DNA of 64,000 nt from Leptospira sp. (GCA_034439575.1 JAWXAQ010000016.1:288001-352000); one strand, 5' to 3'. Shown: positions 1-64,000, numbered from the stretch's first letter. Program-made: numbers and translations. The notes: generated from the letters alone by a model not told the origin.

Positions 1-795
1 AAAACAATTTATCAGGTATTCCGTGTTTGGATTGGTTCAGAACTATCAAAAAATGTGATACGGCGCTACGATGGTAAATGGACAGAAGCGAGAGATCCTC
101 TCACAAATGTTAAAATTCCTGTCCAGGAAAATACAACGCAAGTGACAAGGGATTCTCAGGAAGGAAAAATACTTGGGATACATGGTGGTAATTTAAATTA
201 TCTAAGAGCAGGTATCGCTTATGATACAAGGGACTTTGAACCTGATCCCGATCGTGGATGGCTTATAGAATACAATGTGAATCGAGCAGAACGAGTGATA
301 GGTTCTGATTATTCTTACCTAAGACATTTTTTTCAGGCCAAAAATTATTGGCAACCTTTCCCAAAAATATTTGAAGAACTGGTATTGGCGCAAAGAGTAG
401 CTTTAACTAAGATAGATGGGAATGTCCCATTTTTTGAATATAGATATTTGTATTCCATAGATGGTCCGTTTGGTGGTGTGGGTGGTCAGAATACATCGCG
501 TGGTTTTAGAGCAGAAAGATTTTTTGGACCTGTGATGGGTTTTTATAATGTAGAACTTAGATGGAGATTTGGAAGTTTCCAAGCCTGGGATTCCTTATTT
601 CAATTTAGTTTAGCACCTTTTTATGACATTGCCAATGTTTGGGATCGATTGAGTGATATTACAAGACAAGGATATAAACACTCTCGTGGGATTGGACTGC
701 GTATTGTTTGGGACCAGTCCACTGTGATTCTAATGGACTGGGCGAGATCAAGAGAGGATTCCCTATTTTATTTAGACATGGGTCATACTTTTTAA
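1..795 (+). CDS. Omp85/BamA-family outer-membrane beta-barrel protein, C-terminal part (5' truncated by window)
   Basis: Frame is open from base 1. Contains YDTRDFEPDPDRG, GGQNTSRGF (BamA VRGF-like loop), NVELRW and a C-terminal aromatic signature (DMGHTF). Confidence 0.85.
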   Translation, partial: KTIYQVFRVWIGSELSKNVIRRYDGKWTEARDPLTNVKIPVQENTTQVTRDSQEGKILGIHGGNLNYLRAGIAYDTRDFEPDPDRGWLIEYNVNRAERVIGSDYSYLRHFFQAKNYWQPFPKIFEELVLAQRVALTKIDGNVPFFEYRYLYSIDGPFGGVGGQNTSRGFRAERFFGPVMGFYNVELRWRFGSFQAWDSLFQFSLAPFYDIANVWDRLSDITRQGYKHSRGIGLRIVWDQSTVILMDWARSREDSLFYLDMGHTF

Positions 796-1502
796 AATTT
801 CATAGGTACTTCGATACATAAAATTTCACTGACCACTTCTGCCGTCAGTGAAATTTCTTTAGTTTCCCAAACACCGAGTCCATCCCGTCTTTCTAATGTT
901 TGGTCATTGATCTTTATTTTACCACTGATGAGAAAAAAGTAAGCACCTTGGTTTGCTTCATGAATGTTGTAATTTAGGATATGCCCAGGCTCCAATGTAG
1001 CGAATGAAAAGTAAGCTGATTGATTGATCCAGACCGCCTCGGGATCGCTAGGTGAAACTACGGTTTGCCATTTATTTTTTGAATGTGTTCTAGAAAATGA
1101 TTTTTGTTCATACCGAGGCTCAATGTTTAATTTTTTAGGTAAAATCCAAATTTGGAGAAAGTTTACATTTTTATCAGGACTATGATTGAATTCGGAATGA
1201 CGAATGCCCGTACCCGCAGACATGATTTGCACATCGCCTGTTAGTATCACCCCATTGGTTCCCGTACTATCCTTGTGCGCCAATTCGCCGTATAACGGGA
1301 TTGATACGATTTCCATATTATCATGAGGATGAGTGCCAAATCCCATAGCAGGTGTGACGATATCATCATTCAGAACTCGCAGTGCCCCAAAATTTGTTTT
1401 CTCTGGATCGTAATAACTTCCAAAACTGAAAGAATGGTGACTGTCCAACCAACCAAAATTGGCATGTCCACGTTCACTTGCCGGATGAAAAATTTGTTTC
1501 AT
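792..1502 (-). CDS. Pirin family protein (YhhW-like)
   Basis: RGHANFGWLDSHHSFSF, GFGTHPHDNMEI, MSAGTGIRHSEFN, LQIWI. Start taken at ATG 1502 (MKQIFHP). Confidence 0.92.
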   Translation of the reverse strand: MKQIFHPASERGHANFGWLDSHHSFSFGSYYDPEKTNFGALRVLNDDIVTPAMGFGTHPHDNMEIVSIPLYGELAHKDSTGTNGVILTGDVQIMSAGTGIRHSEFNHSPDKNVNFLQIWILPKKLNIEPRYEQKSFSRTHSKNKWQTVVSPSDPEAVWINQSAYFSFATLEPGHILNYNIHEANQGAYFFLISGKIKINDQTLERRDGLGVWETKEISLTAEVVSEILCIEVPMKF

Positions 1503-1525
1503 ACAATTATCCTTTGATATCATAT

Positions 1526-1553
1526 AGTTTAATATCAAACCAATATATGTCAA
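1526..1553 (-). promoter_or_regulatory. sigma70-like promoter of pirin with an overlapping near-palindrome (candidate repressor site)
   Basis: Minus strand TTGACA (1553-1548), 16 nt, TAAACT (1531-1526). Near-palindrome GTTTAATATCAAAC at 1527-1540. Confidence 0.5.
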
Positions 1554-1624
1554 CTAGGAAAATAGAATTTTGATGTCGTTTGACACAATCTAGCCGAATG
1601 CTGAACTTCTCCTAAGGAAAACAA

Positions 1625-2421
1625 ATGTATTGGAAAAATAAAATTGTCTGGGTCACTGGAGCTTCTTCTGGTATTGGCGAAGCATTGGTAAAGGAACTAG
1701 CAGCACTCGGTGCAAAGGTGATATTATCTTCGAGGAATCAAGCTGAACTTATCAGAGTGCAAAAAGAGGCAAAATTGACTCATGAGAATTCGCTTGTACT
1801 TCCGTTAGATTTAGAAAATATAAAGATTTGGAAAAATATGTTTCTAAGGCATTAAAGCCTTGGGGAAAAATCGATACATTGATAAATAATGGAGGTATAA
1901 GCCAGCGCGATTTAGCAGAAAACACAAGTTTGGCGGTTTCAGAAAAAATCATGAATATAAATTTTTTTGGAGCCGTGTCATTGACAATGGCTTTATATCC
2001 ACATTTGAAATCTCAAAAAAATGGAACGATAGCAGTCATTTCGAGCATTGCTGGAAAAGTCGGAACAAGGATGCGGTCAAGTTATTGCGCGAGTAAACAC
2101 GCGTTACAAGGTTACTTTGATAGTCTTCGTGCGGAAGCTTTTCAAGACGGAATTCAAGTAAGTATCATTTGTCCAGGCTATATAAAAACAAATATTTCTA
2201 TGAATGCACTCATAGGTTCTGGTAAATCTCAAAATAAAATGGATGATGGGATCGCTTCAGGTCTTGATGTAAATGTGACAGCTAAAAAAATTCTTAAGGG
2301 ATTAGAAAAAGGAAAAGAGGAAATAATAATCAGTGGTTTCAAAGAACGATTTGCCACATATATGAAACGATTTTTTCCCAGAATTTTGTCGATCATCCTT
2401 AGAACTGCAAAAGTAACTTAA
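1625..2421 (+). pseudogene. Short-chain dehydrogenase/reductase split by a 1-nt frameshift near 1815-1821 (pseudogene or sequencing error)
   Basis: ORF 1625-1855 has TGASSGIG. ORF 1828-2421 has NNGG and YCASK. Adding one base gives a continuous 265-aa SDR. Confidence 0.8.
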
Positions 2422-2427
2422 ATAAAA

Positions 2428-3138
2428 ATGCCTTGGGAAAATGGAAATAAATATGGATCTTTTAAAAAAATTCTCATTCCAGAGGAAGAATTAAAAAAAG
2501 AATCGGTTCTACTCGGTGCCAAATTTATCGAACTAGAAAATTTGTTCAAAGAAAATTCCATCTCCCAGGCCAGTTTGTGTTTTAAATTTATTCTTTGTTA
2601 TATGGAGTCTAGGTTAGGAAATAAAGCATTTTTGAAAATGGGGACTCCTCTGGCCAATCCGGAAAATGAAATTTTATTTTTAGAATCTGTAAGATTTTAC
2701 GGTATGCCTGATACCGTGAGAGGTGCCTTATATTATTGGATGAGGGGTGATTGGAAAATAGTTTTAACAGAGACTCATCCCACAGGCAAAGAGATGTTAT
2801 ATGCCCAGAGTCTTGGCTATAGATTGACGACGATTGATTGGGATGCTTGTAAATCAGGTACCTTAGTTGAGGGGAAAAGAGATGCATTTGAACATTTGTT
2901 GCATGATTTGGCTCACGCTTATATGTTTTTTCGAGAGGATTACGATTATCCAGGCCAAGTGAAATTTTTTCAAACTATGTACGAAGATTTTTCTATTTAT
3001 GAACCATTTCTCGAATCTAATAAAGAGTTTAAGAAAAAATTTGAATACTGTATCTCTGATATGAATTCGCATCCCGCACATTTAAGTGCCTATTGGAATG
3101 CGATTCAAAAAGAGGAAGGTATCAATATCCATCGCTAA
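2428..3138 (+). CDS. Hypothetical protein with HLLHDLAH (possible metal-binding) motif
   Basis: 236-aa ORF packed between the SDR and the TonB receptor. His/Asp cluster FEHLLHDLAH and distal SDMNSHP. Confidence 0.7.
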   Translation: MPWENGNKYGSFKKILIPEEELKKESVLLGAKFIELENLFKENSISQASLCFKFILCYMESRLGNKAFLKMGTPLANPENEILFLESVRFYGMPDTVRGALYYWMRGDWKIVLTETHPTGKEMLYAQSLGYRLTTIDWDACKSGTLVEGKRDAFEHLLHDLAHAYMFFREDYDYPGQVKFFQTMYEDFSIYEPFLESNKEFKKKFEYCISDMNSHPAHLSAYWNAIQKEEGINIHR

Positions 3139-3140
3139 TC

Positions 3141-5792
3141 GTGAGAAAAATTTATTATAAAATATTAATCTTCTGTATTTTCCAGGCAAACTTTCTTTAT
3201 GCGGAGGGAACTTTGCTTGTGAAGGTAGTCCTTGTTCGCGGCCAAACGGGGAAGCCTGTCGCCAATGCAACTGTGGTATCAAAAAGTGGAAAAACTACTG
3301 GCATCACAGACAAAGAGGGAAAAGTTACATTATCCTTTTCTAGTGTCGGTTATCATGAATTAAAAATAGTTACAGCAGATAACATACAGAATGTGACAAG
3401 AGAGATTCGCTATAATGGACAAGAATTATTAATACCTATTAGAGAGATCAGTCAGACTGGTATCAATGTGAGCGGAGAGAGAGATAAAACCGTGCTTTCT
3501 CGTTATGGTTTCCAACAAGAAGATATTAAACGCATTCCAGGTGTGGCTGGGGATTCCTTAAAAGCCATACAAACTGTTCCTGGTGTTGTCATCGGGGTTC
3601 CTATCGGGGTATTGCCAACGGTATTTACAAATGTTGGTAACAGCATAACAGGAAATCCTTATTCCAATAGTGAGCGAGGAGATCTTTCTTTGCGCGGTGG
3701 TGGAACCAGACAAAACCAATTTTACTTTGATGGGTTTCCATTGCCCTATGCCTTCCATTTAGGAAATCAATCTTCCGTTTTAAACAATAATTTGATTCGC
3801 TCATTTGATGTTTATAGCGGCTCGTTTCCGTCAAGGTATGGTTTTGCGACAGGAGGAATCATAGCCATAGAAGGGACAGATAAAGTAGAAGACAACAGAA
3901 CAATCGTTAATGTTAATTTTTTCTTATCAGATATTTACAATCAAACCAAATTATTACCATCATTATCTATGATCACATCTGGAAGGAAAAATTATCCAAA
4001 TTTTGTATTGTTGCAGGCGTATCCTGCCGGTATTCCAGAAGATGCAAAATTTGCTGAATACCAAGATTTTCAGTGGAAATTAATATGGGATTTGGATTTA
4101 GATCATAGGATCACAGTACAGACGTTTGGTACAAGAGATAGACAGGCTTATACGAAACAACAAGCTTCGTATGAAAGAGGAGGTGAAGATCCGAGGCCTC
4201 CAACTGGATTAGATCGTGGATTTAGAACCGATGCTATGCGATATGTCTGGAAAGGAAAAACATTCCGAAATTCCATATCATATTCCAGAACTTCTTTTAA
4301 CGAATTTTTTGAAGTCAGAGTTACAAATCCATTGACAGCTGAAAATATTTTTGGACTTCAAAATAGAACTAGAGATTATTTGAGTTTCGTTGAACAAAGA
4401 TTTGAATGGGAACTTATAGAAGAACATTTAAAATTTGAATCGGGTCTTCAAATGAGATCCCGTGAAACAAATTTAAAAGGTGAAAATATTTCATCCACAA
4501 ATCGGCTGTTTGCTGATATATTTAATGATTTATTAAATTCCAGTGCACAATTTCGTTCTGTGATAGATGGAGATAGGATACGTTATCAAGAAACAGGTGG
4601 TTATGCAGAGTTTCAAGGTAGATGGAATGGATTTAGATTCACTCCTGGCGGTCGCGTTGATTCCTACAGTGGTTCACGTGAAGTAAATCTTTCGCCTCGC
4701 GTTACTGGTGGTTATGTGATAGAAAGCACTAAGACCAGTTTTCTTGCAGGACATGGAATTCATTATAATAGTCCTGTGAGTGTAGAGCAACTTTCACAAA
4801 AATCAGGAAATCCAAATTTATTTATGGAACGATCCGAACATAATTCCATTGGTATCCAACAAGAATTTGTGAATGGATGGTCGGTAAAAGTAGAGGCTTT
4901 TCGTAACATCTTTCAAAATGTAATCGTTGCTGATAATTTTATTACAGATCCATATGCACCTAATAATGATTTGCGAATCATTGCTAATGATCCCATCAAA
5001 GCTATCAATCAACCGCTTACACAAAGAAATTTAAATTATTCAAATTCAGGATATGGGCATTCGGATGGTGTGGAATTTTTTATCAAAAAAGCTAGAGATC
5101 CTAGAATTGAATCTGGTGCGTATGGTTGGATTTCTTATACCAATTCCATTACAAAGAGAATTAATAACCAAGCAAGAAGAACGACCGATGAAAATACAAA
5201 CAGAGCCTTGTTAAATGGCACTAGAGAGTTGATTGCCCAATCAAAAATCGGTACCAATTATATAAATTATTATGATGATAACCAATTTGAGATTATCTAT
5301 AATAATGATAGAGAAGAATTGTACGACCTTGACCGAAGGCACATATTAAATTTTGTGTTTGGTTATAAATTTAATCCTGATTGGCAAATAGGTGGAAGGT
5401 ATCGTTACTTTTCTGGAACACCATACACACCGATTATAAATTCCAATCGGGCCAATCAAGCGGCTACCTTTGGAGTGAATTTAAATTTCCCAGAGTATTC
5501 TAAAAATTATAATAGCGATCGATTGTTACCATTCCATCAAATTGATATTCGTATCGATGCCTTTGATCATTATTCTTGGGGATATATCAATGTGTATTTG
5601 GAATTTGTAAACTTTTACGGAAGGCAAAACGTAACTGGTTACAATTTTGATAATTTACAAGCATACCAAAGGGGAGTCAATCCATCATCAACATATGATA
5701 CTGTAAATTCTCCTTACATTCAGTCACAACGTCCGAATGGCAGTCCTATCAATTTACCTCTTGTGAATTTAGGTATGGAGGTGCGATTTTGA
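3141..5792 (+). CDS. TonB-dependent receptor with N-terminal carboxypeptidase-regulatory-like domain
   Basis: Signal peptide from GTG 3141. Plug motifs (DSLKAIQTVPGV, LSLRGG, FYFDGFP, SRYGFATGGII), SPR barrel motif, C-terminal Phe (MEVRF). Confidence 0.88.
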   Translation: MRKIYYKILIFCIFQANFLYAEGTLLVKVVLVRGQTGKPVANATVVSKSGKTTGITDKEGKVTLSFSSVGYHELKIVTADNIQNVTREIRYNGQELLIPIREISQTGINVSGERDKTVLSRYGFQQEDIKRIPGVAGDSLKAIQTVPGVVIGVPIGVLPTVFTNVGNSITGNPYSNSERGDLSLRGGGTRQNQFYFDGFPLPYAFHLGNQSSVLNNNLIRSFDVYSGSFPSRYGFATGGIIAIEGTDKVEDNRTIVNVNFFLSDIYNQTKLLPSLSMITSGRKNYPNFVLLQAYPAGIPEDAKFAEYQDFQWKLIWDLDLDHRITVQTFGTRDRQAYTKQQASYERGGEDPRPPTGLDRGFRTDAMRYVWKGKTFRNSISYSRTSFNEFFEVRVTNPLTAENIFGLQNRTRDYLSFVEQRFEWELIEEHLKFESGLQMRSRETNLKGENISSTNRLFADIFNDLLNSSAQFRSVIDGDRIRYQETGGYAEFQGRWNGFRFTPGGRVDSYSGSREVNLSPRVTGGYVIESTKTSFLAGHGIHYNSPVSVEQLSQKSGNPNLFMERSEHNSIGIQQEFVNGWSVKVEAFRNIFQNVIVADNFITDPYAPNNDLRIIANDPIKAINQPLTQRNLNYSNSGYGHSDGVEFFIKKARDPRIESGAYGWISYTNSITKRINNQARRTTDENTNRALLNGTRELIAQSKIGTNYINYYDDNQFEIIYNNDREELYDLDRRHILNFVFGYKFNPDWQIGGRYRYFSGTPYTPIINSNRANQAATFGVNLNFPEYSKNYNSDRLLPFHQIDIRIDAFDHYSWGYINVYLEFVNFYGRQNVTGYNFDNLQAYQRGVNPSSTYDTVNSPYIQSQRPNGSPINLPLVNLGMEVRF

Positions 5793-6436
5793 ATCAAATT
5801 GTTATCTGTTTAATATTTGTTAGTCTTTTTTTATCTTGTGAGGATGGAGAAGAGAAAAATAAAAAGAGAATTCAAAATCAAAACAATTTCATGTTTTTGT
5901 TAAGTTATTCTAGAGAAACTGGAAATTGTAAAATAGAAATTACAGATGAGACGACCAAATTAAAAACTACAACTTGTAATCGAAAACCGAACGGCGTATG
6001 CAATATAAATACTTCGCTCATCACACAAAGTGAAATCACTCTTCAATTATCAGAAGGTAAAAAAATAACGGATAAATATTCGGAATGTGAGTTGAGTTTT
6101 TTACAATCCGGAATACTTCTATTAAAGCCAACGACAAGCGAAGAGGAATCAAAAATGAAAAGTAACACAATTTATGCGAGTATAGAAAGTTGTGAATCAG
6201 ATGGTTTTAATTTAAATAGTGAAAGCCGATTGGCAACATTTCATGAATTGAGATTTTTGGAATCGGCTCGCGGCAAAATCGGAAAAACCGCAAAAAACAT
6301 AACAATCAATCGATTCTTATCATTAACGATCAGAGAGAGAGCCACTGCTTGTCTTGAGAAAGAGTATTCTTTGGCAGAAAGAAATTTTTATGATGATTTA
6401 GTCTTATCTAGAATAGTAGAATCAGTTAGAAAATAG
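5789..6436 (+). CDS. Cys-rich lipoprotein, hypothetical
   Basis: Lipobox-like LFLSC and several further Cys. Overlaps the TonB receptor stop by 4 nt. Confidence 0.7.
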   Translation: MNQIVICLIFVSLFLSCEDGEEKNKKRIQNQNNFMFLLSYSRETGNCKIEITDETTKLKTTTCNRKPNGVCNINTSLITQSEITLQLSEGKKITDKYSECELSFLQSGILLLKPTTSEEESKMKSNTIYASIESCESDGFNLNSESRLATFHELRFLESARGKIGKTAKNITINRFLSLTIRERATACLEKEYSLAERNFYDDLVLSRIVESVRK

Positions 6437-6546
6437 TAAGGTAAGTTAATAAATAAATATACGCTAGTTTTATGGGCAAAGCGATAAGACCAAACTCTCA
6501 CAATTAAATATAATCCGAATGTCTCTACACCGAAACTTCACGATAA

Positions 6547-6870
6547 TTATAATACAGAAACAGAAATGTTGTGGAAGATACCGATAGTATCATTATATCT
6601 TGGTTCCGAGTAAAGAAGTTCTGATTTCCGAAATTGCATGTCAAATTTATCTGAAAATTTACTAGGATCAGGTGACAAGATGCCTGCTGGGTCTCCAATT
6701 TGGACAGACTCACCTGGTTTTAAATTGGATTCAATATGTAGCAGTTTAACCGTTTTTGCTTGAAACTCAGGTCTAACGGAATTTTCACATTCAATTGATG
6801 TGTTTAATTCATCCGAAAATATTGAAAAATGTATTAGCAAAGAGATGAAAATGATTAATTTTCTTTTCAT
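6547..6870 (-). CDS. Small secreted hypothetical protein (possibly truncated)
   Basis: MKRKLIIFISLLIHFSIFS signal peptide; 107 aa. Confidence 0.5.
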   Translation of the reverse strand: MKRKLIIFISLLIHFSIFSDELNTSIECENSVRPEFQAKTVKLLHIESNLKPGESVQIGDPAGILSPDPSKFSDKFDMQFRKSELLYSEPRYNDTIGIFHNISVSVL

Positions 6871-6946
6871 TAGATTTTAAAGTCTCTTGCGTTTAATTAT
6901 TTGTTATGCGAAAGTAAGAAAATTAATACAATCAAAAATTTTAAAC

Positions 6947-7576
6947 CTAATCCTTCTTACAAATAATATACCAAAATTTCTGTATTGGTTTATTATCAAA
7001 ATTAATTTTCGGTTCCTCTATTTCTTCTGCTTTTTGTAAACCCAAATTGGCAAATTCCAATTGAATGGAATCTAAATCGTAAAAAAATAATGTGACTCCA
7101 TGATTGGTTTTGAATGAATCTTTACTCAATTGCTCGCCTTGGCCATATCGGAAATCCGTTTTTGATAAGGATACAAAAAACATATGTCCGTTAGGTTTTA
7201 GTTGATTGAAACAATTGTGCAAGAATTTGATTCGTTCCTCTCTATTCAATAAATGTAATAGGGCATAGCTGAAAATTCCATCATATAATTCTTCATCGAA
7301 TGGCATCGAATTGACTGAACCAGAGTAAATTTTGAATTTATTTTTTATTTGATTTTTAGCTATATCTATCGCTGTTTCAGATATTTCTATTCCTGTTACT
7401 TCGAAACCATTGTCTAAAAAAATTTTACCATTTCTTCCATATCCAAAACCTGGAATTAAAATTTTCGAAATCTCTTTTTCCTTAAAGAATTCTAATGTTG
7501 CGATAGCAGAATCGCTTGGTACCCAACCCCACATTTCTTTTTTCTCTTTAAAACTTGATTCCCAAAATTCTGTCAT
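6947..7576 (-). CDS. Class I SAM-dependent methyltransferase
   Basis: ILIPGFGYGRN motif I, VTGIEISETAI, LKPNG. Confidence 0.85.
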   Translation of the reverse strand: MTEFWESSFKEKKEMWGWVPSDSAIATLEFFKEKEISKILIPGFGYGRNGKIFLDNGFEVTGIEISETAIDIAKNQIKNKFKIYSGSVNSMPFDEELYDGIFSYALLHLLNREERIKFLHNCFNQLKPNGHMFFVSLSKTDFRYGQGEQLSKDSFKTNHGVTLFFYDLDSIQLEFANLGLQKAEEIEEPKINFDNKPIQKFWYIICKKD

Positions 7577-7805
7577 AAAGGCTTTTTCTTAACTTTATAA
7601 ATAGAACAAATCTTTTACTACTTTATTTTATTGCATAGAGTTAAACCTATAATTCTCCAAGCGCCAGTGATCGATGCGTAAATCCTTTGCTAATCGCAAA
7701 TTAACACATTTATTAAATAACATCGCAAAGATTGGAGCGGAGAGCACGTTCGGTTATTAAGATGCGTATAGATTCATCTAACGAATCCGAGGCGCCCCAG
7801 TGAAA

Positions 7806-8129
7806 CTAAAGTTTCTCATTATTTTTATGTCTATCTATATCGCGCTTGGTATTTTTTTCCAATGTAACTTTGATACAGTCTTCAAGGGAAAGGTCCATTT
7901 GGTTAGCAAGGCAGGTTAAAACAAAAAGGATATCTCCGATTTCGCTTGGGATATTTTTTTCAGATTCTCCTTTTTTAAAAGATTGGTCACCGTAGGTTCT
8001 CGCTATAAGTCTCGAAAGTTCTCCAACTTCTTCAACTAATACGGCTAAGTTGGTGAGCTCGGAAAAATATCTAACACCTATTGATTTTATCCAGTCATCT
8101 ACTTCCTTTTGCAATTCTGATAAGGTCAT
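7806..8129 (-). CDS. MazG-like nucleotide pyrophosphohydrolase (YpjD-like)
   Basis: EEVGELSR...EIGDILFVLTCLAN...RDIDRH. Start at ATG 8129, directly after the upstream stop. Confidence 0.88.
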   Translation of the reverse strand: MTLSELQKEVDDWIKSIGVRYFSELTNLAVLVEEVGELSRLIARTYGDQSFKKGESEKNIPSEIGDILFVLTCLANQMDLSLEDCIKVTLEKNTKRDIDRHKNNEKL

Positions 8130-8130
8130 A

Positions 8131-9273
8131 TTACTTAGTAAACCTACGCGCCATTTCTTTGCCAAGGATCTCGGAGAACTTTTCCATACCCTTATGATTT
8201 AGATGTATCAAATCAAAACAATATTCACCATTTTCATCGGCACCGAGCGCATCTTGGTAATCCAATTGGTCAAGACTTTGATAAGGTAACAATGCATATG
8301 TTAATCCGTCTTGCCATATCTTCATTCTCCCTTTTCCATTTAAATTGCGAATCACAGATGAATAAGGTGCAAAAACATCAATAATATGGATCTTTTTGCT
8401 ACCAATTAACGAATATAAGTTTTTAAGTCTGTTGAAATATCTTTCCGTATTTTCTGTTTTAATGGCGTCTTTCGGAACACTTCTCGCTATGATACACGTT
8501 TCATAGATCATACGTTTGTGGTCAGGATTGGAAGAAGTTGGAACTGGATCTTTTGAGTCAGGACCTGTGATTTTCAAACATTCATCAATCGACTTTATGT
8601 TATACGGGCCCATGGACTCTGTTTGAGGGTTTTCGTAATCCCAAGGATTGTTGTTGGGATTTTTATTTCTGCGTGCTATGGATTTAATTCTTTCATTGAA
8701 ATTGATTACCATATCAGCCAAATCTTTTTTGTAGGCTAAGGATTTTAATGTCAAAAAGATATAGTCTGAAAAGTTCGCTTCATACTTATAATCATTGATG
8801 AGACTCATTGCTCTAAAATTTCCGACTTCCGATAACATAACAAGTGTAGGCTCTACCAAATGTGGGCGATCCACCCAAGCCATACCGGGTTCTAGTACAT
8901 GGATGATGGTATGCACTTTTGGAAATTGATGTAGGTGTTTTTCCAATAGTTCATGTTGAACTATCAATTCGGAACCACGAACTGCGATAGATTGAACCTT
9001 TTCACCAGTTTTTTCTAATTGTTCGTTGAGAATTCTGACACTAATGCCTTCAAAAGCAACAGAAGTTCCCACAATCAGAATCGTCGGATCAAGAACTTTC
9101 TTTTGTTTGATGATATGATTTGTGACACGATTGATGTTGGATGCATAGGAATTTTTTTTAAGATAGGTTCTATAGATTCCTGTTTGCAAAAGTAATTCTA
9201 CAGCGAGTAAGATTCCGAGGGCAAAAATTAGTTTTTTATCTAATAAAAAATTTAAAAATTCTTTGATTTTCAT
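8131..9273 (-). CDS. Membrane-anchored SGNH/DltD/AlgJ-like periplasmic protein
   Basis: N-terminal TM, ILIVGTSV (block I Ser), C-terminal FDLIHLN (DxxH). Lies downstream of the MBOAT gene. Confidence 0.65.
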   Translation of the reverse strand: MKIKEFLNFLLDKKLIFALGILLAVELLLQTGIYRTYLKKNSYASNINRVTNHIIKQKKVLDPTILIVGTSVAFEGISVRILNEQLEKTGEKVQSIAVRGSELIVQHELLEKHLHQFPKVHTIIHVLEPGMAWVDRPHLVEPTLVMLSEVGNFRAMSLINDYKYEANFSDYIFLTLKSLAYKKDLADMVINFNERIKSIARRNKNPNNNPWDYENPQTESMGPYNIKSIDECLKITGPDSKDPVPTSSNPDHKRMIYETCIIARSVPKDAIKTENTERYFNRLKNLYSLIGSKKIHIIDVFAPYSSVIRNLNGKGRMKIWQDGLTYALLPYQSLDQLDYQDALGADENGEYCFDLIHLNHKGMEKFSEILGKEMARRFTK

Positions 9274-9279
9274 ATATTT

Positions 9280-10776
9280 CTAAAACTGAAAGTAGAGAAA
9301 ATTCTGACTTTCTGTAACTCCAAATAACAGTAGTAAGTAGATGTTTACAACAATAAATGCAGTAAACTTAAAAGGATTTCCTTGGAATAAGGTTGGGATT
9401 TGTTTTTTAGAAAAAAGGTAAGTGGCAATAAAACAAATTAAAATAAGTATGCCATAACGATAATTTAACCATCTATATACGGGAATTGCTTCATTTCCGA
9501 TAAATAATAATCCTTTCATCATCACCCAAGCTTTTTCCATGGTCTCTGCTCTAAACATGATAAAGCCGAATGATAAACAAAACATGGTAAAAACTCGCGC
9601 GAATATTTCATATAGTCTCCCTCCTTTTTCATTTAAGGTTTTTGAAATGGATGAGTCACTATAATATTTATGTATCAAAAGCATAACTCCTTGCCAGACA
9701 CCCCAGCTAACATAATGATATGCTGCCCCATGCCATAAACCAGCAAATAGCCATGTAATCATAATATTGCGGACATACATAACGGGTGATACACGTGATC
9801 CACCGAGGGGGATGTAAATATAATCTCTGATCCATGTAGAGAAGGAGATATGCCATCTTGACCAATGATCAGCAATGTTACGGCAATACATGGGGAAATT
9901 AAAATTTGGGTTGAATTGGAAACCAAATAATCTAGCTACGCCAATGGCGATATCCGTATAACCTGCAAAGTCAAAATAGATTTGCCAACCAAAGGCTAAT
10001 GCACCTGTCCAAAGTTCAATGGGATTTAATGTTTGGTAGTTTGAGAATGTAGCATCGACTACTTTGGCAAGGTTGTCAGCAAAAACGACCTTCCGTGTGA
10101 GACCGATTAAAATTAAGGCAAAAGCGGATTCTATATTTTCTTTATATACCGCAAGCCTGTGGTCTAGATCACGAAAAAAAGTTTCCGCACGAACTATGGG
10201 ACCTGCAACTAACTGAGGAAAGAAGGCGACATACAAAGAAAAATCCAAAAATGATTTACGAGCTTCAATCTTTCCGAAATAAACATCTATTGTATAACTC
10301 ATAGATTGGAATGTATAGAAGGAAATGCCTACAGGCAGGATGATATTTTGTGCTTCAAATTGAAACTCATTGATGAAGTTTATATCATTAAACAATCCGA
10401 GTAAAAAATTTGTGTATTTAAAAAACCCAAGTGTGCCTAAATTTACGATCAAAGATAATAATAAAAACAGACGTTTCTTAAATAATTGGTTATGTGATTT
10501 TTCTATGATTAAGGCTGAAAAATAATCTACAATAGTAGAAAATATTAATATTCCTATGTACGCATTTATTTTAAAGTCGCAGTACAAAGTATCAATTAAA
10601 AAACCCAGTCCTTCCGTATTTCTAGCATCACATTTGACTGAACTCGGCTGCCAAGCCATATAGAAATAGTAACTTGCCAAAAGGAAGAATAGTTTTTGGA
10701 AACGATTCTTTAAAAGATTGCCTATGATGATGGTTATAGGGAAGAAAATTAAAAATTCTACAGAATTAAATAACAT
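9280..10776 (-). CDS. MBOAT O-acyltransferase (AlgI/DltB family)
   Basis: MLFNS start, LPVGISFYTFQSMSY, FFPQLVAGPIVR, QIYFDFAGYTDIA, RWHISFSTWIRDYIYIPLGG, GLWHGA, FLYFQF end. Confidence 0.92.
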   Translation of the reverse strand: MLFNSVEFLIFFPITIIIGNLLKNRFQKLFFLLASYYFYMAWQPSSVKCDARNTEGLGFLIDTLYCDFKINAYIGILIFSTIVDYFSALIIEKSHNQLFKKRLFLLLSLIVNLGTLGFFKYTNFLLGLFNDINFINEFQFEAQNIILPVGISFYTFQSMSYTIDVYFGKIEARKSFLDFSLYVAFFPQLVAGPIVRAETFFRDLDHRLAVYKENIESAFALILIGLTRKVVFADNLAKVVDATFSNYQTLNPIELWTGALAFGWQIYFDFAGYTDIAIGVARLFGFQFNPNFNFPMYCRNIADHWSRWHISFSTWIRDYIYIPLGGSRVSPVMYVRNIMITWLFAGLWHGAAYHYVSWGVWQGVMLLIHKYYSDSSISKTLNEKGGRLYEIFARVFTMFCLSFGFIMFRAETMEKAWVMMKGLLFIGNEAIPVYRWLNYRYGILILICFIATYLFSKKQIPTLFQGNPFKFTAFIVVNIYLLLLFGVTESQNFLYFQF

Positions 10777-10784
10777 GTTATGAA

Positions 10785-12071
10785 TTACCTATTGTAAATT
10801 TTTTCATCAGCCAGTTTGAGAACAGGACCTTGTATGCCTTCGATATAACCGAATTTCGGCCCAATTGACCTTGGTAAGGTGGAAAAAGTAAAATTAGTTA
10901 GAAAATAAAGCCCACCTATGATAGCATAGGTGGTATGTAGAATTGCTTTTGAAAATGAAGGCAGAGATAAAAACGATAGTGATTTTAAAATATAAAAGTT
11001 TAGAATCCAAAGTGCAATCGTTGTTCCTACCCAAAATTCAAAAAAATATCCTTCCCACCATGTATAAAAACAAAGAGAAGGAATGATCCAAAATAACATG
11101 ATTAGCAACTCCGATTTAAAGGTTCTCCATAATTTTCTAAAATTTAGAAATCCTAAGGACAAGGAAAAAATCCAGAATAGCACATTCAGATTGAATAGTA
11201 CATTATTTTTTGCGAAAAAATTAGCGAAGTCGACTCTAAATTTTGGTGTTACATTTTGAAATATGAGAAAAGCATCACCAATCCCTCTATAAAAATAGAG
11301 AAAATAATTTTTTTCTCCTTCACTCATTCCCCAACGATTGATGGCAGCATATAAGAACATCCAAAAACTAAAATGTTTTTCATCAATAGGCCCAAGACCT
11401 CTCTTTAAAATGATAAAGCCCACAAACAAATAGGAGAGTATCGTCGCAATTCCAAGTAAGGTTAGGTAGGTAAATGTGGTACGCAGTTTGTTGCCAAGAT
11501 TTCTATGAGTGCTTAAAAAAATGGTCATGGGAACAATTCCAAAATGAATCACATTGGATTGATGAAAATAAATAGTAAAAAGCTGTAGGCACCAAAGGAA
11601 CGCTAGGTGCCAATTCGATAATCCTTTCCTTAAGAACAATACGGAAAATAAAAATAAAAGTGCGAGTAAGCAAGAATGAATGAGTGGGGTATCATTATGG
11701 AGACTATAAAACCAAAACGCTTGACTAAATTGAATTAATAGTGCAATTAAAACTGCCAAAACAAAATCATGATAGAGTTTATCCATTAACCAGATAAAGG
11801 TGGCAAGGAAAAACAGAGAAGCCGCAAGTATCCTCAGTCTTAAAAAAAACATTATATCATTCGTTGGGAATATGGACTGAACCATTTTCCAGTAGAGAAG
11901 GCCTGATGATTCAAATCCTAGGTGATGTGGATTAAAAAAGGCCGATTCCACTCTATTTTTTTGAATATTTAAAGCATACACACATGAATCCCAATCAAAG
12001 TTACGCGATAAGTAGCGCAAATGAAAAAGAAATAAAATGAGGATTAGAAAAAATATTAATATTTTTTTCAA
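10785..12071 (-). CDS. Polytopic membrane protein, possible GT-C glycosyltransferase
   Basis: Many TM segments. DWDS acidic motif in the first periplasmic loop, plus PHH and FHQ motifs. Sits in a glycosyltransferase operon. Confidence 0.55.
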   Translation of the reverse strand: MKKILIFFLILILFLFHLRYLSRNFDWDSCVYALNIQKNRVESAFFNPHHLGFESSGLLYWKMVQSIFPTNDIMFFLRLRILAASLFFLATFIWLMDKLYHDFVLAVLIALLIQFSQAFWFYSLHNDTPLIHSCLLALLFLFSVLFLRKGLSNWHLAFLWCLQLFTIYFHQSNVIHFGIVPMTIFLSTHRNLGNKLRTTFTYLTLLGIATILSYLFVGFIILKRGLGPIDEKHFSFWMFLYAAINRWGMSEGEKNYFLYFYRGIGDAFLIFQNVTPKFRVDFANFFAKNNVLFNLNVLFWIFSLSLGFLNFRKLWRTFKSELLIMLFWIIPSLCFYTWWEGYFFEFWVGTTIALWILNFYILKSLSFLSLPSFSKAILHTTYAIIGGLYFLTNFTFSTLPRSIGPKFGYIEGIQGPVLKLADEKIYNR

Positions 12072-12086
12072 AGAAATGATTTCCGA

Positions 12087-12677
12087 TTACCTATTGAGAA
12101 TTTGGTTGAGCAATTTTTTATTTTTACCATAAGGAAAAAAATAAGGGGAATGAGCGAGAATTTGATCTCCTTTTTTCCAAACGATACGGTTTAATCCCAG
12201 AAAATTTAAAAAACCAGAGTGTAACCATTCAATTTGAATATCGTCTTTCGCATTCGTAAATTTTGTCAATTTATCACCTAAGCCATGTCTTTTGATCATC
12301 CAAATTTCGTTTTTAACTAAATACAATTTGGTATTTAATTTTCCAAGGATTGTCGCAATATCCGAAAGGAGTGAAATGGAGATATAAAGAAAAAAGAATA
12401 ATGTTAGGTATTGGTAATATTTGATATGATCTAAAAAAGGAATTTTTAAAACTTTCGTAATTTCTAAAACGCCAACGAACCAATATAAAAAATCAGATAG
12501 ATAATGTATGTTCAATAGAAATAGATAAAAAAATCCTGAAGCACATATTATCAGAACAATTTGTGGAAGTGGGTTCGCTTCTATTTTTTCGTACAAAGAG
12601 GTTCCAAAGTATGAATTTTTTCTTCGGGCAAAATATTCTTTGATTAAAAACATAAGTCTCGTTAGTTTATATTTCAT
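12087..12677 (-). CDS. Hypothetical membrane protein
   Basis: 196 aa with 2-3 hydrophobic segments. Overlaps the GT4 stop by 4 nt. Confidence 0.65.
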   Translation of the reverse strand: MKYKLTRLMFLIKEYFARRKNSYFGTSLYEKIEANPLPQIVLIICASGFFYLFLLNIHYLSDFLYWFVGVLEITKVLKIPFLDHIKYYQYLTLFFFLYISISLLSDIATILGKLNTKLYLVKNEIWMIKRHGLGDKLTKFTNAKDDIQIEWLHSGFLNFLGLNRIVWKKGDQILAHSPYFFPYGKNKKLLNQILNR

Positions 12678-13762
12678 TTTAATAGTTCCTTTTCAAGTAA
12701 TTGTGTTGTTCTATCCCAAGACCAGTTTGTTTCCTTAAATTTCGGAATTCTATTTTTGGTTTTGAACTTAGAAACTTCTTCAAATGCCATTTCCCACTTT
12801 TCTGTATCGAATGGATCAACGTATAAATCATTTTTATCTTCTAAAATTTCTTTAAATACAGGAATGTTAGAGGCGATGCAACGTTTGTTTTCAATCATAG
12901 CCTCAAGTAAGGGGAGTCCGAATCCTTCGTGCAATGATGGGAAGAAAAAAGATTCACATTCATGTATTGCTTGGCCAAGTAAATCATCGCTAGGATTTTC
13001 TATAAACTGAATGGAAAGTTTTTTTGCTGTATCGGAAGTTAAAAATGAAAAAAGTTCCATCCCTTCTTCTCCCCAGCCTTTTCTCCCTAAAATAAGCAAG
13101 CTGTGTTTGTCTTTGGGATTTTTGATTTTAAAATTTTGAAAAGCAGTTGTGAGGCGTTTGATATTTTTTCTTGGCTCCAAAGTTCCGACCGTTAAAAAAA
13201 AGTTAGTTGGTAAAACATTCTTTATTTTTTTGAAATTTCTTTTGACAACACCTGGAAAAATCACGACACATTTATTTTTTGCAAATGGAAAGTTTATCTC
13301 AATATCATGGAAAGTATTTTTGGAAAGACAAAATATACGATCCGCAATTTTCAATGTTCTTGGTGAAAAGAATTTATGTTGGTAATAATTCCACTTTGCC
13401 ATCGTTTCCGGTGCAGAAATAAAATTAAGATCATGATAATTGACAAAAGTAGGGATATTTAATTTAAAAAATGGTAATAGCTGTAAGGTGGCCCAAAATT
13501 TAACTATATTGTCCTTTTTAATTCGACGAGGTAGAAAAAAATGGAGATAGATCGGTCCTGGAATACTTTTATCTTCAATTCGTAAAACTACATTCGAATG
13601 ATTGATTAAATCTTCAAAAATAGGGTGTATCGGTTTATTGCTATAAAAATAGAACTGCACATTTTTATGTTTCGGGATCATCCGTCGGAGTGTTTCCGCT
13701 AGATAACGCGAGTTACCTGTGACGCCGTATGCCAGTGGCCTTACATCAATTCCTAATTTCAT
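12674..13762 (-). CDS. Glycosyltransferase family 4 (MtfB/WbaZ-like)
   Basis: VGTLEPRKN, FFFPSLHEGFGLPLLEAM, ASNIPVFKE. Confidence 0.92.
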   Translation of the reverse strand: MKLGIDVRPLAYGVTGNSRYLAETLRRMIPKHKNVQFYFYSNKPIHPIFEDLINHSNVVLRIEDKSIPGPIYLHFFLPRRIKKDNIVKFWATLQLLPFFKLNIPTFVNYHDLNFISAPETMAKWNYYQHKFFSPRTLKIADRIFCLSKNTFHDIEINFPFAKNKCVVIFPGVVKRNFKKIKNVLPTNFFLTVGTLEPRKNIKRLTTAFQNFKIKNPKDKHSLLILGRKGWGEEGMELFSFLTSDTAKKLSIQFIENPSDDLLGQAIHECESFFFPSLHEGFGLPLLEAMIENKRCIASNIPVFKEILEDKNDLYVDPFDTEKWEMAFEEVSKFKTKNRIPKFKETNWSWDRTTQLLEKELLK

Positions 13763-15035
13763 CTTTTATAAAAATTTCTCTGAGGATAAAGATATAAAGT
13801 GCAATGCTTGTATAAAATAAAATAGAGAACATCAAAAAGACTCCCTCCATCACACCACCAATAATGGATCTATGTGTTAGCAATGGTATCACCAAGATAA
13901 GGATCAAGGATATAGATTCTTTCTTAGTATAATTTTGATTTAAATAGCGAGATATTAGTAAAAATATAGGGAAAATACATATCACAAAACTATGAATCCA
14001 GCTGATGCCACTAAAAATTGCCGAGGCTAAAAATAGTAAGGCGGTCAGTTCCCATTTTTTATCTTTCATCTTCAAAATAAATAAAACCGGAATGCCAAAG
14101 ATTCCTATGATAACCAATTGGATGAATTTGACAACTTCCATGGAAAGGCTAACGAAAGGCATACGGTATAAGGGTTGGTTTACGAAATCTGCACCTGAAA
14201 TAAAATATTTTGCCAATGTGGAAGGCAGACTTTGGTTATTTTTCCAGGAACGTAACAAAGGATTTGTGAGAGCATTGCCAAGGACTTCCTGAAACCAGAC
14301 TTTTGTCATTTCTATCGTATAATGGGGATTATAAACCATTGGCAAAAGATTCCATAGAAACAATCCTATAAAAAACCAAAGGATAGATCTCCATTTTTTT
14401 TCATAAAATAAAACAAAGAGAAAAACAATCGGAGTCACTTTTATCGTTGTCGCAAGGGCGAGTAAAATTCCAGAAATTATTTCATTTTTAACAGTCAGTG
14501 ACAACAATACAAGTAACACGAGTAATAAGCCCACTTGGTTATTTTGGATATGACTTTCTATATAACGAAAGTTAATGACTAGCACCAATGATAATAACCA
14601 TTCTATGTTTTTTATGCGAATGCCAAATTTTTCTGGTCTTGAAAATAAAAATAAAATGCCACATAAAGATAAAAAGTTGATACTGGTATGAATTCCTGAT
14701 GCAGTCTTTTCAGAAAAATAAGTAAGAGGTAAGAGTAAAAAAGAAAACAGAGGAGGGTAAATGTAAGTCGCAGTTTGCGTTTGTAAGGCTGTGAGCAAAC
14801 TTATGTTCTCTGGTAAAAATAATTCTTCCCAAGATTTGACTTTATCTTTTAATTCATAAGCGACATCAAATTTATAAAGATTTTCGCTCGTTTTCCATCG
14901 TTCACTGGCATGGTAATAATCTAAGAAGTCCGATTTTTGGGAGACACGCGAAAGGCTAGCTACTAAAAAGTAACAGAGGAAAAGGATTAGAACGAACCGT
15001 CCTCCTATTTCTGACTTTTGAAATGACTTCCACAT
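13746..15035 (-). CDS. GT87/DUF2029 family polyprenol-phosphate-sugar glycosyltransferase
   Basis: SDFLDYY, YIYPPLF, NNQVGLL, IKVTP, NQSL and SWIH motifs; polytopic. Confidence 0.8.
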   Translation of the reverse strand: MWKSFQKSEIGGRFVLILFLCYFLVASLSRVSQKSDFLDYYHASERWKTSENLYKFDVAYELKDKVKSWEELFLPENISLLTALQTQTATYIYPPLFSFLLLPLTYFSEKTASGIHTSINFLSLCGILFLFSRPEKFGIRIKNIEWLLSLVLVINFRYIESHIQNNQVGLLLVLLVLLSLTVKNEIISGILLALATTIKVTPIVFLFVLFYEKKWRSILWFFIGLFLWNLLPMVYNPHYTIEMTKVWFQEVLGNALTNPLLRSWKNNQSLPSTLAKYFISGADFVNQPLYRMPFVSLSMEVVKFIQLVIIGIFGIPVLFILKMKDKKWELTALLFLASAIFSGISWIHSFVICIFPIFLLISRYLNQNYTKKESISLILILVIPLLTHRSIIGGVMEGVFLMFSILFYTSIALYIFILREIFIKDEIRN

Positions 15036-15090
15036 TGATTTCCTACCAATTTTTGGTTTTTCCCCAATATAGCAAGATTTTCCTGACAGA

Positions 15091-16137
15091 ATGAGCCTAG
15101 ACTTCCTGGATGAGTACGATTTTCCCCTCGATGAGAGTCAAATCGCAAAATATCCAGCAAAAGAGCGAGATGAATCAAAACTATTGGTTCTAAAAAGACA
15201 AAGTTCTACGATTACAAAGCATAAAAATTTTCGTGAAATTACTTCATATCTTAGGTCTGGAGATGTACTAGTTTATAATGAAACTAAAGTCTCTAAACGA
15301 AGGGTCTTTTTGGAAACGAAATCGGGACGTAAGCATGAATCCATTTTTTTGGAATCTCGTGACCCCGAGGGCTTGGAATGGTTGTGTATTTTAAAGAATC
15401 GTAAGAAACTTAAGTTAGGTGAAAGTATCTGGCCAATTGGTGAAACAGAAATATCCTTTTCCTATACCGAAGCCAAAGAAGAACTGTCTCTCCTTCATTC
15501 CTCAAAAAAAATTACGGAAGAAGATTTTGAAAAATGGGGAAAAATTCCTATTCCTCCCTATCTGAAACGGGAGGCCACTGAAGATGATGAAGAAAGATAC
15601 CAAACAATATTTGCAAAAAATCTTGGTTCGGTCGCGGCACCCACGGCAGGTTTGCATTTTACAAATGAATTAAAGGAACAATTGTTAAATATTGGAGTGC
15701 AATTTGTACCTATCAATTTGGAAATTGGTTATGGCACCTTCCAACCGCTAAGTGAGGCCCAAGTCGTCGAAAAAAAATTGCACAAAGAAAAGTATTTTGT
15801 CTCATTAGAAAGTGCTGAACTCCTAACACTTGCCAGGAGGGAAGGTCGACGTATTATTTCCATAGGTACCACAAGCCTTCGTGTATTAGAAACAATCTAT
15901 GAGAATCATTCTCAACTATTTGTGGCAGGGCAAGGTGAAACTGACATATTTGTGTCACCAGGAGATGAGATTCATTCCATCGACGGTTTAGTCACGAATT
16001 TTCATCTGCCGAGAAGTTCTTTGCTCTTACTTGTTAGTACATTTGCGGGTAAAGAATTAATTATGAAATCTTATCATCATGCTTTGGACAATGGCTTCCG
16101 ATTTTACTCATACGGTGACACAATGTTTGTGCTTTGA
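15091..16137 (+). CDS. queA: S-adenosylmethionine:tRNA ribosyltransferase-isomerase
   Basis: IPPYLKR, YQTIFA, GSVAAPTAGLHF, GTTSLRVLE, TNFHLPRSSL, RFYSYGD. Confidence 0.96.
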   Translation: MSLDFLDEYDFPLDESQIAKYPAKERDESKLLVLKRQSSTITKHKNFREITSYLRSGDVLVYNETKVSKRRVFLETKSGRKHESIFLESRDPEGLEWLCILKNRKKLKLGESIWPIGETEISFSYTEAKEELSLLHSSKKITEEDFEKWGKIPIPPYLKREATEDDEERYQTIFAKNLGSVAAPTAGLHFTNELKEQLLNIGVQFVPINLEIGYGTFQPLSEAQVVEKKLHKEKYFVSLESAELLTLARREGRRIISIGTTSLRVLETIYENHSQLFVAGQGETDIFVSPGDEIHSIDGLVTNFHLPRSSLLLLVSTFAGKELIMKSYHHALDNGFRFYSYGDTMFVL

Positions 16138-16198
16138 AAAAGGGATTTACAAAGTAATCAGCATTCACTAAATTCGAAGGACACTAATAATTCATTTC

Positions 16199-17515
16199 AT
16201 GTTTTCCCCTCAATCTTCAGTAATCATTTCCTTACTCTCCGGAGTGGGTTTAGTGGCAGTTGTGTCCTTAGCACCTGTACGCTCAAATGGTTCGGGAGAT
16301 CCTTCGGTTCCGATTCAAAAAGAGAAAAATATCCTTTTTCCTAATATAAATCGCCATCCTAGTGAAGGTTTAGAATCCGATGGCCTGAGCAAAATCGTTA
16401 GAGAGCCTGATCAAACGGAATTCAATTTAAAAGCAGATATGAACGATTCCTTCCGTTCAGAAAACAAAATTTGGGCAGATACGATTTTGCCTTCTCAATC
16501 AGAAGGTAGATTTTCATCGATTCGTTCTCAGTCAGATTGGGATCTCTATGAAAATCAAAATGGAGAACGAAAAATTTATTTCCAAAAAGATGGACTCGTT
16601 ATGCGAGGACTTTCAAATCAAACTTCTCTTAGCTCAAGTTTGAGCCGTCGCGATTTTACGCCAAGCGAGCGCTTTGCGAATAGAAGACTCGACGCCTATG
16701 AAGTTCAGTATGCGATTACACCTAGCATCGGTGCAGTGGTGCAAGGTGGAAACATCGACCAGATTGATGATAGATCTAGATTCCAGAGAAATTTTGCTAT
16801 GGCGGGAGTCTCCATCAAAGGGGGAGACTTTTTTCAAGCAAAAGTGCTCACAGGTGACACGAGCGTCACTACAAACCAATCGTCAAATTTTAATTTCAAT
16901 CCTTTGAACCCAAATCGCCCCAATGATATTTCCAGACGTGAACGTGATGATGTGAAGCAGTTATATGAATGGCAGGCAAATTTCACACCGTCCGATTATT
17001 TTAAATTACAAACATCGCTTTATAACCAAAGAACGGAAAATTCATTGAATATGTCCTCGCCTGACGGTGGTAAGGTCTCCGTATTTGTTGGTGGCAAACA
17101 AGTACAAATGAATCTCCGATACAATTATTTAACAAATCGAAATGCTTCTGGTTTTTCTTCGAATGGACAAACTTTCAACCCTTCACAAGATCTCGCATCC
17201 CTTGGAGTGGTTGTATTTTTGGATCAGTCGCAAAGGTATTCCGTTTATGTGGGTAATAATTTTTACAATGTTCTCAATGACCCAGCGAACCAAATCAAAG
17301 ATGCCAGTGGACGATCTCCTTCCACATTCACTGCCTCCTTTCGTGGTAAAAACCCATCATCTAGCAGGTCTAGTTTTTTCTTAAACTTCCAAAATCAATT
17401 TTATAAGGATGGAGCTGTGATTGGATTGCCTGGTGTGATTCCGATTTCAGGTGCCCAACAGGGAAAATCTTTCTATGAATACGCGACTTCACTTGGTGTA
17501 GATGTCTCATTTTAG
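16199..17515 (+). CDS. Putative outer-membrane beta-barrel protein, hypothetical
   Basis: Hydrophobic N-terminus, amphipathic beta-strand pattern, C-terminal SLGVDVSF. Confidence 0.6.
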   Translation: MFSPQSSVIISLLSGVGLVAVVSLAPVRSNGSGDPSVPIQKEKNILFPNINRHPSEGLESDGLSKIVREPDQTEFNLKADMNDSFRSENKIWADTILPSQSEGRFSSIRSQSDWDLYENQNGERKIYFQKDGLVMRGLSNQTSLSSSLSRRDFTPSERFANRRLDAYEVQYAITPSIGAVVQGGNIDQIDDRSRFQRNFAMAGVSIKGGDFFQAKVLTGDTSVTTNQSSNFNFNPLNPNRPNDISRRERDDVKQLYEWQANFTPSDYFKLQTSLYNQRTENSLNMSSPDGGKVSVFVGGKQVQMNLRYNYLTNRNASGFSSNGQTFNPSQDLASLGVVVFLDQSQRYSVYVGNNFYNVLNDPANQIKDASGRSPSTFTASFRGKNPSSSRSSFFLNFQNQFYKDGAVIGLPGVIPISGAQQGKSFYEYATSLGVDVSF

Positions 17516-17999
17516 AATTTCCCTTCTACTTTTGGTATTTTTATGTTCCTGTTTTTTTAGCGAAGAAAAGGATTCTCCTCCAAAGAAAGTGCAGATTCCT
17601 CCTTTGGAAAAATTGGCCATTTCACTTTCTGAAAAAGGGTTTTTGGTCAACAAACAAAGATTGATCGTGCTTACCTTTACCTCCACCGAGGGCACGGCAA
17701 ATGTCTACGGCAATATATTATCCGAAAAACTGACTACAGAACTGGTTAAAAAAGATCGTTTTTCCGTTTTGGATCGGATGGTAAATGAAAAGACCCTTCG
17801 CGAAAAATCACTGAGCCTTGAGTCTTCTTTGGACATTGCCACCTTGCGAAAAATAGGCGAAGTATTAAATTTAGACGTCATAGTCACGGGAATCATTAGC
17901 CCTTATCAAAATGGAGTTTTTGTAAATACCCGCTTAATTGATATAAAAACAGGATTAATTCTCAAAGCTGAAGAGGTCTATGTCCTAATCGACGGCTAA
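17502..17999 (+). CDS. FlgO/CsgG-like lipoprotein
   Basis: Lipobox FLCSC, RFSVLDR, KIGEVLNLDVIVTG, VNTRLIDIKTG. Confidence 0.75.
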   Translation: MSHFRISLLLLVFLCSCFFSEEKDSPPKKVQIPPLEKLAISLSEKGFLVNKQRLIVLTFTSTEGTANVYGNILSEKLTTELVKKDRFSVLDRMVNEKTLREKSLSLESSLDIATLRKIGEVLNLDVIVTGIISPYQNGVFVNTRLIDIKTGLILKAEEVYVLIDG

Positions 18000-18089
18000 T
18001 CTTTCAATTTCTCTAATTTTACTCATGTAGGATTCAATTTTGGATTGATTCTGACTTTTACAAACTCATAAATGTATCAAGAGGACACG

Positions 18090-20345
18090 ATGGCATTTGA
18101 TATAGAAATGATTCAGGCTCGCTACAAGAAAATGGAAGCGGCGATTGCTGCGGCAAGAAAGGTAGTTGGACGACCCCTTACACTTACGGAAAAAATTCTT
18201 TACTCCCACCTTTGGGACGGAAACGCAAAACAAGCGTTTGATCGAGGTAAAGACTATGTAGATTTCGCACCTGACAGAGTTGCGATGCAAGATGCTACAG
18301 CCCAAATGGCTTTATTACAATTTATGCAAGCTGGTCGCAAAAAAGTTGCCGTTCCTTCAACGGTTCATTGTGACCATTTAATTACTGCTAAGGTGGAGTC
18401 AGGGAAAGACCTCGGTGTGGCCCTTGACGAAAACAAAGAAGTGTATGACTTCCTATCTTCTGTTTCTACAAAGTACGGCATAGGTTTTTGGAAACCTGGT
18501 GCTGGTATCATTCACCAAGTTGTTTTAGAAAACTATGCATTTCCTGGCGGGATGATGATCGGAACAGATTCTCATACGGTCAATGCTGGCGGACTTGGAA
18601 TGATTGCTATTGGTGTTGGTGGAGCTGACGCTTGTGATGTGATGGCTGGGCTTGCTTGGGAATTAAAATGGCCAAAAGCAATTGGTATCAAACTCACAGG
18701 TAAGTTAAATGGCTGGACTGCTGCTAAAGATGTGATCCTTAAAGTAGCTGGTATCCTTACTGTAAAAGGTGGAACAGGTGCTATTGTTGAATACTTTGGA
18801 CCAGGTGCAGAATCCCTATCTTGCACTGGCAAAGGAACCATTTGCAATATGGGTGCCGAAATTGGTGCGACAACATCTACCTTTGCTTATGATGCATCCA
18901 TGGAAAGATACCTTCGTTCCACTAACAGAGCTGATGTGGCAGACCTTGCCAATCAGTACAAAGAATATCTGACTGCAGACAAAGAAGTATACGCGGACCC
19001 ACAAAAATACTTTGATGAAGTCATCGAAATAAATCTTGATACACTTGAGCCATACGTTAACGGCCCTTTTACGCCAGACCTTGCAACTCCAATTTCAAAA
19101 TTGAAAGAAGAAGCGATCAAAAATGGCTGGCCTATGAAAGTGGAAGTTGGCCTTATCGGTTCTTGCACAAATTCTTCTTATGAAGATATCTCACGTGCGG
19201 CTTCCCTCGCCAAACAAGTAGCAGATAAAGGTTTAAAGACAAAGGCTGAATTTACGATCACTCCTGGCTCTGAACTAGTGCGTTATACGATCCAACGCGA
19301 TGGATTTATCGATACCTTCTATAAAATCGGTGCTAAGGTATTTTCCAATGCTTGTGGTCCTTGCATTGGGATGTGGTCACGGGTGGGTGCGGATAAAAAG
19401 GAAAAAAACACAATTGTTCATTCCTTTAATCGTAACTTCCAAGCGCGCCAAGACGGTAACCCAAACACATATGCATTTGTAGCTTCACCAGAACTCACAA
19501 CAGCTCTTGCGATTGCAGGAGATTTGGGCTTTAATCCGCTCACAGACTCACTTATCAATGAAAAGGGAGAGAGTGTGAAACTGGATCCACCTTCAGGGGA
19601 AGAGTTACCGAAAAAAGGATTTGCTGTGGAAGATGCAGGTTACCTTGCACCAGCGGCCGATGGTTCGGGTGTGCAAGTGATCGTTGATCCAAAATCAACT
19701 AGATTACAGCTTCTTGCTCCATTCCAAAAATGGGAAGGTTCAGATCTTAAAGGTTTGAAATTACTAATCAAAGCAAAGGGAAAGTGTACTACGGATCATA
19801 TTTCTATGGCAGGGCCTTGGTTGAAGTTTAGAGGTCATTTGGACAATATTTCCAATAACCTTTTGATTGGTGCCACAAACTTTGCCAATGGAAAACAAAA
19901 CGAAGTCAAAAACCAGCTAACAGGAAACTACGAACCAGTCCCACAAACCCAACGTGCCTATAAGGCGGCAGGAATTGGGTCCATTGTAGTGGGTGATGAA
20001 AATTATGGGGAAGGATCTTCTAGAGAACATGCCGCTATGGAACCAAGACATCTTGGTGTTCGTGCCGTTCTTGTGAAATCTTTCGCTCGTATTCACGAAA
20101 CAAACCTCAAAAAGCAAGGGATGTTGGCTTTGACATTTGCCAATAAAGAAGATTATGATAAAATCCAAGAAGATGATGTGATAGATATCATTGGACTGAC
20201 TTCTTTCGCAGAAGGTAAGCCTCTCACATTAGTTTTGAATCATAAAGATGGTAAAAAGGATGAAATCACTGTTAACCATACTTACAATGCACAGCAGATA
20301 GATTGGTTCAAAGCGGGGGCCGCATTGAACCTTATGAAAGCTTAA
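18090..20345 (+). CDS. acnA: Aconitate hydratase (mitochondrial-type)
   Basis: [59 protein letters not shown]-like GAGGA precedes ATG 18090. Confidence 0.95.
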
Positions 20346-20366
20346 AAAAACTCCAATTTCGACAAA

Positions 20367-20407
20367 CACTGGCTAGCTGAAACTCAAAGGCTAACCAGTG
20401 CTTTTTT
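20367..20407 (+). terminator. Rho-independent terminator after aconitase
   Basis: CACTGGCTAG...CTAACCAGTG stem (one mismatch) followed by CTTTTTT. Confidence 0.7.
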
Positions 20408-20416
20408 ATAAAACCT

Positions 20417-21613
20417 ATGCCCAAAGTATCTAATAATAAAATTCAAAAAAAAACTTCCATTTCCAAAACAAAAGCTAAAACCATAAATCCTCAATCAGAG
20501 GATCAAACAAATGTAGTATGGGTGAGTACCGGATCAAATCAAACCAAAGCGCAAAAAGAATTTAACGATGCTCTGGGTAAACACAAAGAAACCCAAAATA
20601 AAGTCAAAGAAGCGGAAGCTCTCTTTACTCTCGTCAATGAAAGATATCTGAAAGATGTCATCCCTGAAATTGAAAAACAAAAGAGTATGATCAAAAAAAG
20701 ATACACTCTTATGTTTGAGATTCTCACGGAAGAAAAATGTTCCTTATCTGTGACTCAAAGAGAGTTTATCCGTCGTTATCTGATGGAGAGTGCTTATGAA
20801 CTTCTTTCAGAGGACAATGCTTTTTATTTGGGACTGATCGAAGTACTTGAAACCAAAGCTGAAAAACAAGAACGCCTAGGAAACAAACGAAGAGCCGAAG
20901 CTCAAATTAAACAAAAGTTTGGTGTTGATATTGATCTTGATGAATTAAATCAAACAGAATTTGATAGTGAAGAAGAAAGACAAGCGCATGATGAAAAGTT
21001 TAGAGAATTTCGGGAGAAATTTGAAGAATATAGAAACAATCATTATGAAAAATTTGGCAGGGAAGACAGATCCCAAGAAAGAAAAAAATCCAAGGCACAA
21101 ATAGAAAAGGAAAAGAAAATATCGGAGGCAGAAAAGATGATAAGCCTTGATATCAATTCTCTTTTTAAAAGTCTTACAAAACTTATCCATCCAGATAAAG
21201 AATTGGATCCTGTACTTAGAGAAAAAAAATCTCAAATCATGCGAAATCTTTCGGGCGCTAGAGATAATATGAATATAGCTGAGATTTTAGAAATCAAAAT
21301 GCAAGTGGATGAGTTGATTCCTGATAACCAAACCGAAGTTTCATTTAATGACAAAACGATCAAACGATTTGTTTCTATCATTAAAACAAAAATTAAAGAA
21401 TTGGAAATGATGATTTCGAGAAGATTATTTTCGCATCCCTTATTAGAGTCCTATCCTGGTCGGAGTTTGAGTCCAGAATCGCTTAGAAAATATGTTGAAA
21501 AGATAGTAAACGACAATCGTTCCATTACGAAAGTGATCCAGATAGATGTGGAGAGGTTAGAACGTGACCCCAAGCACATTAAGAATATGATTCGTTCTTT
21601 GCAAGAATATTGA
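20417..21613 (+). CDS. Coiled-coil protein with internal J-domain-like HPD motif
   Basis: Highly charged helical protein containing LFKSLTKLIHPDKELDP. Confidence 0.65.
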   Translation: MPKVSNNKIQKKTSISKTKAKTINPQSEDQTNVVWVSTGSNQTKAQKEFNDALGKHKETQNKVKEAEALFTLVNERYLKDVIPEIEKQKSMIKKRYTLMFEILTEEKCSLSVTQREFIRRYLMESAYELLSEDNAFYLGLIEVLETKAEKQERLGNKRRAEAQIKQKFGVDIDLDELNQTEFDSEEERQAHDEKFREFREKFEEYRNNHYEKFGREDRSQERKKSKAQIEKEKKISEAEKMISLDINSLFKSLTKLIHPDKELDPVLREKKSQIMRNLSGARDNMNIAEILEIKMQVDELIPDNQTEVSFNDKTIKRFVSIIKTKIKELEMMISRRLFSHPLLESYPGRSLSPESLRKYVEKIVNDNRSITKVIQIDVERLERDPKHIKNMIRSLQEY

Positions 21614-21616
21614 TTT

Positions 21617-22315
21617 ATGCCTATCAAATCGTTTTTGAATCAAAGAGGAACGAATGTTAGTCGCAGTGGTCTTGGTAAAAATGGAAAGACATTCGAGTCA
21701 GATTATTGGACAGAAATATATGGGAGCGGACTTGACGTAGACGGCTCATACAATGCGAAACAACATGCTACTTACTTACATTCGTTACTTGCACTAATGG
21801 AGATTCCGATTTACAAAATTGCCGATTTTGGATTTGGGAAGGGTATTTTATTAAAAGAATTTGTCAGAACATTTGCACCTGTTAAAGTTTATGCTGTGGA
21901 TGCTTCCAAAGATGCATATCTTGAATTATTAAAAAAAGATTGGGTGAAAAAATCGGATAAATTTCAAGTATATCATTCCTCTTTAGAGGATTTTTCTTTG
22001 GCAAAATTGGAAAGGGAACCTGTAGAACTTGGCATTTGCAATTCCGTTTTACAGTATTTGCCGGACTCAGTTTTGCCCCAAGTGATAGAAAGGCTTGCCA
22101 AATATTGCAATTATTTGTATTTCACAGTCCCCACTAAGGCTGATTATGATTTGATGCGAAAAGAAATGAATTTTTCCGATCCCTATGCCTTCGAACGTAG
22201 CCAAAAAAAATACAGAAAATTACTTTCGAGGGATTTTGAAATCGTCAGTTACAATCTTTTGCAGAGCAAATGGCTCGGCGAAAAGGGGTTTCGTGAGGAG
22301 TTCTTTCGAGTTTAA
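21617..22315 (+). CDS. Class I SAM-dependent methyltransferase
   Basis: IADFGFGKG, YAVDAS, CNSVLQYL. Confidence 0.8.
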   Translation: MPIKSFLNQRGTNVSRSGLGKNGKTFESDYWTEIYGSGLDVDGSYNAKQHATYLHSLLALMEIPIYKIADFGFGKGILLKEFVRTFAPVKVYAVDASKDAYLELLKKDWVKKSDKFQVYHSSLEDFSLAKLEREPVELGICNSVLQYLPDSVLPQVIERLAKYCNYLYFTVPTKADYDLMRKEMNFSDPYAFERSQKKYRKLLSRDFEIVSYNLLQSKWLGEKGFREEFFRV

Positions 22316-22381
22316 TCAGGTAAATTTCTTTACTATTTGAACTCATACCGGAGAATAAGAAAGGTATTTGGAATTCAAAAA

Positions 22382-25300
22382 ATGAAAAGGATTTTTATCT
22401 TAGGGACGATATTCATACAATTCGCGTGCGGGATTCCCTCCCTCACAAGAAACCCTCTAGAATTCTTTTCTCTCCTACGTATATTTGGTCGTTCCTCATC
22501 CACTCTTACTGAACATAGTTTAGGTGGTGCTGTATCTGGCTTACTCTCTGGAACTTCTGTGACTTTGACAAATAACCAGGAATCAGTAATTGTCAGCGCG
22601 GATGGGAATTTTACCTTTCCTACAAAACTTAAATCAGGTACTACCTACAGTGTCACATTGACAACAACTGCCACTAACCTAACATGCACACTTAGCAATG
22701 CCCAAGGGACAGTTCAAAGTTCTGACATTTCCAATGTGAGCGTGACTTGCGGTTGGGGAAATAACTACTATGAGGTGGGAGTCAATGTTTCAGGAATTAG
22801 CGGGACTATCACCGTTCAAAACAATGCTTCAAATTCTTTGAATATTTCTGCCAATGGTCTACATAAATTTTCCGAGCGAATTGCCACTGGATCGAGTTTT
22901 GCTGTGACCATATCTTCGCAACCAGTTGGGACCATATGTTCTTTTGATGAGCCGACATTAACCATAGGTAGTATCGCAACTTCTAATATTACTTTGTATA
23001 TAACCTGCGTTACTGGATACTTGGTTGGTGGAAATTTGCATCTCTCGGCAAGTTCCGATCTTGGCACAAATCTCATTTCTCGAAATGCGTATCTTAGGAC
23101 AAGGGTGGGTTCTTATCCACCTACCTCTTCGTCTGGTTTAGCTGTTCCCAGCGCAGGACCAACAGCTGCTCGGTTCAATAGCCCAGCTATGATCGCAACA
23201 GATTATAATTTTATTTATGTAGCCGATTCAGTAAACGCTGTCATTCGAAAAATCGACAAGTCTAACGGCACAACTACGATCCTCGCGGGAGGAGATACAG
23301 GTGGCGGAACCACTTGCCCTGGAGGCTCGACTGTAAATTGCAAAGATGGTGTTGAAACTGCCGCACAGTTCAATGGTATCGTCGGCCTTGCTACTAATGG
23401 GAATAATTTATATGTTTTGGAGTCAACTGGTAGAAGGATTAGAAAAGTAAATCTTACGAATGCGGTGGTTTCTACCTTTGCCGGAACTGGTTTTGCTGCC
23501 TCAGCGGACAATGCTTCTGGTATGCTTGCATCATTTAACAACCCTTCGTGGATCACGGTATTCAATGGAAACCTTTACGTAGTGGATCGTGGCAATTGTA
23601 CGATACGAGTTGTGAATCCTGTTACGACTGCTGTCACCACTCTTGCTGGTGGTCCGACACTTTGTAACTTTACAAATGATCCAATAGGAACAAACGCTCG
23701 TTTTGTTTCTCCGTTAGGCATTGTAGGTCTTGGTACTTACCTTTATGTAACTGATATAGGACCAGGGGGAGGACATAAAATTCGCCGTATCTCACTTAGC
23801 GGAACAAATGCGGTTGATACGATTGCTGGCGATGGTGTGCAAGCCTCAACTGATGGATTTGGCACAAATGCCCAGTTCAATGACCCCCACGGTATCACAA
23901 CAGATGGAACAAATTTATTTATTTCAGAATGGTCCGGACACAAAATTCGACATGTGCGTTTATCAGATAATAAAGTAACAACTTTAGTAGGCAGTGTTTC
24001 TGGTTATGAAGACAATACTTCCGGGAATGGTCTTTTGAATTTTCCGGGTTATATTTTGTCTGATGGAGTGAATATTTATATTTCCGACACAGGCAATCAT
24101 TCCATCCGTTACCTTGAGCATTCCGAAATTCTTCGTTATACGTTTGATGGAGATTCAAATGATTCTATCGGAACTAACCACGGTTTATTGACAGGTTCCC
24201 CGACGACAACTACGGATGAAAACGGAAATGCCAGTGGTGCGTATGAATTTGATGGCAGTACCCAATACATCCAATCAACATCCAACATATCTCCTGTGAT
24301 TACAGACAACCTAACAATTTCTGCTTGGGTTTATCCTGCGGGTGTTTCAGGAAGCCAATTTCTTTTTTATAATGGACAAGGTGGCGCCAATGGCTACGGA
24401 GTTATTTTCAATGGTAGTAATCGAACTATCAATATATCCTTAGGTGGTGTGGCGGCTAGTGGAAATTCAACCATGATGTTACCTTTAAACCAATGGTCTC
24501 ATATAGTCCTTACACGAAAGGCTACGAACTGGCAAGTTTTTATAAATGGCAAAAGTGATTCACTAGTTTTTTCACTAGCACCAATTGCTCCAGCTAGTAC
24601 TTTCAAAGTGGCTGATGCAGGAAATGGTTTTTATTTCAAAGGTAAAATCTCTGATGTGCGTTTTCTAAATGGTGCACTAGACAATGATGCGATCCAAAAA
24701 CTTGCCATCCAAGTTCCGTCTGGCCTTATCTCCTATTTCCCGTTAAATGGCAATTCTAAAGATTATGGAAATTATCTAAATCATTTGACCGTATCTGGTG
24801 CTACTACAACGACAGATAGAAATGGTCACGCCAATGGTGCCTACAATTTTAATGGTGGCGCCTTTATGCAAAAATTAAATCCGAGTGGTTTGCCGACGGG
24901 AAGCAGCCCACGTACGAATTGTGTTTGGTTTAGAACGACAAACACTGTTGGTCAATATTTAGTGGGTTACGGCCTTATGAACCCACCTGCTGGTCTTGGC
25001 AATGGACTTGTGATCACCTCAACTGTCACTGGCAATTTTGGTGTCACAGACGATGCCAATGTCTTTCATGAGGAATTCATAAATCAGTGGATGCACCTTT
25101 GTGGAATTTACGATTCTACGACAGCCTATGTCTATGAGAATGGAGTGTTGCGTCATTCCGAACCTAAAACTTGGTCAACGGCCACGAGTCCAAATTTAGA
25201 AGTGGGAAGACTCATCAATGGAACGGGGAATTTTTTTGGTGATATCGACGATGTGCGAATTTACAATCGTGCATTATCTGTCTCTGAAATGAAAGCTTTA

Positions 25301-26086
25301 GCTGGGCATTACCCGACACAAGTCAGTAGCTGGAACCAAACACTCGCTAGCAGTAGTTTGAAGTTTTTTCTTATGCCACAAGCCACTACTTATAGTGGTG
25401 GCCTTTGTAGTGGAGGAGTCAATTGTGTTAGTGCTTGGAATGATAGAAGTGGCAGCGGTTATAATGTTAGTCAAGGTTTAGGTACTTCACAGCCATTTTA
25501 TAATGCGACTGGAATCAATGGTTCACCTGCTGTGCGTTTTGTGGGCACTGTAGTAACTCCAGCATATATGACGAAAGTATGTGAGCCAGCTCTTAATTCA
25601 ACTTCCAATTCAATTTTTGCTGTTCTGCGAGAAGTAGATGTCACTGGCAATAATGGAATTTTCCAAAATGGAGCTCAGACATCAGGAAAACTAGTTTACT
25701 TCCCTGATGCCGGCGGTAACAGGCTAAGTTTAATGGATCGTCAAATTGCTGCAGATAAATTAATTACAACTGGAGCCTTTAACATTTCGAATGAAGAGGT
25801 TATAATGGCTTTGAACTTTAATGGTACAAGTGGAAATATTTATAAGAGTGGTTCTTTAGTCGGATCCAATAGTTTCGCTGGTATAGCTTATAATTGTAGC
25901 GGAGGGGATTTACATATCGGTCGCAAATATAATGGTGGGATCTTCCCTTTTGATGGAGATTATTTCGAAGGATTCATCGGTGACTTTCTTTACTTCGACC
26001 AAGTTCTTTCTGCTAGTGATCGCCAAATTGTAGAATGTTATTTATCCAATAAATATAATATCCCTGTCGGACATACTTGTCCCTAA
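22382..26086 (+). CDS. Large surface lipoprotein with Ig-like repeats, NHL repeats and LamG/concanavalin-like domains
   Basis: Lipobox IQFAC. Repeated beta-sandwich units. NHL motifs (FNSP..IATD..YVAD..N..IRKI). LamG motifs (TISAWV, QWSHI, GDIDDVRIYNRALS). Confidence 0.85.
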   Translation: MKRIFILGTIFIQFACGIPSLTRNPLEFFSLLRIFGRSSSTLTEHSLGGAVSGLLSGTSVTLTNNQESVIVSADGNFTFPTKLKSGTTYSVTLTTTATNLTCTLSNAQGTVQSSDISNVSVTCGWGNNYYEVGVNVSGISGTITVQNNASNSLNISANGLHKFSERIATGSSFAVTISSQPVGTICSFDEPTLTIGSIATSNITLYITCVTGYLVGGNLHLSASSDLGTNLISRNAYLRTRVGSYPPTSSSGLAVPSAGPTAARFNSPAMIATDYNFIYVADSVNAVIRKIDKSNGTTTILAGGDTGGGTTCPGGSTVNCKDGVETAAQFNGIVGLATNGNNLYVLESTGRRIRKVNLTNAVVSTFAGTGFAASADNASGMLASFNNPSWITVFNGNLYVVDRGNCTIRVVNPVTTAVTTLAGGPTLCNFTNDPIGTNARFVSPLGIVGLGTYLYVTDIGPGGGHKIRRISLSGTNAVDTIAGDGVQASTDGFGTNAQFNDPHGITTDGTNLFISEWSGHKIRHVRLSDNKVTTLVGSVSGYEDNTSGNGLLNFPGYILSDGVNIYISDTGNHSIRYLEHSEILRYTFDGDSNDSIGTNHGLLTGSPTTTTDENGNASGAYEFDGSTQYIQSTSNISPVITDNLTISAWVYPAGVSGSQFLFYNGQGGANGYGVIFNGSNRTINISLGGVAASGNSTMMLPLNQWSHIVLTRKATNWQVFINGKSDSLVFSLAPIAPASTFKVADAGNGFYFKGKISDVRFLNGALDNDAIQKLAIQVPSGLISYFPLNGNSKDYGNYLNHLTVSGATTTTDRNGHANGAYNFNGGAFMQKLNPSGLPTGSSPRTNCVWFRTTNTVGQYLVGYGLMNPPAGLGNGLVITSTVTGNFGVTDDANVFHEEFINQWMHLCGIYDSTTAYVYENGVLRHSEPKTWSTATSPNLEVGRLINGTGNFFGDIDDVRIYNRALSVSEMKALAGHYPTQVSSWNQTLASSSLKFFLMPQATTYSGGLCSGGVNCVSAWNDRSGSGYNVSQGLGTSQPFYNATGINGSPAVRFVGTVVTPAYMTKVCEPALNSTSNSIFAVLREVDVTGNNGIFQNGAQTSGKLVYFPDAGGNRLSLMDRQIAADKLITTGAFNISNEEVIMALNFNGTSGNIYKSGSLVGSNSFAGIAYNCSGGDLHIGRKYNGGIFPFDGDYFEGFIGDFLYFDQVLSASDRQIVECYLSNKYNIPVGHTCP

Positions 26087-26135
26087 ATTGAAATCGAATT
26101 CTGTTGTCTAAATATTTCATTATCTGGTTCTCAAT

Positions 26136-26789
26136 TTGGAAATAATTAAATCTTATTTATCGCTAGATTTTATAATATTCGAAATTTTGAATTACCCTGT
26201 CAGCTTACTTGAATTTATTGGGATCATATCTGGTCTCATTTGTGTGTACACTGCCGCCAAAAATCAAATCATCACATGGCCAATTGGTATAATAAATTCT
26301 GTATGTTTTTTATTTTTATTTTACCAAGTACAATTGTACTCGGATATGATATTGCAGATTTACTTTTTCGCTTCGAGCATTTATGGATGGATTTTTTGGC
26401 AAAAAAGAAAGGGGAAAGAGATTCCGATCACAAGTGCTTCACAAAAAGTATTTATTTATTTAATATTAATTATTATTATTTCAAGTTATCTGTTAGGTGA
26501 ATTTACTCTTAGACTTCCTATTTTCTTTCCTGTTTACTTTCCATTGCCTCCAGCGTTTCCTTACTTTGATGCCTTCACAACCACTGCAAGTGTCGTCGCA
26601 AATTTTTTACTCGCAAGACGTATATTGCAAGCATGGTATCTATGGGTAGCCGTGGATGTGGTTTGTATTGTTATTTATTTTATGAAGGGAATTGATCTGA
26701 TCGCTATAGAATATATTGTGTTTTTGATGATTGCCATCCAAGGCATTCGACATTGGAATGCGGAGTTTAAGCTCCAGCATTCCGTTTGA
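26136..26789 (+). CDS. pnuC: PnuC-family vitamin (nicotinamide riboside) transporter
   Basis: WPIGIINS, LYSDMILQIYF, YGWIFW, DAFTT, WYLWVAVD. Confidence 0.88.
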   Translation: MEIIKSYLSLDFIIFEILNYPVSLLEFIGIISGLICVYTAAKNQIITWPIGIINSVCFLFLFYQVQLYSDMILQIYFFASSIYGWIFWQKRKGKEIPITSASQKVFIYLILIIIISSYLLGEFTLRLPIFFPVYFPLPPAFPYFDAFTTTASVVANFLLARRILQAWYLWVAVDVVCIVIYFMKGIDLIAIEYIVFLMIAIQGIRHWNAEFKLQHSV

Positions 26790-27105
26790 TTTTGTCGGCC
26801 ACAAAAGCTTTGTAAGCTGGTGAACCAAAACTAACATCCATACGAATGATTTCAGGCGCAATGTATGGATGTTTTTTCATTATGTAGTCTTCGATAGCTG
26901 CGTAATGAGTGGCATCTGCTTTGAGTAAAATTTTATTTTCTGTATCAACGGTAATTTTTCCATCCCACATATAAACAAGTTCTACTTCGGGGAAAATAGT
27001 CCCCGATTTAATGATTCCTTGTTCTAACATTTCAGAGATATGCTCTTCGGCCATATCCCTGTCTCCAATTGTCGTAAAAACTAAAATCTCTTCCGATGAT
27101 GCCAT
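26767..27105 (-). CDS. cutA: CutA divalent-cation tolerance protein
   Basis: YMWDGKITVDTE, HPYIAPEII. Confidence 0.85.
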   Translation of the reverse strand: MASSEEILVFTTIGDRDMAEEHISEMLEQGIIKSGTIFPEVELVYMWDGKITVDTENKILLKADATHYAAIEDYIMKKHPYIAPEIIRMDVSFGSPAYKAFVADKIKRNAGA

Positions 27106-27123
27106 TTAAATTTGCTCCGTAAT

Positions 27124-29571
27124 TTAGTTCTTTGAAAAACTAAATTCTAAATCCTCTCCAAGTTCACTCACTCCCTGCAATCGTACAAGTGAATTTCCAG
27201 GTACATCTTTTTGCAAATCGAGTTGCATCCCATTGGTTCGGATACCACTGCTACCAGGAGTCCAAGTGCCCGCATAAGTTTTAGTGACTTTATCATTAAT
27301 TTTTAAGTTAGCTTTGAAATCTTGATTGGCACCAGTCACCTCTAAGCTAAGTTTTTGTGGGCCTGATTTGGGATTCCAATATACACCCGACCAATTCCCG
27401 ATAAAATCTTTTGGCAATTCGGCGAGGCTAAAGGCCCTCTTTTTCACTTTATTTTGTTCTGGGTTTAAAAAAACGGAAACTAAGTTAGAGTCTTTGGATT
27501 CAGCACCAAACTCTGATTTGGAGCGAACACTATAAAGATAAAGATCCCCAGCACTGCCTGGGAAATTTTCAGAATAAGTAGTTTGTATACCAGGAACAGA
27601 ATTTACGAAATCGAATTTCTTTGCCGTTGCACCTGATTTTGATTTCATTAGTTTGCGATACACATAGTATTCGTTAGAGTCTTTGACCGCTTTCCACTTA
27701 AGTTTGATTTTATTGTCTTTGGAATTGATCTCAGAACTTAAATTAGCTGGAGGTGCCAAGGTTTTTCCTGCAGCACGTTTAGCTAATTCGGGATCAACAC
27801 TTCCTACAACATAGTCGCTCTGTTCAGAATATCCAGCTGTATTGTACGCATACAATGTATAGGAAAAGTAACCACCCTTTAAGACTTTAGGATCTTTATC
27901 TTCATAACTAGAACCAGATACGGTAAATTCTTTAGATAGTTCCGCATTTTCATCAAATCTAAAAACATAATAACCTGTGGCGCCAGGAACCTGAGTCCAA
28001 CTGATCACAATTTTATCTGGGTATTCACCATCTGATGCATGTAAGTCGGATACTTGGCCGGAAGGGGCTAATTCTGCTTCCTCAGAACCAATATCAATGC
28101 CGAAACTTTCACTCCATGCTCCTAGTTTTCGATTACTAGAAACTGCTCTAACCCGGTATGTGTTAGTTGCCTCTTTTGAGGGAGAGCTGTCCGTATAAGA
28201 AGGGCTGGAAACATTCCCTAGAATTTTCCATTTGCCACCGGATGTTGCTTTAGAAACTGAATAATTGGAGATACCATCAATTTCTGACCAAGTGATTGTC
28301 ACCTTTGCTTGGTTACCCTCTAAAGAAGTAGATCCATGAATTCCTACGACTTGCGGTGGGTTAGCATCAAAATTTACCTTAGCCAAGGTATAACCTTCCA
28401 CTTCCTTCGAAGCCCCGGAACTTTCTTCATTCGACATAGAGATGACGCGATAAAAATAAGTAGTACTTGGCGTTACGTTGGTGTCGATAAAGGAAGTTGT
28501 ATTTGAATAGGCGATATCAGTAAAATTTTTCTCTTCTTCGTCTCTTCTTTGGATTTGGTAATTGATGGCACCGGCACTCGCTTCCCAATTGAGAGTAATT
28601 TTTATATCAGATTCTCCTCTGGACGCATTTACATTATTAGGTGGAGAAAGAGGCTTCACCACAACATTGTTTGTATTGGGAGTGTTATTGATTTTTGTAT
28701 CATCAATTAATGCATAGGCTTCCTGACCAACGCTTGCGAGCATTCCGTAAGACAACCAACCAAAACCTTTATCGCCCCAACGATCTCCCCAGGAGTTTTG
28801 AAATTTGAAAGCACCTTGGTGGCCTTTTTTTGATTTTTTATTATCATCATAACCAACAATCGTCATGGCATGACCACCATAACTTTTTCCACCTGCTTGG
28901 TCATAAATTTCGGATCCTTTTACTTTATAGAAGGCATCATCTATTACGATTCCAAAAAGGACAACGTTTCCGCCAGCTAATACGCGCTTGATATCATCTG
29001 GTTTTTTAATATTCAGTCGAGAATAAGATTTAATTCGATAATTCATCGCTTCCTGTTTGGCGGAAGCAGAAGGTTGGGATCTATAATCCTTATCCGAGTA
29101 GGGCATACTACTCCAAGGTACAACTCCACTTTTTTGGAGGAAGTCCATGGTTTTGTAATAGTATAATCCTTCGTCTTTTCCTCCGTTTTGTTGGTTATAA
29201 ATAAAAGCGGGAGAAAATACATTTTTACCATTGCCGCCAGCAAAAGGAGGATCATAACTGGAAAATTTCCCGCCACTTTTTGCCAAATAAGATTTGATCG
29301 CATAACCAGAAGCCCAGGCCACACAACTGTTTTGTTGGCCTTGGTTTCCTACAGGTGGCATTTTGGAAGAAAGATCCACACTTGAGGGTAGGTCCTCAAA
29401 GCTATTAAAATCGCGTTTGAGTGGGATGGTATCTTGAATTTCTTTAGGAGCAGGCTGGTAACCACAGTTAAACGTATCAGGTTTGCAATTTTTTGACCGA
29501 ACAGAATTTGGATCAAACTCTTGGGCTATAAGTGGACTAAAAGTGAGAAGGGCAATAAGTAAAAGCTTCAT
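27124..29571 (-). CDS. Secreted papain-like (C1) cysteine peptidase with C-terminal fibronectin-III repeats
   Basis: Signal peptide. Catalytic motifs QGQQNSCVAW, GGHAMTIVGY and QNSWG. Four Fn3-like repeats (PPNNVNAS...W...Y.I.R). Confidence 0.9.
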   Translation of the reverse strand: MKLLLIALLTFSPLIAQEFDPNSVRSKNCKPDTFNCGYQPAPKEIQDTIPLKRDFNSFEDLPSSVDLSSKMPPVGNQGQQNSCVAWASGYAIKSYLAKSGGKFSSYDPPFAGGNGKNVFSPAFIYNQQNGGKDEGLYYYKTMDFLQKSGVVPWSSMPYSDKDYRSQPSASAKQEAMNYRIKSYSRLNIKKPDDIKRVLAGGNVVLFGIVIDDAFYKVKGSEIYDQAGGKSYGGHAMTIVGYDDNKKSKKGHQGAFKFQNSWGDRWGDKGFGWLSYGMLASVGQEAYALIDDTKINNTPNTNNVVVKPLSPPNNVNASRGESDIKITLNWEASAGAINYQIQRRDEEEKNFTDIAYSNTTSFIDTNVTPSTTYFYRVISMSNEESSGASKEVEGYTLAKVNFDANPPQVVGIHGSTSLEGNQAKVTITWSEIDGISNYSVSKATSGGKWKILGNVSSPSYTDSSPSKEATNTYRVRAVSSNRKLGAWSESFGIDIGSEEAELAPSGQVSDLHASDGEYPDKIVISWTQVPGATGYYVFRFDENAELSKEFTVSGSSYEDKDPKVLKGGYFSYTLYAYNTAGYSEQSDYVVGSVDPELAKRAAGKTLAPPANLSSEINSKDNKIKLKWKAVKDSNEYYVYRKLMKSKSGATAKKFDFVNSVPGIQTTYSENFPGSAGDLYLYSVRSKSEFGAESKDSNLVSVFLNPEQNKVKKRAFSLAELPKDFIGNWSGVYWNPKSGPQKLSLEVTGANQDFKANLKINDKVTKTYAGTWTPGSSGIRTNGMQLDLQKDVPGNSLVRLQGVSELGEDLEFSFSKN

Positions 29572-29585
29572 TGGTTTGCGGTGTT

Positions 29586-30083
29586 TCATGGTTTGATTCC
29601 TTTCATAATCGTGACGATTTCTTTTTTGGTTTTAAATTCGCTTTTATCAATATCTTGGAAAAGATAATAAAATTTAGATTTTTTGGTTCCTAAGTGAAAC
29701 TCAACGGTGTTATAGTTGACACCTAACAATCTTTCTTTGGGCAATTCTTCTATTCCGAATTTTTCTATGCCCAATTTGATAAGTTTCGAAGATATTTTTT
29801 CATAAGTTTTCTCTGAAATTCGCTTCTTAGTATGCACAATGGATTCGCCAGCCTTAGTTTCTTTTCGAAAAATAAATAATCCATGTTTGGTGGCTTCTAT
29901 ATAGGTATCGAGAGTATAACGGTATTCAGGTGCAACAGCTCCAGAACTTTCAGACAGAGATATGTGCAGGGTGCGCCAGTCTCCCGCTTCGTTTTTTAAG
30001 GGATTATTCTTGAGATTGGTTTTGTCAGAAGCATTTAATTCCATAATTGCAAAAAGGAAAAAAAAATAGATAAGGATACGCAC
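29586..30083 (-). CDS. Secreted hypothetical protein
   Basis: Signal peptide (GTG start) and SSGAVAPEYRY motif. Immediately upstream of the C1 peptidase. Confidence 0.7.
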   Translation of the reverse strand: MRILIYFFFLFAIMELNASDKTNLKNNPLKNEAGDWRTLHISLSESSGAVAPEYRYTLDTYIEATKHGLFIFRKETKAGESIVHTKKRISEKTYEKISSKLIKLGIEKFGIEELPKERLLGVNYNTVEFHLGTKKSKFYYLFQDIDKSEFKTKKEIVTIMKGIKP

Positions 30084-30145
30084 GGGAACACAATCCTATC
30101 TAGAATTATAGAATAAGCAATTATTTTTATATGGGATTTTTCCCT

Positions 30146-30394
30146 TTACGTAGGGGAATTGTCTGTTGGGTCTTTTCGGTAAGCCGCAACTCCATCCATA
30201 AATTTTTCAAGGATTCCGGATTGTTTGATGGTCCTTCCAACTCTTTGCCAAAATCGGATTTTCCCTTGGAACTGATTCCATTCCAATTCCAAGTCCAATC
30301 GTTTGATTTTTAAAAGCATACGTAGTTCATCAAGACTCATGTCTCTAGGGTCTTTACTGGAATAGAGATCGTGGTCTTTGAGTGGATTGAACAT
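30146..30394 (-). CDS. Small hypothetical protein (YqjK-like position)
   Basis: 82 aa, 1 nt after the preceding gene; helical with RLDLELEW. Confidence 0.6.
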   Translation of the reverse strand: MFNPLKDHDLYSSKDPRDMSLDELRMLLKIKRLDLELEWNQFQGKIRFWQRVGRTIKQSGILEKFMDGVAAYRKDPTDNSPT

Positions 30395-30395
30395 T

Positions 30396-30767
30396 TTATT
30401 TTTTGGACTTCAAAACAACTTCAATGAGAATGATGGCAAAAAATAAAAAGATCCCGGATGTCACAAAACTGGAAAGGATAGGGTCTCCATTCATTAAAAA
30501 CTTTTGAAGGCTTAAAAAAACGGCATAGGATAGATAAACGAAGGCGATGAAGATAAAAAAGAGAGCAGAGAAAATCCAAACGGATGAGAATATTAAATTT
30601 CTTAAGAAGAGATGGATATTTTTCTCAATGTAAATAGCCATGACCTCCCAATAAGCGACAAGCTTATCTAGAAGGTCATAGAAAGCCGCTTTGATCCCGC
30701 CTTTTTTGCGAGATTGATTGCTGCCGGTTGGATTTTGCGATTGGGAGTTTTTTTCTCTACTAGACAA
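30396..30767 (-). CDS. Two-TM membrane protein (YqjE/phage-holin-like)
   Basis: Two long hydrophobic helices; follows a DUF883-like gene. Confidence 0.6.
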   Translation of the reverse strand: MSSREKNSQSQNPTGSNQSRKKGGIKAAFYDLLDKLVAYWEVMAIYIEKNIHLFLRNLIFSSVWIFSALFFIFIAFVYLSYAVFLSLQKFLMNGDPILSSFVTSGIFLFFAIILIEVVLKSKK

Positions 30768-30770
30768 AAC

Positions 30771-31055
30771 TTATTTTCTTTTGAAAAACCAACCGAGTGC
30801 TAAGCCAACGCCAAGGCCCACACCGAAACCAATCACTGCCGCTTTTTGTGGGTTTTCTTTTACGTAATTTCCTACGTTATCAATTACTTCTTTGGCTCTA
30901 AGTGTAGCTTCTTCACTAGCTTTTCCGAATTTTTGTTTGATATCAGATACTTGTTCCATATATTTCTCCTTGGCGATTCGCTCAATTTCCTTTGCTTTCT
31001 TCTCGTATAACTTGATCTCGTCGATCAATGATTTGTGAGGTTTTGTTTCTTCCAT
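30771..31055 (-). CDS. DUF883/ElaB/YqjD-like tail-anchored protein
   Basis: Charged helix, then YVKENPQKAAVIGFGVGLGVGLALGWFFKRK (typical DUF883 C-terminal TM). Confidence 0.78.
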   Translation of the reverse strand: MEETKPHKSLIDEIKLYEKKAKEIERIAKEKYMEQVSDIKQKFGKASEEATLRAKEVIDNVGNYVKENPQKAAVIGFGVGLGVGLALGWFFKRK

Positions 31056-31058
31056 ACA

Positions 31059-31784
31059 CTAGTCAGGCACCACAATATTTTCATAATTATCGGTAAAACG
31101 ATACCCAATTCCCCAGATTGTTTCAATCCATTCTGGTTGGGCAGAATTTTTTTCTAGTTTGGAACGAATTCTTTTGATATGGCTATCGATCATTCGTTCA
31201 AAGCCGTCCCATTCCACACCCCAGACTGATTCTAAAATCATCTCGCGAGAAAAAACCTTTCCAGGTGAGCCTGCAAGCAATTGTAGAATATCGAATTCTT
31301 TCCTAGAGATATTTATAATGTTTTCATTTAAGGTCACTCGTCGGCGAATGGAATCAATTTTTAAGGCTCCTCTAAGGATTTCTCCGGCTTGGCCTACATT
31401 TGGTTTGATTCCAATTTTTTTATCCCAACGTCTGAAAAAAACATCGACTCTTGTTTTTAATTCTCTAACAGAAAATGGCTTTGTGATGTAATCATCAGCA
31501 CCTAACTCGAGACCCATGATGCGATCTATTTCTTCTGTTCTCGCAGATAAAATAAAAACAGGAGTGCTTTCATCTGCTTTGCGAATGCTTCGGCAAATTT
31601 CAATCCCATCAATATCGGGAAGGGAGAGATCCAAGATGATAAGATCTGGGTGATTTGATTTATAAAACTTCAAACCATCTTCTCCATTTTCAAAAACGGA
31701 AGTAGTGTAATGCGCTGAATCTAGGGATTTACGGATTAAGTTTCCAATGTCCGGATCATCCTCGATAACCAAAATATTTTTCAT
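31059..31784 (-). CDS. OmpR/PhoB-family response regulator
   Basis: [26 protein letters not shown], winged-helix [19 protein letters not shown]. Confidence 0.95.
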
Positions 31785-31848
31785 GTTTTTCCCTTGAGTT
31801 CTATCTCAATTTGTTTCTTCTAGGAGAAAAAAAAAGTAAAAAATACAA

Positions 31849-32268
31849 ATGGAAACGCAAAGGGAACCAAAATCATGGGCAATGATCGCTATTTTCGGAC
31901 CAAAGGTCAAACCTGTGGAAATCACGTCCAAATTGGGTATGGATCCAGATTATTTCCATGACTCTGACATAAAAGACATAAATAATGTAAGCCTGGAGCC
32001 GCATTGGCAACTCAATTCCAAGCTAGGTCCAGAGTCCCCATTGAATGAACATATATGGGAATTGCTCAAACGACTCGCTCCCGTAAGACGTGAATTGAAA
32101 GAAATTTCGAGTTTGTATGCTACTTGTCTTTATGCTTCTGTGGAATATGCCTCAAGAGCAACGAAAGGCATTAAATTGGATAAAAGGACTATGCTTTTGT
32201 TAGGCGAGCTTGGGATTCAATTGGAAATTCTCCCTTGGCTCGAAGAGGATTCACAAACTTCTTCCTGA
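31849..32268 (+). CDS. DUF4279-like protein
   Basis: EITSKLGMDPD, W-x-L, C-terminal LLGELGIQLE pattern. Confidence 0.6.
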   Translation: METQREPKSWAMIAIFGPKVKPVEITSKLGMDPDYFHDSDIKDINNVSLEPHWQLNSKLGPESPLNEHIWELLKRLAPVRRELKEISSLYATCLYASVEYASRATKGIKLDKRTMLLLGELGIQLEILPWLEEDSQTSS

Positions 32269-32599
32269 CCATTCCACCTTGGGCAGGGAAAAAAAGTCTA
32301 GTTAGGTGAAACCTTTCTAAATAATGATATGTAGAATAGGGCAGACCAACGAGAACCAATACTCTTTTTTTTGCCCTTAGATCCCTTGCCAATGCGACAA
32401 TTTGATTTATAAAAATAAGTGGAAGGGATTTTAAATTTGAAACATCCAGTTGGATATGGGATCGTGTTTGAAAAAAGAGCATCCCTATAATGGAATGGAC
32501 TTCGTCATCTAACTCTTGCGAAAATTCTTTGCTATGAATTTGTATCTCGTAGGCGTTTTGAATTTCCTGCAAGGTAAGGTGTTTCATTTTTTTCGCCAT
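32189..32599 (-). CDS. STAS-domain (anti-sigma antagonist-like) protein
   Basis: IQLDVSNLKSL, LVLVGL...YLERFHLTRLF STAS-like pattern. Confidence 0.55.
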   Translation of the reverse strand: MAKKMKHLTLQEIQNAYEIQIHSKEFSQELDDEVHSIIGMLFFQTRSHIQLDVSNLKSLPLIFINQIVALARDLRAKKRVLVLVGLPYSTYHYLERFHLTRLFFPAQGGMVRKKFVNPLRAKGEFPIESQARLTKA

Positions 32600-32611
32600 A
32601 GATAAATAATT

Positions 32612-33592
32612 ATGAAAGCTCTCTCAAAAGAAACACAAATTTTAAGACCCCATTTTTTGAAATTCACTCGTGAATTTCTCTCTAGCAACAATTTTCTAGA
32701 AATTGATACGCCCATTATGAAACCTATTGTCGGGATGGAACCATACCTTGATCCCTTTTTGGTGCAGTCCCCGAATGGAAAAGAGAAAGGGTATTTGATC
32801 ACCTCACCAGAATATTCTCTCAAACAATCACTTGCATCAGGCCTAAATAAAATTTATGAAATCACGCATACATTTCGTTCTGGCGAAGAGGGAAGTCCTT
32901 ATCATTCACGTGAATTTTTAATGTTAGAACTTTATGTGAGAGGTGCTGATGATAAAGCTTTGATGAAACTCATCCAAGAATATTTCCTGCATATGATTGA
33001 TTCTTTTTCTAAATTTAAATTAAAAGGTTTTCAATTTCATTTACCAAGTGAAAAGAAAGTTTTCAAATTTGTCAGCGTAAAACAAGAGTTTATCGAATGT
33101 ACAGGAAAAGACTTTTCGCTTGATGCCCTCTTGTATTTAATTCATGCGCACCGATTGACACAAATTCCTGAAGAAGAATTGAAGTTATGGCCGTATGAAG
33201 ATTTATTTTTTTTGGTTTTTTTAAATTTAGTTGAACCAAAATTAGGTGAAGGTATCGTATTTTTATACGACTATCCGAAGGAACTTGCGGCATTAGCCAG
33301 AGTTGAAGACGGATTTGCTAAACGCTTTGAAATTTATTGGGGTGGGCTAGAAATTGCGAATGCCTTTTTTGAACTAAGGAATCCCGCCGAACAACGTGCT
33401 CGTTTTGTGGCAGAACAAAAATTGCGCCAAACTTTGGGTAAGGAAGTATTTGCTATGGATGAGGACTTTTTAGCCGTATTAGAAAATGGAAGTTTTCCTG
33501 ATGCCTCTGGAATCTCCCTTGGTTTGGACCGCATTTTTTTGAAATTATTGGGCAAAAACCATTTATCGGGACTTAGCCCTTACTATGAATGA
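32612..33592 (+). CDS. epmA: EF-P lysine aminoacylase EpmA (PoxA/GenX)
   Basis: FLEIDTP, YLITSPEYSLK, TFRSGE..H..EFLMLE, RFEIY..GLEIANAFFEL, SGISLGLDR; no anticodon-binding domain. Confidence 0.92.
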   Translation: MKALSKETQILRPHFLKFTREFLSSNNFLEIDTPIMKPIVGMEPYLDPFLVQSPNGKEKGYLITSPEYSLKQSLASGLNKIYEITHTFRSGEEGSPYHSREFLMLELYVRGADDKALMKLIQEYFLHMIDSFSKFKLKGFQFHLPSEKKVFKFVSVKQEFIECTGKDFSLDALLYLIHAHRLTQIPEEELKLWPYEDLFFLVFLNLVEPKLGEGIVFLYDYPKELAALARVEDGFAKRFEIYWGGLEIANAFFELRNPAEQRARFVAEQKLRQTLGKEVFAMDEDFLAVLENGSFPDASGISLGLDRIFLKLLGKNHLSGLSPYYE

Positions 33593-33650
33593 GTGATTTT
33601 TTTTGAAGAATCACTAGACAATTATTCCATATGAGTTAGTTTGATTGCCT

Positions 33651-34238
33651 ATGAAACAGATCCTAAGTAGTTTAATTGCCATTTTATTTGTCGGCGGACT
33701 CTCCGCACAAAATTTGACACCGAGACCAGAAGTTACGTTTTCAAGCGTCCCTCAATCGATGGCCGATTTTGAAGCATTGCAAACTAGTTTAAGTAGCACG
33801 CCCGAAGGAGCCGTCGCCGTTGTTGTGATGGCGATACATCTTTATGGAAAAGATACAACTATGGGAAACCATGCGCTTGTTACATCCATTCTTAAAAAAA
33901 ATCGTTCACGCTCCACAAAACCTACTGCTTATAAGGGTGAGGATTTAGGGAATGGGGATCGTTTCCTCGTCGGCCAATTGGATAAATATAAAATGTTGGC
34001 AAATGGTTATTTTAAAGGTGCAGAGCCAGCTAACGGCTACACACCTTCAAATCCCCTGACTGTTGAGACGTTTACAAATCCTTATTCAGGCGAAGAGTCT
34101 TCTGGAAAAATTAAACTTTTTGTCGCCACACGTGGTGCCTCTAGTTTTCGTCCTGTGACAGTCGAAAAAGAATCGGATGGGGTGTGGCGAGTTAAAGAAT
34201 TTAGTTCACTCTGTGTTGGTATGATGCCCGCAAAATAA
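33651..34238 (+). CDS. Secreted hypothetical protein (DUF6935-like)
   Basis: Signal peptide; YFKGAEPANGYTP, GASSFRPV, WRVKEFSSL. Confidence 0.65.
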   Translation: MKQILSSLIAILFVGGLSAQNLTPRPEVTFSSVPQSMADFEALQTSLSSTPEGAVAVVVMAIHLYGKDTTMGNHALVTSILKKNRSRSTKPTAYKGEDLGNGDRFLVGQLDKYKMLANGYFKGAEPANGYTPSNPLTVETFTNPYSGEESSGKIKLFVATRGASSFRPVTVEKESDGVWRVKEFSSLCVGMMPAK

Positions 34239-34252
34239 AGAACGGAAATTCA

Positions 34253-35278
34253 TCACCATGCGATAGTTACTTTCCCGAAGTGTTTTCCACTTTGCAAATA
34301 GGCAAAAGCTTCGGGAACAGTATCCCAATCAAAAATTTTATCAACGACAGGCTTCATTTTGTTATGTGAAATCGCCTGGTTCATATTTTCAAAATCGAAC
34401 CTGCTTCCGACTATCACCCCTTGCACTTTGACACCTTGCATAAGGATGGGATATAAGGAAAGGTTGGATTCACCGCCCGCAAGTACGCCGATAAGTGCAA
34501 TGGTTCCATACGGTTTTATTGACATCATGGACTTTGGCATGGTTCCCGCTCCGCCCACTTCTATGATTAGGTCTGCTCCTTTCATATCTGTGAATCTACG
34601 AATTTCTCTTTCCCAATTTGTTTTTTTGGAATAATTGATAAGTTCATCGGCACCAAGTGCCTTTCCTCTTTCTAGTTTTTCATCGCTAGAAGAAGTGAGA
34701 ATCACACGCGCACCCATCATCTTAGCAAATTGCAATGCGAATAGTGAGACTCCTCCTGTACCTAGTGTAACAACTGTACTGCCAGGTTGGATCCCTCCAA
34801 ATGTGACAACTGCATTATAAGAAGTAAGACCTGCGCAACCTAGAGTAGCCGCTTCTGCATCGCTTAGGTGGCTTGGAGTTGATACTAATCCGTCTTGGTG
34901 AAAAGTAGAATACTCCATTAAACAACCGTCATTTGGTCCACCAAGTGTAGACCTGAGGCTATTCATATCGGGTGGACCTGCTAACCATTTTTGTGCGAAT
35001 ATAGGGATCACTCGGTCACCAACTTTCCATTTACTGACATTTTTGCCAATGGCCGTAACAACTCCCGCTCCATCGGAACAAGGAACAAGGGGCAACTTCT
35101 GTCTAGGATTGTATTTACCAATCACCATCAAATAGTCTCTGTAATTCAAGGAAGTAGCGGTTAGGCGAACTAAAACATCCTCATCTTTGATATTCTCAGG
35201 TATCGGTCTCTTGTTTACTTTTAAATTTTCTAATCCAAAGGATCCTTGGATTTCCCACACTCTGTTTGTATCTGCCAT
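34253..35278 (-). CDS. Zinc-type alcohol dehydrogenase / quinone oxidoreductase (MDR family)
   Basis: [35 protein letters not shown]. Confidence 0.9.
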
Positions 35279-35365
35279 TTTGTAACCTTATAAAAATTTC
35301 ACTCGTCAGAGGATGCGAAAGTTTCATCGTATGTCGAGTTGCTTTCACTGCAATCGGGGGATCGT

Positions 35366-36166
35366 TTGAAAGATTTTTGGAACAGTAAGGTAGTTTTGAT
35401 CACTGGTGCTTCAAGTGGGATTGGCGCCTCTCTTGTAGTAGAATTGTCCAAGTATCCGATTACCATCATTGCTATGGCGAGACGTGCCGCGGAAGTCGCT
35501 CTACCTCGTGATGCAAATTTGAATGCAAAATTAATTTCTATCGCGGTAGATTTTTTAGATCCAAGTTCGATTGAAGATGCGATTGCTCTTATCCCAAAAG
35601 AGATCGATGGCATTGATGTTATCTTTAATAATGCGGGCATCACTGCACATGGAAGATTCGATGAGTTGCAAATGGATGTTTATAGAAAAACATTTGCTAC
35701 AAATTTTTTCGGCCCAGTGCAATTGATCCAAGGCTTGATGACTCGTTTGAAAAAAAGTAAGGGGCGGGTGGTGACTACATCCACAGTCTCGGCACTGTAT
35801 GGAATTCCAGGGAGGGCGGCATATTCAGCATCCAAGTCAGCTTTACATGCGGCTATGGAATCCATGCGAATTGAATTATCTGAATTTGGAATTGGATCCG
35901 TTTTGGTTTGTGTACCTTATACGGAAACGCCACTTCGCAAATCAGGTCTCGGTGCTGATGGAAATATTTTAGATGAAGGCCAAGCAAATCGAAAGTTAAA
36001 AACACCAACAGAGGTCGCAAGATTGTTAATGAAGGCAGCTACCAATCAAAATGATAGGTTAGTCACGATTGATTTTACTGGTTTTTTTGTTAAATGGATG
36101 CGAAATTTCGCACCTGGAAGTTTAGAAAAAATTCTTTTTAAAAAACTTTATCACGACTTTCATTAA
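35366..36166 (+). CDS. Short-chain dehydrogenase/reductase
   Basis: TGASSGIG, NNAG, YSASK. TTG 35366 is preceded by GGGGGA. Confidence 0.88.
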   Translation: MKDFWNSKVVLITGASSGIGASLVVELSKYPITIIAMARRAAEVALPRDANLNAKLISIAVDFLDPSSIEDAIALIPKEIDGIDVIFNNAGITAHGRFDELQMDVYRKTFATNFFGPVQLIQGLMTRLKKSKGRVVTTSTVSALYGIPGRAAYSASKSALHAAMESMRIELSEFGIGSVLVCVPYTETPLRKSGLGADGNILDEGQANRKLKTPTEVARLLMKAATNQNDRLVTIDFTGFFVKWMRNFAPGSLEKILFKKLYHDFH

Positions 36167-36200
36167 TTTCCAACTGTCTAAAACTTCGATAGAGGGAAAA

Positions 36201-37019
36201 TTGGAATTCTTAAATCCGCCTTATTTAGCAACCGTTATCTTTGCATTTCTTTTCATGACTCTTATGTGGTATTGGGGTAAGTCTAGAAATAATTATGCTG
36301 TGATCGATGTGGGTTGGGGGCTTGTTATTGCCGGGATCTTTTCCGTTTATATGATTCTTGGTAATGCCAATTTGTATGCCAAGTTTGCACTTCTCATTCC
36401 AGTTTGGATTTGGGCATTACGTTTGTCTGGATTTTTATATTTTACTCGCATTCGAACAAACCATCCGGAAGACAAACGTTATGCGAACTTTCGAAAAGAC
36501 TATGGTGACAAAGTACATCAAAAGTTTTTTACGAATGTATTTCTATTACAAGGATTCCTCGCTCTTTTATTATCAGGGCCTGCGATATCGGCCTCGTCTT
36601 GGAATTTAAAAATCAAAGATGGATTAGGTTCTATTTTACCAATTATGATAGGATGGGCATTTGTTTTGATCGGTATCATTGGTGAAACAGTTAGCGACAA
36701 CCAATTGCACAAGTTTGTCGGCAATCAAAATAATAAAGGAAAAGTATGTGATATCGGTTTATGGAAATACTCACGCCATCCAAATTATTTTTTTGAATGG
36801 GTGATTTGGCTAGGGATAGGAATGATTCCACTTCGGGATTATATTTCTTTAATTAGTTTATTTAGTCCTTTAGTCATGTTTGTGCTATTAAGATTTGTTT
36901 CTGGAGTGCCTTTTGCTGAAAAGTATTCCTTAAAATCCAAAGGTGAATTATTTGTAAAATATCAAAAAACCACAAATGCATTTTTCCCTTGGTTTCCAAA
37001 ATCAATTTCCAATGTTTAA
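36201..37019 (+). CDS. DUF1295 (steroid 5-alpha-reductase-like) membrane protein
   Basis: IDVGWG, WALRL, EDKRY, GLWKYSRHPNYFFEW, SGVP, YQKTTNAFFPW. Confidence 0.9.
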   Translation: MEFLNPPYLATVIFAFLFMTLMWYWGKSRNNYAVIDVGWGLVIAGIFSVYMILGNANLYAKFALLIPVWIWALRLSGFLYFTRIRTNHPEDKRYANFRKDYGDKVHQKFFTNVFLLQGFLALLLSGPAISASSWNLKIKDGLGSILPIMIGWAFVLIGIIGETVSDNQLHKFVGNQNNKGKVCDIGLWKYSRHPNYFFEWVIWLGIGMIPLRDYISLISLFSPLVMFVLLRFVSGVPFAEKYSLKSKGELFVKYQKTTNAFFPWFPKSISNV

Positions 37020-37064
37020 TTATTATAAATAATTTCGTATATTATAAAATACAAGAGTTCCATT

Positions 37065-38093
37065 ATGAATATAAATTCCCTATTAGAAAAAAATATTTTT
37101 CCAGATTGGCTGATTCGTTTTCGAATTAGGCAATTATTAAACTTAAGACTCAAACAAGAGACCAAAGAAAGTGCCGAATTGCAATTACAACATAAATTGG
37201 ATTATGTACGATCTTTGAAATCTAGCCCAATTGCCGTTCATACCAAAGATGCCAATGAACAACATTATGAAGTTCCGAGTGAATTTTTTACGTATGTAAT
37301 GGGCCCAAGAATGAAATATTCATCGGGGTATTGGCCTTCGGCTGATACAACTTTCGCGGAATCGGAAGAAGTAATGTTGCGACTAACGGTGGAGCGTGCT
37401 GAAATTAAAAATGGAATGAAGGTTTTAGATTTAGGCTGCGGTTGGGGATCTATATCTTTATATGTCGCTGAAAAATTTCCCAAATGTAAAGTCTTTGGTG
37501 TCTCAAATTCCCGCACTCAAAAAGAATTTATTGATTCACGAGCAAAAGAAAAAGGATTAAAAAACCTAACTATAATTACACAAGATATGAATGATTTTTC
37601 TATCAAAGAAAAATTTGATAGAATCATTTCTGTCGAAATGTTAGAGCATATGAAAAATTATGAAAAATTATTTGAAAAGTTATCGAAGGTTTTGGATACC
37701 GATGGTAAATTTTTTGTTCATATTTTTACACACAATACTTTTGCCTATCCATTTGAAGTGATAGATGAAACAGATTGGATGGCAAAGTATTTTTTCACTG
37801 GTGGACAAATGCCTTCTGACGATTTGTTTTTATATTTCCAAAAAGATTTTTTAATTGAAAATCATTGGCGAGTCAACGGGACTCATTATGCAAAGACCAG
37901 CGAAGCATGGTATGAAAATCTTTTGAAACATCAAGAGCAAGTAATGTCCATACTTGCTAAAACTTATGGCGAGAAGGAGAAGACCAAATGGTTTGTCTAT
38001 TGGAAAGTTTTCTTTCTCGCCTGTGCAGAGTTATGGGGTTATCGAAATGGAGAGGAATGGTTTGTTAGCCATTATTTGTTTCGAAAACGCTGA
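37065..38093 (+). CDS. CFA/coclaurine-N-methyltransferase-like SAM-dependent methyltransferase
   Basis: ANEQHYEVP, MKYSSGYW, LDLGCGWGS, SVEMLEHMKNY, FFTGGQMPS. Confidence 0.9.
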   Translation: MNINSLLEKNIFPDWLIRFRIRQLLNLRLKQETKESAELQLQHKLDYVRSLKSSPIAVHTKDANEQHYEVPSEFFTYVMGPRMKYSSGYWPSADTTFAESEEVMLRLTVERAEIKNGMKVLDLGCGWGSISLYVAEKFPKCKVFGVSNSRTQKEFIDSRAKEKGLKNLTIITQDMNDFSIKEKFDRIISVEMLEHMKNYEKLFEKLSKVLDTDGKFFVHIFTHNTFAYPFEVIDETDWMAKYFFTGGQMPSDDLFLYFQKDFLIENHWRVNGTHYAKTSEAWYENLLKHQEQVMSILAKTYGEKEKTKWFVYWKVFFLACAELWGYRNGEEWFVSHYLFRKR

Positions 38094-39616
38094 GGTTTGC
38101 CACCTTTAGAAGCAGGAGCAGATGACCCTTTACTGGTTCCTTTGTATCCGCCACCTGAAGAAGAAGAATTTGATCTTCCACCACCACCACTAGATCGGCC
38201 ACCGCGACGTTCGCCACTGCTATTGCTTCTTCCACCAGTGCCACCGCGACGTTTTCCACCAGACGAGGGAGGATTCTCACTCCATTCTGTTGCAGTTTTT
38301 CCAATTTTTTCAGGTCCACTGATTTTTACTTTATCAAGGATCTGAGAAAGAATTTTTAGAGAGATAGATTTTTGATCTTCATCCTCGCAAAGTTTTGTGA
38401 ACAGTGCTTCTGCATCTGGATTTATATCTGTTTCAAGGATTCTTGTTAAAAAATCTTCGTGTCTTTTTGCTTGCACATCTTTTTTAGTCGGAAGAGTCGC
38501 AATTGTTAATTCTGTACCAGAAGTTCCTTTTAATCTAGAGAGTGCTCTTGATTCGCGTGTTGTAACTAGCGTTATAGCTCTTCCTGATTTTCCAGCTCTA
38601 CCTGTTCTACCGATTCTGTGCGTATAACTTTCGCTATCGAATGGTAAATGAAAGTTAATCACTAATGCCAGATCTTTTACATCTAACCCGCGTGCGGCCA
38701 CATCTGTCGCTACGAGAATTTTAATTTGTCCACTATGTAGACTTTTTAAAACAGATTCTCTTTGCTTTTGGCTAAGATCCCCGTGTAATGCTTCAACATG
38801 ATAACCTTTAAATGCTAAATTAGTTTTTAAATCATCAGCTTCTTTTTTAGTTTTAGTAAAAATGATCGCTTTGAAAGGATTTTCAAAATCTAAAATTCTT
38901 ACAACAGCATTGTCTCTTTCTTGTTCATCAATTATATAATAAACCTGTTCTATGTTTTTAGATGCTTTTTCGGTCACAGCAATCTTTACATGTGCAGGGT
39001 GATTTAAATATTTTCCAGCTAACTTCTTAATCGCATCTGGCATCGTTGCTGAGAAGAGAAGTGTTTGTCTTTCTTCTGGTAAGTGTGAGAAAATAGATTC
39101 GATATCTTCTAAAAATCCCATATCCAACATTTCATCTGCTTCATCCAAGATGATCATTTTTGGTTTAAAATTTTTAAACTCTTTTGTTTTCAAAAGATCA
39201 AGTAGGCGGCCAGGAGTTGCAACTGCTACTTGTGCACCTTTAGTCACTTGTGAAATTTGTTTGGAATAAGAAGCGCCGCCATAAATGGTGGTCGTCTTAA
39301 TTCCCATATTTTTTCCTAAACGGAAGAGCTCGTCAGATACTTGTAATGCGAGTTCGCGAGTTGGAGTGATTACCAAAACTTGCATACCATCATTCAATTT
39401 GATTCGATTGAGGCAAGGAAGGCCATATGCGGCTGTTTTTCCTGTGCCTGTTTGGGCTTGGGCGATCAGGTCTTTACCTTCGAGAACGAGGGGAATGGCT
39501 TGTCGTTGGATGGGGCTTGGAGTCAGGAAACCGGCGTCGGCGATTCCTGACAAGAGCTCGGGTCGAAATCCAAAAGATTGGAATTCGTTTTCCTGCTCGG
39601 AGTGGTTCGTAGTCAT
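38072..39616 (-). CDS. DEAD-box RNA helicase
   Basis: AQTGTGKT, PTRELA, DEAD, SAT, ARGLD, HRIGRTGR; G/R/S-rich tail. Confidence 0.96.
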   Translation of the reverse strand: MTTNHSEQENEFQSFGFRPELLSGIADAGFLTPSPIQRQAIPLVLEGKDLIAQAQTGTGKTAAYGLPCLNRIKLNDGMQVLVITPTRELALQVSDELFRLGKNMGIKTTTIYGGASYSKQISQVTKGAQVAVATPGRLLDLLKTKEFKNFKPKMIILDEADEMLDMGFLEDIESIFSHLPEERQTLLFSATMPDAIKKLAGKYLNHPAHVKIAVTEKASKNIEQVYYIIDEQERDNAVVRILDFENPFKAIIFTKTKKEADDLKTNLAFKGYHVEALHGDLSQKQRESVLKSLHSGQIKILVATDVAARGLDVKDLALVINFHLPFDSESYTHRIGRTGRAGKSGRAITLVTTRESRALSRLKGTSGTELTIATLPTKKDVQAKRHEDFLTRILETDINPDAEALFTKLCEDEDQKSISLKILSQILDKVKISGPEKIGKTATEWSENPPSSGGKRRGGTGGRSNSSGERRGGRSSGGGGRSNSSSSGGGYKGTSKGSSAPASKGGKPQRFRNK

Positions 39617-39675
39617 GAGAAAAGGATACTATAAAAAAATGGCCTAGGAAAGAAAGTCAAAAATATCCCTATGAA

Positions 39676-41328
39676 CTAGGATTCAGATAGGATTGAATCT
39701 AATATCGAATAAAGTTCATTTTTTATATAAGGTTTTGGCAAAAAGTATTGGAAACCAGATTTTAGGATTTGAGATTTTTCTTCCGGCATACAGAGTCCCG
39801 TGCAAGCAATATGGATTCCTTTTTTACCAATTTCCCGTAATCGGAGAGAAAGCTCTGTGCCAATCATTCCTGGGATTTCAATATCCAAAAATAACAATTT
39901 GAAATCTTGGTTTGATGCTAATTTAAATGCCTCATTTCCGTCAGAAGTTTCAGTGACAATAAATCCCAAGCCATTCAAATAAGATTTTAATACAATACGA
40001 TTCATCTCATTATCATCTGAGATTAAAATAGGAACATTATTGAATTTCTCCTTCAAAACTTCCTTTGTCAAAATTGTTTCTTTGAGTATTTTCTCCGGTT
40101 CCGATGATCCGTATTTCAAAGGTAAGGTGACGATAAACTCTGTGCCAACTCCAAGAATAGATCTAACTTCTATTTTTCCGCCCATGGCTTCCGTTGCAAG
40201 TTTGACTATGGATAATCCAAGGCCTGAGCCTGAGATTTGGCAATCAGTTGGAGTAAACGTATTGTACTTTTGGAATAGGTTTGGAAGAACGTTTTTAGAT
40301 ATCCCTGGCCCAGTATCATAAATACGAAGTATAATATTTGGAACATTTGGAGCAGTATCCAAAGAAATATGAATCCCAATCTTTCCGTGAGTGGTAAATT
40401 TTACAGCGTTGGCTGTGAGATTCCAGATTATTTTTTCGAATTTTCTTTCATCGCCAATATAGAAATCTCTCACACCGTCTTCGATGGTAACTTCAAATGT
40501 AACACCTTTCTTTTTGGTTTCCATTTGATAAAATTCTTTTAATGGAATCATGGTTCGCTTAATAGAGAATAAATGGTTTTCAAGATTGATTTGATTTGAT
40601 TCCAATTGTGAAAGATATATTACATCATTGACAATTTTTAAAATAACTTCGCCCGAATTTTTAAATTGTTTTACGTAATCTATTTGTTCCTTGTTGAGTT
40701 CTGTCGCTTCAAGCATACTGGAAATGCCCATAAGAGAATTGAGTGGATTTCTAATATCATGACTAATTGCGGCTATAAAATCTCGTTTTGCTGCGTTAGC
40801 CTGAGTTGCATTTTCTCTTTCATTTTCAATGACTTTTAATACTTCTCGCATTTTTATTAAGTGTATCGTTTGTTTGGCGAGAAATTTCATCATTGATGAT
40901 TGTTCCGAAGTTAATGTTCGCGGAACGTGATCTATTACACAAAGTGTTCCTAAACGAAAATCGTCTTCCGTTTCCAATGGATAACCTGCATAAAAAACAA
41001 CATTGGGTTCTCCAACGACTAAGGGGTTATCAAAAAATCGATCATCCTTTCGTGAATCATTAATGATGAATGGTTCATTATTAAGAATTGCGTGCGCACA
41101 AAATGCCACATTTCTATCAGTTTCTTTTACCTCAAGTCCGACCCTTGCTTTAAACCATTGTCTGTTTTCATCAATTAGGCTAACGAGCGCTATGGGAACT
41201 CCACAAATATAAGATGCGAGTTTTGCGACATTGTCGAAAAGTTCCTCTTCTGTTGTATCCAAAATATCATAATATCTTAGTTTTTGTAATCTTTCGACTT
41301 CGTTTGGAGGTAGTGCAGCAGGTTTCAT
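39676..41328 (-). CDS. GAF-domain hybrid sensor histidine kinase/response regulator
   Basis: N-terminal GAF (AFCAHAI, FYAGYPL), SHDIRNPL, NAVKFT, DTGPG, GSGLGLSI, C-terminal receiver domain. Confidence 0.92.
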   Translation of the reverse strand: MKPAALPPNEVERLQKLRYYDILDTTEEELFDNVAKLASYICGVPIALVSLIDENRQWFKARVGLEVKETDRNVAFCAHAILNNEPFIINDSRKDDRFFDNPLVVGEPNVVFYAGYPLETEDDFRLGTLCVIDHVPRTLTSEQSSMMKFLAKQTIHLIKMREVLKVIENERENATQANAAKRDFIAAISHDIRNPLNSLMGISSMLEATELNKEQIDYVKQFKNSGEVILKIVNDVIYLSQLESNQINLENHLFSIKRTMIPLKEFYQMETKKKGVTFEVTIEDGVRDFYIGDERKFEKIIWNLTANAVKFTTHGKIGIHISLDTAPNVPNIILRIYDTGPGISKNVLPNLFQKYNTFTPTDCQISGSGLGLSIVKLATEAMGGKIEVRSILGVGTEFIVTLPLKYGSSEPEKILKETILTKEVLKEKFNNVPILISDDNEMNRIVLKSYLNGLGFIVTETSDGNEAFKLASNQDFKLLFLDIEIPGMIGTELSLRLREIGKKGIHIACTGLCMPEEKSQILKSGFQYFLPKPYIKNELYSILDSILSES

Positions 41329-41383
41329 TTAAAATACTCCAAGATTTGACGATTGGATTTTAAATACTCCAGTCTAATTAAAC

Positions 41384-41983
41384 ATGGAAAATAAATTTGT
41401 TAATAAAACTAGGTTTTTTCAATCTTCAATTTCAGTAATAATTATAGGATATTTGTTTTTTGGGTGTGGATTCTCTAAGAAATCTGAAACTCGATCGCTT
41501 GAGAAAATTCCAACAAATATTGATGTATCAAAAATAGAGAAAAAATTTGTAGTTCCAGACCCCACAAACCTTCACTCAAAATTATCTGATTTGGAATATC
41601 GAGTGACTAGGGAAGATGAAACTGAACCACCATTTAAAAATCTATATTGGAACCATCATGAGGAAGGTATCTACGTCGATATCGTTTCTGGAGAGCCCTT
41701 ATTTAGTTCCAGAGACAAATTTGAATCAGGAACTGGATGGCCTAGTTTCACTCGACCAATCGTTGCCAACTTCATAGTTCAAAAGAAAGATGACGCTTAT
41801 GGAATGACAAGGGTAGAGGTGAGAAGTAAGATTGGGGATTCCCATTTAGGACATGTTTTTGATGACGGACCACAACCGACAGGTCTACGTTATTGTATCA
41901 ATTCTGCATCGCTTAGATTTATAGGAAAGGACGATTTAATGAAGTTTGGTTATGGGGAATTATTAAAGGATTTTGAAAAGTGA
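41384..41983 (+). CDS. msrB: Peptide-methionine (R)-S-oxide reductase with lipoprotein-like N-terminus
   Basis: [38 protein letters not shown]-terminal YLFFGC. Confidence 0.93.
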
Positions 41984-42006
41984 AAAGGATTTTGTGAAAG
42001 GTGTTT

Positions 42007-42789
42007 TTAGTAATTGAGTAAAAATTCTTCGTCCTTTCTAAGTGCAATGAGTTCATATTTAATCTCGAAAAGCTCGTCCCTATGTATTTCTTTTTTCCAT
42101 CGAGCTCTTTTTTTTAGATTATATAGGCGCAGTTGCAGTCTGAGCAATCCAATTACAGTATCATCAATCTCGTTTTTGTATAACGATTGAAATAAGGGTT
42201 CAAGTTGGCTTGGCACATCCATTTTGATTAATTCTACGGCCGTTAGGTCATGGATATTTTTTATTGCCCATAAATGTAAAGTGATGGTACAGATTCGTTC
42301 TAATTGAGAAATTTCTTCTTTGATTGTTTTGAAAGTTTGTTGTTTGAAAAAACGAATTCGTTTTTCGAGATAATTTGAAAGTTCTTGAATGGGAATATCT
42401 CGGTTTTTAATTTGATTCCATTCGCCTTGCAGTTGTTCCCAGATCGATTCTCCAAAAAAGATAGAGGCATTTTCCAATAATTGAATGGAGCCTGGTTCTT
42501 TGATTCGCATTCTAAGTTTCAGAGATTCGGAGTCGCCAGCAATCATATTCACAGGTGCTACGTCTTCGAGATGATTCAGTGCTTGGGAAACTGATTCAAT
42601 GAAACTAGGTTTCATTTGATCTGTGGAGTTTGCTAAAAGATAAAAGTTAAGATCTGAGTATTCGTTAAAATCTCCGCGTTCCCTAGATCCATAAAAAAGA
42701 ATTTGAAAAGGTTTATGTGAACGAATTAATTCCAATTCATCCAAAACTTTAGCATATAAGTGGGGATTTAATGGCTCGAATTCAGACAT
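42007..42789 (-). CDS. Nucleotidyltransferase-domain protein with helical C-terminal domain
   Basis: LFYGSRERGDFNEYSDLNF (pol-beta/MNT signature). Confidence 0.75.
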   Translation of the reverse strand: MSEFEPLNPHLYAKVLDELELIRSHKPFQILFYGSRERGDFNEYSDLNFYLLANSTDQMKPSFIESVSQALNHLEDVAPVNMIAGDSESLKLRMRIKEPGSIQLLENASIFFGESIWEQLQGEWNQIKNRDIPIQELSNYLEKRIRFFKQQTFKTIKEEISQLERICTITLHLWAIKNIHDLTAVELIKMDVPSQLEPLFQSLYKNEIDDTVIGLLRLQLRLYNLKKRARWKKEIHRDELFEIKYELIALRKDEEFLLNY

Positions 42790-42792
42790 GTA

Positions 42793-42999
42793 TTATTCAA
42801 AAAATAATTTCATTCGCGATAGGTTTTCTAGAATTGCTTTGAACGCACGATCTCGTTCTTCCACACCTGGAAAAGGTAAAGTTTTTATATTGTTTAGGTC
42901 TTGGTAGATAATTTCAATGTTTGGCTGAGTTGAATTCTTTTTTATGGAAGCAATATAGTCCAGATTTATAACTTCAGATTCCCCTAATTTTAACCACAT
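42793..42999 (-). CDS. Small hypothetical protein
   Basis: 68 aa (MWLKL...VINLDYIASI), ending 3 nt before the NTase start. Confidence 0.7.
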   Translation of the reverse strand: MWLKLGESEVINLDYIASIKKNSTQPNIEIIYQDLNNIKTLPFPGVEERDRAFKAILENLSRMKLFFE

Positions 43000-43100
43000 T
43001 TGATTGGTACCGATTTCTTCTCAAAACTATGGGGACTGTATCATTTGCCTAATCTTTTTCTAATTATTTTTGCCAAATTATAAGTCTTTAGACCCTTATA

Positions 43101-43652
43101 ATGATGGTCACTACGCTTAGATTTGAAGGATTTATTTATCAAAGTGGGCAATTTCGTTTGCCTCGCTCATGCAAAGCAGTGAACGAATTGGACTACGATG
43201 TCAGCCGAAATACCAGCTTTCTAATTCCAAAAGTCTATTATTTAAGATTTTTCAAAGGCAAAAAAAACCTAAATGCGGTAGTTAAATATTTATTAGAAGA
43301 AAGTAGCTCCACAATACTTTTTGGTTTAAAATGTGAAATGAAAAGGACCTCTGCTGTTTCTTATCAAGATCAGGGTTTGGATTTGGTAAAAGTTTCGTGT
43401 CGGATTGAAGAAAGCTTATTGATTGAACTGGAAGCAATGTCCAATTATTTTCGGATGTCTAAATGCCGATTGCTTTCGGTTATGATGAGGCTGAAAAGAT
43501 TGGGATGGTTACGGTTGGTCCGTCGATTTGGAATTATAAGAGATACCACAAAATTCGCTTCATTAACATACGCTTTAACCATTAACCCCAAAGCATACCC
43601 TAGACCTCAATATACATCTCAAATAATCGAAATTTTGAAAGATTCGTCTTAA
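43101..43652 (+). CDS. DUF1564-like Leptospira paralogous family protein
   Basis: YQDQGLDLVKVSCR...ELEAMSNYFRMSKCRLL pattern typical of the family. Confidence 0.6.
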   Translation: MMVTTLRFEGFIYQSGQFRLPRSCKAVNELDYDVSRNTSFLIPKVYYLRFFKGKKNLNAVVKYLLEESSSTILFGLKCEMKRTSAVSYQDQGLDLVKVSCRIEESLLIELEAMSNYFRMSKCRLLSVMMRLKRLGWLRLVRRFGIIRDTTKFASLTYALTINPKAYPRPQYTSQIIEILKDSS

Positions 43653-43668
43653 TTAAATAAACTATAAT

Positions 43669-44229
43669 TTAAAATAGTATCAAACTTTCTTTAACATGTG
43701 TATGGAAATTTTGAGATATTACTTCTGTTCCAATATTTTTTTGATTTTCAATTTCAGTTTCAATGACTATCAAATATCCGTTGTGGATAGTTTCCCACCG
43801 GCAATAGCTACTCTCAATTTTGGTCGTTGATTTCTGGATAACAACTGTTATAATTTTTGATTGCCAATTAAAATAAAAAACTTTTGAATCAGAATTAGTT
43901 TGAAGATATGGAAAATTGTATTTATTTTCTTGATTTGTTGAAGAAATTTTAACCCAATTAAGTAGTGTTTGATTATCCTTATATGATATTTTATAAGAAA
44001 TTCCATTTCCGTAAAGATTATTAGATTCAATCAATGTAAAAGGTGTTTTAGGTGACCATATTGAATCATATGTTACTCGAAGCACGGCCGGAGAAACTTC
44101 TTTAGATTTATTAATTTCTTTAATTTCAGTATTATCTTTATTAAATGTATTACAATCAAAGACTATAAAGATTGTTATTAAAATTACCTGGATTTGATAC
44201 TTAATGTGATATTTCAAATTGATCGCCAT
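43669..44229 (-). CDS. Hypothetical lipoprotein-like protein (AT-rich)
   Basis: Hydrophobic segment ending IVFDC; start uncertain (overlaps the upstream gene). Confidence 0.55.
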   Translation of the reverse strand: MAINLKYHIKYQIQVILITIFIVFDCNTFNKDNTEIKEINKSKEVSPAVLRVTYDSIWSPKTPFTLIESNNLYGNGISYKISYKDNQTLLNWVKISSTNQENKYNFPYLQTNSDSKVFYFNWQSKIITVVIQKSTTKIESSYCRWETIHNGYLIVIETEIENQKNIGTEVISQNFHTHVKESLILF

Positions 44230-45265
44230 TGTAATTTTTCATTAGAAATCCCTTGTTTGTTTTTTGAACAAGATAATCTGGATTTAAGGTAACTTTTCCA
44301 CCTCCGCCAGTCAGATCTTTAACATATGTTGGTTGGCAAATACCTGATTGTTTGCCCCTAAGTGAATGTATTAATTCGATTCCTTTTGTAATAGGTACCA
44401 CAAACCCACTGCTGCCATATACTTCATCGCATTGATGTAAATAATATGGTTTTACTCCAGATTTTATAAGATCGTAATTTAACTTTTGAAGAATACTACT
44501 ATCGTCATTGATTCCTTTTAACAGTACAGATTGGTTTAGTAAAATCACGTTCCCTCTTTGAATTAATTTTCGAAGGGCGTCTTTTGCATCAGAAGTTAAT
44601 TCTTTCGGATGGTTAAAATGTGTTACTATGTAAATCGGGAAAAAACGCTTTAATAAATTGCAAAGAGCATCATCAATTCGCATGGGAAGAGTAACTGGAT
44701 AACGGGTATGAATCCTGATTTGATTGATATGTTTAATTTTGCTGAGTTCTTCCAAAATATATTCTAACTGAGTTGTATTTAATGAAAGTGGATCACCACC
44801 AGAAAGTATCACTTCCTTGATTTCTGGCGTATTTTTAAAGTATTCCAAAGCGATTTCCCATTCTGAACGATTTGGAGTTTCGTCTGGTTTGGAAACTTTG
44901 CGTTTTCTCGTGCAAAATCGACAGTATACCGCACATACATGTGAGAGGTACCACAAAGCTCGATCCGGATACCTATGAGTCACACCTTTCACAGGCATAT
45001 TAGCCTGTTCTGCAAGTGGATCTTCTACTTCATTTTCCTTTCGAATGAGTTCTTCTGCTTGTGGTATCGCTTGTTTTCTTATTGGACAATTCAGATCATT
45101 CGGATCAATCAGTGAAAGATAATAGGGAGTCACTGAGAAAGAGAAAATTTCTTTGGCCTGTTCAAAAGTGGCAATTTCTGAAGCAGTAAGCTTAATGCTG
45201 TTTTGTAAATCCTCTAGATGAACAATTCGATTCTGCAATTGCCATTTCCAATCGTTCCAGCTCAT
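44201..45265 (-). CDS. epmB: KamA-family radical SAM lysine 2,3-aminomutase (EpmB-like)
   Basis: THRYPDR, CAVYCRFCTR, LSGGDPL, NQSVLLKGIND, PYYLHQCD; divergent from efp. Confidence 0.88.
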   Translation of the reverse strand: MSWNDWKWQLQNRIVHLEDLQNSIKLTASEIATFEQAKEIFSFSVTPYYLSLIDPNDLNCPIRKQAIPQAEELIRKENEVEDPLAEQANMPVKGVTHRYPDRALWYLSHVCAVYCRFCTRKRKVSKPDETPNRSEWEIALEYFKNTPEIKEVILSGGDPLSLNTTQLEYILEELSKIKHINQIRIHTRYPVTLPMRIDDALCNLLKRFFPIYIVTHFNHPKELTSDAKDALRKLIQRGNVILLNQSVLLKGINDDSSILQKLNYDLIKSGVKPYYLHQCDEVYGSSGFVVPITKGIELIHSLRGKQSGICQPTYVKDLTGGGGKVTLNPDYLVQKTNKGFLMKNYNGDQFEISH

Positions 45266-45333
45266 AACTTATAACCATTGTTGGATTGACACTTCGGCAA
45301 GTCCCTCGGATTTTGTTTACGAGCATTGAAAAT

Positions 45334-45900
45334 ATGACATTAGGCATCACAGAAGTAAAAAAAGGGATGATTCTCAAAATTGAGAATGAACTCTATTCGG
45401 TCGTAAAATCTGAATTCGTAAATCCAGGCAAGGGTTCTGCATTCATTAGAACAAAATTGAAAAATATCATACGTGACTCTTCTATTGAGCGCACTTTTAA
45501 AGCTGCGGAAAAATTAGAGAGCGTAGATTTGGAAAAGCGTAAAATGCAATATTGTTACGCTGATGGAGATGATATCATTTTCATGGACGTAAATGATTAC
45601 GAACAAATCCCCGTTTCAAAAGACTATGTTGAAGACATTCTTCCATTTATGAAAGAAGAGACCCAAGTAGAAGTTTCTTTCTATGAAGATAAACCAATCG
45701 GCGTGATACCACCAAATTTCGCAATTTTAGAAGTCACATACGCGGAAGATGGGCTCAAAGGTGATACTACGGGTTTAGCATTAAAACGAGTAACTGTTGA
45801 AACAGGTGGGGAAGTAAATGTCCCAATTTTTATCAAACAAGGTGATTTTGTTAAGATAGATTTAAGAGATTTAACTTATGTAGAGAGGGTGAATAAGTAA
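45334..45900 (+). CDS. efp: Translation elongation factor P
   Basis: VNPGKGSAFIRTKLKN, GLKGDT, VETG..VNVPIFI, YVERV. Confidence 0.97.
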   Translation: MTLGITEVKKGMILKIENELYSVVKSEFVNPGKGSAFIRTKLKNIIRDSSIERTFKAAEKLESVDLEKRKMQYCYADGDDIIFMDVNDYEQIPVSKDYVEDILPFMKEETQVEVSFYEDKPIGVIPPNFAILEVTYAEDGLKGDTTGLALKRVTVETGGEVNVPIFIKQGDFVKIDLRDLTYVERVNK

Positions 45901-45902
45901 TC

Positions 45903-46532
45903 TTGGGTGACCAAGAATCTAAACGCGAGATAGTAAGGCTCGCAAAGATTTATTATGATCGGCAGTGGATGTTTGCCACTGCCGGCAATTTATCATTCCG
46001 ATCTATAACCCCTGAACAATTTTGGATCACTGCCTCAGGCAAAAATAAGAACTCGCTAACAGACGATGATTTTGTTTGCATTGAAATCGCTTCGATGTCT
46101 CTCCTTAATTCAAAGTTTAACAATAAACCTTCGGCAGAAACTTCGATTCATCGCTCAATCTATAATTTTTTTCCTATTGCGAACTCAATATTGCATGTTC
46201 ACACTCTGTCGTCTAACTTATTGAACTTTAATTTGTCCAAAGTTGAAAAATACCGACTTGTTCCAATTCCAAATATCGAAATTATAAAAGCATTTGGTAT
46301 ATGGGATGAAAAACCCAATCTGGAAATGGCAGTATTCTATAATTTTGGTGAAGTAAATCAAATTGCAGAATCTATTAGTCAATTTTTAATCGAATGTCCA
46401 AATTATAAATTGCCGTTCGTTTTGGTAGAAGAGCATGGGCCCACTGTTTGGGGTCCTTCAATAGACATTACAAATCGATATTTAGAAGCGACAGCATTTC
46501 TGTTTGATATAATGAAAGAAATTCGCAAATGA
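45903..46532 (+). CDS. mtnB: Methylthioribulose-1-phosphate dehydratase (class II aldolase fold)
   Basis: WMFATAGNLS, ITASGK, KPSAETSIH, LHVH, HGPTVWG. Confidence 0.85.
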   Translation: MGDQESKREIVRLAKIYYDRQWMFATAGNLSFRSITPEQFWITASGKNKNSLTDDDFVCIEIASMSLLNSKFNNKPSAETSIHRSIYNFFPIANSILHVHTLSSNLLNFNLSKVEKYRLVPIPNIEIIKAFGIWDEKPNLEMAVFYNFGEVNQIAESISQFLIECPNYKLPFVLVEEHGPTVWGPSIDITNRYLEATAFLFDIMKEIRK

Positions 46533-47263
46533 AAAAAACGATACTTGTATTTGGTGCAGGCTCAGGGCTAGGTGCAGGGATATTAAACAAAATTAACAAT
46601 AGTATTGCGAATGAAAATAAACTAAACTTTGATATATTTGGTTTTTCGCGAAGAGGGAGACTTTATGAAAATTCATTCAATAATTTTGAAAATAATCAAT
46701 TTGATCTAAGCCTCGAATCAAACTATACTCATTTCCAAAAATGTTTTGAATCTTATCACCAAAATTTAACAAGCGATAAAGAAAACAATCATCGTGAGCT
46801 TATCGTATACTTCGCGCAAGGCGATGGGTTGTTCAATTCGATAGAAAACATTTCAGATTCAGAATTAAAGAATCATTTTCAATTAAATTTATTTTCTATA
46901 TTTAAACTTCTGAAAATTTTATATGCAAATATATCTAATTATCGACTTGTTACATTAATTTTTATTTCATCAACTGCTTCGAAAGTGGGATTTGCTGATT
47001 CTACGGCCTATTGTGCTTCTAAACATGCTATTTCCGGTTTGGCAAAAGCGATCCGAGAAGAATGGAAAGAAAAGGGAGTAAAAGTCGTCAATGCGTATTT
47101 AGGTGCTGTCGACACTCCGATCTGGAATAATCGCCCTTATTTTAACAAAAATGATATGATTTCTTTGGACGATGTTTCTGAATTCCTTGCAAGTTTAACT
47201 AACATACCACAAACTCTATATCTCGACGAAATTCATCTGACTCCGAGAAAGGGAATATTATAA
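46529..47263 (+). CDS. Short-chain dehydrogenase/reductase
   Basis: FGAGSGLG, ISSTAS, YCASK. Confidence 0.85.
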   Translation: MKKTILVFGAGSGLGAGILNKINNSIANENKLNFDIFGFSRRGRLYENSFNNFENNQFDLSLESNYTHFQKCFESYHQNLTSDKENNHRELIVYFAQGDGLFNSIENISDSELKNHFQLNLFSIFKLLKILYANISNYRLVTLIFISSTASKVGFADSTAYCASKHAISGLAKAIREEWKEKGVKVVNAYLGAVDTPIWNNRPYFNKNDMISLDDVSEFLASLTNIPQTLYLDEIHLTPRKGIL

Positions 47264-47265
47264 AC

Positions 47266-48003
47266 ATGGAAGTACCAGAATCCATCATTCTTGTGACTGG
47301 CGGAAGTGGCGGTATAGGGCGGGAGATTGTTCGATCTTTAGTTCTCTCGGGTTTTTCCGTTTGGAACATAGATAAAGTGCGCCCCGATTCACCTGTTATG
47401 CAAGAAACTTTCAGGGAAATTGATTTATCAGAACCCCTTTTCGTTTTGGAGAGAAACTTAACAAAGTTAATACAAGAATGCACACAAACTGGTGAAATTT
47501 ATGGAATTGTACATTGTGCGGGATATGGAGGCCCCTATCATCAGATAACAGAAGTAAGCATTGATGAATGGCAGTCTATTTTCAGAGTGAATATAGACTC
47601 ATTATTTCTCTTGTTAAAAATATTACTTCCGATTTTTAAAAAATCAAAGCATGGCAGAATCATTGCAATTGGATCTTCATTATCTATCATTGGGCAATCT
47701 TTGTCCGTCACATATTCGGCATCCAAACATGCGTTAGTCGGGTTAATAAAATCCATAGCAGATGAATGGGGCGAGTTTGGAATCACAGCAAATTGTATTA
47801 GTCCAGGTTATGTTGAAACAAAAATGGGGGTAAATGACTCTGAAATTTTAGGACACAGAGAAAAAATTATAAATAAAACACCGGTGAAACGAATTGCTGA
47901 TCCATCGGAAATATCTCGAGTTGTTAGTTTCCTTGTCCAAAGAGAGTCAAGTTATATCACGGGTGCCAACTGGACTGTTGATGGGGGCATAACAGCAATC
48001 TAA
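47266..48003 (+). CDS. Short-chain dehydrogenase/reductase (FabG-like)
   Basis: TGGSGGIG, YSASK, NCISPGYVET, YITGANWTVDGG. Confidence 0.9.
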   Translation: MEVPESIILVTGGSGGIGREIVRSLVLSGFSVWNIDKVRPDSPVMQETFREIDLSEPLFVLERNLTKLIQECTQTGEIYGIVHCAGYGGPYHQITEVSIDEWQSIFRVNIDSLFLLLKILLPIFKKSKHGRIIAIGSSLSIIGQSLSVTYSASKHALVGLIKSIADEWGEFGITANCISPGYVETKMGVNDSEILGHREKIINKTPVKRIADPSEISRVVSFLVQRESSYITGANWTVDGGITAI

Positions 48004-48011
48004 TTCATATT

Positions 48012-49838
48012 ATGCGATTCAATCCTCCAAAAGATGCTTTTTTGTCTATAACTTCGAAGGAGATGCTAGGTAGAACTTCTGGCATTATCTTGCAGAAGGA
48101 AGGCCTTACTATTATGAAGGCAATAGAAATTCAAAGTACAAAAGAAAATTTTGATCATGGTCATCTTTTCGAACCTATCACTCAAAATTTTGATAAACTA
48201 AAAATAGCTCATGATATAGCCTTAGATCAAATTTGGGAATTAATTGACTATGGAATTGTTACACAAGTATTTGATCTCAGGTTAGATGAAGTAAATAATG
48301 AACTATACATTAGGCCCTTTTTGGTATCTAATCAAGACGGACTATTTACTCTCGAGGAATCATTTCATAAATTATTATCAAAATCCGTCTCCAAAATCAA
48401 AAGATACATTATAGATAAAAAGCCACTAACAGAAGAATTGTGGCGCCTAATTCTAATTAAAATATCGGATCCAGAATATTTAAAAAATTTCGGTGAGCAA
48501 GATGAACTAGATCGTTGGTTAGACTTAAAAAAATTTCCGTTCCCTCCATCAAAGGAAATGGTCAATTCTGCTAGAAATTTGATTACCGAAGAATTAAATC
48601 GTGATCCAAAACTTATGATCCTTCCCAAAATTGGATTTTACTCTTTTCTGGATTCCCAAGCATTCAATTTTTTACAAATTTCGATGGAAATATTTTTGGC
48701 CAAAATTGAACCATTATTGAAAAATTTGGACTTGGCTTTAAAAGATCGCTTAGACGAATTCAGTCGCCTTGAAAAAGAATCCTTAGCGTCTAACAATGGT
48801 AATGAAATAATATCGATTCAAAAAAGATTAGAAATCTATCTGCCTTTTGAGAAGTTAATGAATGAGAAGGGCTATGATCTCTATCTTTCTGTACTAAATA
48901 AACTATCAAAAGTTGCGGAGAAGACTATAGAGGCTGAAAAAAAACAAGAAATAGAAAAACTGCTATTGGTTTATCTTAAAATGTTGGAAAGCACTTTCGA
49001 TTTTGATTCTCGGCTTTTAAGATTAAATTTAGAAAAAGAAGATGAAAACCTTCAAATCATCATCGAACAATTAAAAAAGAACCCTAATGTCCTATCAGCT
49101 GAATGGCATGATGATACGACTAAGATTATAGTATTTTCCTTAAAAAATATTCAAAGTTTAAAAGATATTAATAAGCTAATTTATGAAAATCATAGATTTA
49201 CCACCGAATACATATTATACTTCAAATCCCTAATAGAATTTAATGAACCGGATATCAAGCCAATTTTTCAAGATGAAGAATTTGTTAAGTTTTATGGAAG
49301 AAATCTGCAAGCTGTGTATTTCAATTATATCCCTTGGTTTTATAAATTTTTTTATTATATTGGGATAACGCCAATTGTAAACATAGGTTATGCGAAAGCA
49401 AAGTCTATTATTGCTTATTCACAAATGGATCGGCAATTTAAATATAATAAACGTCGTGAAACTTATTTTAAGAAAAAAATTAGAGAAAGAGAAGAACGGT
49501 TGGAAAAAGAAAAAAAATTCCAACACAAAAGAATTCTCATTCAAGCCATTGAAGAAGCCTTCTTTACGAAAAAAACTTTGCCTACTATGGAATGGATTTG
49601 TGCAAATTATCCAATCTTTTCCATGTCTGTGATTGAAAAAATGATTCCTGATTTTGCATTTCAAAAGTTTCCAAATCGAGATTTTACAGATTCTACAATA
49701 CTTACATTTCCCAATTCCCCTGAGTTTGAACTAAGAAATCAAAAACTAAAAGATCTTTTAAATCTTTGGATTCGAGGAGATGAACCTTTTCCGAAAGATT
49801 TGATGCCTCGTTTAACGGAGATTAGAGCAAACATATAA
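48012..49838 (+). CDS. Hypothetical protein (608 aa, helical)
   Basis: Long ORF in tandem with the efp operon; no motif recognised. Confidence 0.75.
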   Translation: MRFNPPKDAFLSITSKEMLGRTSGIILQKEGLTIMKAIEIQSTKENFDHGHLFEPITQNFDKLKIAHDIALDQIWELIDYGIVTQVFDLRLDEVNNELYIRPFLVSNQDGLFTLEESFHKLLSKSVSKIKRYIIDKKPLTEELWRLILIKISDPEYLKNFGEQDELDRWLDLKKFPFPPSKEMVNSARNLITEELNRDPKLMILPKIGFYSFLDSQAFNFLQISMEIFLAKIEPLLKNLDLALKDRLDEFSRLEKESLASNNGNEIISIQKRLEIYLPFEKLMNEKGYDLYLSVLNKLSKVAEKTIEAEKKQEIEKLLLVYLKMLESTFDFDSRLLRLNLEKEDENLQIIIEQLKKNPNVLSAEWHDDTTKIIVFSLKNIQSLKDINKLIYENHRFTTEYILYFKSLIEFNEPDIKPIFQDEEFVKFYGRNLQAVYFNYIPWFYKFFYYIGITPIVNIGYAKAKSIIAYSQMDRQFKYNKRRETYFKKKIREREERLEKEKKFQHKRILIQAIEEAFFTKKTLPTMEWICANYPIFSMSVIEKMIPDFAFQKFPNRDFTDSTILTFPNSPEFELRNQKLKDLLNLWIRGDEPFPKDLMPRLTEIRANI

Positions 49839-49862
49839 TCTTAAGGACTTAGTCCAGACATT

Positions 49863-50819
49863 TTAGAACCAGCGCTTAATTCTAAAATACATGAGCATGC
49901 CTATCCCGGTTAAAATCATAAATCCCAATGACAAGTGATATCCATACTGCCAATTTAAGGTTGGGATATATTGAAAATTCATTCCATAAATGCCCGCAAT
50001 CAATGACATAGGTAACATAATAGCTGTCATAATGGTTAGAATTTTCATGATTTCATTGGTTCGTCTACTCGATAAAGCGATATGTGCTTCCAATGCAGAT
50101 GAAATAGACTCAATATTACTATCCACAAGTTCTAATATTCTAATGGAGTGATCTCTCACGTCTCGAAAAAATGCATCTGCCTCATCACTGAAAAAATTGC
50201 TCTTTATTTTTTCTACATCTTCAAGAACTTCTTTGTTCTGGTTTATTCCTTTTTTCATATTTTGCAAATTTCCGCGAAGGCTATAGACATTTGCGATATC
50301 TAATGTTTTCGCATTGGTAAAAATTTGTTCTTCAAAATGTTCGATTCTTTCTTCAATTTTTTGAGCAATGAGTAAAGTATGATCAGTTTCAATATCCAAA
50401 ATTTTATGAACTATAAATTCATATCCACGAGAGAGTAATTTATGATTGACTTTCCAATCTTCAATTAAATCACCGATACTAGGCCGATAATCTAATGTTA
50501 GACTAATGATCTGATTTTCTGTAAGTATAAAATTAAAGTTCTTCGGAATCAAAATATTTTTTTCGAATTGGAAACCCTTGAATATAAAAAATATATAATT
50601 TGGAAATTTTTCTAATTTTATCCTACTGTTCGGATTTAAAATGTCTTCAATGGTTAAAGGGTGAATTTTGTGTTTTTCAAGTAGTAAGGTTAGCTGGTCC
50701 TCGTTTTCGGCAGTCACATGGATCCAGTGTTTCCCTTGTTTTGCGAGGGGCAATGGTTTATCTAGTACGACTTCTTCTTTGGTGGTAGGGCTTAATATAT
50801 AGTTAAATATTCCTGGCAT
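49863..50819 (-). CDS. corA: CorA magnesium/cobalt transporter
   Basis: HPLTIEDI, RIKLE, NEIMKILT, GIYGMNF signature. Confidence 0.93.
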   Translation of the reverse strand: MPGIFNYILSPTTKEEVVLDKPLPLAKQGKHWIHVTAENEDQLTLLLEKHKIHPLTIEDILNPNSRIKLEKFPNYIFFIFKGFQFEKNILIPKNFNFILTENQIISLTLDYRPSIGDLIEDWKVNHKLLSRGYEFIVHKILDIETDHTLLIAQKIEERIEHFEEQIFTNAKTLDIANVYSLRGNLQNMKKGINQNKEVLEDVEKIKSNFFSDEADAFFRDVRDHSIRILELVDSNIESISSALEAHIALSSRRTNEIMKILTIMTAIMLPMSLIAGIYGMNFQYIPTLNWQYGYHLSLGFMILTGIGMLMYFRIKRWF

Positions 50820-50823
50820 AGTT

Positions 50824-52536
50824 TTAAATTTTTAAGAAAAAAATATCCTGTAGTTTTTTTTGTGATTCATTTGGTTCATCGATAAAGGAAAGTTTTTTGT
50901 TTTTATAGCAAAATCCGACCTCTAACATAATTTCTTTGGTGTGTCCAAATCGAGAAATTAAAAAGTGAACCCTTTCTTTGGGTTGAAGCATTTTTTCAGC
51001 ACGATCAAACATTGATTTGTTGATCCGTTTTCCGTTCATCGCGATAAGTTCATCATCTAACTGTAAGTCGAATGAAGTTTCATCATCAGAAAATAGGATT
51101 TTATTAACATATAAATTCCCATTTTTCTCCTTAACTTTGAATTTCAGATCCGGTGAAATATCTGATTCAATTCTAAATAAGCCAATAGATTCAAGATAAT
51201 CATCAACCGGTATTTTGATAGGTTTAATTAGATATGGGTCAAATTCTGTTTTCAAATCTATTCCTGTAGCTTCTTTGGCTGTATCAAAAAATTCCTGTTT
51301 GGTGAATCCTCTATTCTTTTGAATATGATACTTTGTGTATAAGAGTTGCATGATATCACGAAAAGATTTATTTCCTTCAGACTTACGTAAAATATAAAGG
51401 ATCATACATAAAATTAAAACGGCACCTTTCGTATAATAAGAGACGGTCAAATTATGACTATTTCCATTTCTTTTATAGTATTTTGTCCAAGCCGTGAATG
51501 ATGAATCTTCTAAACTCATTAAATTTTCGGCAATTGTTTCATCCAAAGAAAAGATATCACTTTGTAGGCGAACGACAAACTCATCTTTAGATAAAAAGTT
51601 TGATTGATATAAAAAATATATATCGTAGAAACTTGTCGCTCCTTCAGCAATCCAAAGTTCCTTAGTTAAGTTGGGATTTTGATAATCAAACGGTCCAAGT
51701 GCAATAGGCCTTATCCGTTTAATATTCCAAAGGTGAAAGTATTCGTGCGATAAAAGTTCTAATAATTTCTTATATTCTTCCTCATCGTTAATAAGCTCAG
51801 GGCTAAAAAAATTTATACTACTCGCTTTGTGTTCTAAACCTCCATATGAAGGTTGAGATAAATTGACAACAAACAGATAATAATCGTTTGGTGAATTTCC
51901 CATCCATGAAATTTGTTTGCTGGTGATGATTTTTAAATCATTCGCCAGTTTCTCCTTAAAATTATAAGGGATATTTCCTTCGACGACCATTTCATGTTGG
52001 CAATTTTCCGTTTCAAAAAGGATTGAATTTTGATTTGATAAGTGAATGGGGGAATCATACAATTCATCGATATTAATTGCAAAGAATTCGTTTTCATTCG
52101 CTGTTTTTTTCAAAGAAGTATAAATATTGCTAAAAAACTCATTCACATCGAATTTAATTGTTATCTGTGTATCTAATTTATTTTCTAAATATAAGAATAA
52201 TGCGGGTGGATTTATAAATCCAAAATCTTTGACAAGATAATTTGTCCTTACCGTATAATCTTCAAAGGCATAGATTATATATCTGATTTTTATGTTAGGT
52301 GATTCATTTTTTATCTTCCATTTATGTAAATGAACCTGCTCCCAATTTAAGTCTTTCCCAGTGATCGAATCTTTAGCCGAGAATTGGTGCAAATGAGTTG
52401 AATAATCCCTAATCATATAAGAGCCCGGAGTCCAAGTGGGCATAAGGAGATTTGTATATTCACCTATGGCTTGTAAGTTTAGAGTGACTTCATAATAATG
52501 TTTGTGAATATCTAGGATCTGGACTGAGTAGTGCAA
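50824..52536 (-). CDS. M61 glycyl aminopeptidase with PDZ domain
   Basis: MPTWTPGSY, GGLEH, SHEYFHLWNIKRIRP, LWIAEG, SYYTKG, C-terminal PDZ-like region. Confidence 0.92.
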   Translation of the reverse strand: MHYSVQILDIHKHYYEVTLNLQAIGEYTNLLMPTWTPGSYMIRDYSTHLHQFSAKDSITGKDLNWEQVHLHKWKIKNESPNIKIRYIIYAFEDYTVRTNYLVKDFGFINPPALFLYLENKLDTQITIKFDVNEFFSNIYTSLKKTANENEFFAINIDELYDSPIHLSNQNSILFETENCQHEMVVEGNIPYNFKEKLANDLKIITSKQISWMGNSPNDYYLFVVNLSQPSYGGLEHKASSINFFSPELINDEEEYKKLLELLSHEYFHLWNIKRIRPIALGPFDYQNPNLTKELWIAEGATSFYDIYFLYQSNFLSKDEFVVRLQSDIFSLDETIAENLMSLEDSSFTAWTKYYKRNGNSHNLTVSYYTKGAVLILCMILYILRKSEGNKSFRDIMQLLYTKYHIQKNRGFTKQEFFDTAKEATGIDLKTEFDPYLIKPIKIPVDDYLESIGLFRIESDISPDLKFKVKEKNGNLYVNKILFSDDETSFDLQLDDELIAMNGKRINKSMFDRAEKMLQPKERVHFLISRFGHTKEIMLEVGFCYKNKKLSFIDEPNESQKKLQDIFFLKI

Positions 52537-52593
52537 TTTGGAACCTTATAATATAGAGTCTTTCTATTTTTCCCTTTTTTGCCAAATGTTTTC

Positions 52594-52622
52594 TTGACAC
52601 TATTTCAGCGCAGTACTAGAAA
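52594..52622 (+). promoter_or_regulatory. sigma70-like promoter pointing into the intergenic element
   Basis: TTGACA (52594-52599), 17 nt, TAGAAA (52617-52622). Confidence 0.6.
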
Positions 52623-52628
52623 AGGTTA

Positions 52629-52810
52629 GCTAAGGTATGAGCAAAGGAGGTGGTCCATTTGGATAGTAGTTGTTACAACACAAGATTTTTGACCCGCGAG
52701 GTGGCTGGGCAATAAGCCTTCCGCATTGTTGCAAAACCGACCAGTCGCAGTCTTCCCAAGTTTCGAATGTTGGTCACTTTCGAGCTTTTGCAGTCGCTTG
52801 GGAAGATTTC
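52629..52810 (+). ncRNA. Candidate structured small RNA / small-ORF mRNA with extended Shine-Dalgarno
   Basis: AAAGGAGGTGGTCCA (52643-52657) is complementary to the 16S 3' tail. Hairpins follow, including a perfect 10-bp stem 52751-52760/52797-52806. Confidence 0.5.
52659..52715 (+). CDS. Candidate 18-aa small protein MDSSCYNTRFLTREVAGQ
   Basis: TTG start 8 nt after AAAGGAGG; TAA stop. Below the ORF-track length cutoff. Confidence 0.4.
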   Translation: MDSSCYNTRFLTREVAGQ

Positions 52811-52825
52811 TCCTTACTCCTATTT

Positions 52826-54889
52826 TTATAGCACAAATTTTTGAAGTACTTCGCTTAACTTAGTACTGATATTTGTCATCCCATTCGAATTTTCATTCAT
52901 CACAGAAGATTGGTCAGAAAGTATTTGAGACCCATTCGAAATATTGATAGTCATATTTGACAATTCTTCAGTCGCCCGTTTCTGTTCTTCCGTTGACTGT
53001 TGTATGGCGATAATCAATTGAGAAATTTCGTTCATTTCACTAAATATTTCATCGGTTCTAAGTTTTTGGTCTTGGATCATTGGAATGATCTCTTTTGCTT
53101 TGTCAAAAATAATAGAGACTTCGGTTGTGATTTCACGCAAAACTTGTATTAGTTTACTTACTTGTTCACCACCTCTGTCTATTGAAGTCAAGGCTTCCTC
53201 GGATAAATTATTTATCTGAGAAACAGAGTCGGCAGCTTGTGCAGCAAGTTTAGAAATCTCTTCTGCCACAACGGCAAAACCTCGGCCGGATTCACCCGCA
53301 CGTGCGGCTTCGATAGCAGCGTTCAATGCCAAAAGACTAGTCCTTTCGGATATATTTGAGATCACATCTGAGAATTCAGTAATCATTTGAGACTTTTCTT
53401 GAATTTCAACTATGGCTTCCGAAGTTTTTGCCGCCATCGTTCTCCCTTCTTCTGCTTTTTGGTTGGCACCGACAGCGATGCGTCCGAAAGATTCTATTTC
53501 TTTAGTTACATTTTGTACTAAATCTTGAATTTTTGTCAAAGACCCATGGATTGATTTTGTATTTTGTACAGCTTGCGTGACATTACCGTTAATTGTTTCA
53601 CTTGAGGCATTTAATTGTTCGACGGTGGCACTTGCTTCTTCTGAAGAAGCCGCTTGAGACTGCGCCAAATCAGATAATTCAAATATAGATTTTTCCAATT
53701 GATTGGTAGACTTTGATAGCTCCCCACCTGACGTTTGTGCAACGGTCAATATTTGTTTGATGTTTTCAATCATTAATCCTAGAGAATTAACAAGATTGCC
53801 CATTTCATCATTTTTGGTATTGACAAGAGTTTGCGTAAGATCGCCTTTACTTGCACGTTCTGTGAACTTCAAAATTTCTTGGAGACGGATATCTACAAGC
53901 TTATGAAAGATAATATAATTTGCAATAATTGAAAATATAATCCCTGCGCCACCTAACAAAAGTGATAGCCAGAAAATAAATTGGATTTCTCCAGTGATTA
54001 AATGTAATGGATAAGAAATTCGGATGACCCAAGGTTTAGTGTCTTTAATCAAAGTTATCGATGAAGTTATGTGCAAGTAGTCTGAAGTAGAATAAATTTC
54101 ATTAGCGTTTTTTGCATTCAATACATCATTTATTTTATGATCCATTCCGTTTTCCCATTGGTTTGACTCTTTATCGCTATTAAATCCATTGAATAAAACA
54201 TATCCATTGCTCGCTATAATCGTGATTTTACATTCTCCATTGAATAATTTAACGTTTTGGAAATAACCTTGTATCGTCTCCAATGACAGGTCGGCTCCAG
54301 CGATCCCTACAAATTTATCATTTTGCAAAATAGGGTAAACAAGAGATACCATAGTAATTTCTTTTCCATCAACTTTATATTGAAAAGGTGGAATCAGTTC
54401 TACTTTTTTTGAAGTTTTGGGGATTTGATAAAAGTCAGATTCAGGTTTATCATAGTCTATCACTGGTTCTATGATGATGGAACCGTTTGATTTAACTGAA
54501 TAAGGAATAAATCTCCCCGTATTATCATGGTAAGTTGTATTTCTGAATTTAGCATCTAATCCATCATAGGCGTTTGGCTCAAAAACGAGATATGTACCGA
54601 GAATAGATTCGTTTGAAGCAGTCAAAACATTCATTAACTTCATTGCCCTGTTGCGATCTAAAATTTTCCCATCTTCCAAGAATTTTTTTAACAAATAAGC
54701 TTCTGTCAGTGGGGTTGAAATATAAGAGACAATATCAAGTTTAATTTTTTCGGAAAGTAGGTTGAGATTTTCTATCGTATCCGATTTTGTTTTATTATAT
54801 ATAACTATGGAAATGATGATAAGAATGATACCGAGAGTTAAAAGATTTATAAATGAAGTACCTACAGCTAATCTTTGTTTGATAGTCAT
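52826..54889 (-). CDS. Methyl-accepting chemotaxis protein (Cache, HAMP)
   Basis: Two TMs, Cache-like [43 protein letters not shown]. Confidence 0.95.
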
Positions 54890-54956
54890 CGAAGCTAATT
54901 CTCCTTTAGCAGAAAAGTATAAATAGAATCATTTTAAATAGCAAGGAAAATGAGAC

Positions 54957-55307
54957 TTAGATACTTTCTTGTATCGGATTTGGATAAGTACTAATCCCGA
55001 TTTTATTACCTTCTGGATCAGAAAAATAGTAGGTAAAATTTGTTTTTTCTATTACCGCTACCGTTTTTAGAAACGCCTTCCAAATTAAAAAATCTGTTTT
55101 TATTAAACCAAAAACAAGGGCACGGGGTGCTTGTGGTTCCCCGTCTTCAAGCATCAATATCCAATCAGGAAAATGGATCCAAATCGACCTAAGAGTTCCA
55201 TCTTTTTCCTGAAAAGTTTCATTCATTTTTTTTGCATTGGGAATTTTTAAATAAAATTCCGCAAGTTCGGCTACATTCTTAGTTCCAATTGCGATATGGT
55301 GTATCAT
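54957..55307 (-). CDS. VOC/glyoxalase family protein
   Basis: IHHIAI...FY and YFSDPEGNKI motifs. Confidence 0.8.
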   Translation of the reverse strand: MIHHIAIGTKNVAELAEFYLKIPNAKKMNETFQEKDGTLRSIWIHFPDWILMLEDGEPQAPRALVFGLIKTDFLIWKAFLKTVAVIEKTNFTYYFSDPEGNKIGISTYPNPIQESI

Positions 55308-55372
55308 TTTTTACTTTTCAAAAGGCTTTCCCAAACAGATAGTAACATGAAATAAAACCCTCGGAGTTTTTC

Positions 55373-55651
55373 ATGAAAAAAACACTCGTAATGGCGCTCT
55401 TTTTGAGCTTGGCTTTCACAAATTGTAAATCAAAAGTTTATACTCAGGAAGAATGTGATGCAGCACTTTCATCTGCATTCGTTGCGATTGAAGAAGAAGC
55501 TAAAAAGAACCCACAAGCGGCTCCTCTTCTTGCAGGTCTACAACAAGGAAAATCCAAAATGGTAGAGCAGTGTATGGAAGGAAAATTTGATCCAAATTGC
55601 TTAAAAAATGCTCCTGGCATCACAGGCATTATGGGTTGTGTAAAGAAATAA
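55373..55651 (+). CDS. Small Cys-containing lipoprotein (Leptospira type)
   Basis: GGAG SD, lipobox AFTNC, four additional Cys. Confidence 0.8.
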   Translation: MKKTLVMALFLSLAFTNCKSKVYTQEECDAALSSAFVAIEEEAKKNPQAAPLLAGLQQGKSKMVEQCMEGKFDPNCLKNAPGITGIMGCVKK

Positions 55652-55668
55652 CGATCCGTTATATCACA

Positions 55669-55698
55669 GACCCCCCGATCTTTTGGGGGGTCATTTTT
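55669..55698 (+). terminator. Rho-independent terminator between convergent genes
   Basis: GACCCCCC-8 nt-GGGGGGTC stem followed by ATTTTT. Confidence 0.8.
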
Positions 55699-55978
55699 CC
55701 TTTTCTAATTCTATAAAACCATCCGGTTCTAAATAACACCCATGCAATCTGTAAGGGCCTGATTCATAAAAATAAATTTTTTGAGCATATTGTTTCCCCT
55801 CCCACAAACAACGTTTACATATAAAGGGTAATATTGCCCAATCTTCACATTCTTCTGGTCGAAAGGCAGGCCAAACGCGTAACAATGGTTTGGAGATCTC
55901 TTCTTCTTTGCTATCAATTGAATTCATAGAAATTAGAAACAAAACGACAAATACGAATTGCACTAGTATCTTCAACAT
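55691..55978 (-). CDS. Small secreted Cys-containing hypothetical protein
   Basis: Signal-like N-terminus; CEDW, CKRC and GCY. Confidence 0.6.
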   Translation of the reverse strand: MLKILVQFVFVVLFLISMNSIDSKEEEISKPLLRVWPAFRPEECEDWAILPFICKRCLWEGKQYAQKIYFYESGPYRLHGCYLEPDGFIELEKEK

Positions 55979-56022
55979 CTAATTAAAGTATCGGAGAATC
56001 ACTCAATTTTAAACATGGGTTT

Positions 56023-56952
56023 ATGCCTGAAATAGTTAAGGATCATAAGCAAGAATTGAATGGTGCCATTCTCGTACTTATCGGTGCGATCCTCTTTTCT
56101 GCAAAGGCCGTCGTTGTTAAGTTAACGTACCAATTTCCCTTGGGCGCCTTAACATCTCTATTTTTCCGCATGTTCTTTGCGTTTCCATTTTTATTATGGA
56201 TCGCTTACCGAGAAGAAAAGAAAGAAGGCACGGTCAGAATTACAAAATCAGAGTGGGTATCAGTCATACTCATGGGTATTGTAGGATACTATCTTGCCAG
56301 TCTCTTTGATTTTATCGGATTACAATACATTACAGCAGGCCTGGAACGTATTATTTTATTTGTATACCCAACTCTCGTTGTTTTACTTTCCTTTTTGTTT
56401 TTAAAAACAAAAATTCATGCGCGTGAAATGTTTTCTCTGCTATTGACTTACACAGGTGTCGGGATTGCATACAGCCAGGATTTAAAGATTAGTGATGCGA
56501 AAGATGTTACTTTAGGTGCATTTTTCATTTTGTTATCAGCTTTGACATACGCTATATACCTAATGGGAAGTGGAAAGATCATACCTAAGTTAGGTGCCCA
56601 AAGATATACGGCCTATGCGCTCACTATTTCTTCTATCGTTGTATTCCTTCATTTTTTATTTTTTGGGAATTGGAAAGAACTCCATCAACCACTAGAATTC
56701 TATGCATTGGCCTTTTTTATGGGAACAATGAACACAGTTCTGCCTGCAATTTTTGTTTCGGAAGGGATCAAACGAGTAGGTTCCAAAGCTGCCGCGATCA
56801 TTGGATCTGTCGGGCCTATGTCAACATTGTTTCTAGCGTATTGGTTTCTTGGCGAAACAATTACATTATTACACATATTTGGCACGATTTTCGTACTTTC
56901 TGGCGTTTTTTTAATTAGCCAGAAAAAAAAACCAAACGCCGAAGTTACTTAG
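56023..56952 (+). CDS. EamA/DMT family transporter
   Basis: About 10 TMs; FSAKAVVVK, GLQYITAGLER, LGETIT. Confidence 0.9.
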   Translation: MPEIVKDHKQELNGAILVLIGAILFSAKAVVVKLTYQFPLGALTSLFFRMFFAFPFLLWIAYREEKKEGTVRITKSEWVSVILMGIVGYYLASLFDFIGLQYITAGLERIILFVYPTLVVLLSFLFLKTKIHAREMFSLLLTYTGVGIAYSQDLKISDAKDVTLGAFFILLSALTYAIYLMGSGKIIPKLGAQRYTAYALTISSIVVFLHFLFFGNWKELHQPLEFYALAFFMGTMNTVLPAIFVSEGIKRVGSKAAAIIGSVGPMSTLFLAYWFLGETITLLHIFGTIFVLSGVFLISQKKKPNAEVT

Positions 56953-57006
56953 GAGAGAATTTTTTCTTTCAATTGTTTAAAAGGTTGGAACATTGAAGGG
57001 GAAATT

Positions 57007-58134
57007 ATGAAAAAATCATTAGGCCTGTTTTTATTGCTGGGTACCCTCATTTTGTCAAATGATCCCCTACAAGCACAGTTCACTTGTACGGGCCAAGCCT
57101 GTGGATTTCTCCCAAGTAACCTCACTGATTCTCTCAATACATCATATGTGCGTTTGCAATCTGACTATTTAAACCAAGTTTTAAAAACCAACACGGAAGC
57201 GGGCTTCCTCGCAAATATTGGAACTAGTAACATTGGAACGGGAACTGTTAGGCGTATCCAAATTGGTGCCAGTGCCTCTGCCGCTGGTTACAAAAAGGAT
57301 GATATCATCATTGAAGAACCAGGCTTTAAACTTCCGAAGCTACCGAATGTTGGTGGTGCCGTTATCCCCAATATCAATGTAGATTTCAATCCTGGCTGGC
57401 TTCTCGGTTTTGATAGTCGTCATTGGTCTCGTCGTTTTGCTGTTTACTTGCATGGTATGGATATGGTAGTTTCCAACAAACAATTGCAAGGTTTATCGAA
57501 TAACAAGAATTATGAGGGAAGGATTACCATCAAAAGTTATGGTGGTATGCTCCGTTATCAAGTCATTGAAAAAAAAGGATTCCTTATGAATCTTTTTACT
57601 TGGGATGGAATCAACGTGGGTGCAGGACATCACGTCATGGAAGAAAATTTTAATTTTAAATATTTAGAAGGAAAAGCCGCATCCATCGAATCAAATGGGG
57701 TCACTGCCAAATGGGGTGGTGATACAAATTTTTACTACAACACGAAAGTTCGCACAACTAACGTAGATGTTCGAACAGGCATTGGTCTATTTTGGATTGC
57801 GAATTTAATTGTTGGGGGTGGTTACAGTTGGAATAGTGGAGATAGTTCGATGGCTCTGTCCAGAAGTGGCCCATTACTCATTCAAACTTCAGCAGCATCT
57901 ACAATTGAAATTCCACGCGAGTACCAATCCCAAATCGATCCCGCTCTACTTGCAGCAAGTCCTTCTGGTACATTGGGACTTTCATTGAATGGAAATGCCA
58001 ATTCCAAAAGAAACATCGGATATGGAATAGCTGGTTTAGAACTAGATATCTATGTAATCAAATTGATCTTTGAAGGATTGTATGGAGGAAAGGATCTTTA
58101 TTCAGCCAACTTAGGGGTTCGAGCTTCCTTTTAA
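57007..58134 (+). CDS. Lsa36-like Leptospira surface/outer-membrane protein
   Basis: Signal peptide, N-terminal CTGQAC, beta-rich body, C-terminal LGVRASF. Confidence 0.65.
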
Positions 58135-58152
58135 AAAGTTGCCATTTCGTTG

Positions 58153-58181
58153 AATTGACCCAAATTGACCATTGGGTCAAT
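58153..58181. promoter_or_regulatory. Operator-like nested palindrome immediately upstream of the MCP start
   Basis: ATTGACCCAA (58154-58163) / TTGGGTCAAT (58172-58181) perfect inverted repeat. Nested ATTGACC-ATTG-GGTCAAT. AATTGACC occurs twice at a 10-bp period. Confidence 0.6.
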
Positions 58182-58184
58182 GCA

Positions 58185-60722
58185 ATGAATTTATTTAAAC
58201 GCTATAATCGACAAGTTCTTATTTCCTCAATTGGATTTTCCATGGGGGTAGTAGTTCCGTTAGGTTCCCTTTTCATATATTTTTTGATTAAACCTGAAGG
58301 GGACTTACTTAGAGTCTTTTTTTTGACACTAATTACTGCCGCGGTAGTAGTTCAGATTTTTCCTATTATTTTTATGTCAAGACTTTTAAAGGGAGTTAAA
58401 GATTACCTAATCTCTTTGGAAAGTGGTGCGATTGTAAATGACGATGATTATTTAAATGCATGGAATTCTGTTTCCAAAATGCCTATCGCTATGGCAGTTA
58501 TGGGTGCTGTGCAATGGGCTATTGCAGGATTCATTATCGTGATTCCATTTGCGATGCATTCGGAATCGACAAAAACGCAAACCTTTTTCTTAGAAAATAC
58601 ATTAATATTTTTAGCTCTTCTCAACATCATTCTTTCTTTTCTCTTTATGGAAAGAACATCCAGTTTTTTGCTTAAAGAAAATGCATTTGAACGGGAGTTA
58701 GATGATTCAAAAAATCCTTTTTACCGTCGATTGAGTGTATCTATTCCGATTATGATTTCATTGCTCATTGTACTTATGAGTGATGTTTATTTAATGATTT
58801 CATTCAAAATAAATTCAAACTCCCTAGAAAAAGCTTATTCAAATCAGTTGTATAATTTTAATATCAGTAATGAAACCGCCATGACCGTGTTATTCGAAGG
58901 CGTAGAAACGGCGATCAATGATACTTCAAAAAGAACTGATATCCTCGAAGCCTTTCAAACTAAAAAATATAATATAATCACACCCGTATTGCGTAATATT
59001 TATGAAAACCCTTCCTTGTTTTTAGAAAATACATTTATAGCTAGTCTGGATGACGGTTATCCTATAGTGGTCTCTGGTTTGTCTAATGGTTCGAGTTTAG
59101 GATTTCGTCTAGATTCAAATCCTGTGTTAAAAGAAAATATTTCAAAAGCATTGGAAGGAAAAGTTCACTTTGGGATGGCTGAGATGTCACCTATCACAAA
59201 GAAAGTGGTCATTATGGTCAGCGCACCATTGATTGTTGATGGTAAAGTTATTGGTATTATAGGATTTCCAGTAAGAATTGGCGATGCCCTTGGAAATTTA
59301 TTAAAAAGTATAAAAATTGGACAAACAGGTTATTCGTTTATGTTGGACCGCGAATCTCAAATGGTTTGGCATCCAAATCCAAAGTACATTTTGGCAAAAT
59401 TTAAAGATTCAGAATTTGAAAAATTAGCAATCGATGCAGGTGATATAAATTCATTTGTAAATCCTTGGGAAGGTTCAAAATTCCTACTTCGAAAAAAGAC
59501 GAGCAAAGTTTTTGGATACCAATTTTTTTCCACTATAGATCTCGCTGAAATTGAAAATGAATGTTATGAGTCATTGGATGGACTCATGTATTTAAGTTTA
59601 GGTGGTGCTTTTATAATTGCACTATCTACTTTTTTAATATTTTATTTTAGATTCCAACCTATTAAAAATATTGAAGCTATACTTTTGAAGATGGGAGCAG
59701 GGAACCTAACAGAAAAAGTTGCGATTGTTTCTTCGGATGAATTTGGAAAATTAGCCCAAGGATTAAATAAATCACTAAACCAAGTTTCTGAAGTTGTTTC
59801 TTCTAACCAATCCATATCAGACGATATGGCCGCCGCTTCAGAAGAGATGTCTGTTTCCTTAAATAGTCTATCTGCCAATTCACAAACACAAGCTGCTTCC
59901 GCCGAAGAAATTTCTGCATCCATAGAAGAGATATCAGCTGCTGTTGAATCAGTGGATGGCCAAGCAGAATCTCAATTCAAAAAAGCAGATTTTTTGAAAC
60001 AACAGATGCAAGAACTTACAAATGAAATTCAAATGACGGGAAGTGAAGTGACAAAGGCTACTATTGAATTCAATAAAATCACTTCCGAAGCTAAACGAGG
60101 CCAAACCTCTCTTGATCAAATGCAAAGTTCGATTTCCAAAATTGGCGAGAGTTCTGAGCAAATAGGTAGTGTCATTGAAATTATCAATACCATCTCTGAA
60201 CAAATCAACTTACTTGCATTAAATGCCGCCATTGAAGCCGCCCGCGCTGGTGTTTATGGGCGAGGTTTTGCTGTTGTGGCTGACGAAATCGGAAAACTTG
60301 CTATCAAAACTGCAAACTCCATCAAAGATATTAGCGAACTCATTGATGCAAATAATGATGAAATTTCGAAAGGAACTACCATCATTGAATCCACGATCAA
60401 TTTGATTCAAAATATCATTATGGGTGTAGCATCCTTCCAAAAGGTGACGGAATCCATCCAACAGAGTACCAAACGCCAATTGGACAGAAATGAAAAGGTC
60501 GTACATGAAGTAGAAGGTGTGAACGAAATTTCCAAAATGATTCGGATGTCGATGGAAGAACAGAAAAATGCCATTGGCGAAGTGGCCATTGCCATTTTCA
60601 ATATCAATGATCTGACCCAAGCCAATGCGGCAGGTCTTGAGGAAATGACGGCTTCTTCTACTGGGATTGCCAATTTGGCAGAAAATCTCCGTAGGAAGAT
60701 AAATTTCTTTCAAATCAAATAA
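58185..60722 (+). CDS. Methyl-accepting chemotaxis protein with multi-TM N-terminus, dCache and HAMP
   Basis: Several N-terminal TMs, [10 protein letters not shown]...HP Cache motif, [26 protein letters not shown]. Start taken at ATG 58185. Confidence 0.93.
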
Positions 60723-60741
60723 AGATTCGCTTGCCAAAAAG

Positions 60742-60767
60742 TAGATATCAAGATTTCTTGATATCTA
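60742..60767. promoter_or_regulatory. SahR-type operator palindrome
   Basis: TAGATATCAAGA-TT-TCTTGATATCTA, a perfect 12-bp inverted repeat ending 12 nt upstream of the ArsR-methyltransferase gene. Confidence 0.8.
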
Positions 60768-60779
60768 GATATCCTGCTT

Positions 60780-61784
60780 ATGACAACGAAATTAGCTCCG
60801 AATCCACAAACCAATGCGAAATTGTTATTATCTGCTTTGAAGGCAGTTTCAGATGAAACTCGCATTCGCATCCTTCATATCTTAACTTTTGGTGCATTTT
60901 CGGTAAATGAAGTCGTAGAAGTCCTCGGTATGGGGCAATCTAGGATTTCTCGGCATTTAAAAATCCTCACGGAAGCAGGGCTCATCCACAACCGAAGAGA
61001 AGGATCGCTCGTGTATTCTTTTTTGCGGGAACCGAGTGGAAAGGTCGAAGGCGATGGGTCTTCCTTTTTTAGCGAACTCACCGATTTAATATTATCATAT
61101 AAAGAAGATTTACCATTCCGAGAAAAAGACCAAAAGATGGTCAGCATCATCTTGGAGAGTCGAGAGAAAAAATCAAAAGGGTTTTTTGATCGAGTCGCAA
61201 AAGATTGGGAAAAATTACAAGAAGAGATCCTTCATCCAAAAGTGTATCGTTCTTGGATTTTGGAAAACTTACCAACTCATTTAGAATCCATCGTTGACCT
61301 TGGTTGTGGTCCTGGTGGATTGATTCCTTATTTGCTGCCAAAAGCAAAACAAGTGTTAGGCATTGATTCTTCATCGAAAATGATAGAAGCAGCAGAATCA
61401 ACATTTGGAAAAAATGCTAGTGTCAAATTTTTAACAGCACAATTGGAAGCTTTGCCTCTCGCCGAACATTCTACAGACGCCATCATAAGTAGTATGGTAC
61501 TGCATCATATTTCTCACCCTCCTGCTGTTTTGGAAGAGGCTTCACGCATTTTAAAACCGGATGGTGTATTTTGTATTGTTGATCTAGTCAAACACAACCA
61601 AGAAATGATGAGAGATAACTTTGCTGATTTATGGCTTGGTTTTGAACCTGAATTGCTTGAGTCATGGTTATCTAACTCAGGTTTTGTGATCGAATCATTA
61701 AGCGAAATTCAAACGGACTCTATATTTAAAATTTTAACAATCAAAGCAAGAAAAAAAGGAGGACATTATGTCCACAGCAACTAG
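60780..61784 (+). CDS. sahR: ArsR-HTH + SAM-methyltransferase-fold regulator (SahR-like)
   Basis: [29 protein letters not shown] (ArsR); [19 protein letters not shown]. Overlaps ahcY. Confidence 0.82.
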
Positions 61785-63087
61785 CACAAAATCGGAAAGG
61801 CTTCCATACAAAGTAAGAGATATCTCTCTTGCAGATTGGGGAAGAGAAGAAATTATTTTGGCCGAAAAGGAAATGCCAGGTTTAATGGCACTTCGGGCAG
61901 AATTTGGAAAAACAAAGCCATTGAAAGGTGCAAGGATCGCAGGATCTCTTCACATGACAATTCAAACAGCAGTTTTAATTGAAACACTTATTGAGTTAGG
62001 TGCTGAAATTAGATGGTCTTCTTGCAATATTTTCTCCACACAAGATCATGCTGCATCTGCTATCGCAAAAGCAGGTATCCCCGTATTTGCTTGGAAAGGT
62101 GAAACGGAAGAAGAATACTGGTGGTGTATTGAACAAACATTATTTTTTGATAATGGTCTAGGACCAAATATGATCTTAGATGATGGTCACGACCTAACGC
62201 ATTACGTTCATGAAAAACACCCTCAACTTTTAAAAGACATCAAAGGTGTTTCCGAAGAAACAACTACAGGTGTGATCGGACTCCACAAAAAATTGAAAAA
62301 TGGTGAATTAAAAATTCCTGCGATCAATGTAAATGACTCTGTAACAAAATCAAAATTTGACAACCTCTATGGTTGCCGTGAATCACTAGCTGACGGAATT
62401 AAACGTGCAACAGACGTTATGCTTGCAGGTAAAGTGGCTCTGGTTTGTGGTTTTGGTGATGTGGGAAAAGGTTCTGCCGCATCTCTTCGTAACTTTGGTG
62501 CACGCGTTGTAGTCACAGAAATCGATCCGATTTGTGCATTACAAGCAGCTATGGAAGGTTACCAAGTTCTTAGAGTGGAAGACATCATTGAAAATGCAGA
62601 TATCATTGTAACTGCAACTGGTAATGATGATATCATTACACTTGAGCACATGAAGAGCATGAAAGATGGTTCAATTCTTTGTAACATTGGACATTTTGAT
62701 ACAGAAATCCAAATGTCTCGTTTGAACGCTGAAAAAGATGTGATCAAAAAAGAAATCAAACCACAAGTAGACAAATACACTTTCCCTAATGGCAGATCCA
62801 TTATCGTTTTAGCGGAAGGTCGATTAGTAAACTTAGGTTGTGCTACTGGTCACCCGTCATTTGTAATGTCGGCATCTTTCACAAATCAAGTCCTTGCTCA
62901 AATGGAACTATGGAATAATAAATATGAAGTAGGCGTTTACAGACTTCCAAAGAGATTGGATGAAAAAGTAGCGGCACTCCATTTGGAACAACTAGGTGTG
63001 AGATTAACAAAACTAACATCTAAACAAGCTGAATATATCGCGGTTCCTGTTGAAGGTCCTTTCAAACCAGAACACTACCGATACTAA
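61768..63087 (+). CDS. ahcY: Adenosylhomocysteinase
   Basis: [64 protein letters not shown]. Confidence 0.98.
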
Positions 63088-63096
63088 AATGAAAAC

Positions 63097-63129
63097 TGCT
63101 ATGCTCGACTGTGAAATTTGGGCATAGCA
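63097..63129. other. Intercistronic stem-loop between ahcY and ferredoxin
   Basis: TGCTATGCTCGA...TTGGGCATAGCA (with G-U pairs); no plus-strand U-tract. Confidence 0.55.
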
Positions 63130-63145
63130 AAATTAGGAGAAAAGA

Positions 63146-63445
63146 ATGGCTTACGTTGTAACTGAAATATGTGTGGATTGTAAGTATACAAGTTGTGCGG
63201 CAGTTTGTCCAGTGGAGGCTTTCCATGAAGCAGCTGACACATTATATATAGATCCAGATGCTTGCATTGACTGTAACGCTTGTCAGTATGAATGTCCTAT
63301 AGAAGCAATTTTTCCAGATTATGATGTTCCGGAAAAATTCAAAGGTGACATTGAACTGAACGCTAAGGAAGCGAGTAAATATCCTGTCATAGTAAATACA
63401 AAGCCCCCACTCAAAGGGCCAAAGTGTTCAGATTCTAGCAAATAA
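63146..63445 (+). CDS. Dicluster (7Fe/8Fe) ferredoxin, FdxA-like
   Basis: CVDCKYTSCAAVCPV and CIDCNACQYECP; AGGAG SD. Confidence 0.92.
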   Translation: MAYVVTEICVDCKYTSCAAVCPVEAFHEAADTLYIDPDACIDCNACQYECPIEAIFPDYDVPEKFKGDIELNAKEASKYPVIVNTKPPLKGPKCSDSSK

Positions 63446-63454
63446 ATTTTTTTA

Positions 63455-63476
63455 TCGCAGAGGGTTTTCTCTGCGA
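63455..63476. other. Intercistronic stem-loop between ferredoxin and metH
   Basis: TCGCAGAG-GGTTTT-CTCTGCGA perfect 8-bp stem. Confidence 0.55.
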
Positions 63477-63502
63477 ACTTCCTTGATATAAATTATAACA
63501 TT

Positions 63503-64000
63503 ATGAAACACGAATATACAAATCCCGCCGCCAAAAGTCTTTTAAAGTTATTACAAGAAAAAATTCTCATTCTCGATGGGGCTATGGGTACAATGATCCA
63601 AAGGCATGCGCTCGAGGAGGATGATTTTCGCGGAGAAAGATTTAAGGATTGGAAATTATCTGTAAAAGGTAACAATGATATGTTGGCAATTACTAGACCA
63701 GATATCATTGAAAGTGTCCACTTGGAATATTTAGAAGCGGGTGCTGATATCATTGAAACAAATACATTTAGTTCCAATTCCATTTCCCAAGCGGATTATC
63801 ATATGGAATCAGCAGTCAGAGATTTGAATTTGGCTGCTGTAGAATGTGCAAAAAAAGCAGTCCAAAAATTTAAAGAAAAATCAGGCAAAACCGAAGTATT
63901 TATTGCTGGGTCCATTGGCCCAACAGTTAAAACTTCTTCACTTTCACCAGATGTCAATAATCCCGCTTTCCGAGCTGTCACATTTGATCAGTTAGTTGAT
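63503..64000 (+). CDS. metH: Cobalamin-dependent methionine synthase, N-terminal part (runs off window; absent from ORF track)
   Basis: Translated by hand from ATG 63503: MKHEY...[13 protein letters not shown]...KGNNDML...[14 protein letters not shown]...AGSIGPT...[19 protein letters not shown]. Confidence 0.95.

Follow-up and report, generated by a model that had tools for sequence, protein, structure and literature searches.

A Leptospira RNA with an extended Shine-Dalgarno sequence and a micro-ORF, and its relation to the actinobacterial sRNA Ms_IGR-5

Closest described systems

Ms_IGR-5 (Rfam family RF02471), a Mycobacterium smegmatis sRNA whose original description is reportedly that of Li et al. 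in 2013, is described solely as an actinobacterial sRNA. According to the available text of 10.1101/2021.12.14.472595, IGR-5 of M. smegmatis is a validated but uncharacterised, NAD-capped sRNA that lies between MSMEG_5794 and MSMEG_5795, and the available parts of PMC10454040 and PMC8079986 merely list Ms_IGR-5. No mention of a function, an ORF, or an extended Shine-Dalgarno (SD) sequence of the RF02471 RNA was found in Creative-Commons PMC papers and bioRxiv. A second catalogue entry comes from L. borgpetersenii, in which the candidate sRNA HB_C2_N1105 is placed on the minus strand of chromosome 2 (190 nt; 'igr,5', possible UTR), with 948 genome accessions, 355 taxa, and expression in both conditions (PMC13224635 supplement, available part). 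The sequence given there is the pathogenic-genus homologue of the RNA studied here, with the ORF, core, and hairpins matching the loci of genus g21; the entry itself has its first base within the SD (at GGTC), and the catalogue assigns it to the intergenic or 5' UTR class. Neither HB_C2_N1105 nor any of the terms 'open reading frame', 'peptide', and 'small protein' occurs in the available portion of the PMC13224635 main text, and the RNA sequence string was not found in the supplement text of PMC5243855.

The RNA considered here is encoded in a 64-kb stretch of Leptospira DNA (hereafter, the window), in the gap between two minus-strand ORFs that encode an M61 peptidase (50824–52536) and a methyl-accepting chemotaxis protein (52826–54889). 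Several well-known systems share part of its anatomy. Leader-peptide attenuators such as trpL and hisL have a short, efficiently initiated ORF, the 3' end and stop codon of which lie in competing helices, and a terminator-like hairpin. The Leptospira RNA likewise has a short ORF that ends in helices and is followed by a terminator-like hairpin, whereas it lacks a conserved downstream operon and a run of regulatory codons, and no antiterminator was found for it. Dual-function sRNAs (SgrS/SgrT, RNAIII/hld, and SR1/SR1P) encode functional peptides of 26–43 residues and have known base-pairing targets. Like these, the Leptospira RNA is stand-alone, with a small ORF (the translation of which we infer) and a structured, conserved non-coding part, but the ORFs of Leptospira and RF02471 have only 12–18 codons and their conserved residues follow RNA pairing. 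The prfB frameshift site provides an example of an internal SD-like element near a stop codon. In S. aureus, extended SD motifs form long SD-aSD duplexes for strong initiation (PMC13009471, available text). The Leptospira RNA resembles the extended-SD and prfB cases in its long SD-aSD duplex and in an SD-like GAGGUG located 9 nt before the stop, and differs from them in that 13–15 nt are paired where ordinary genes have weak or no SDs, and in that no shifted frame is conserved past the stop.

Relation to RF02471

The earlier note on this DNA had called the transcript unannotated and had named an Rfam scan as a check. In a permissive Rfam scan, the window matched RF02471 with 18.8 bits (E = 0.038), below the curated gathering score of 45 bits, and the RNA is therefore not an RF02471 member by the threshold of Rfam. 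The match spans RF02471 positions 1–184 of 184 on the plus strand (52655–52813), with the 5' end about 12 nt out of register, and all sub-threshold family matches to RF02471 are likewise full length. Scores of Leptospiraceae loci and outliers lie between that of the window and the cut-off (L078: 39.2 bits, L081: 30.2, L155: 29.4, L073: 26.8, L210: 24.5, L100: 21.4), the best Leptospiraceae locus reaching 39.2 bits, and actinobacterial loci that share the SD and ORF score 49–73 bits. In the reverse test, a covariance model was built from 18 Leptospiraceae sequences only. This model found 26 of the 32 actinobacterial RF02471 loci at E <= 1 (12 at E < 0.01, seven at E < 0.001) and two non-Leptospiraceae spirochaete loci (66 and 74 bits). 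Of 31 decoys, loci in which the search pattern occurs by coincidence, it found none.

The two RNAs also share their anatomy. Both begin with ACAC..RGGAGGUGGUCC followed by an NTG codon, and both continue with ...GGAC NN GYGAGGUGGCUG, a stop-codon hairpin, a linker ending in ..CAGUCACC, and a long terminal hairpin. Each is a stand-alone RNA that is expressed and has a single gene copy. Differences exist in ORF length (14–18 codons in Leptospira, 12 in RF02471), in the AT-rich sequence of the Leptospira RNA, in its apical loop (UGGUC instead of GUCC), and in the partner strand of hairpin P1 (GACC instead of GGAC). Based on the intermediate scores, the reciprocal model search, and this common anatomy, it is well supported that the window RNA is a remote, sub-threshold homologue of Ms_IGR-5, and we regard the Leptospira RNA as the Leptospira branch of the Ms_IGR-5 family. 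The Rfam check thus returned a remote relative without reaching the gathering score, and 'unannotated' holds only in part, in view of the homologue catalogued as HB_C2_N1105 and of the kinship with RF02471; the RNA is no orphan.

Of 151 genomes sampled from the actinobacterial class (a tally that includes six unpublished genomes), 107 have an RF02471 match above the cut-off, and in 106 of these the match is the only one. Housekeeping RNAs (tmRNA, tRNA-like, 6S, SRP, and RNase P) gave no gathering-score match in the 64-kb window, and none of these families matched at E <= 10 in 52400–52950. A tRNA-like or tmRNA-like reading of GGUGGCUGAGC was discarded after ARAGORN found nothing in 52000–53300.

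Transcript, distribution, extended SD, and micro-ORF

A sigma-70-type promoter lies on the plus strand at 52594–52622 (-35 TTGACA 52594–52599, 17-nt spacer, -10 TAGAAA 52617–52622). In the genus alignment, the promoter block CAAATGTTTTCTTGAC and the -10 block GTACTAGAAAAGG are conserved with a variable spacer, and two to three variable bases after the -10 are followed by a nearly invariant RNA body; TTCTTGAC is retained in other genera and in the more distant spirochaete genome G182. A consensus promoter and terminator scan called neither element at the locus, and the promoter was missed because TAGAAA lacks the final T that the scan demands. The promoter, as well as an 18-codon TTG-started ORF and a 15-nt anti-16S-tail sequence described below, had been proposed in the earlier note, and all three are present in the window and conserved, the ORF and the anti-16S-tail sequence far outside the genus. 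A second mini-ORF proposed there (ATG 52637, overlapping the SD) was dropped, given that its ATG occurs in just 16 of 51 aligned homologues.

For the homologous locus of a congener (L108), where the RNA is encoded on the minus strand, contigs from four RNA runs were aligned. These contigs reveal a discrete RNA of ~185 nt with the predicted ends, which bears out the stand-alone plus-strand transcript that had been expected from the window sequence. The X16 contig (mean depth ~600) spans L108 3897–4083 (187 nt; predicted 3895–4081), and an Illumina adapter abuts it at 4083, its 5' side, where the last three matched letters may be adapter. The neighbouring, divergent M61 contig in L108 bears the same adapter type at its own 5' end, from which it follows that the sRNA strand corresponds to the window plus strand. 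The 5' end in L108 is the A of AGCTAAGG, 7 nt past TAGAAA; transferred by alignment, the window transcript would start at 52628 (the A of AGCTAAGG in AGCUAAGG), or up to 3 nt further upstream. The X19 contig, from another study, covers L108 3894–4064, and the ends of the X16 and X19 contigs place the 3' end in the window at 52809–52812 by alignment, 4–7 nt past the terminal hairpin P3. The X10 contig starts inside the ORF, passes the terminator, and continues for 283 nt beyond it. Contig depth is a poor measure of abundance, contigs cannot rank expression, and L108 stretches without contig cover in X10, X16, and X18 were not counted as evidence. Taken together, it is well supported that the window RNA, probably an abundant one, has its own gene on the plus strand, extending from ~52628 to ~52810 (~183 nt).

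The intergenic stretch was present in all 24 other genomes of the genus and in none of 16 genomes of another family of the order; its RNA core is 83–94% identical, and the flanking coding pieces about 70–80%. The conservation check named in the earlier note therefore came out in favour of the element, with SD and ORF kept beyond the genus. The pattern GGAGGTGGT-N(22-52)-GAGGTGGCTG was found in one copy in 94 of 114 family genomes, GGAGGTGGT being exact in these 94, and six of 14 genera are represented (g1: 38/40, g13: 5/5, g16: 3/4, g20: 1/1, g21: 22/22, g22: 24/24). It was absent from the eight genomes of g23 and from seven small genera with one or two genomes each, and a reversed control pattern had no match in the 114 genomes. 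In complete or near-complete assemblies, the RNA gene sits on the second-largest contig. Outside the family, a looser pattern matched one of 325 other Spirochaetota genomes sampled, namely G182, the locus of which has an ATG start and the ORF MNQRLWMTGEVAER. A scan of species-representative genomes yielded at least 120 matching stretches; among the matches listed, 22 have the signature E-V-A-x-x-stop behind the SD, and the other 98 are chance matches, mostly within long frames of GC-rich genomes. The signature carriers among these matches include Leptospira species and Leptospirales, Spirochaetales, and Spirochaetia MAGs, together with one Acidobacteriota MAG and the actinobacteria Phycicoccus, Ornithinimicrobium, Ornithinicoccus, Oryzihumus, and a Micrococcales MAG.

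Gene neighbourhoods are variable. The upstream, divergent M61 peptidase adjoins the RNA in g1 and g13 only. In g21 and g22, a membrane protein is encoded upstream and a co-oriented patatin-like gene downstream, the latter only in these genera; other genera have different neighbours, and the downstream gene is often convergent. The actinobacterial neighbours vary as well (aminotransferase IV, THAP4-like haem-binding protein, PNP oxidase, and citrate synthase). A conserved neighbour as a clue to function was therefore dropped.

The extended SD AAAGGAGGTGGTCCA (52643–52657) complements the 16S tail UGGAUCACCUCCUUU over 15 nt with one G-U pair. The 16S 3' end is missing from the assembly of the window's own genome, and the pairing was confirmed with the 16S ends of three family genomes, which read ...GCGGCTGGATCACCTCCTTT. 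To place this match within its genome, both strands were scanned for sites seeded on GGAGG in register. Longer complementarity to the 16S tail occurs at three sites only, all antisense fragments of the 16S gene, and the SD of the window ties with one other site as the longest non-rRNA match, followed by matches of 14, 13, and three times 12 nt. With this rank and with its conservation in the genus, the site exceeds what chance would give. The SD itself is not a 16S gene fragment on the minus strand, an idea that was abandoned after no rRNA family matched. Actinobacterial members have RGGAGGTG[GA]TCC, and the SD of G182 and L155 is GGAGGTGATC, which is wholly Watson-Crick to the 16S tail. Part of the extended SD (GGUC or GUCC) is in addition able to pair within hairpin P1 and, for most Leptospiraceae, with the linker, so that 16S pairing need not be the reason for its conservation.

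The micro-ORF occupies 52659–52715 (TTG start, 18 codons, TAA stop; peptide MDSSCYNTRFLTREVAGQ) and is kept in relatives. It is intact in all 71 Leptospiraceae loci examined (14, 15, 16, 17, or 18 codons), and every length difference is a multiple of three. The start codon is TTG in 45 loci and GTG in 26, never ATG, and its distance to the GAG codon is 27, 30, 33, 36, or 39 nt, whereas the spacing between SD and start shifts by single bases (7–9 nt). Relatives outside the Leptospiraceae, e.g., G182 and L155, use ATG. The actinobacterial RF02471 loci have a 12-codon ORF with the consensus M-x-x-x-[WR]-T-[RC]-E-V-[AT]-x-x-stop and with ATG, TTG, or GTG at the same column in 29 of 29 rows of alignment A2; a script resolved this ORF in 27 of 32 loci, and the remaining five failed the motif definitions. 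Leptospiraceae peptides have a highly divergent N-terminal part and the common end [LMKS]-T-[RCG]-E-V-A-[EG]-[QR]-stop. An extended SD and a 12–18-codon, NTG-started ORF with a fixed stop are thus retained in every lineage examined. Because the first base of NTG alternates at a fixed place, lengths change in threes, and the stop is fixed, the comparative data favour the reading of this ORF by ribosomes and hence its real translation. In the text parts of the supplements of two mycobacterial translation studies (PMC9094748 and PMC4633059), peptide fragments and the nucleotide core retrieved no homologue of the ORF.

Two other interpretations of the ORF found no support. A programmed frameshift into a longer frame (e.g., the 53-codon frame 52670–52831) was rejected, as no shifted frame is conserved past the stop: the +1 frame is open for just 7–12 codons in four of 23 representatives, and the +2 frame closes after two codons outside g1. 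A type I toxin would be a small, hydrophobic, membrane-active peptide with an antisense RNA; the peptides here are polar (e.g., MDSSCYNTRFLTREVAGQ and MNDSCCKQLTCEVAEQ) and have no hydrophobic stretch.

RNA structure, proposed mechanism, and alternative readings

The start codon is enclosed by a proposed hairpin, P1 (52652–52694), in which GGTC (52652–52655) would pair with GACC (52691–52694). For P1 in Leptospira, where it is weak (about -2 kcal/mol), RNAalifold gives no pairs other than invariant or wobble ones. Its counterpart in actinobacteria pairs GUCCG with CGGAC, with duplex energies from -3 to -10.6 kcal/mol, and for most Leptospiraceae a pairing of the SD flank with the linker is an alternative of similar predicted energy. 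Downstream of P1, the internal SD-like GAGGTGG and the 5' strand of a long-range helix lie at 52698–52708 (GTGGCTGG at 52701–52708), within the ORF codons for E-V-A-G; GAGGTGGCTG is invariant in Leptospiraceae. The stop codon is held in hairpin P2 (52709–52732; GCAATA 52709–52714 with TGTTGC 52727–52732), a stem read by eye that is kept across genera with changes on both sides (GCAGTA/TACTGC in g13, GCGGTAAGC/GCTTGCTGC in L077). The anti-SD-like linker CCAGTCGC (52741–52748) provides the 3' strand of the long-range helix and is followed by the long, terminator-like 3' hairpin P3 (52752–52805). RNAalifold predicts a base stem of CTTCCCAAG (52752–52760) with CTTGGGAAG (52797–52805) and then an inner stem in P3, which has an apical loop with an invariant TGGTC (52771–52775) and a pyrimidine-rich tail on its 3' side. 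The loop pentamer UGGUC is the same as that in the SD flank. In G182, a stem homologous to P3 is followed by T8 and forms a canonical terminator. Compensatory changes were detected by RNAalifold in 17 of 32 predicted pairs, mostly within P3. One further helix considered, GCGA of the ORF with TCGC close to P3, was discarded because it fails in g13, L064, and L066.

Covariation is evident in the long-range helix, in which the ORF codons GUG GCU GNN pair with the linker sequence NNCAG(Y)CACC between the stop-codon hairpin and the terminal hairpin. Of 490 cells from 49 sequences of both phyla, 92.9% are canonical, when a one-base linker bulge after CAG is assumed in 16 of the 49 rows (non-g1 spirochaetes). 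None of 2000 shuffles attained the observed value; the shuffle keeps that register and ignores the relatedness of the sequences. Four loci were left out of the count because of motif-search failure (L210, L257, L267, and L274) and one because it is unpublished (L259). Position 9 of the helix is occupied by G-C, A-U, C-G, U-G, and U-A pairs. In the genus of the window, a change from Glu to Gly (GAG to GGG) is accompanied by a linker change from UCAG to CCAG, and in two actinobacteria (L265 and L279) a change from Ala to Thr (GCU to ACU) turns a G-U pair into an A-U pair. Since both amino-acid changes preserve the pairing of the helix, the constraint acts on the RNA.

These features are consistent with an mRNA-like, translation-coupled riboregulator, a reading to which we assign a probability of about 0.5 and in which translation, refolding, and a downstream output are all predicted steps. 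The 13–15-nt SD would pair with nearly the whole single-stranded 16S tail and would load 30S subunits very efficiently on the 12–18-codon ORF, which would be translated. The last codons (GUG GCU GNN) would form one strand of the long-range helix with the anti-SD-like linker, and the stop codon would be held in the next hairpin, so that no ribosome could pass without unzipping the core fold. This translation-coupled refolding would itself be the functional act, and it may read out ribosome availability or access, and the refolding would alter what the 3' domain (linker, UGGUC loop, and terminator hairpin) can do.

The RNA could instead be the mRNA of a functional micropeptide (12–18 residues, C-terminal T-x-E-V-A-x-x), with the SD serving high output and the 3' structure serving stability. 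A frame that all examined lineages maintain, along with fixed places for its start and stop, would fit such a peptide, as would the C-terminal motif T-[RCG]-E-V-A common to Leptospira and actinobacteria and a Thr codon that is free to vary at its third position in actinobacteria. The third positions of GAG GUG GCU, however, are invariant across phyla, the Ala to Thr and Glu to Gly changes are accompanied by partner changes that preserve pairing, and Thr is followed by R, C, G, or S, always with an NGY codon. In addition, the N-terminal part varies in sequence and length, and the RNA has no adjoining maturation or partner gene and no conserved context. Because of the invariant third positions and the link between amino-acid changes and pairing, the peptide appears to be largely dictated by the RNA, which suggests that its sequence arises as a side effect of constraints on the RNA; the relevant product is probably not the peptide. 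RNA constraints explain the conserved residues, and for this reason the riboregulator is favoured and a functional peptide is considered unlikely. A start codon at 7–9 nt, lengths that change only in threes, and a fixed stop (71 of 71 loci), together with an actinobacterial start that alternates among ATG, TTG, and GTG only, would likewise be unneeded if the RNA were non-coding and bound the 16S 3' tail to act as a 30S sponge, a decoy, or an rRNA 3'-end factor, with translation incidental or absent. Such a role would be in line with the 13–15 nt of complementarity to this tail (unsurpassed outside rRNA in the genome, though tied with one site), with the additional complementarity of the second SD-like GAGGUGG and the UGGUC loop to parts of the tail, and with the high contig depth in the RNA runs, a poor measure of abundance, and we regard it as distinctly unlikely.

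Two readings concern the neighbouring genes. In one of them, the RNA is a cis-acting leader or attenuator that controls read-through, either into a downstream gene or into the antisense strand of a convergent one. The combination of a short ORF, overlapping helices, and a terminator-like hairpin resembles leader-peptide attenuators, a co-oriented patatin-like gene starts 300–440 nt past the SD in g21 and g22, the available part of the L. borgpetersenii catalogue tags the homologue 'igr,5', possible UTR, and the X10 contig extends past the terminator. Yet no downstream gene is conserved, its identity and strand differing among genera and actinobacteria, and the next gene is convergent in the window, g1, part of g13 and g16, G182, and many actinobacteria; the ORF is not enriched in any one amino acid, and no conserved antiterminator pairing was found, with the linker abutting the terminator stem. 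This makes control of a neighbour in cis improbable. An element of the minus strand is highly improbable: it would be a 5' leader of the M61 gene or a 3' UTR or terminator of the chemotaxis gene, with CCUCC as an anti-SD. Single-sequence MFE folds gave no usable structure, and compared with shuffled sequences the minus strand folds better than expected (z = -2.79) and the plus strand does not (z = -1.19); P3 could act as a bidirectional terminator for the convergent gene, and the X10 contig contains, in one piece, the sRNA body and the chemotaxis gene's 3' end. Against this, the M61 mRNA contig in the congener begins <=2 nt from its ATG and 74 nt from the sRNA 5' end, genera with different genes on both sides still have the element in the same form, and the plus-strand promoter, start codon, and stop codon are conserved. 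The many G-U pairs of the helices, which would be C-A on the opposite strand, also support the plus strand.

In its broadest form, the riboregulator reading would make Ms_IGR-5 and the Leptospira RNA one ancient device, present at least in Actinomycetes, Spirochaetota, and an Acidobacteriota genome and built around the 16S-tail sequence (a near-full-length SD, a second SD-like site in the micro-ORF, and an anti-SD-like linker that would lock that site). Such a translation-driven switch might report how many free ribosomes or how much initiation capacity the cell has, or what state the 16S 3' end is in. We put this forward tentatively, as a possible generalisation that is doubtful at present. 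If true, this would be a riboregulator of a new, ribosome-sensing class, distinct from ordinary base-pairing sRNAs and from peptide genes alike.

Three things are new here: the link between phyla, a conserved micro-ORF whose SD is complementary to nearly the full 16S tail, and the proposed helix opened by the ribosome. Two previously unconnected catalogues are brought together into what is probably one RNA family, a single-copy RNA in most of the actinomycetes sampled and in 94 of 114 Leptospiraceae genomes, the pathogenic genus included. The micro-ORF, the long SD, and the predicted ribosome-opened helix offer a concrete mechanism that would be accessible in saprophytic Leptospira or in Streptomyces. 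Should the RNA serve to report or tune translational capacity, this would matter for growth control in two groups of bacteria in which classical sRNA chaperones and strong SDs are unusual.

Sequence features of the RNA body

Besides the 18-codon micro-ORF, the plus strand of the window holds a 53-codon frame (52670-52831) that spans the whole RNA body in another reading frame. This frame is open in the genus of the window and closed in other genera, and for this reason we did not consider it meaningful. Within the terminal hairpin, the motif GCAGTCGC (window 52790-52797 and its homologues) lies, unpaired in the proposed structure, in the internal loop directly before the 3' strand, and is nearly invariant across Leptospiraceae as GCAG[TA]C[GA]C.

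Other matches to the 16S tail and to the search pattern

When both strands of the genome from which the window derives were searched with GGAGG-seeded matching, a single non-rRNA site other than that of the sRNA showed 15-base complementarity to the 16S tail. This site, AAAGGAGGTGATCCGA, is complementary through 15 contiguous bases and lies outside the window, on the minus strand of contig C13 (index 7264). The triplets ATT ACG GAA come 8 nt further on, and the site may mark an ATT-initiated gene, for example infC. Chance matches to the search pattern also led us to a short repeat present in genomes of Microbacterium (contigs L139, L147, L154, L179-L181, and L205), which includes GGAGGTGGCTGAGC followed by TGTCGAAGCC-like sequence and occurs in three copies spaced 84 nt apart in L139. 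This repeat is unrelated to the sRNA.

Transcript ends at the locus of a congener

Contigs from four RNA runs were placed on L108, a congener locus that carries the sRNA on its minus strand. One of them, from run X10 (L108:3611-4014, homologous to window ~52694-53090; mean depth 262), comprises the 3' two-thirds of the sRNA and a further 283 nt past the terminator, a stretch in which it overlaps the chemotaxis gene, which is convergent, at its 3' end. This contig could reflect read-through, a long 3' UTR of the chemotaxis gene, or an effect of assembly. On the other side of the sRNA, the M61 peptidase mRNA looks leaderless in the congener, because an RNA-run contig of this gene (L108:4157-4238, corresponding to its 5' end at window ~52536) begins with an adapter abutting position 4157 and the ATG is at 4159; the two bases between adapter and ATG could equally belong to the adapter.

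Replicon location of the sRNA gene

In complete or near-complete assemblies in which the contig with the hit is numbered C2 (e.g., G005, G007, G010, G016, G023, G048, G069, G073, G075, G078, G079, G086, G090, and G100), the sRNA gene is on this second contig, of ~0.26-0.49 Mb. This shared placement across assemblies suggests that the sRNA gene has a conserved place on the small replicon.
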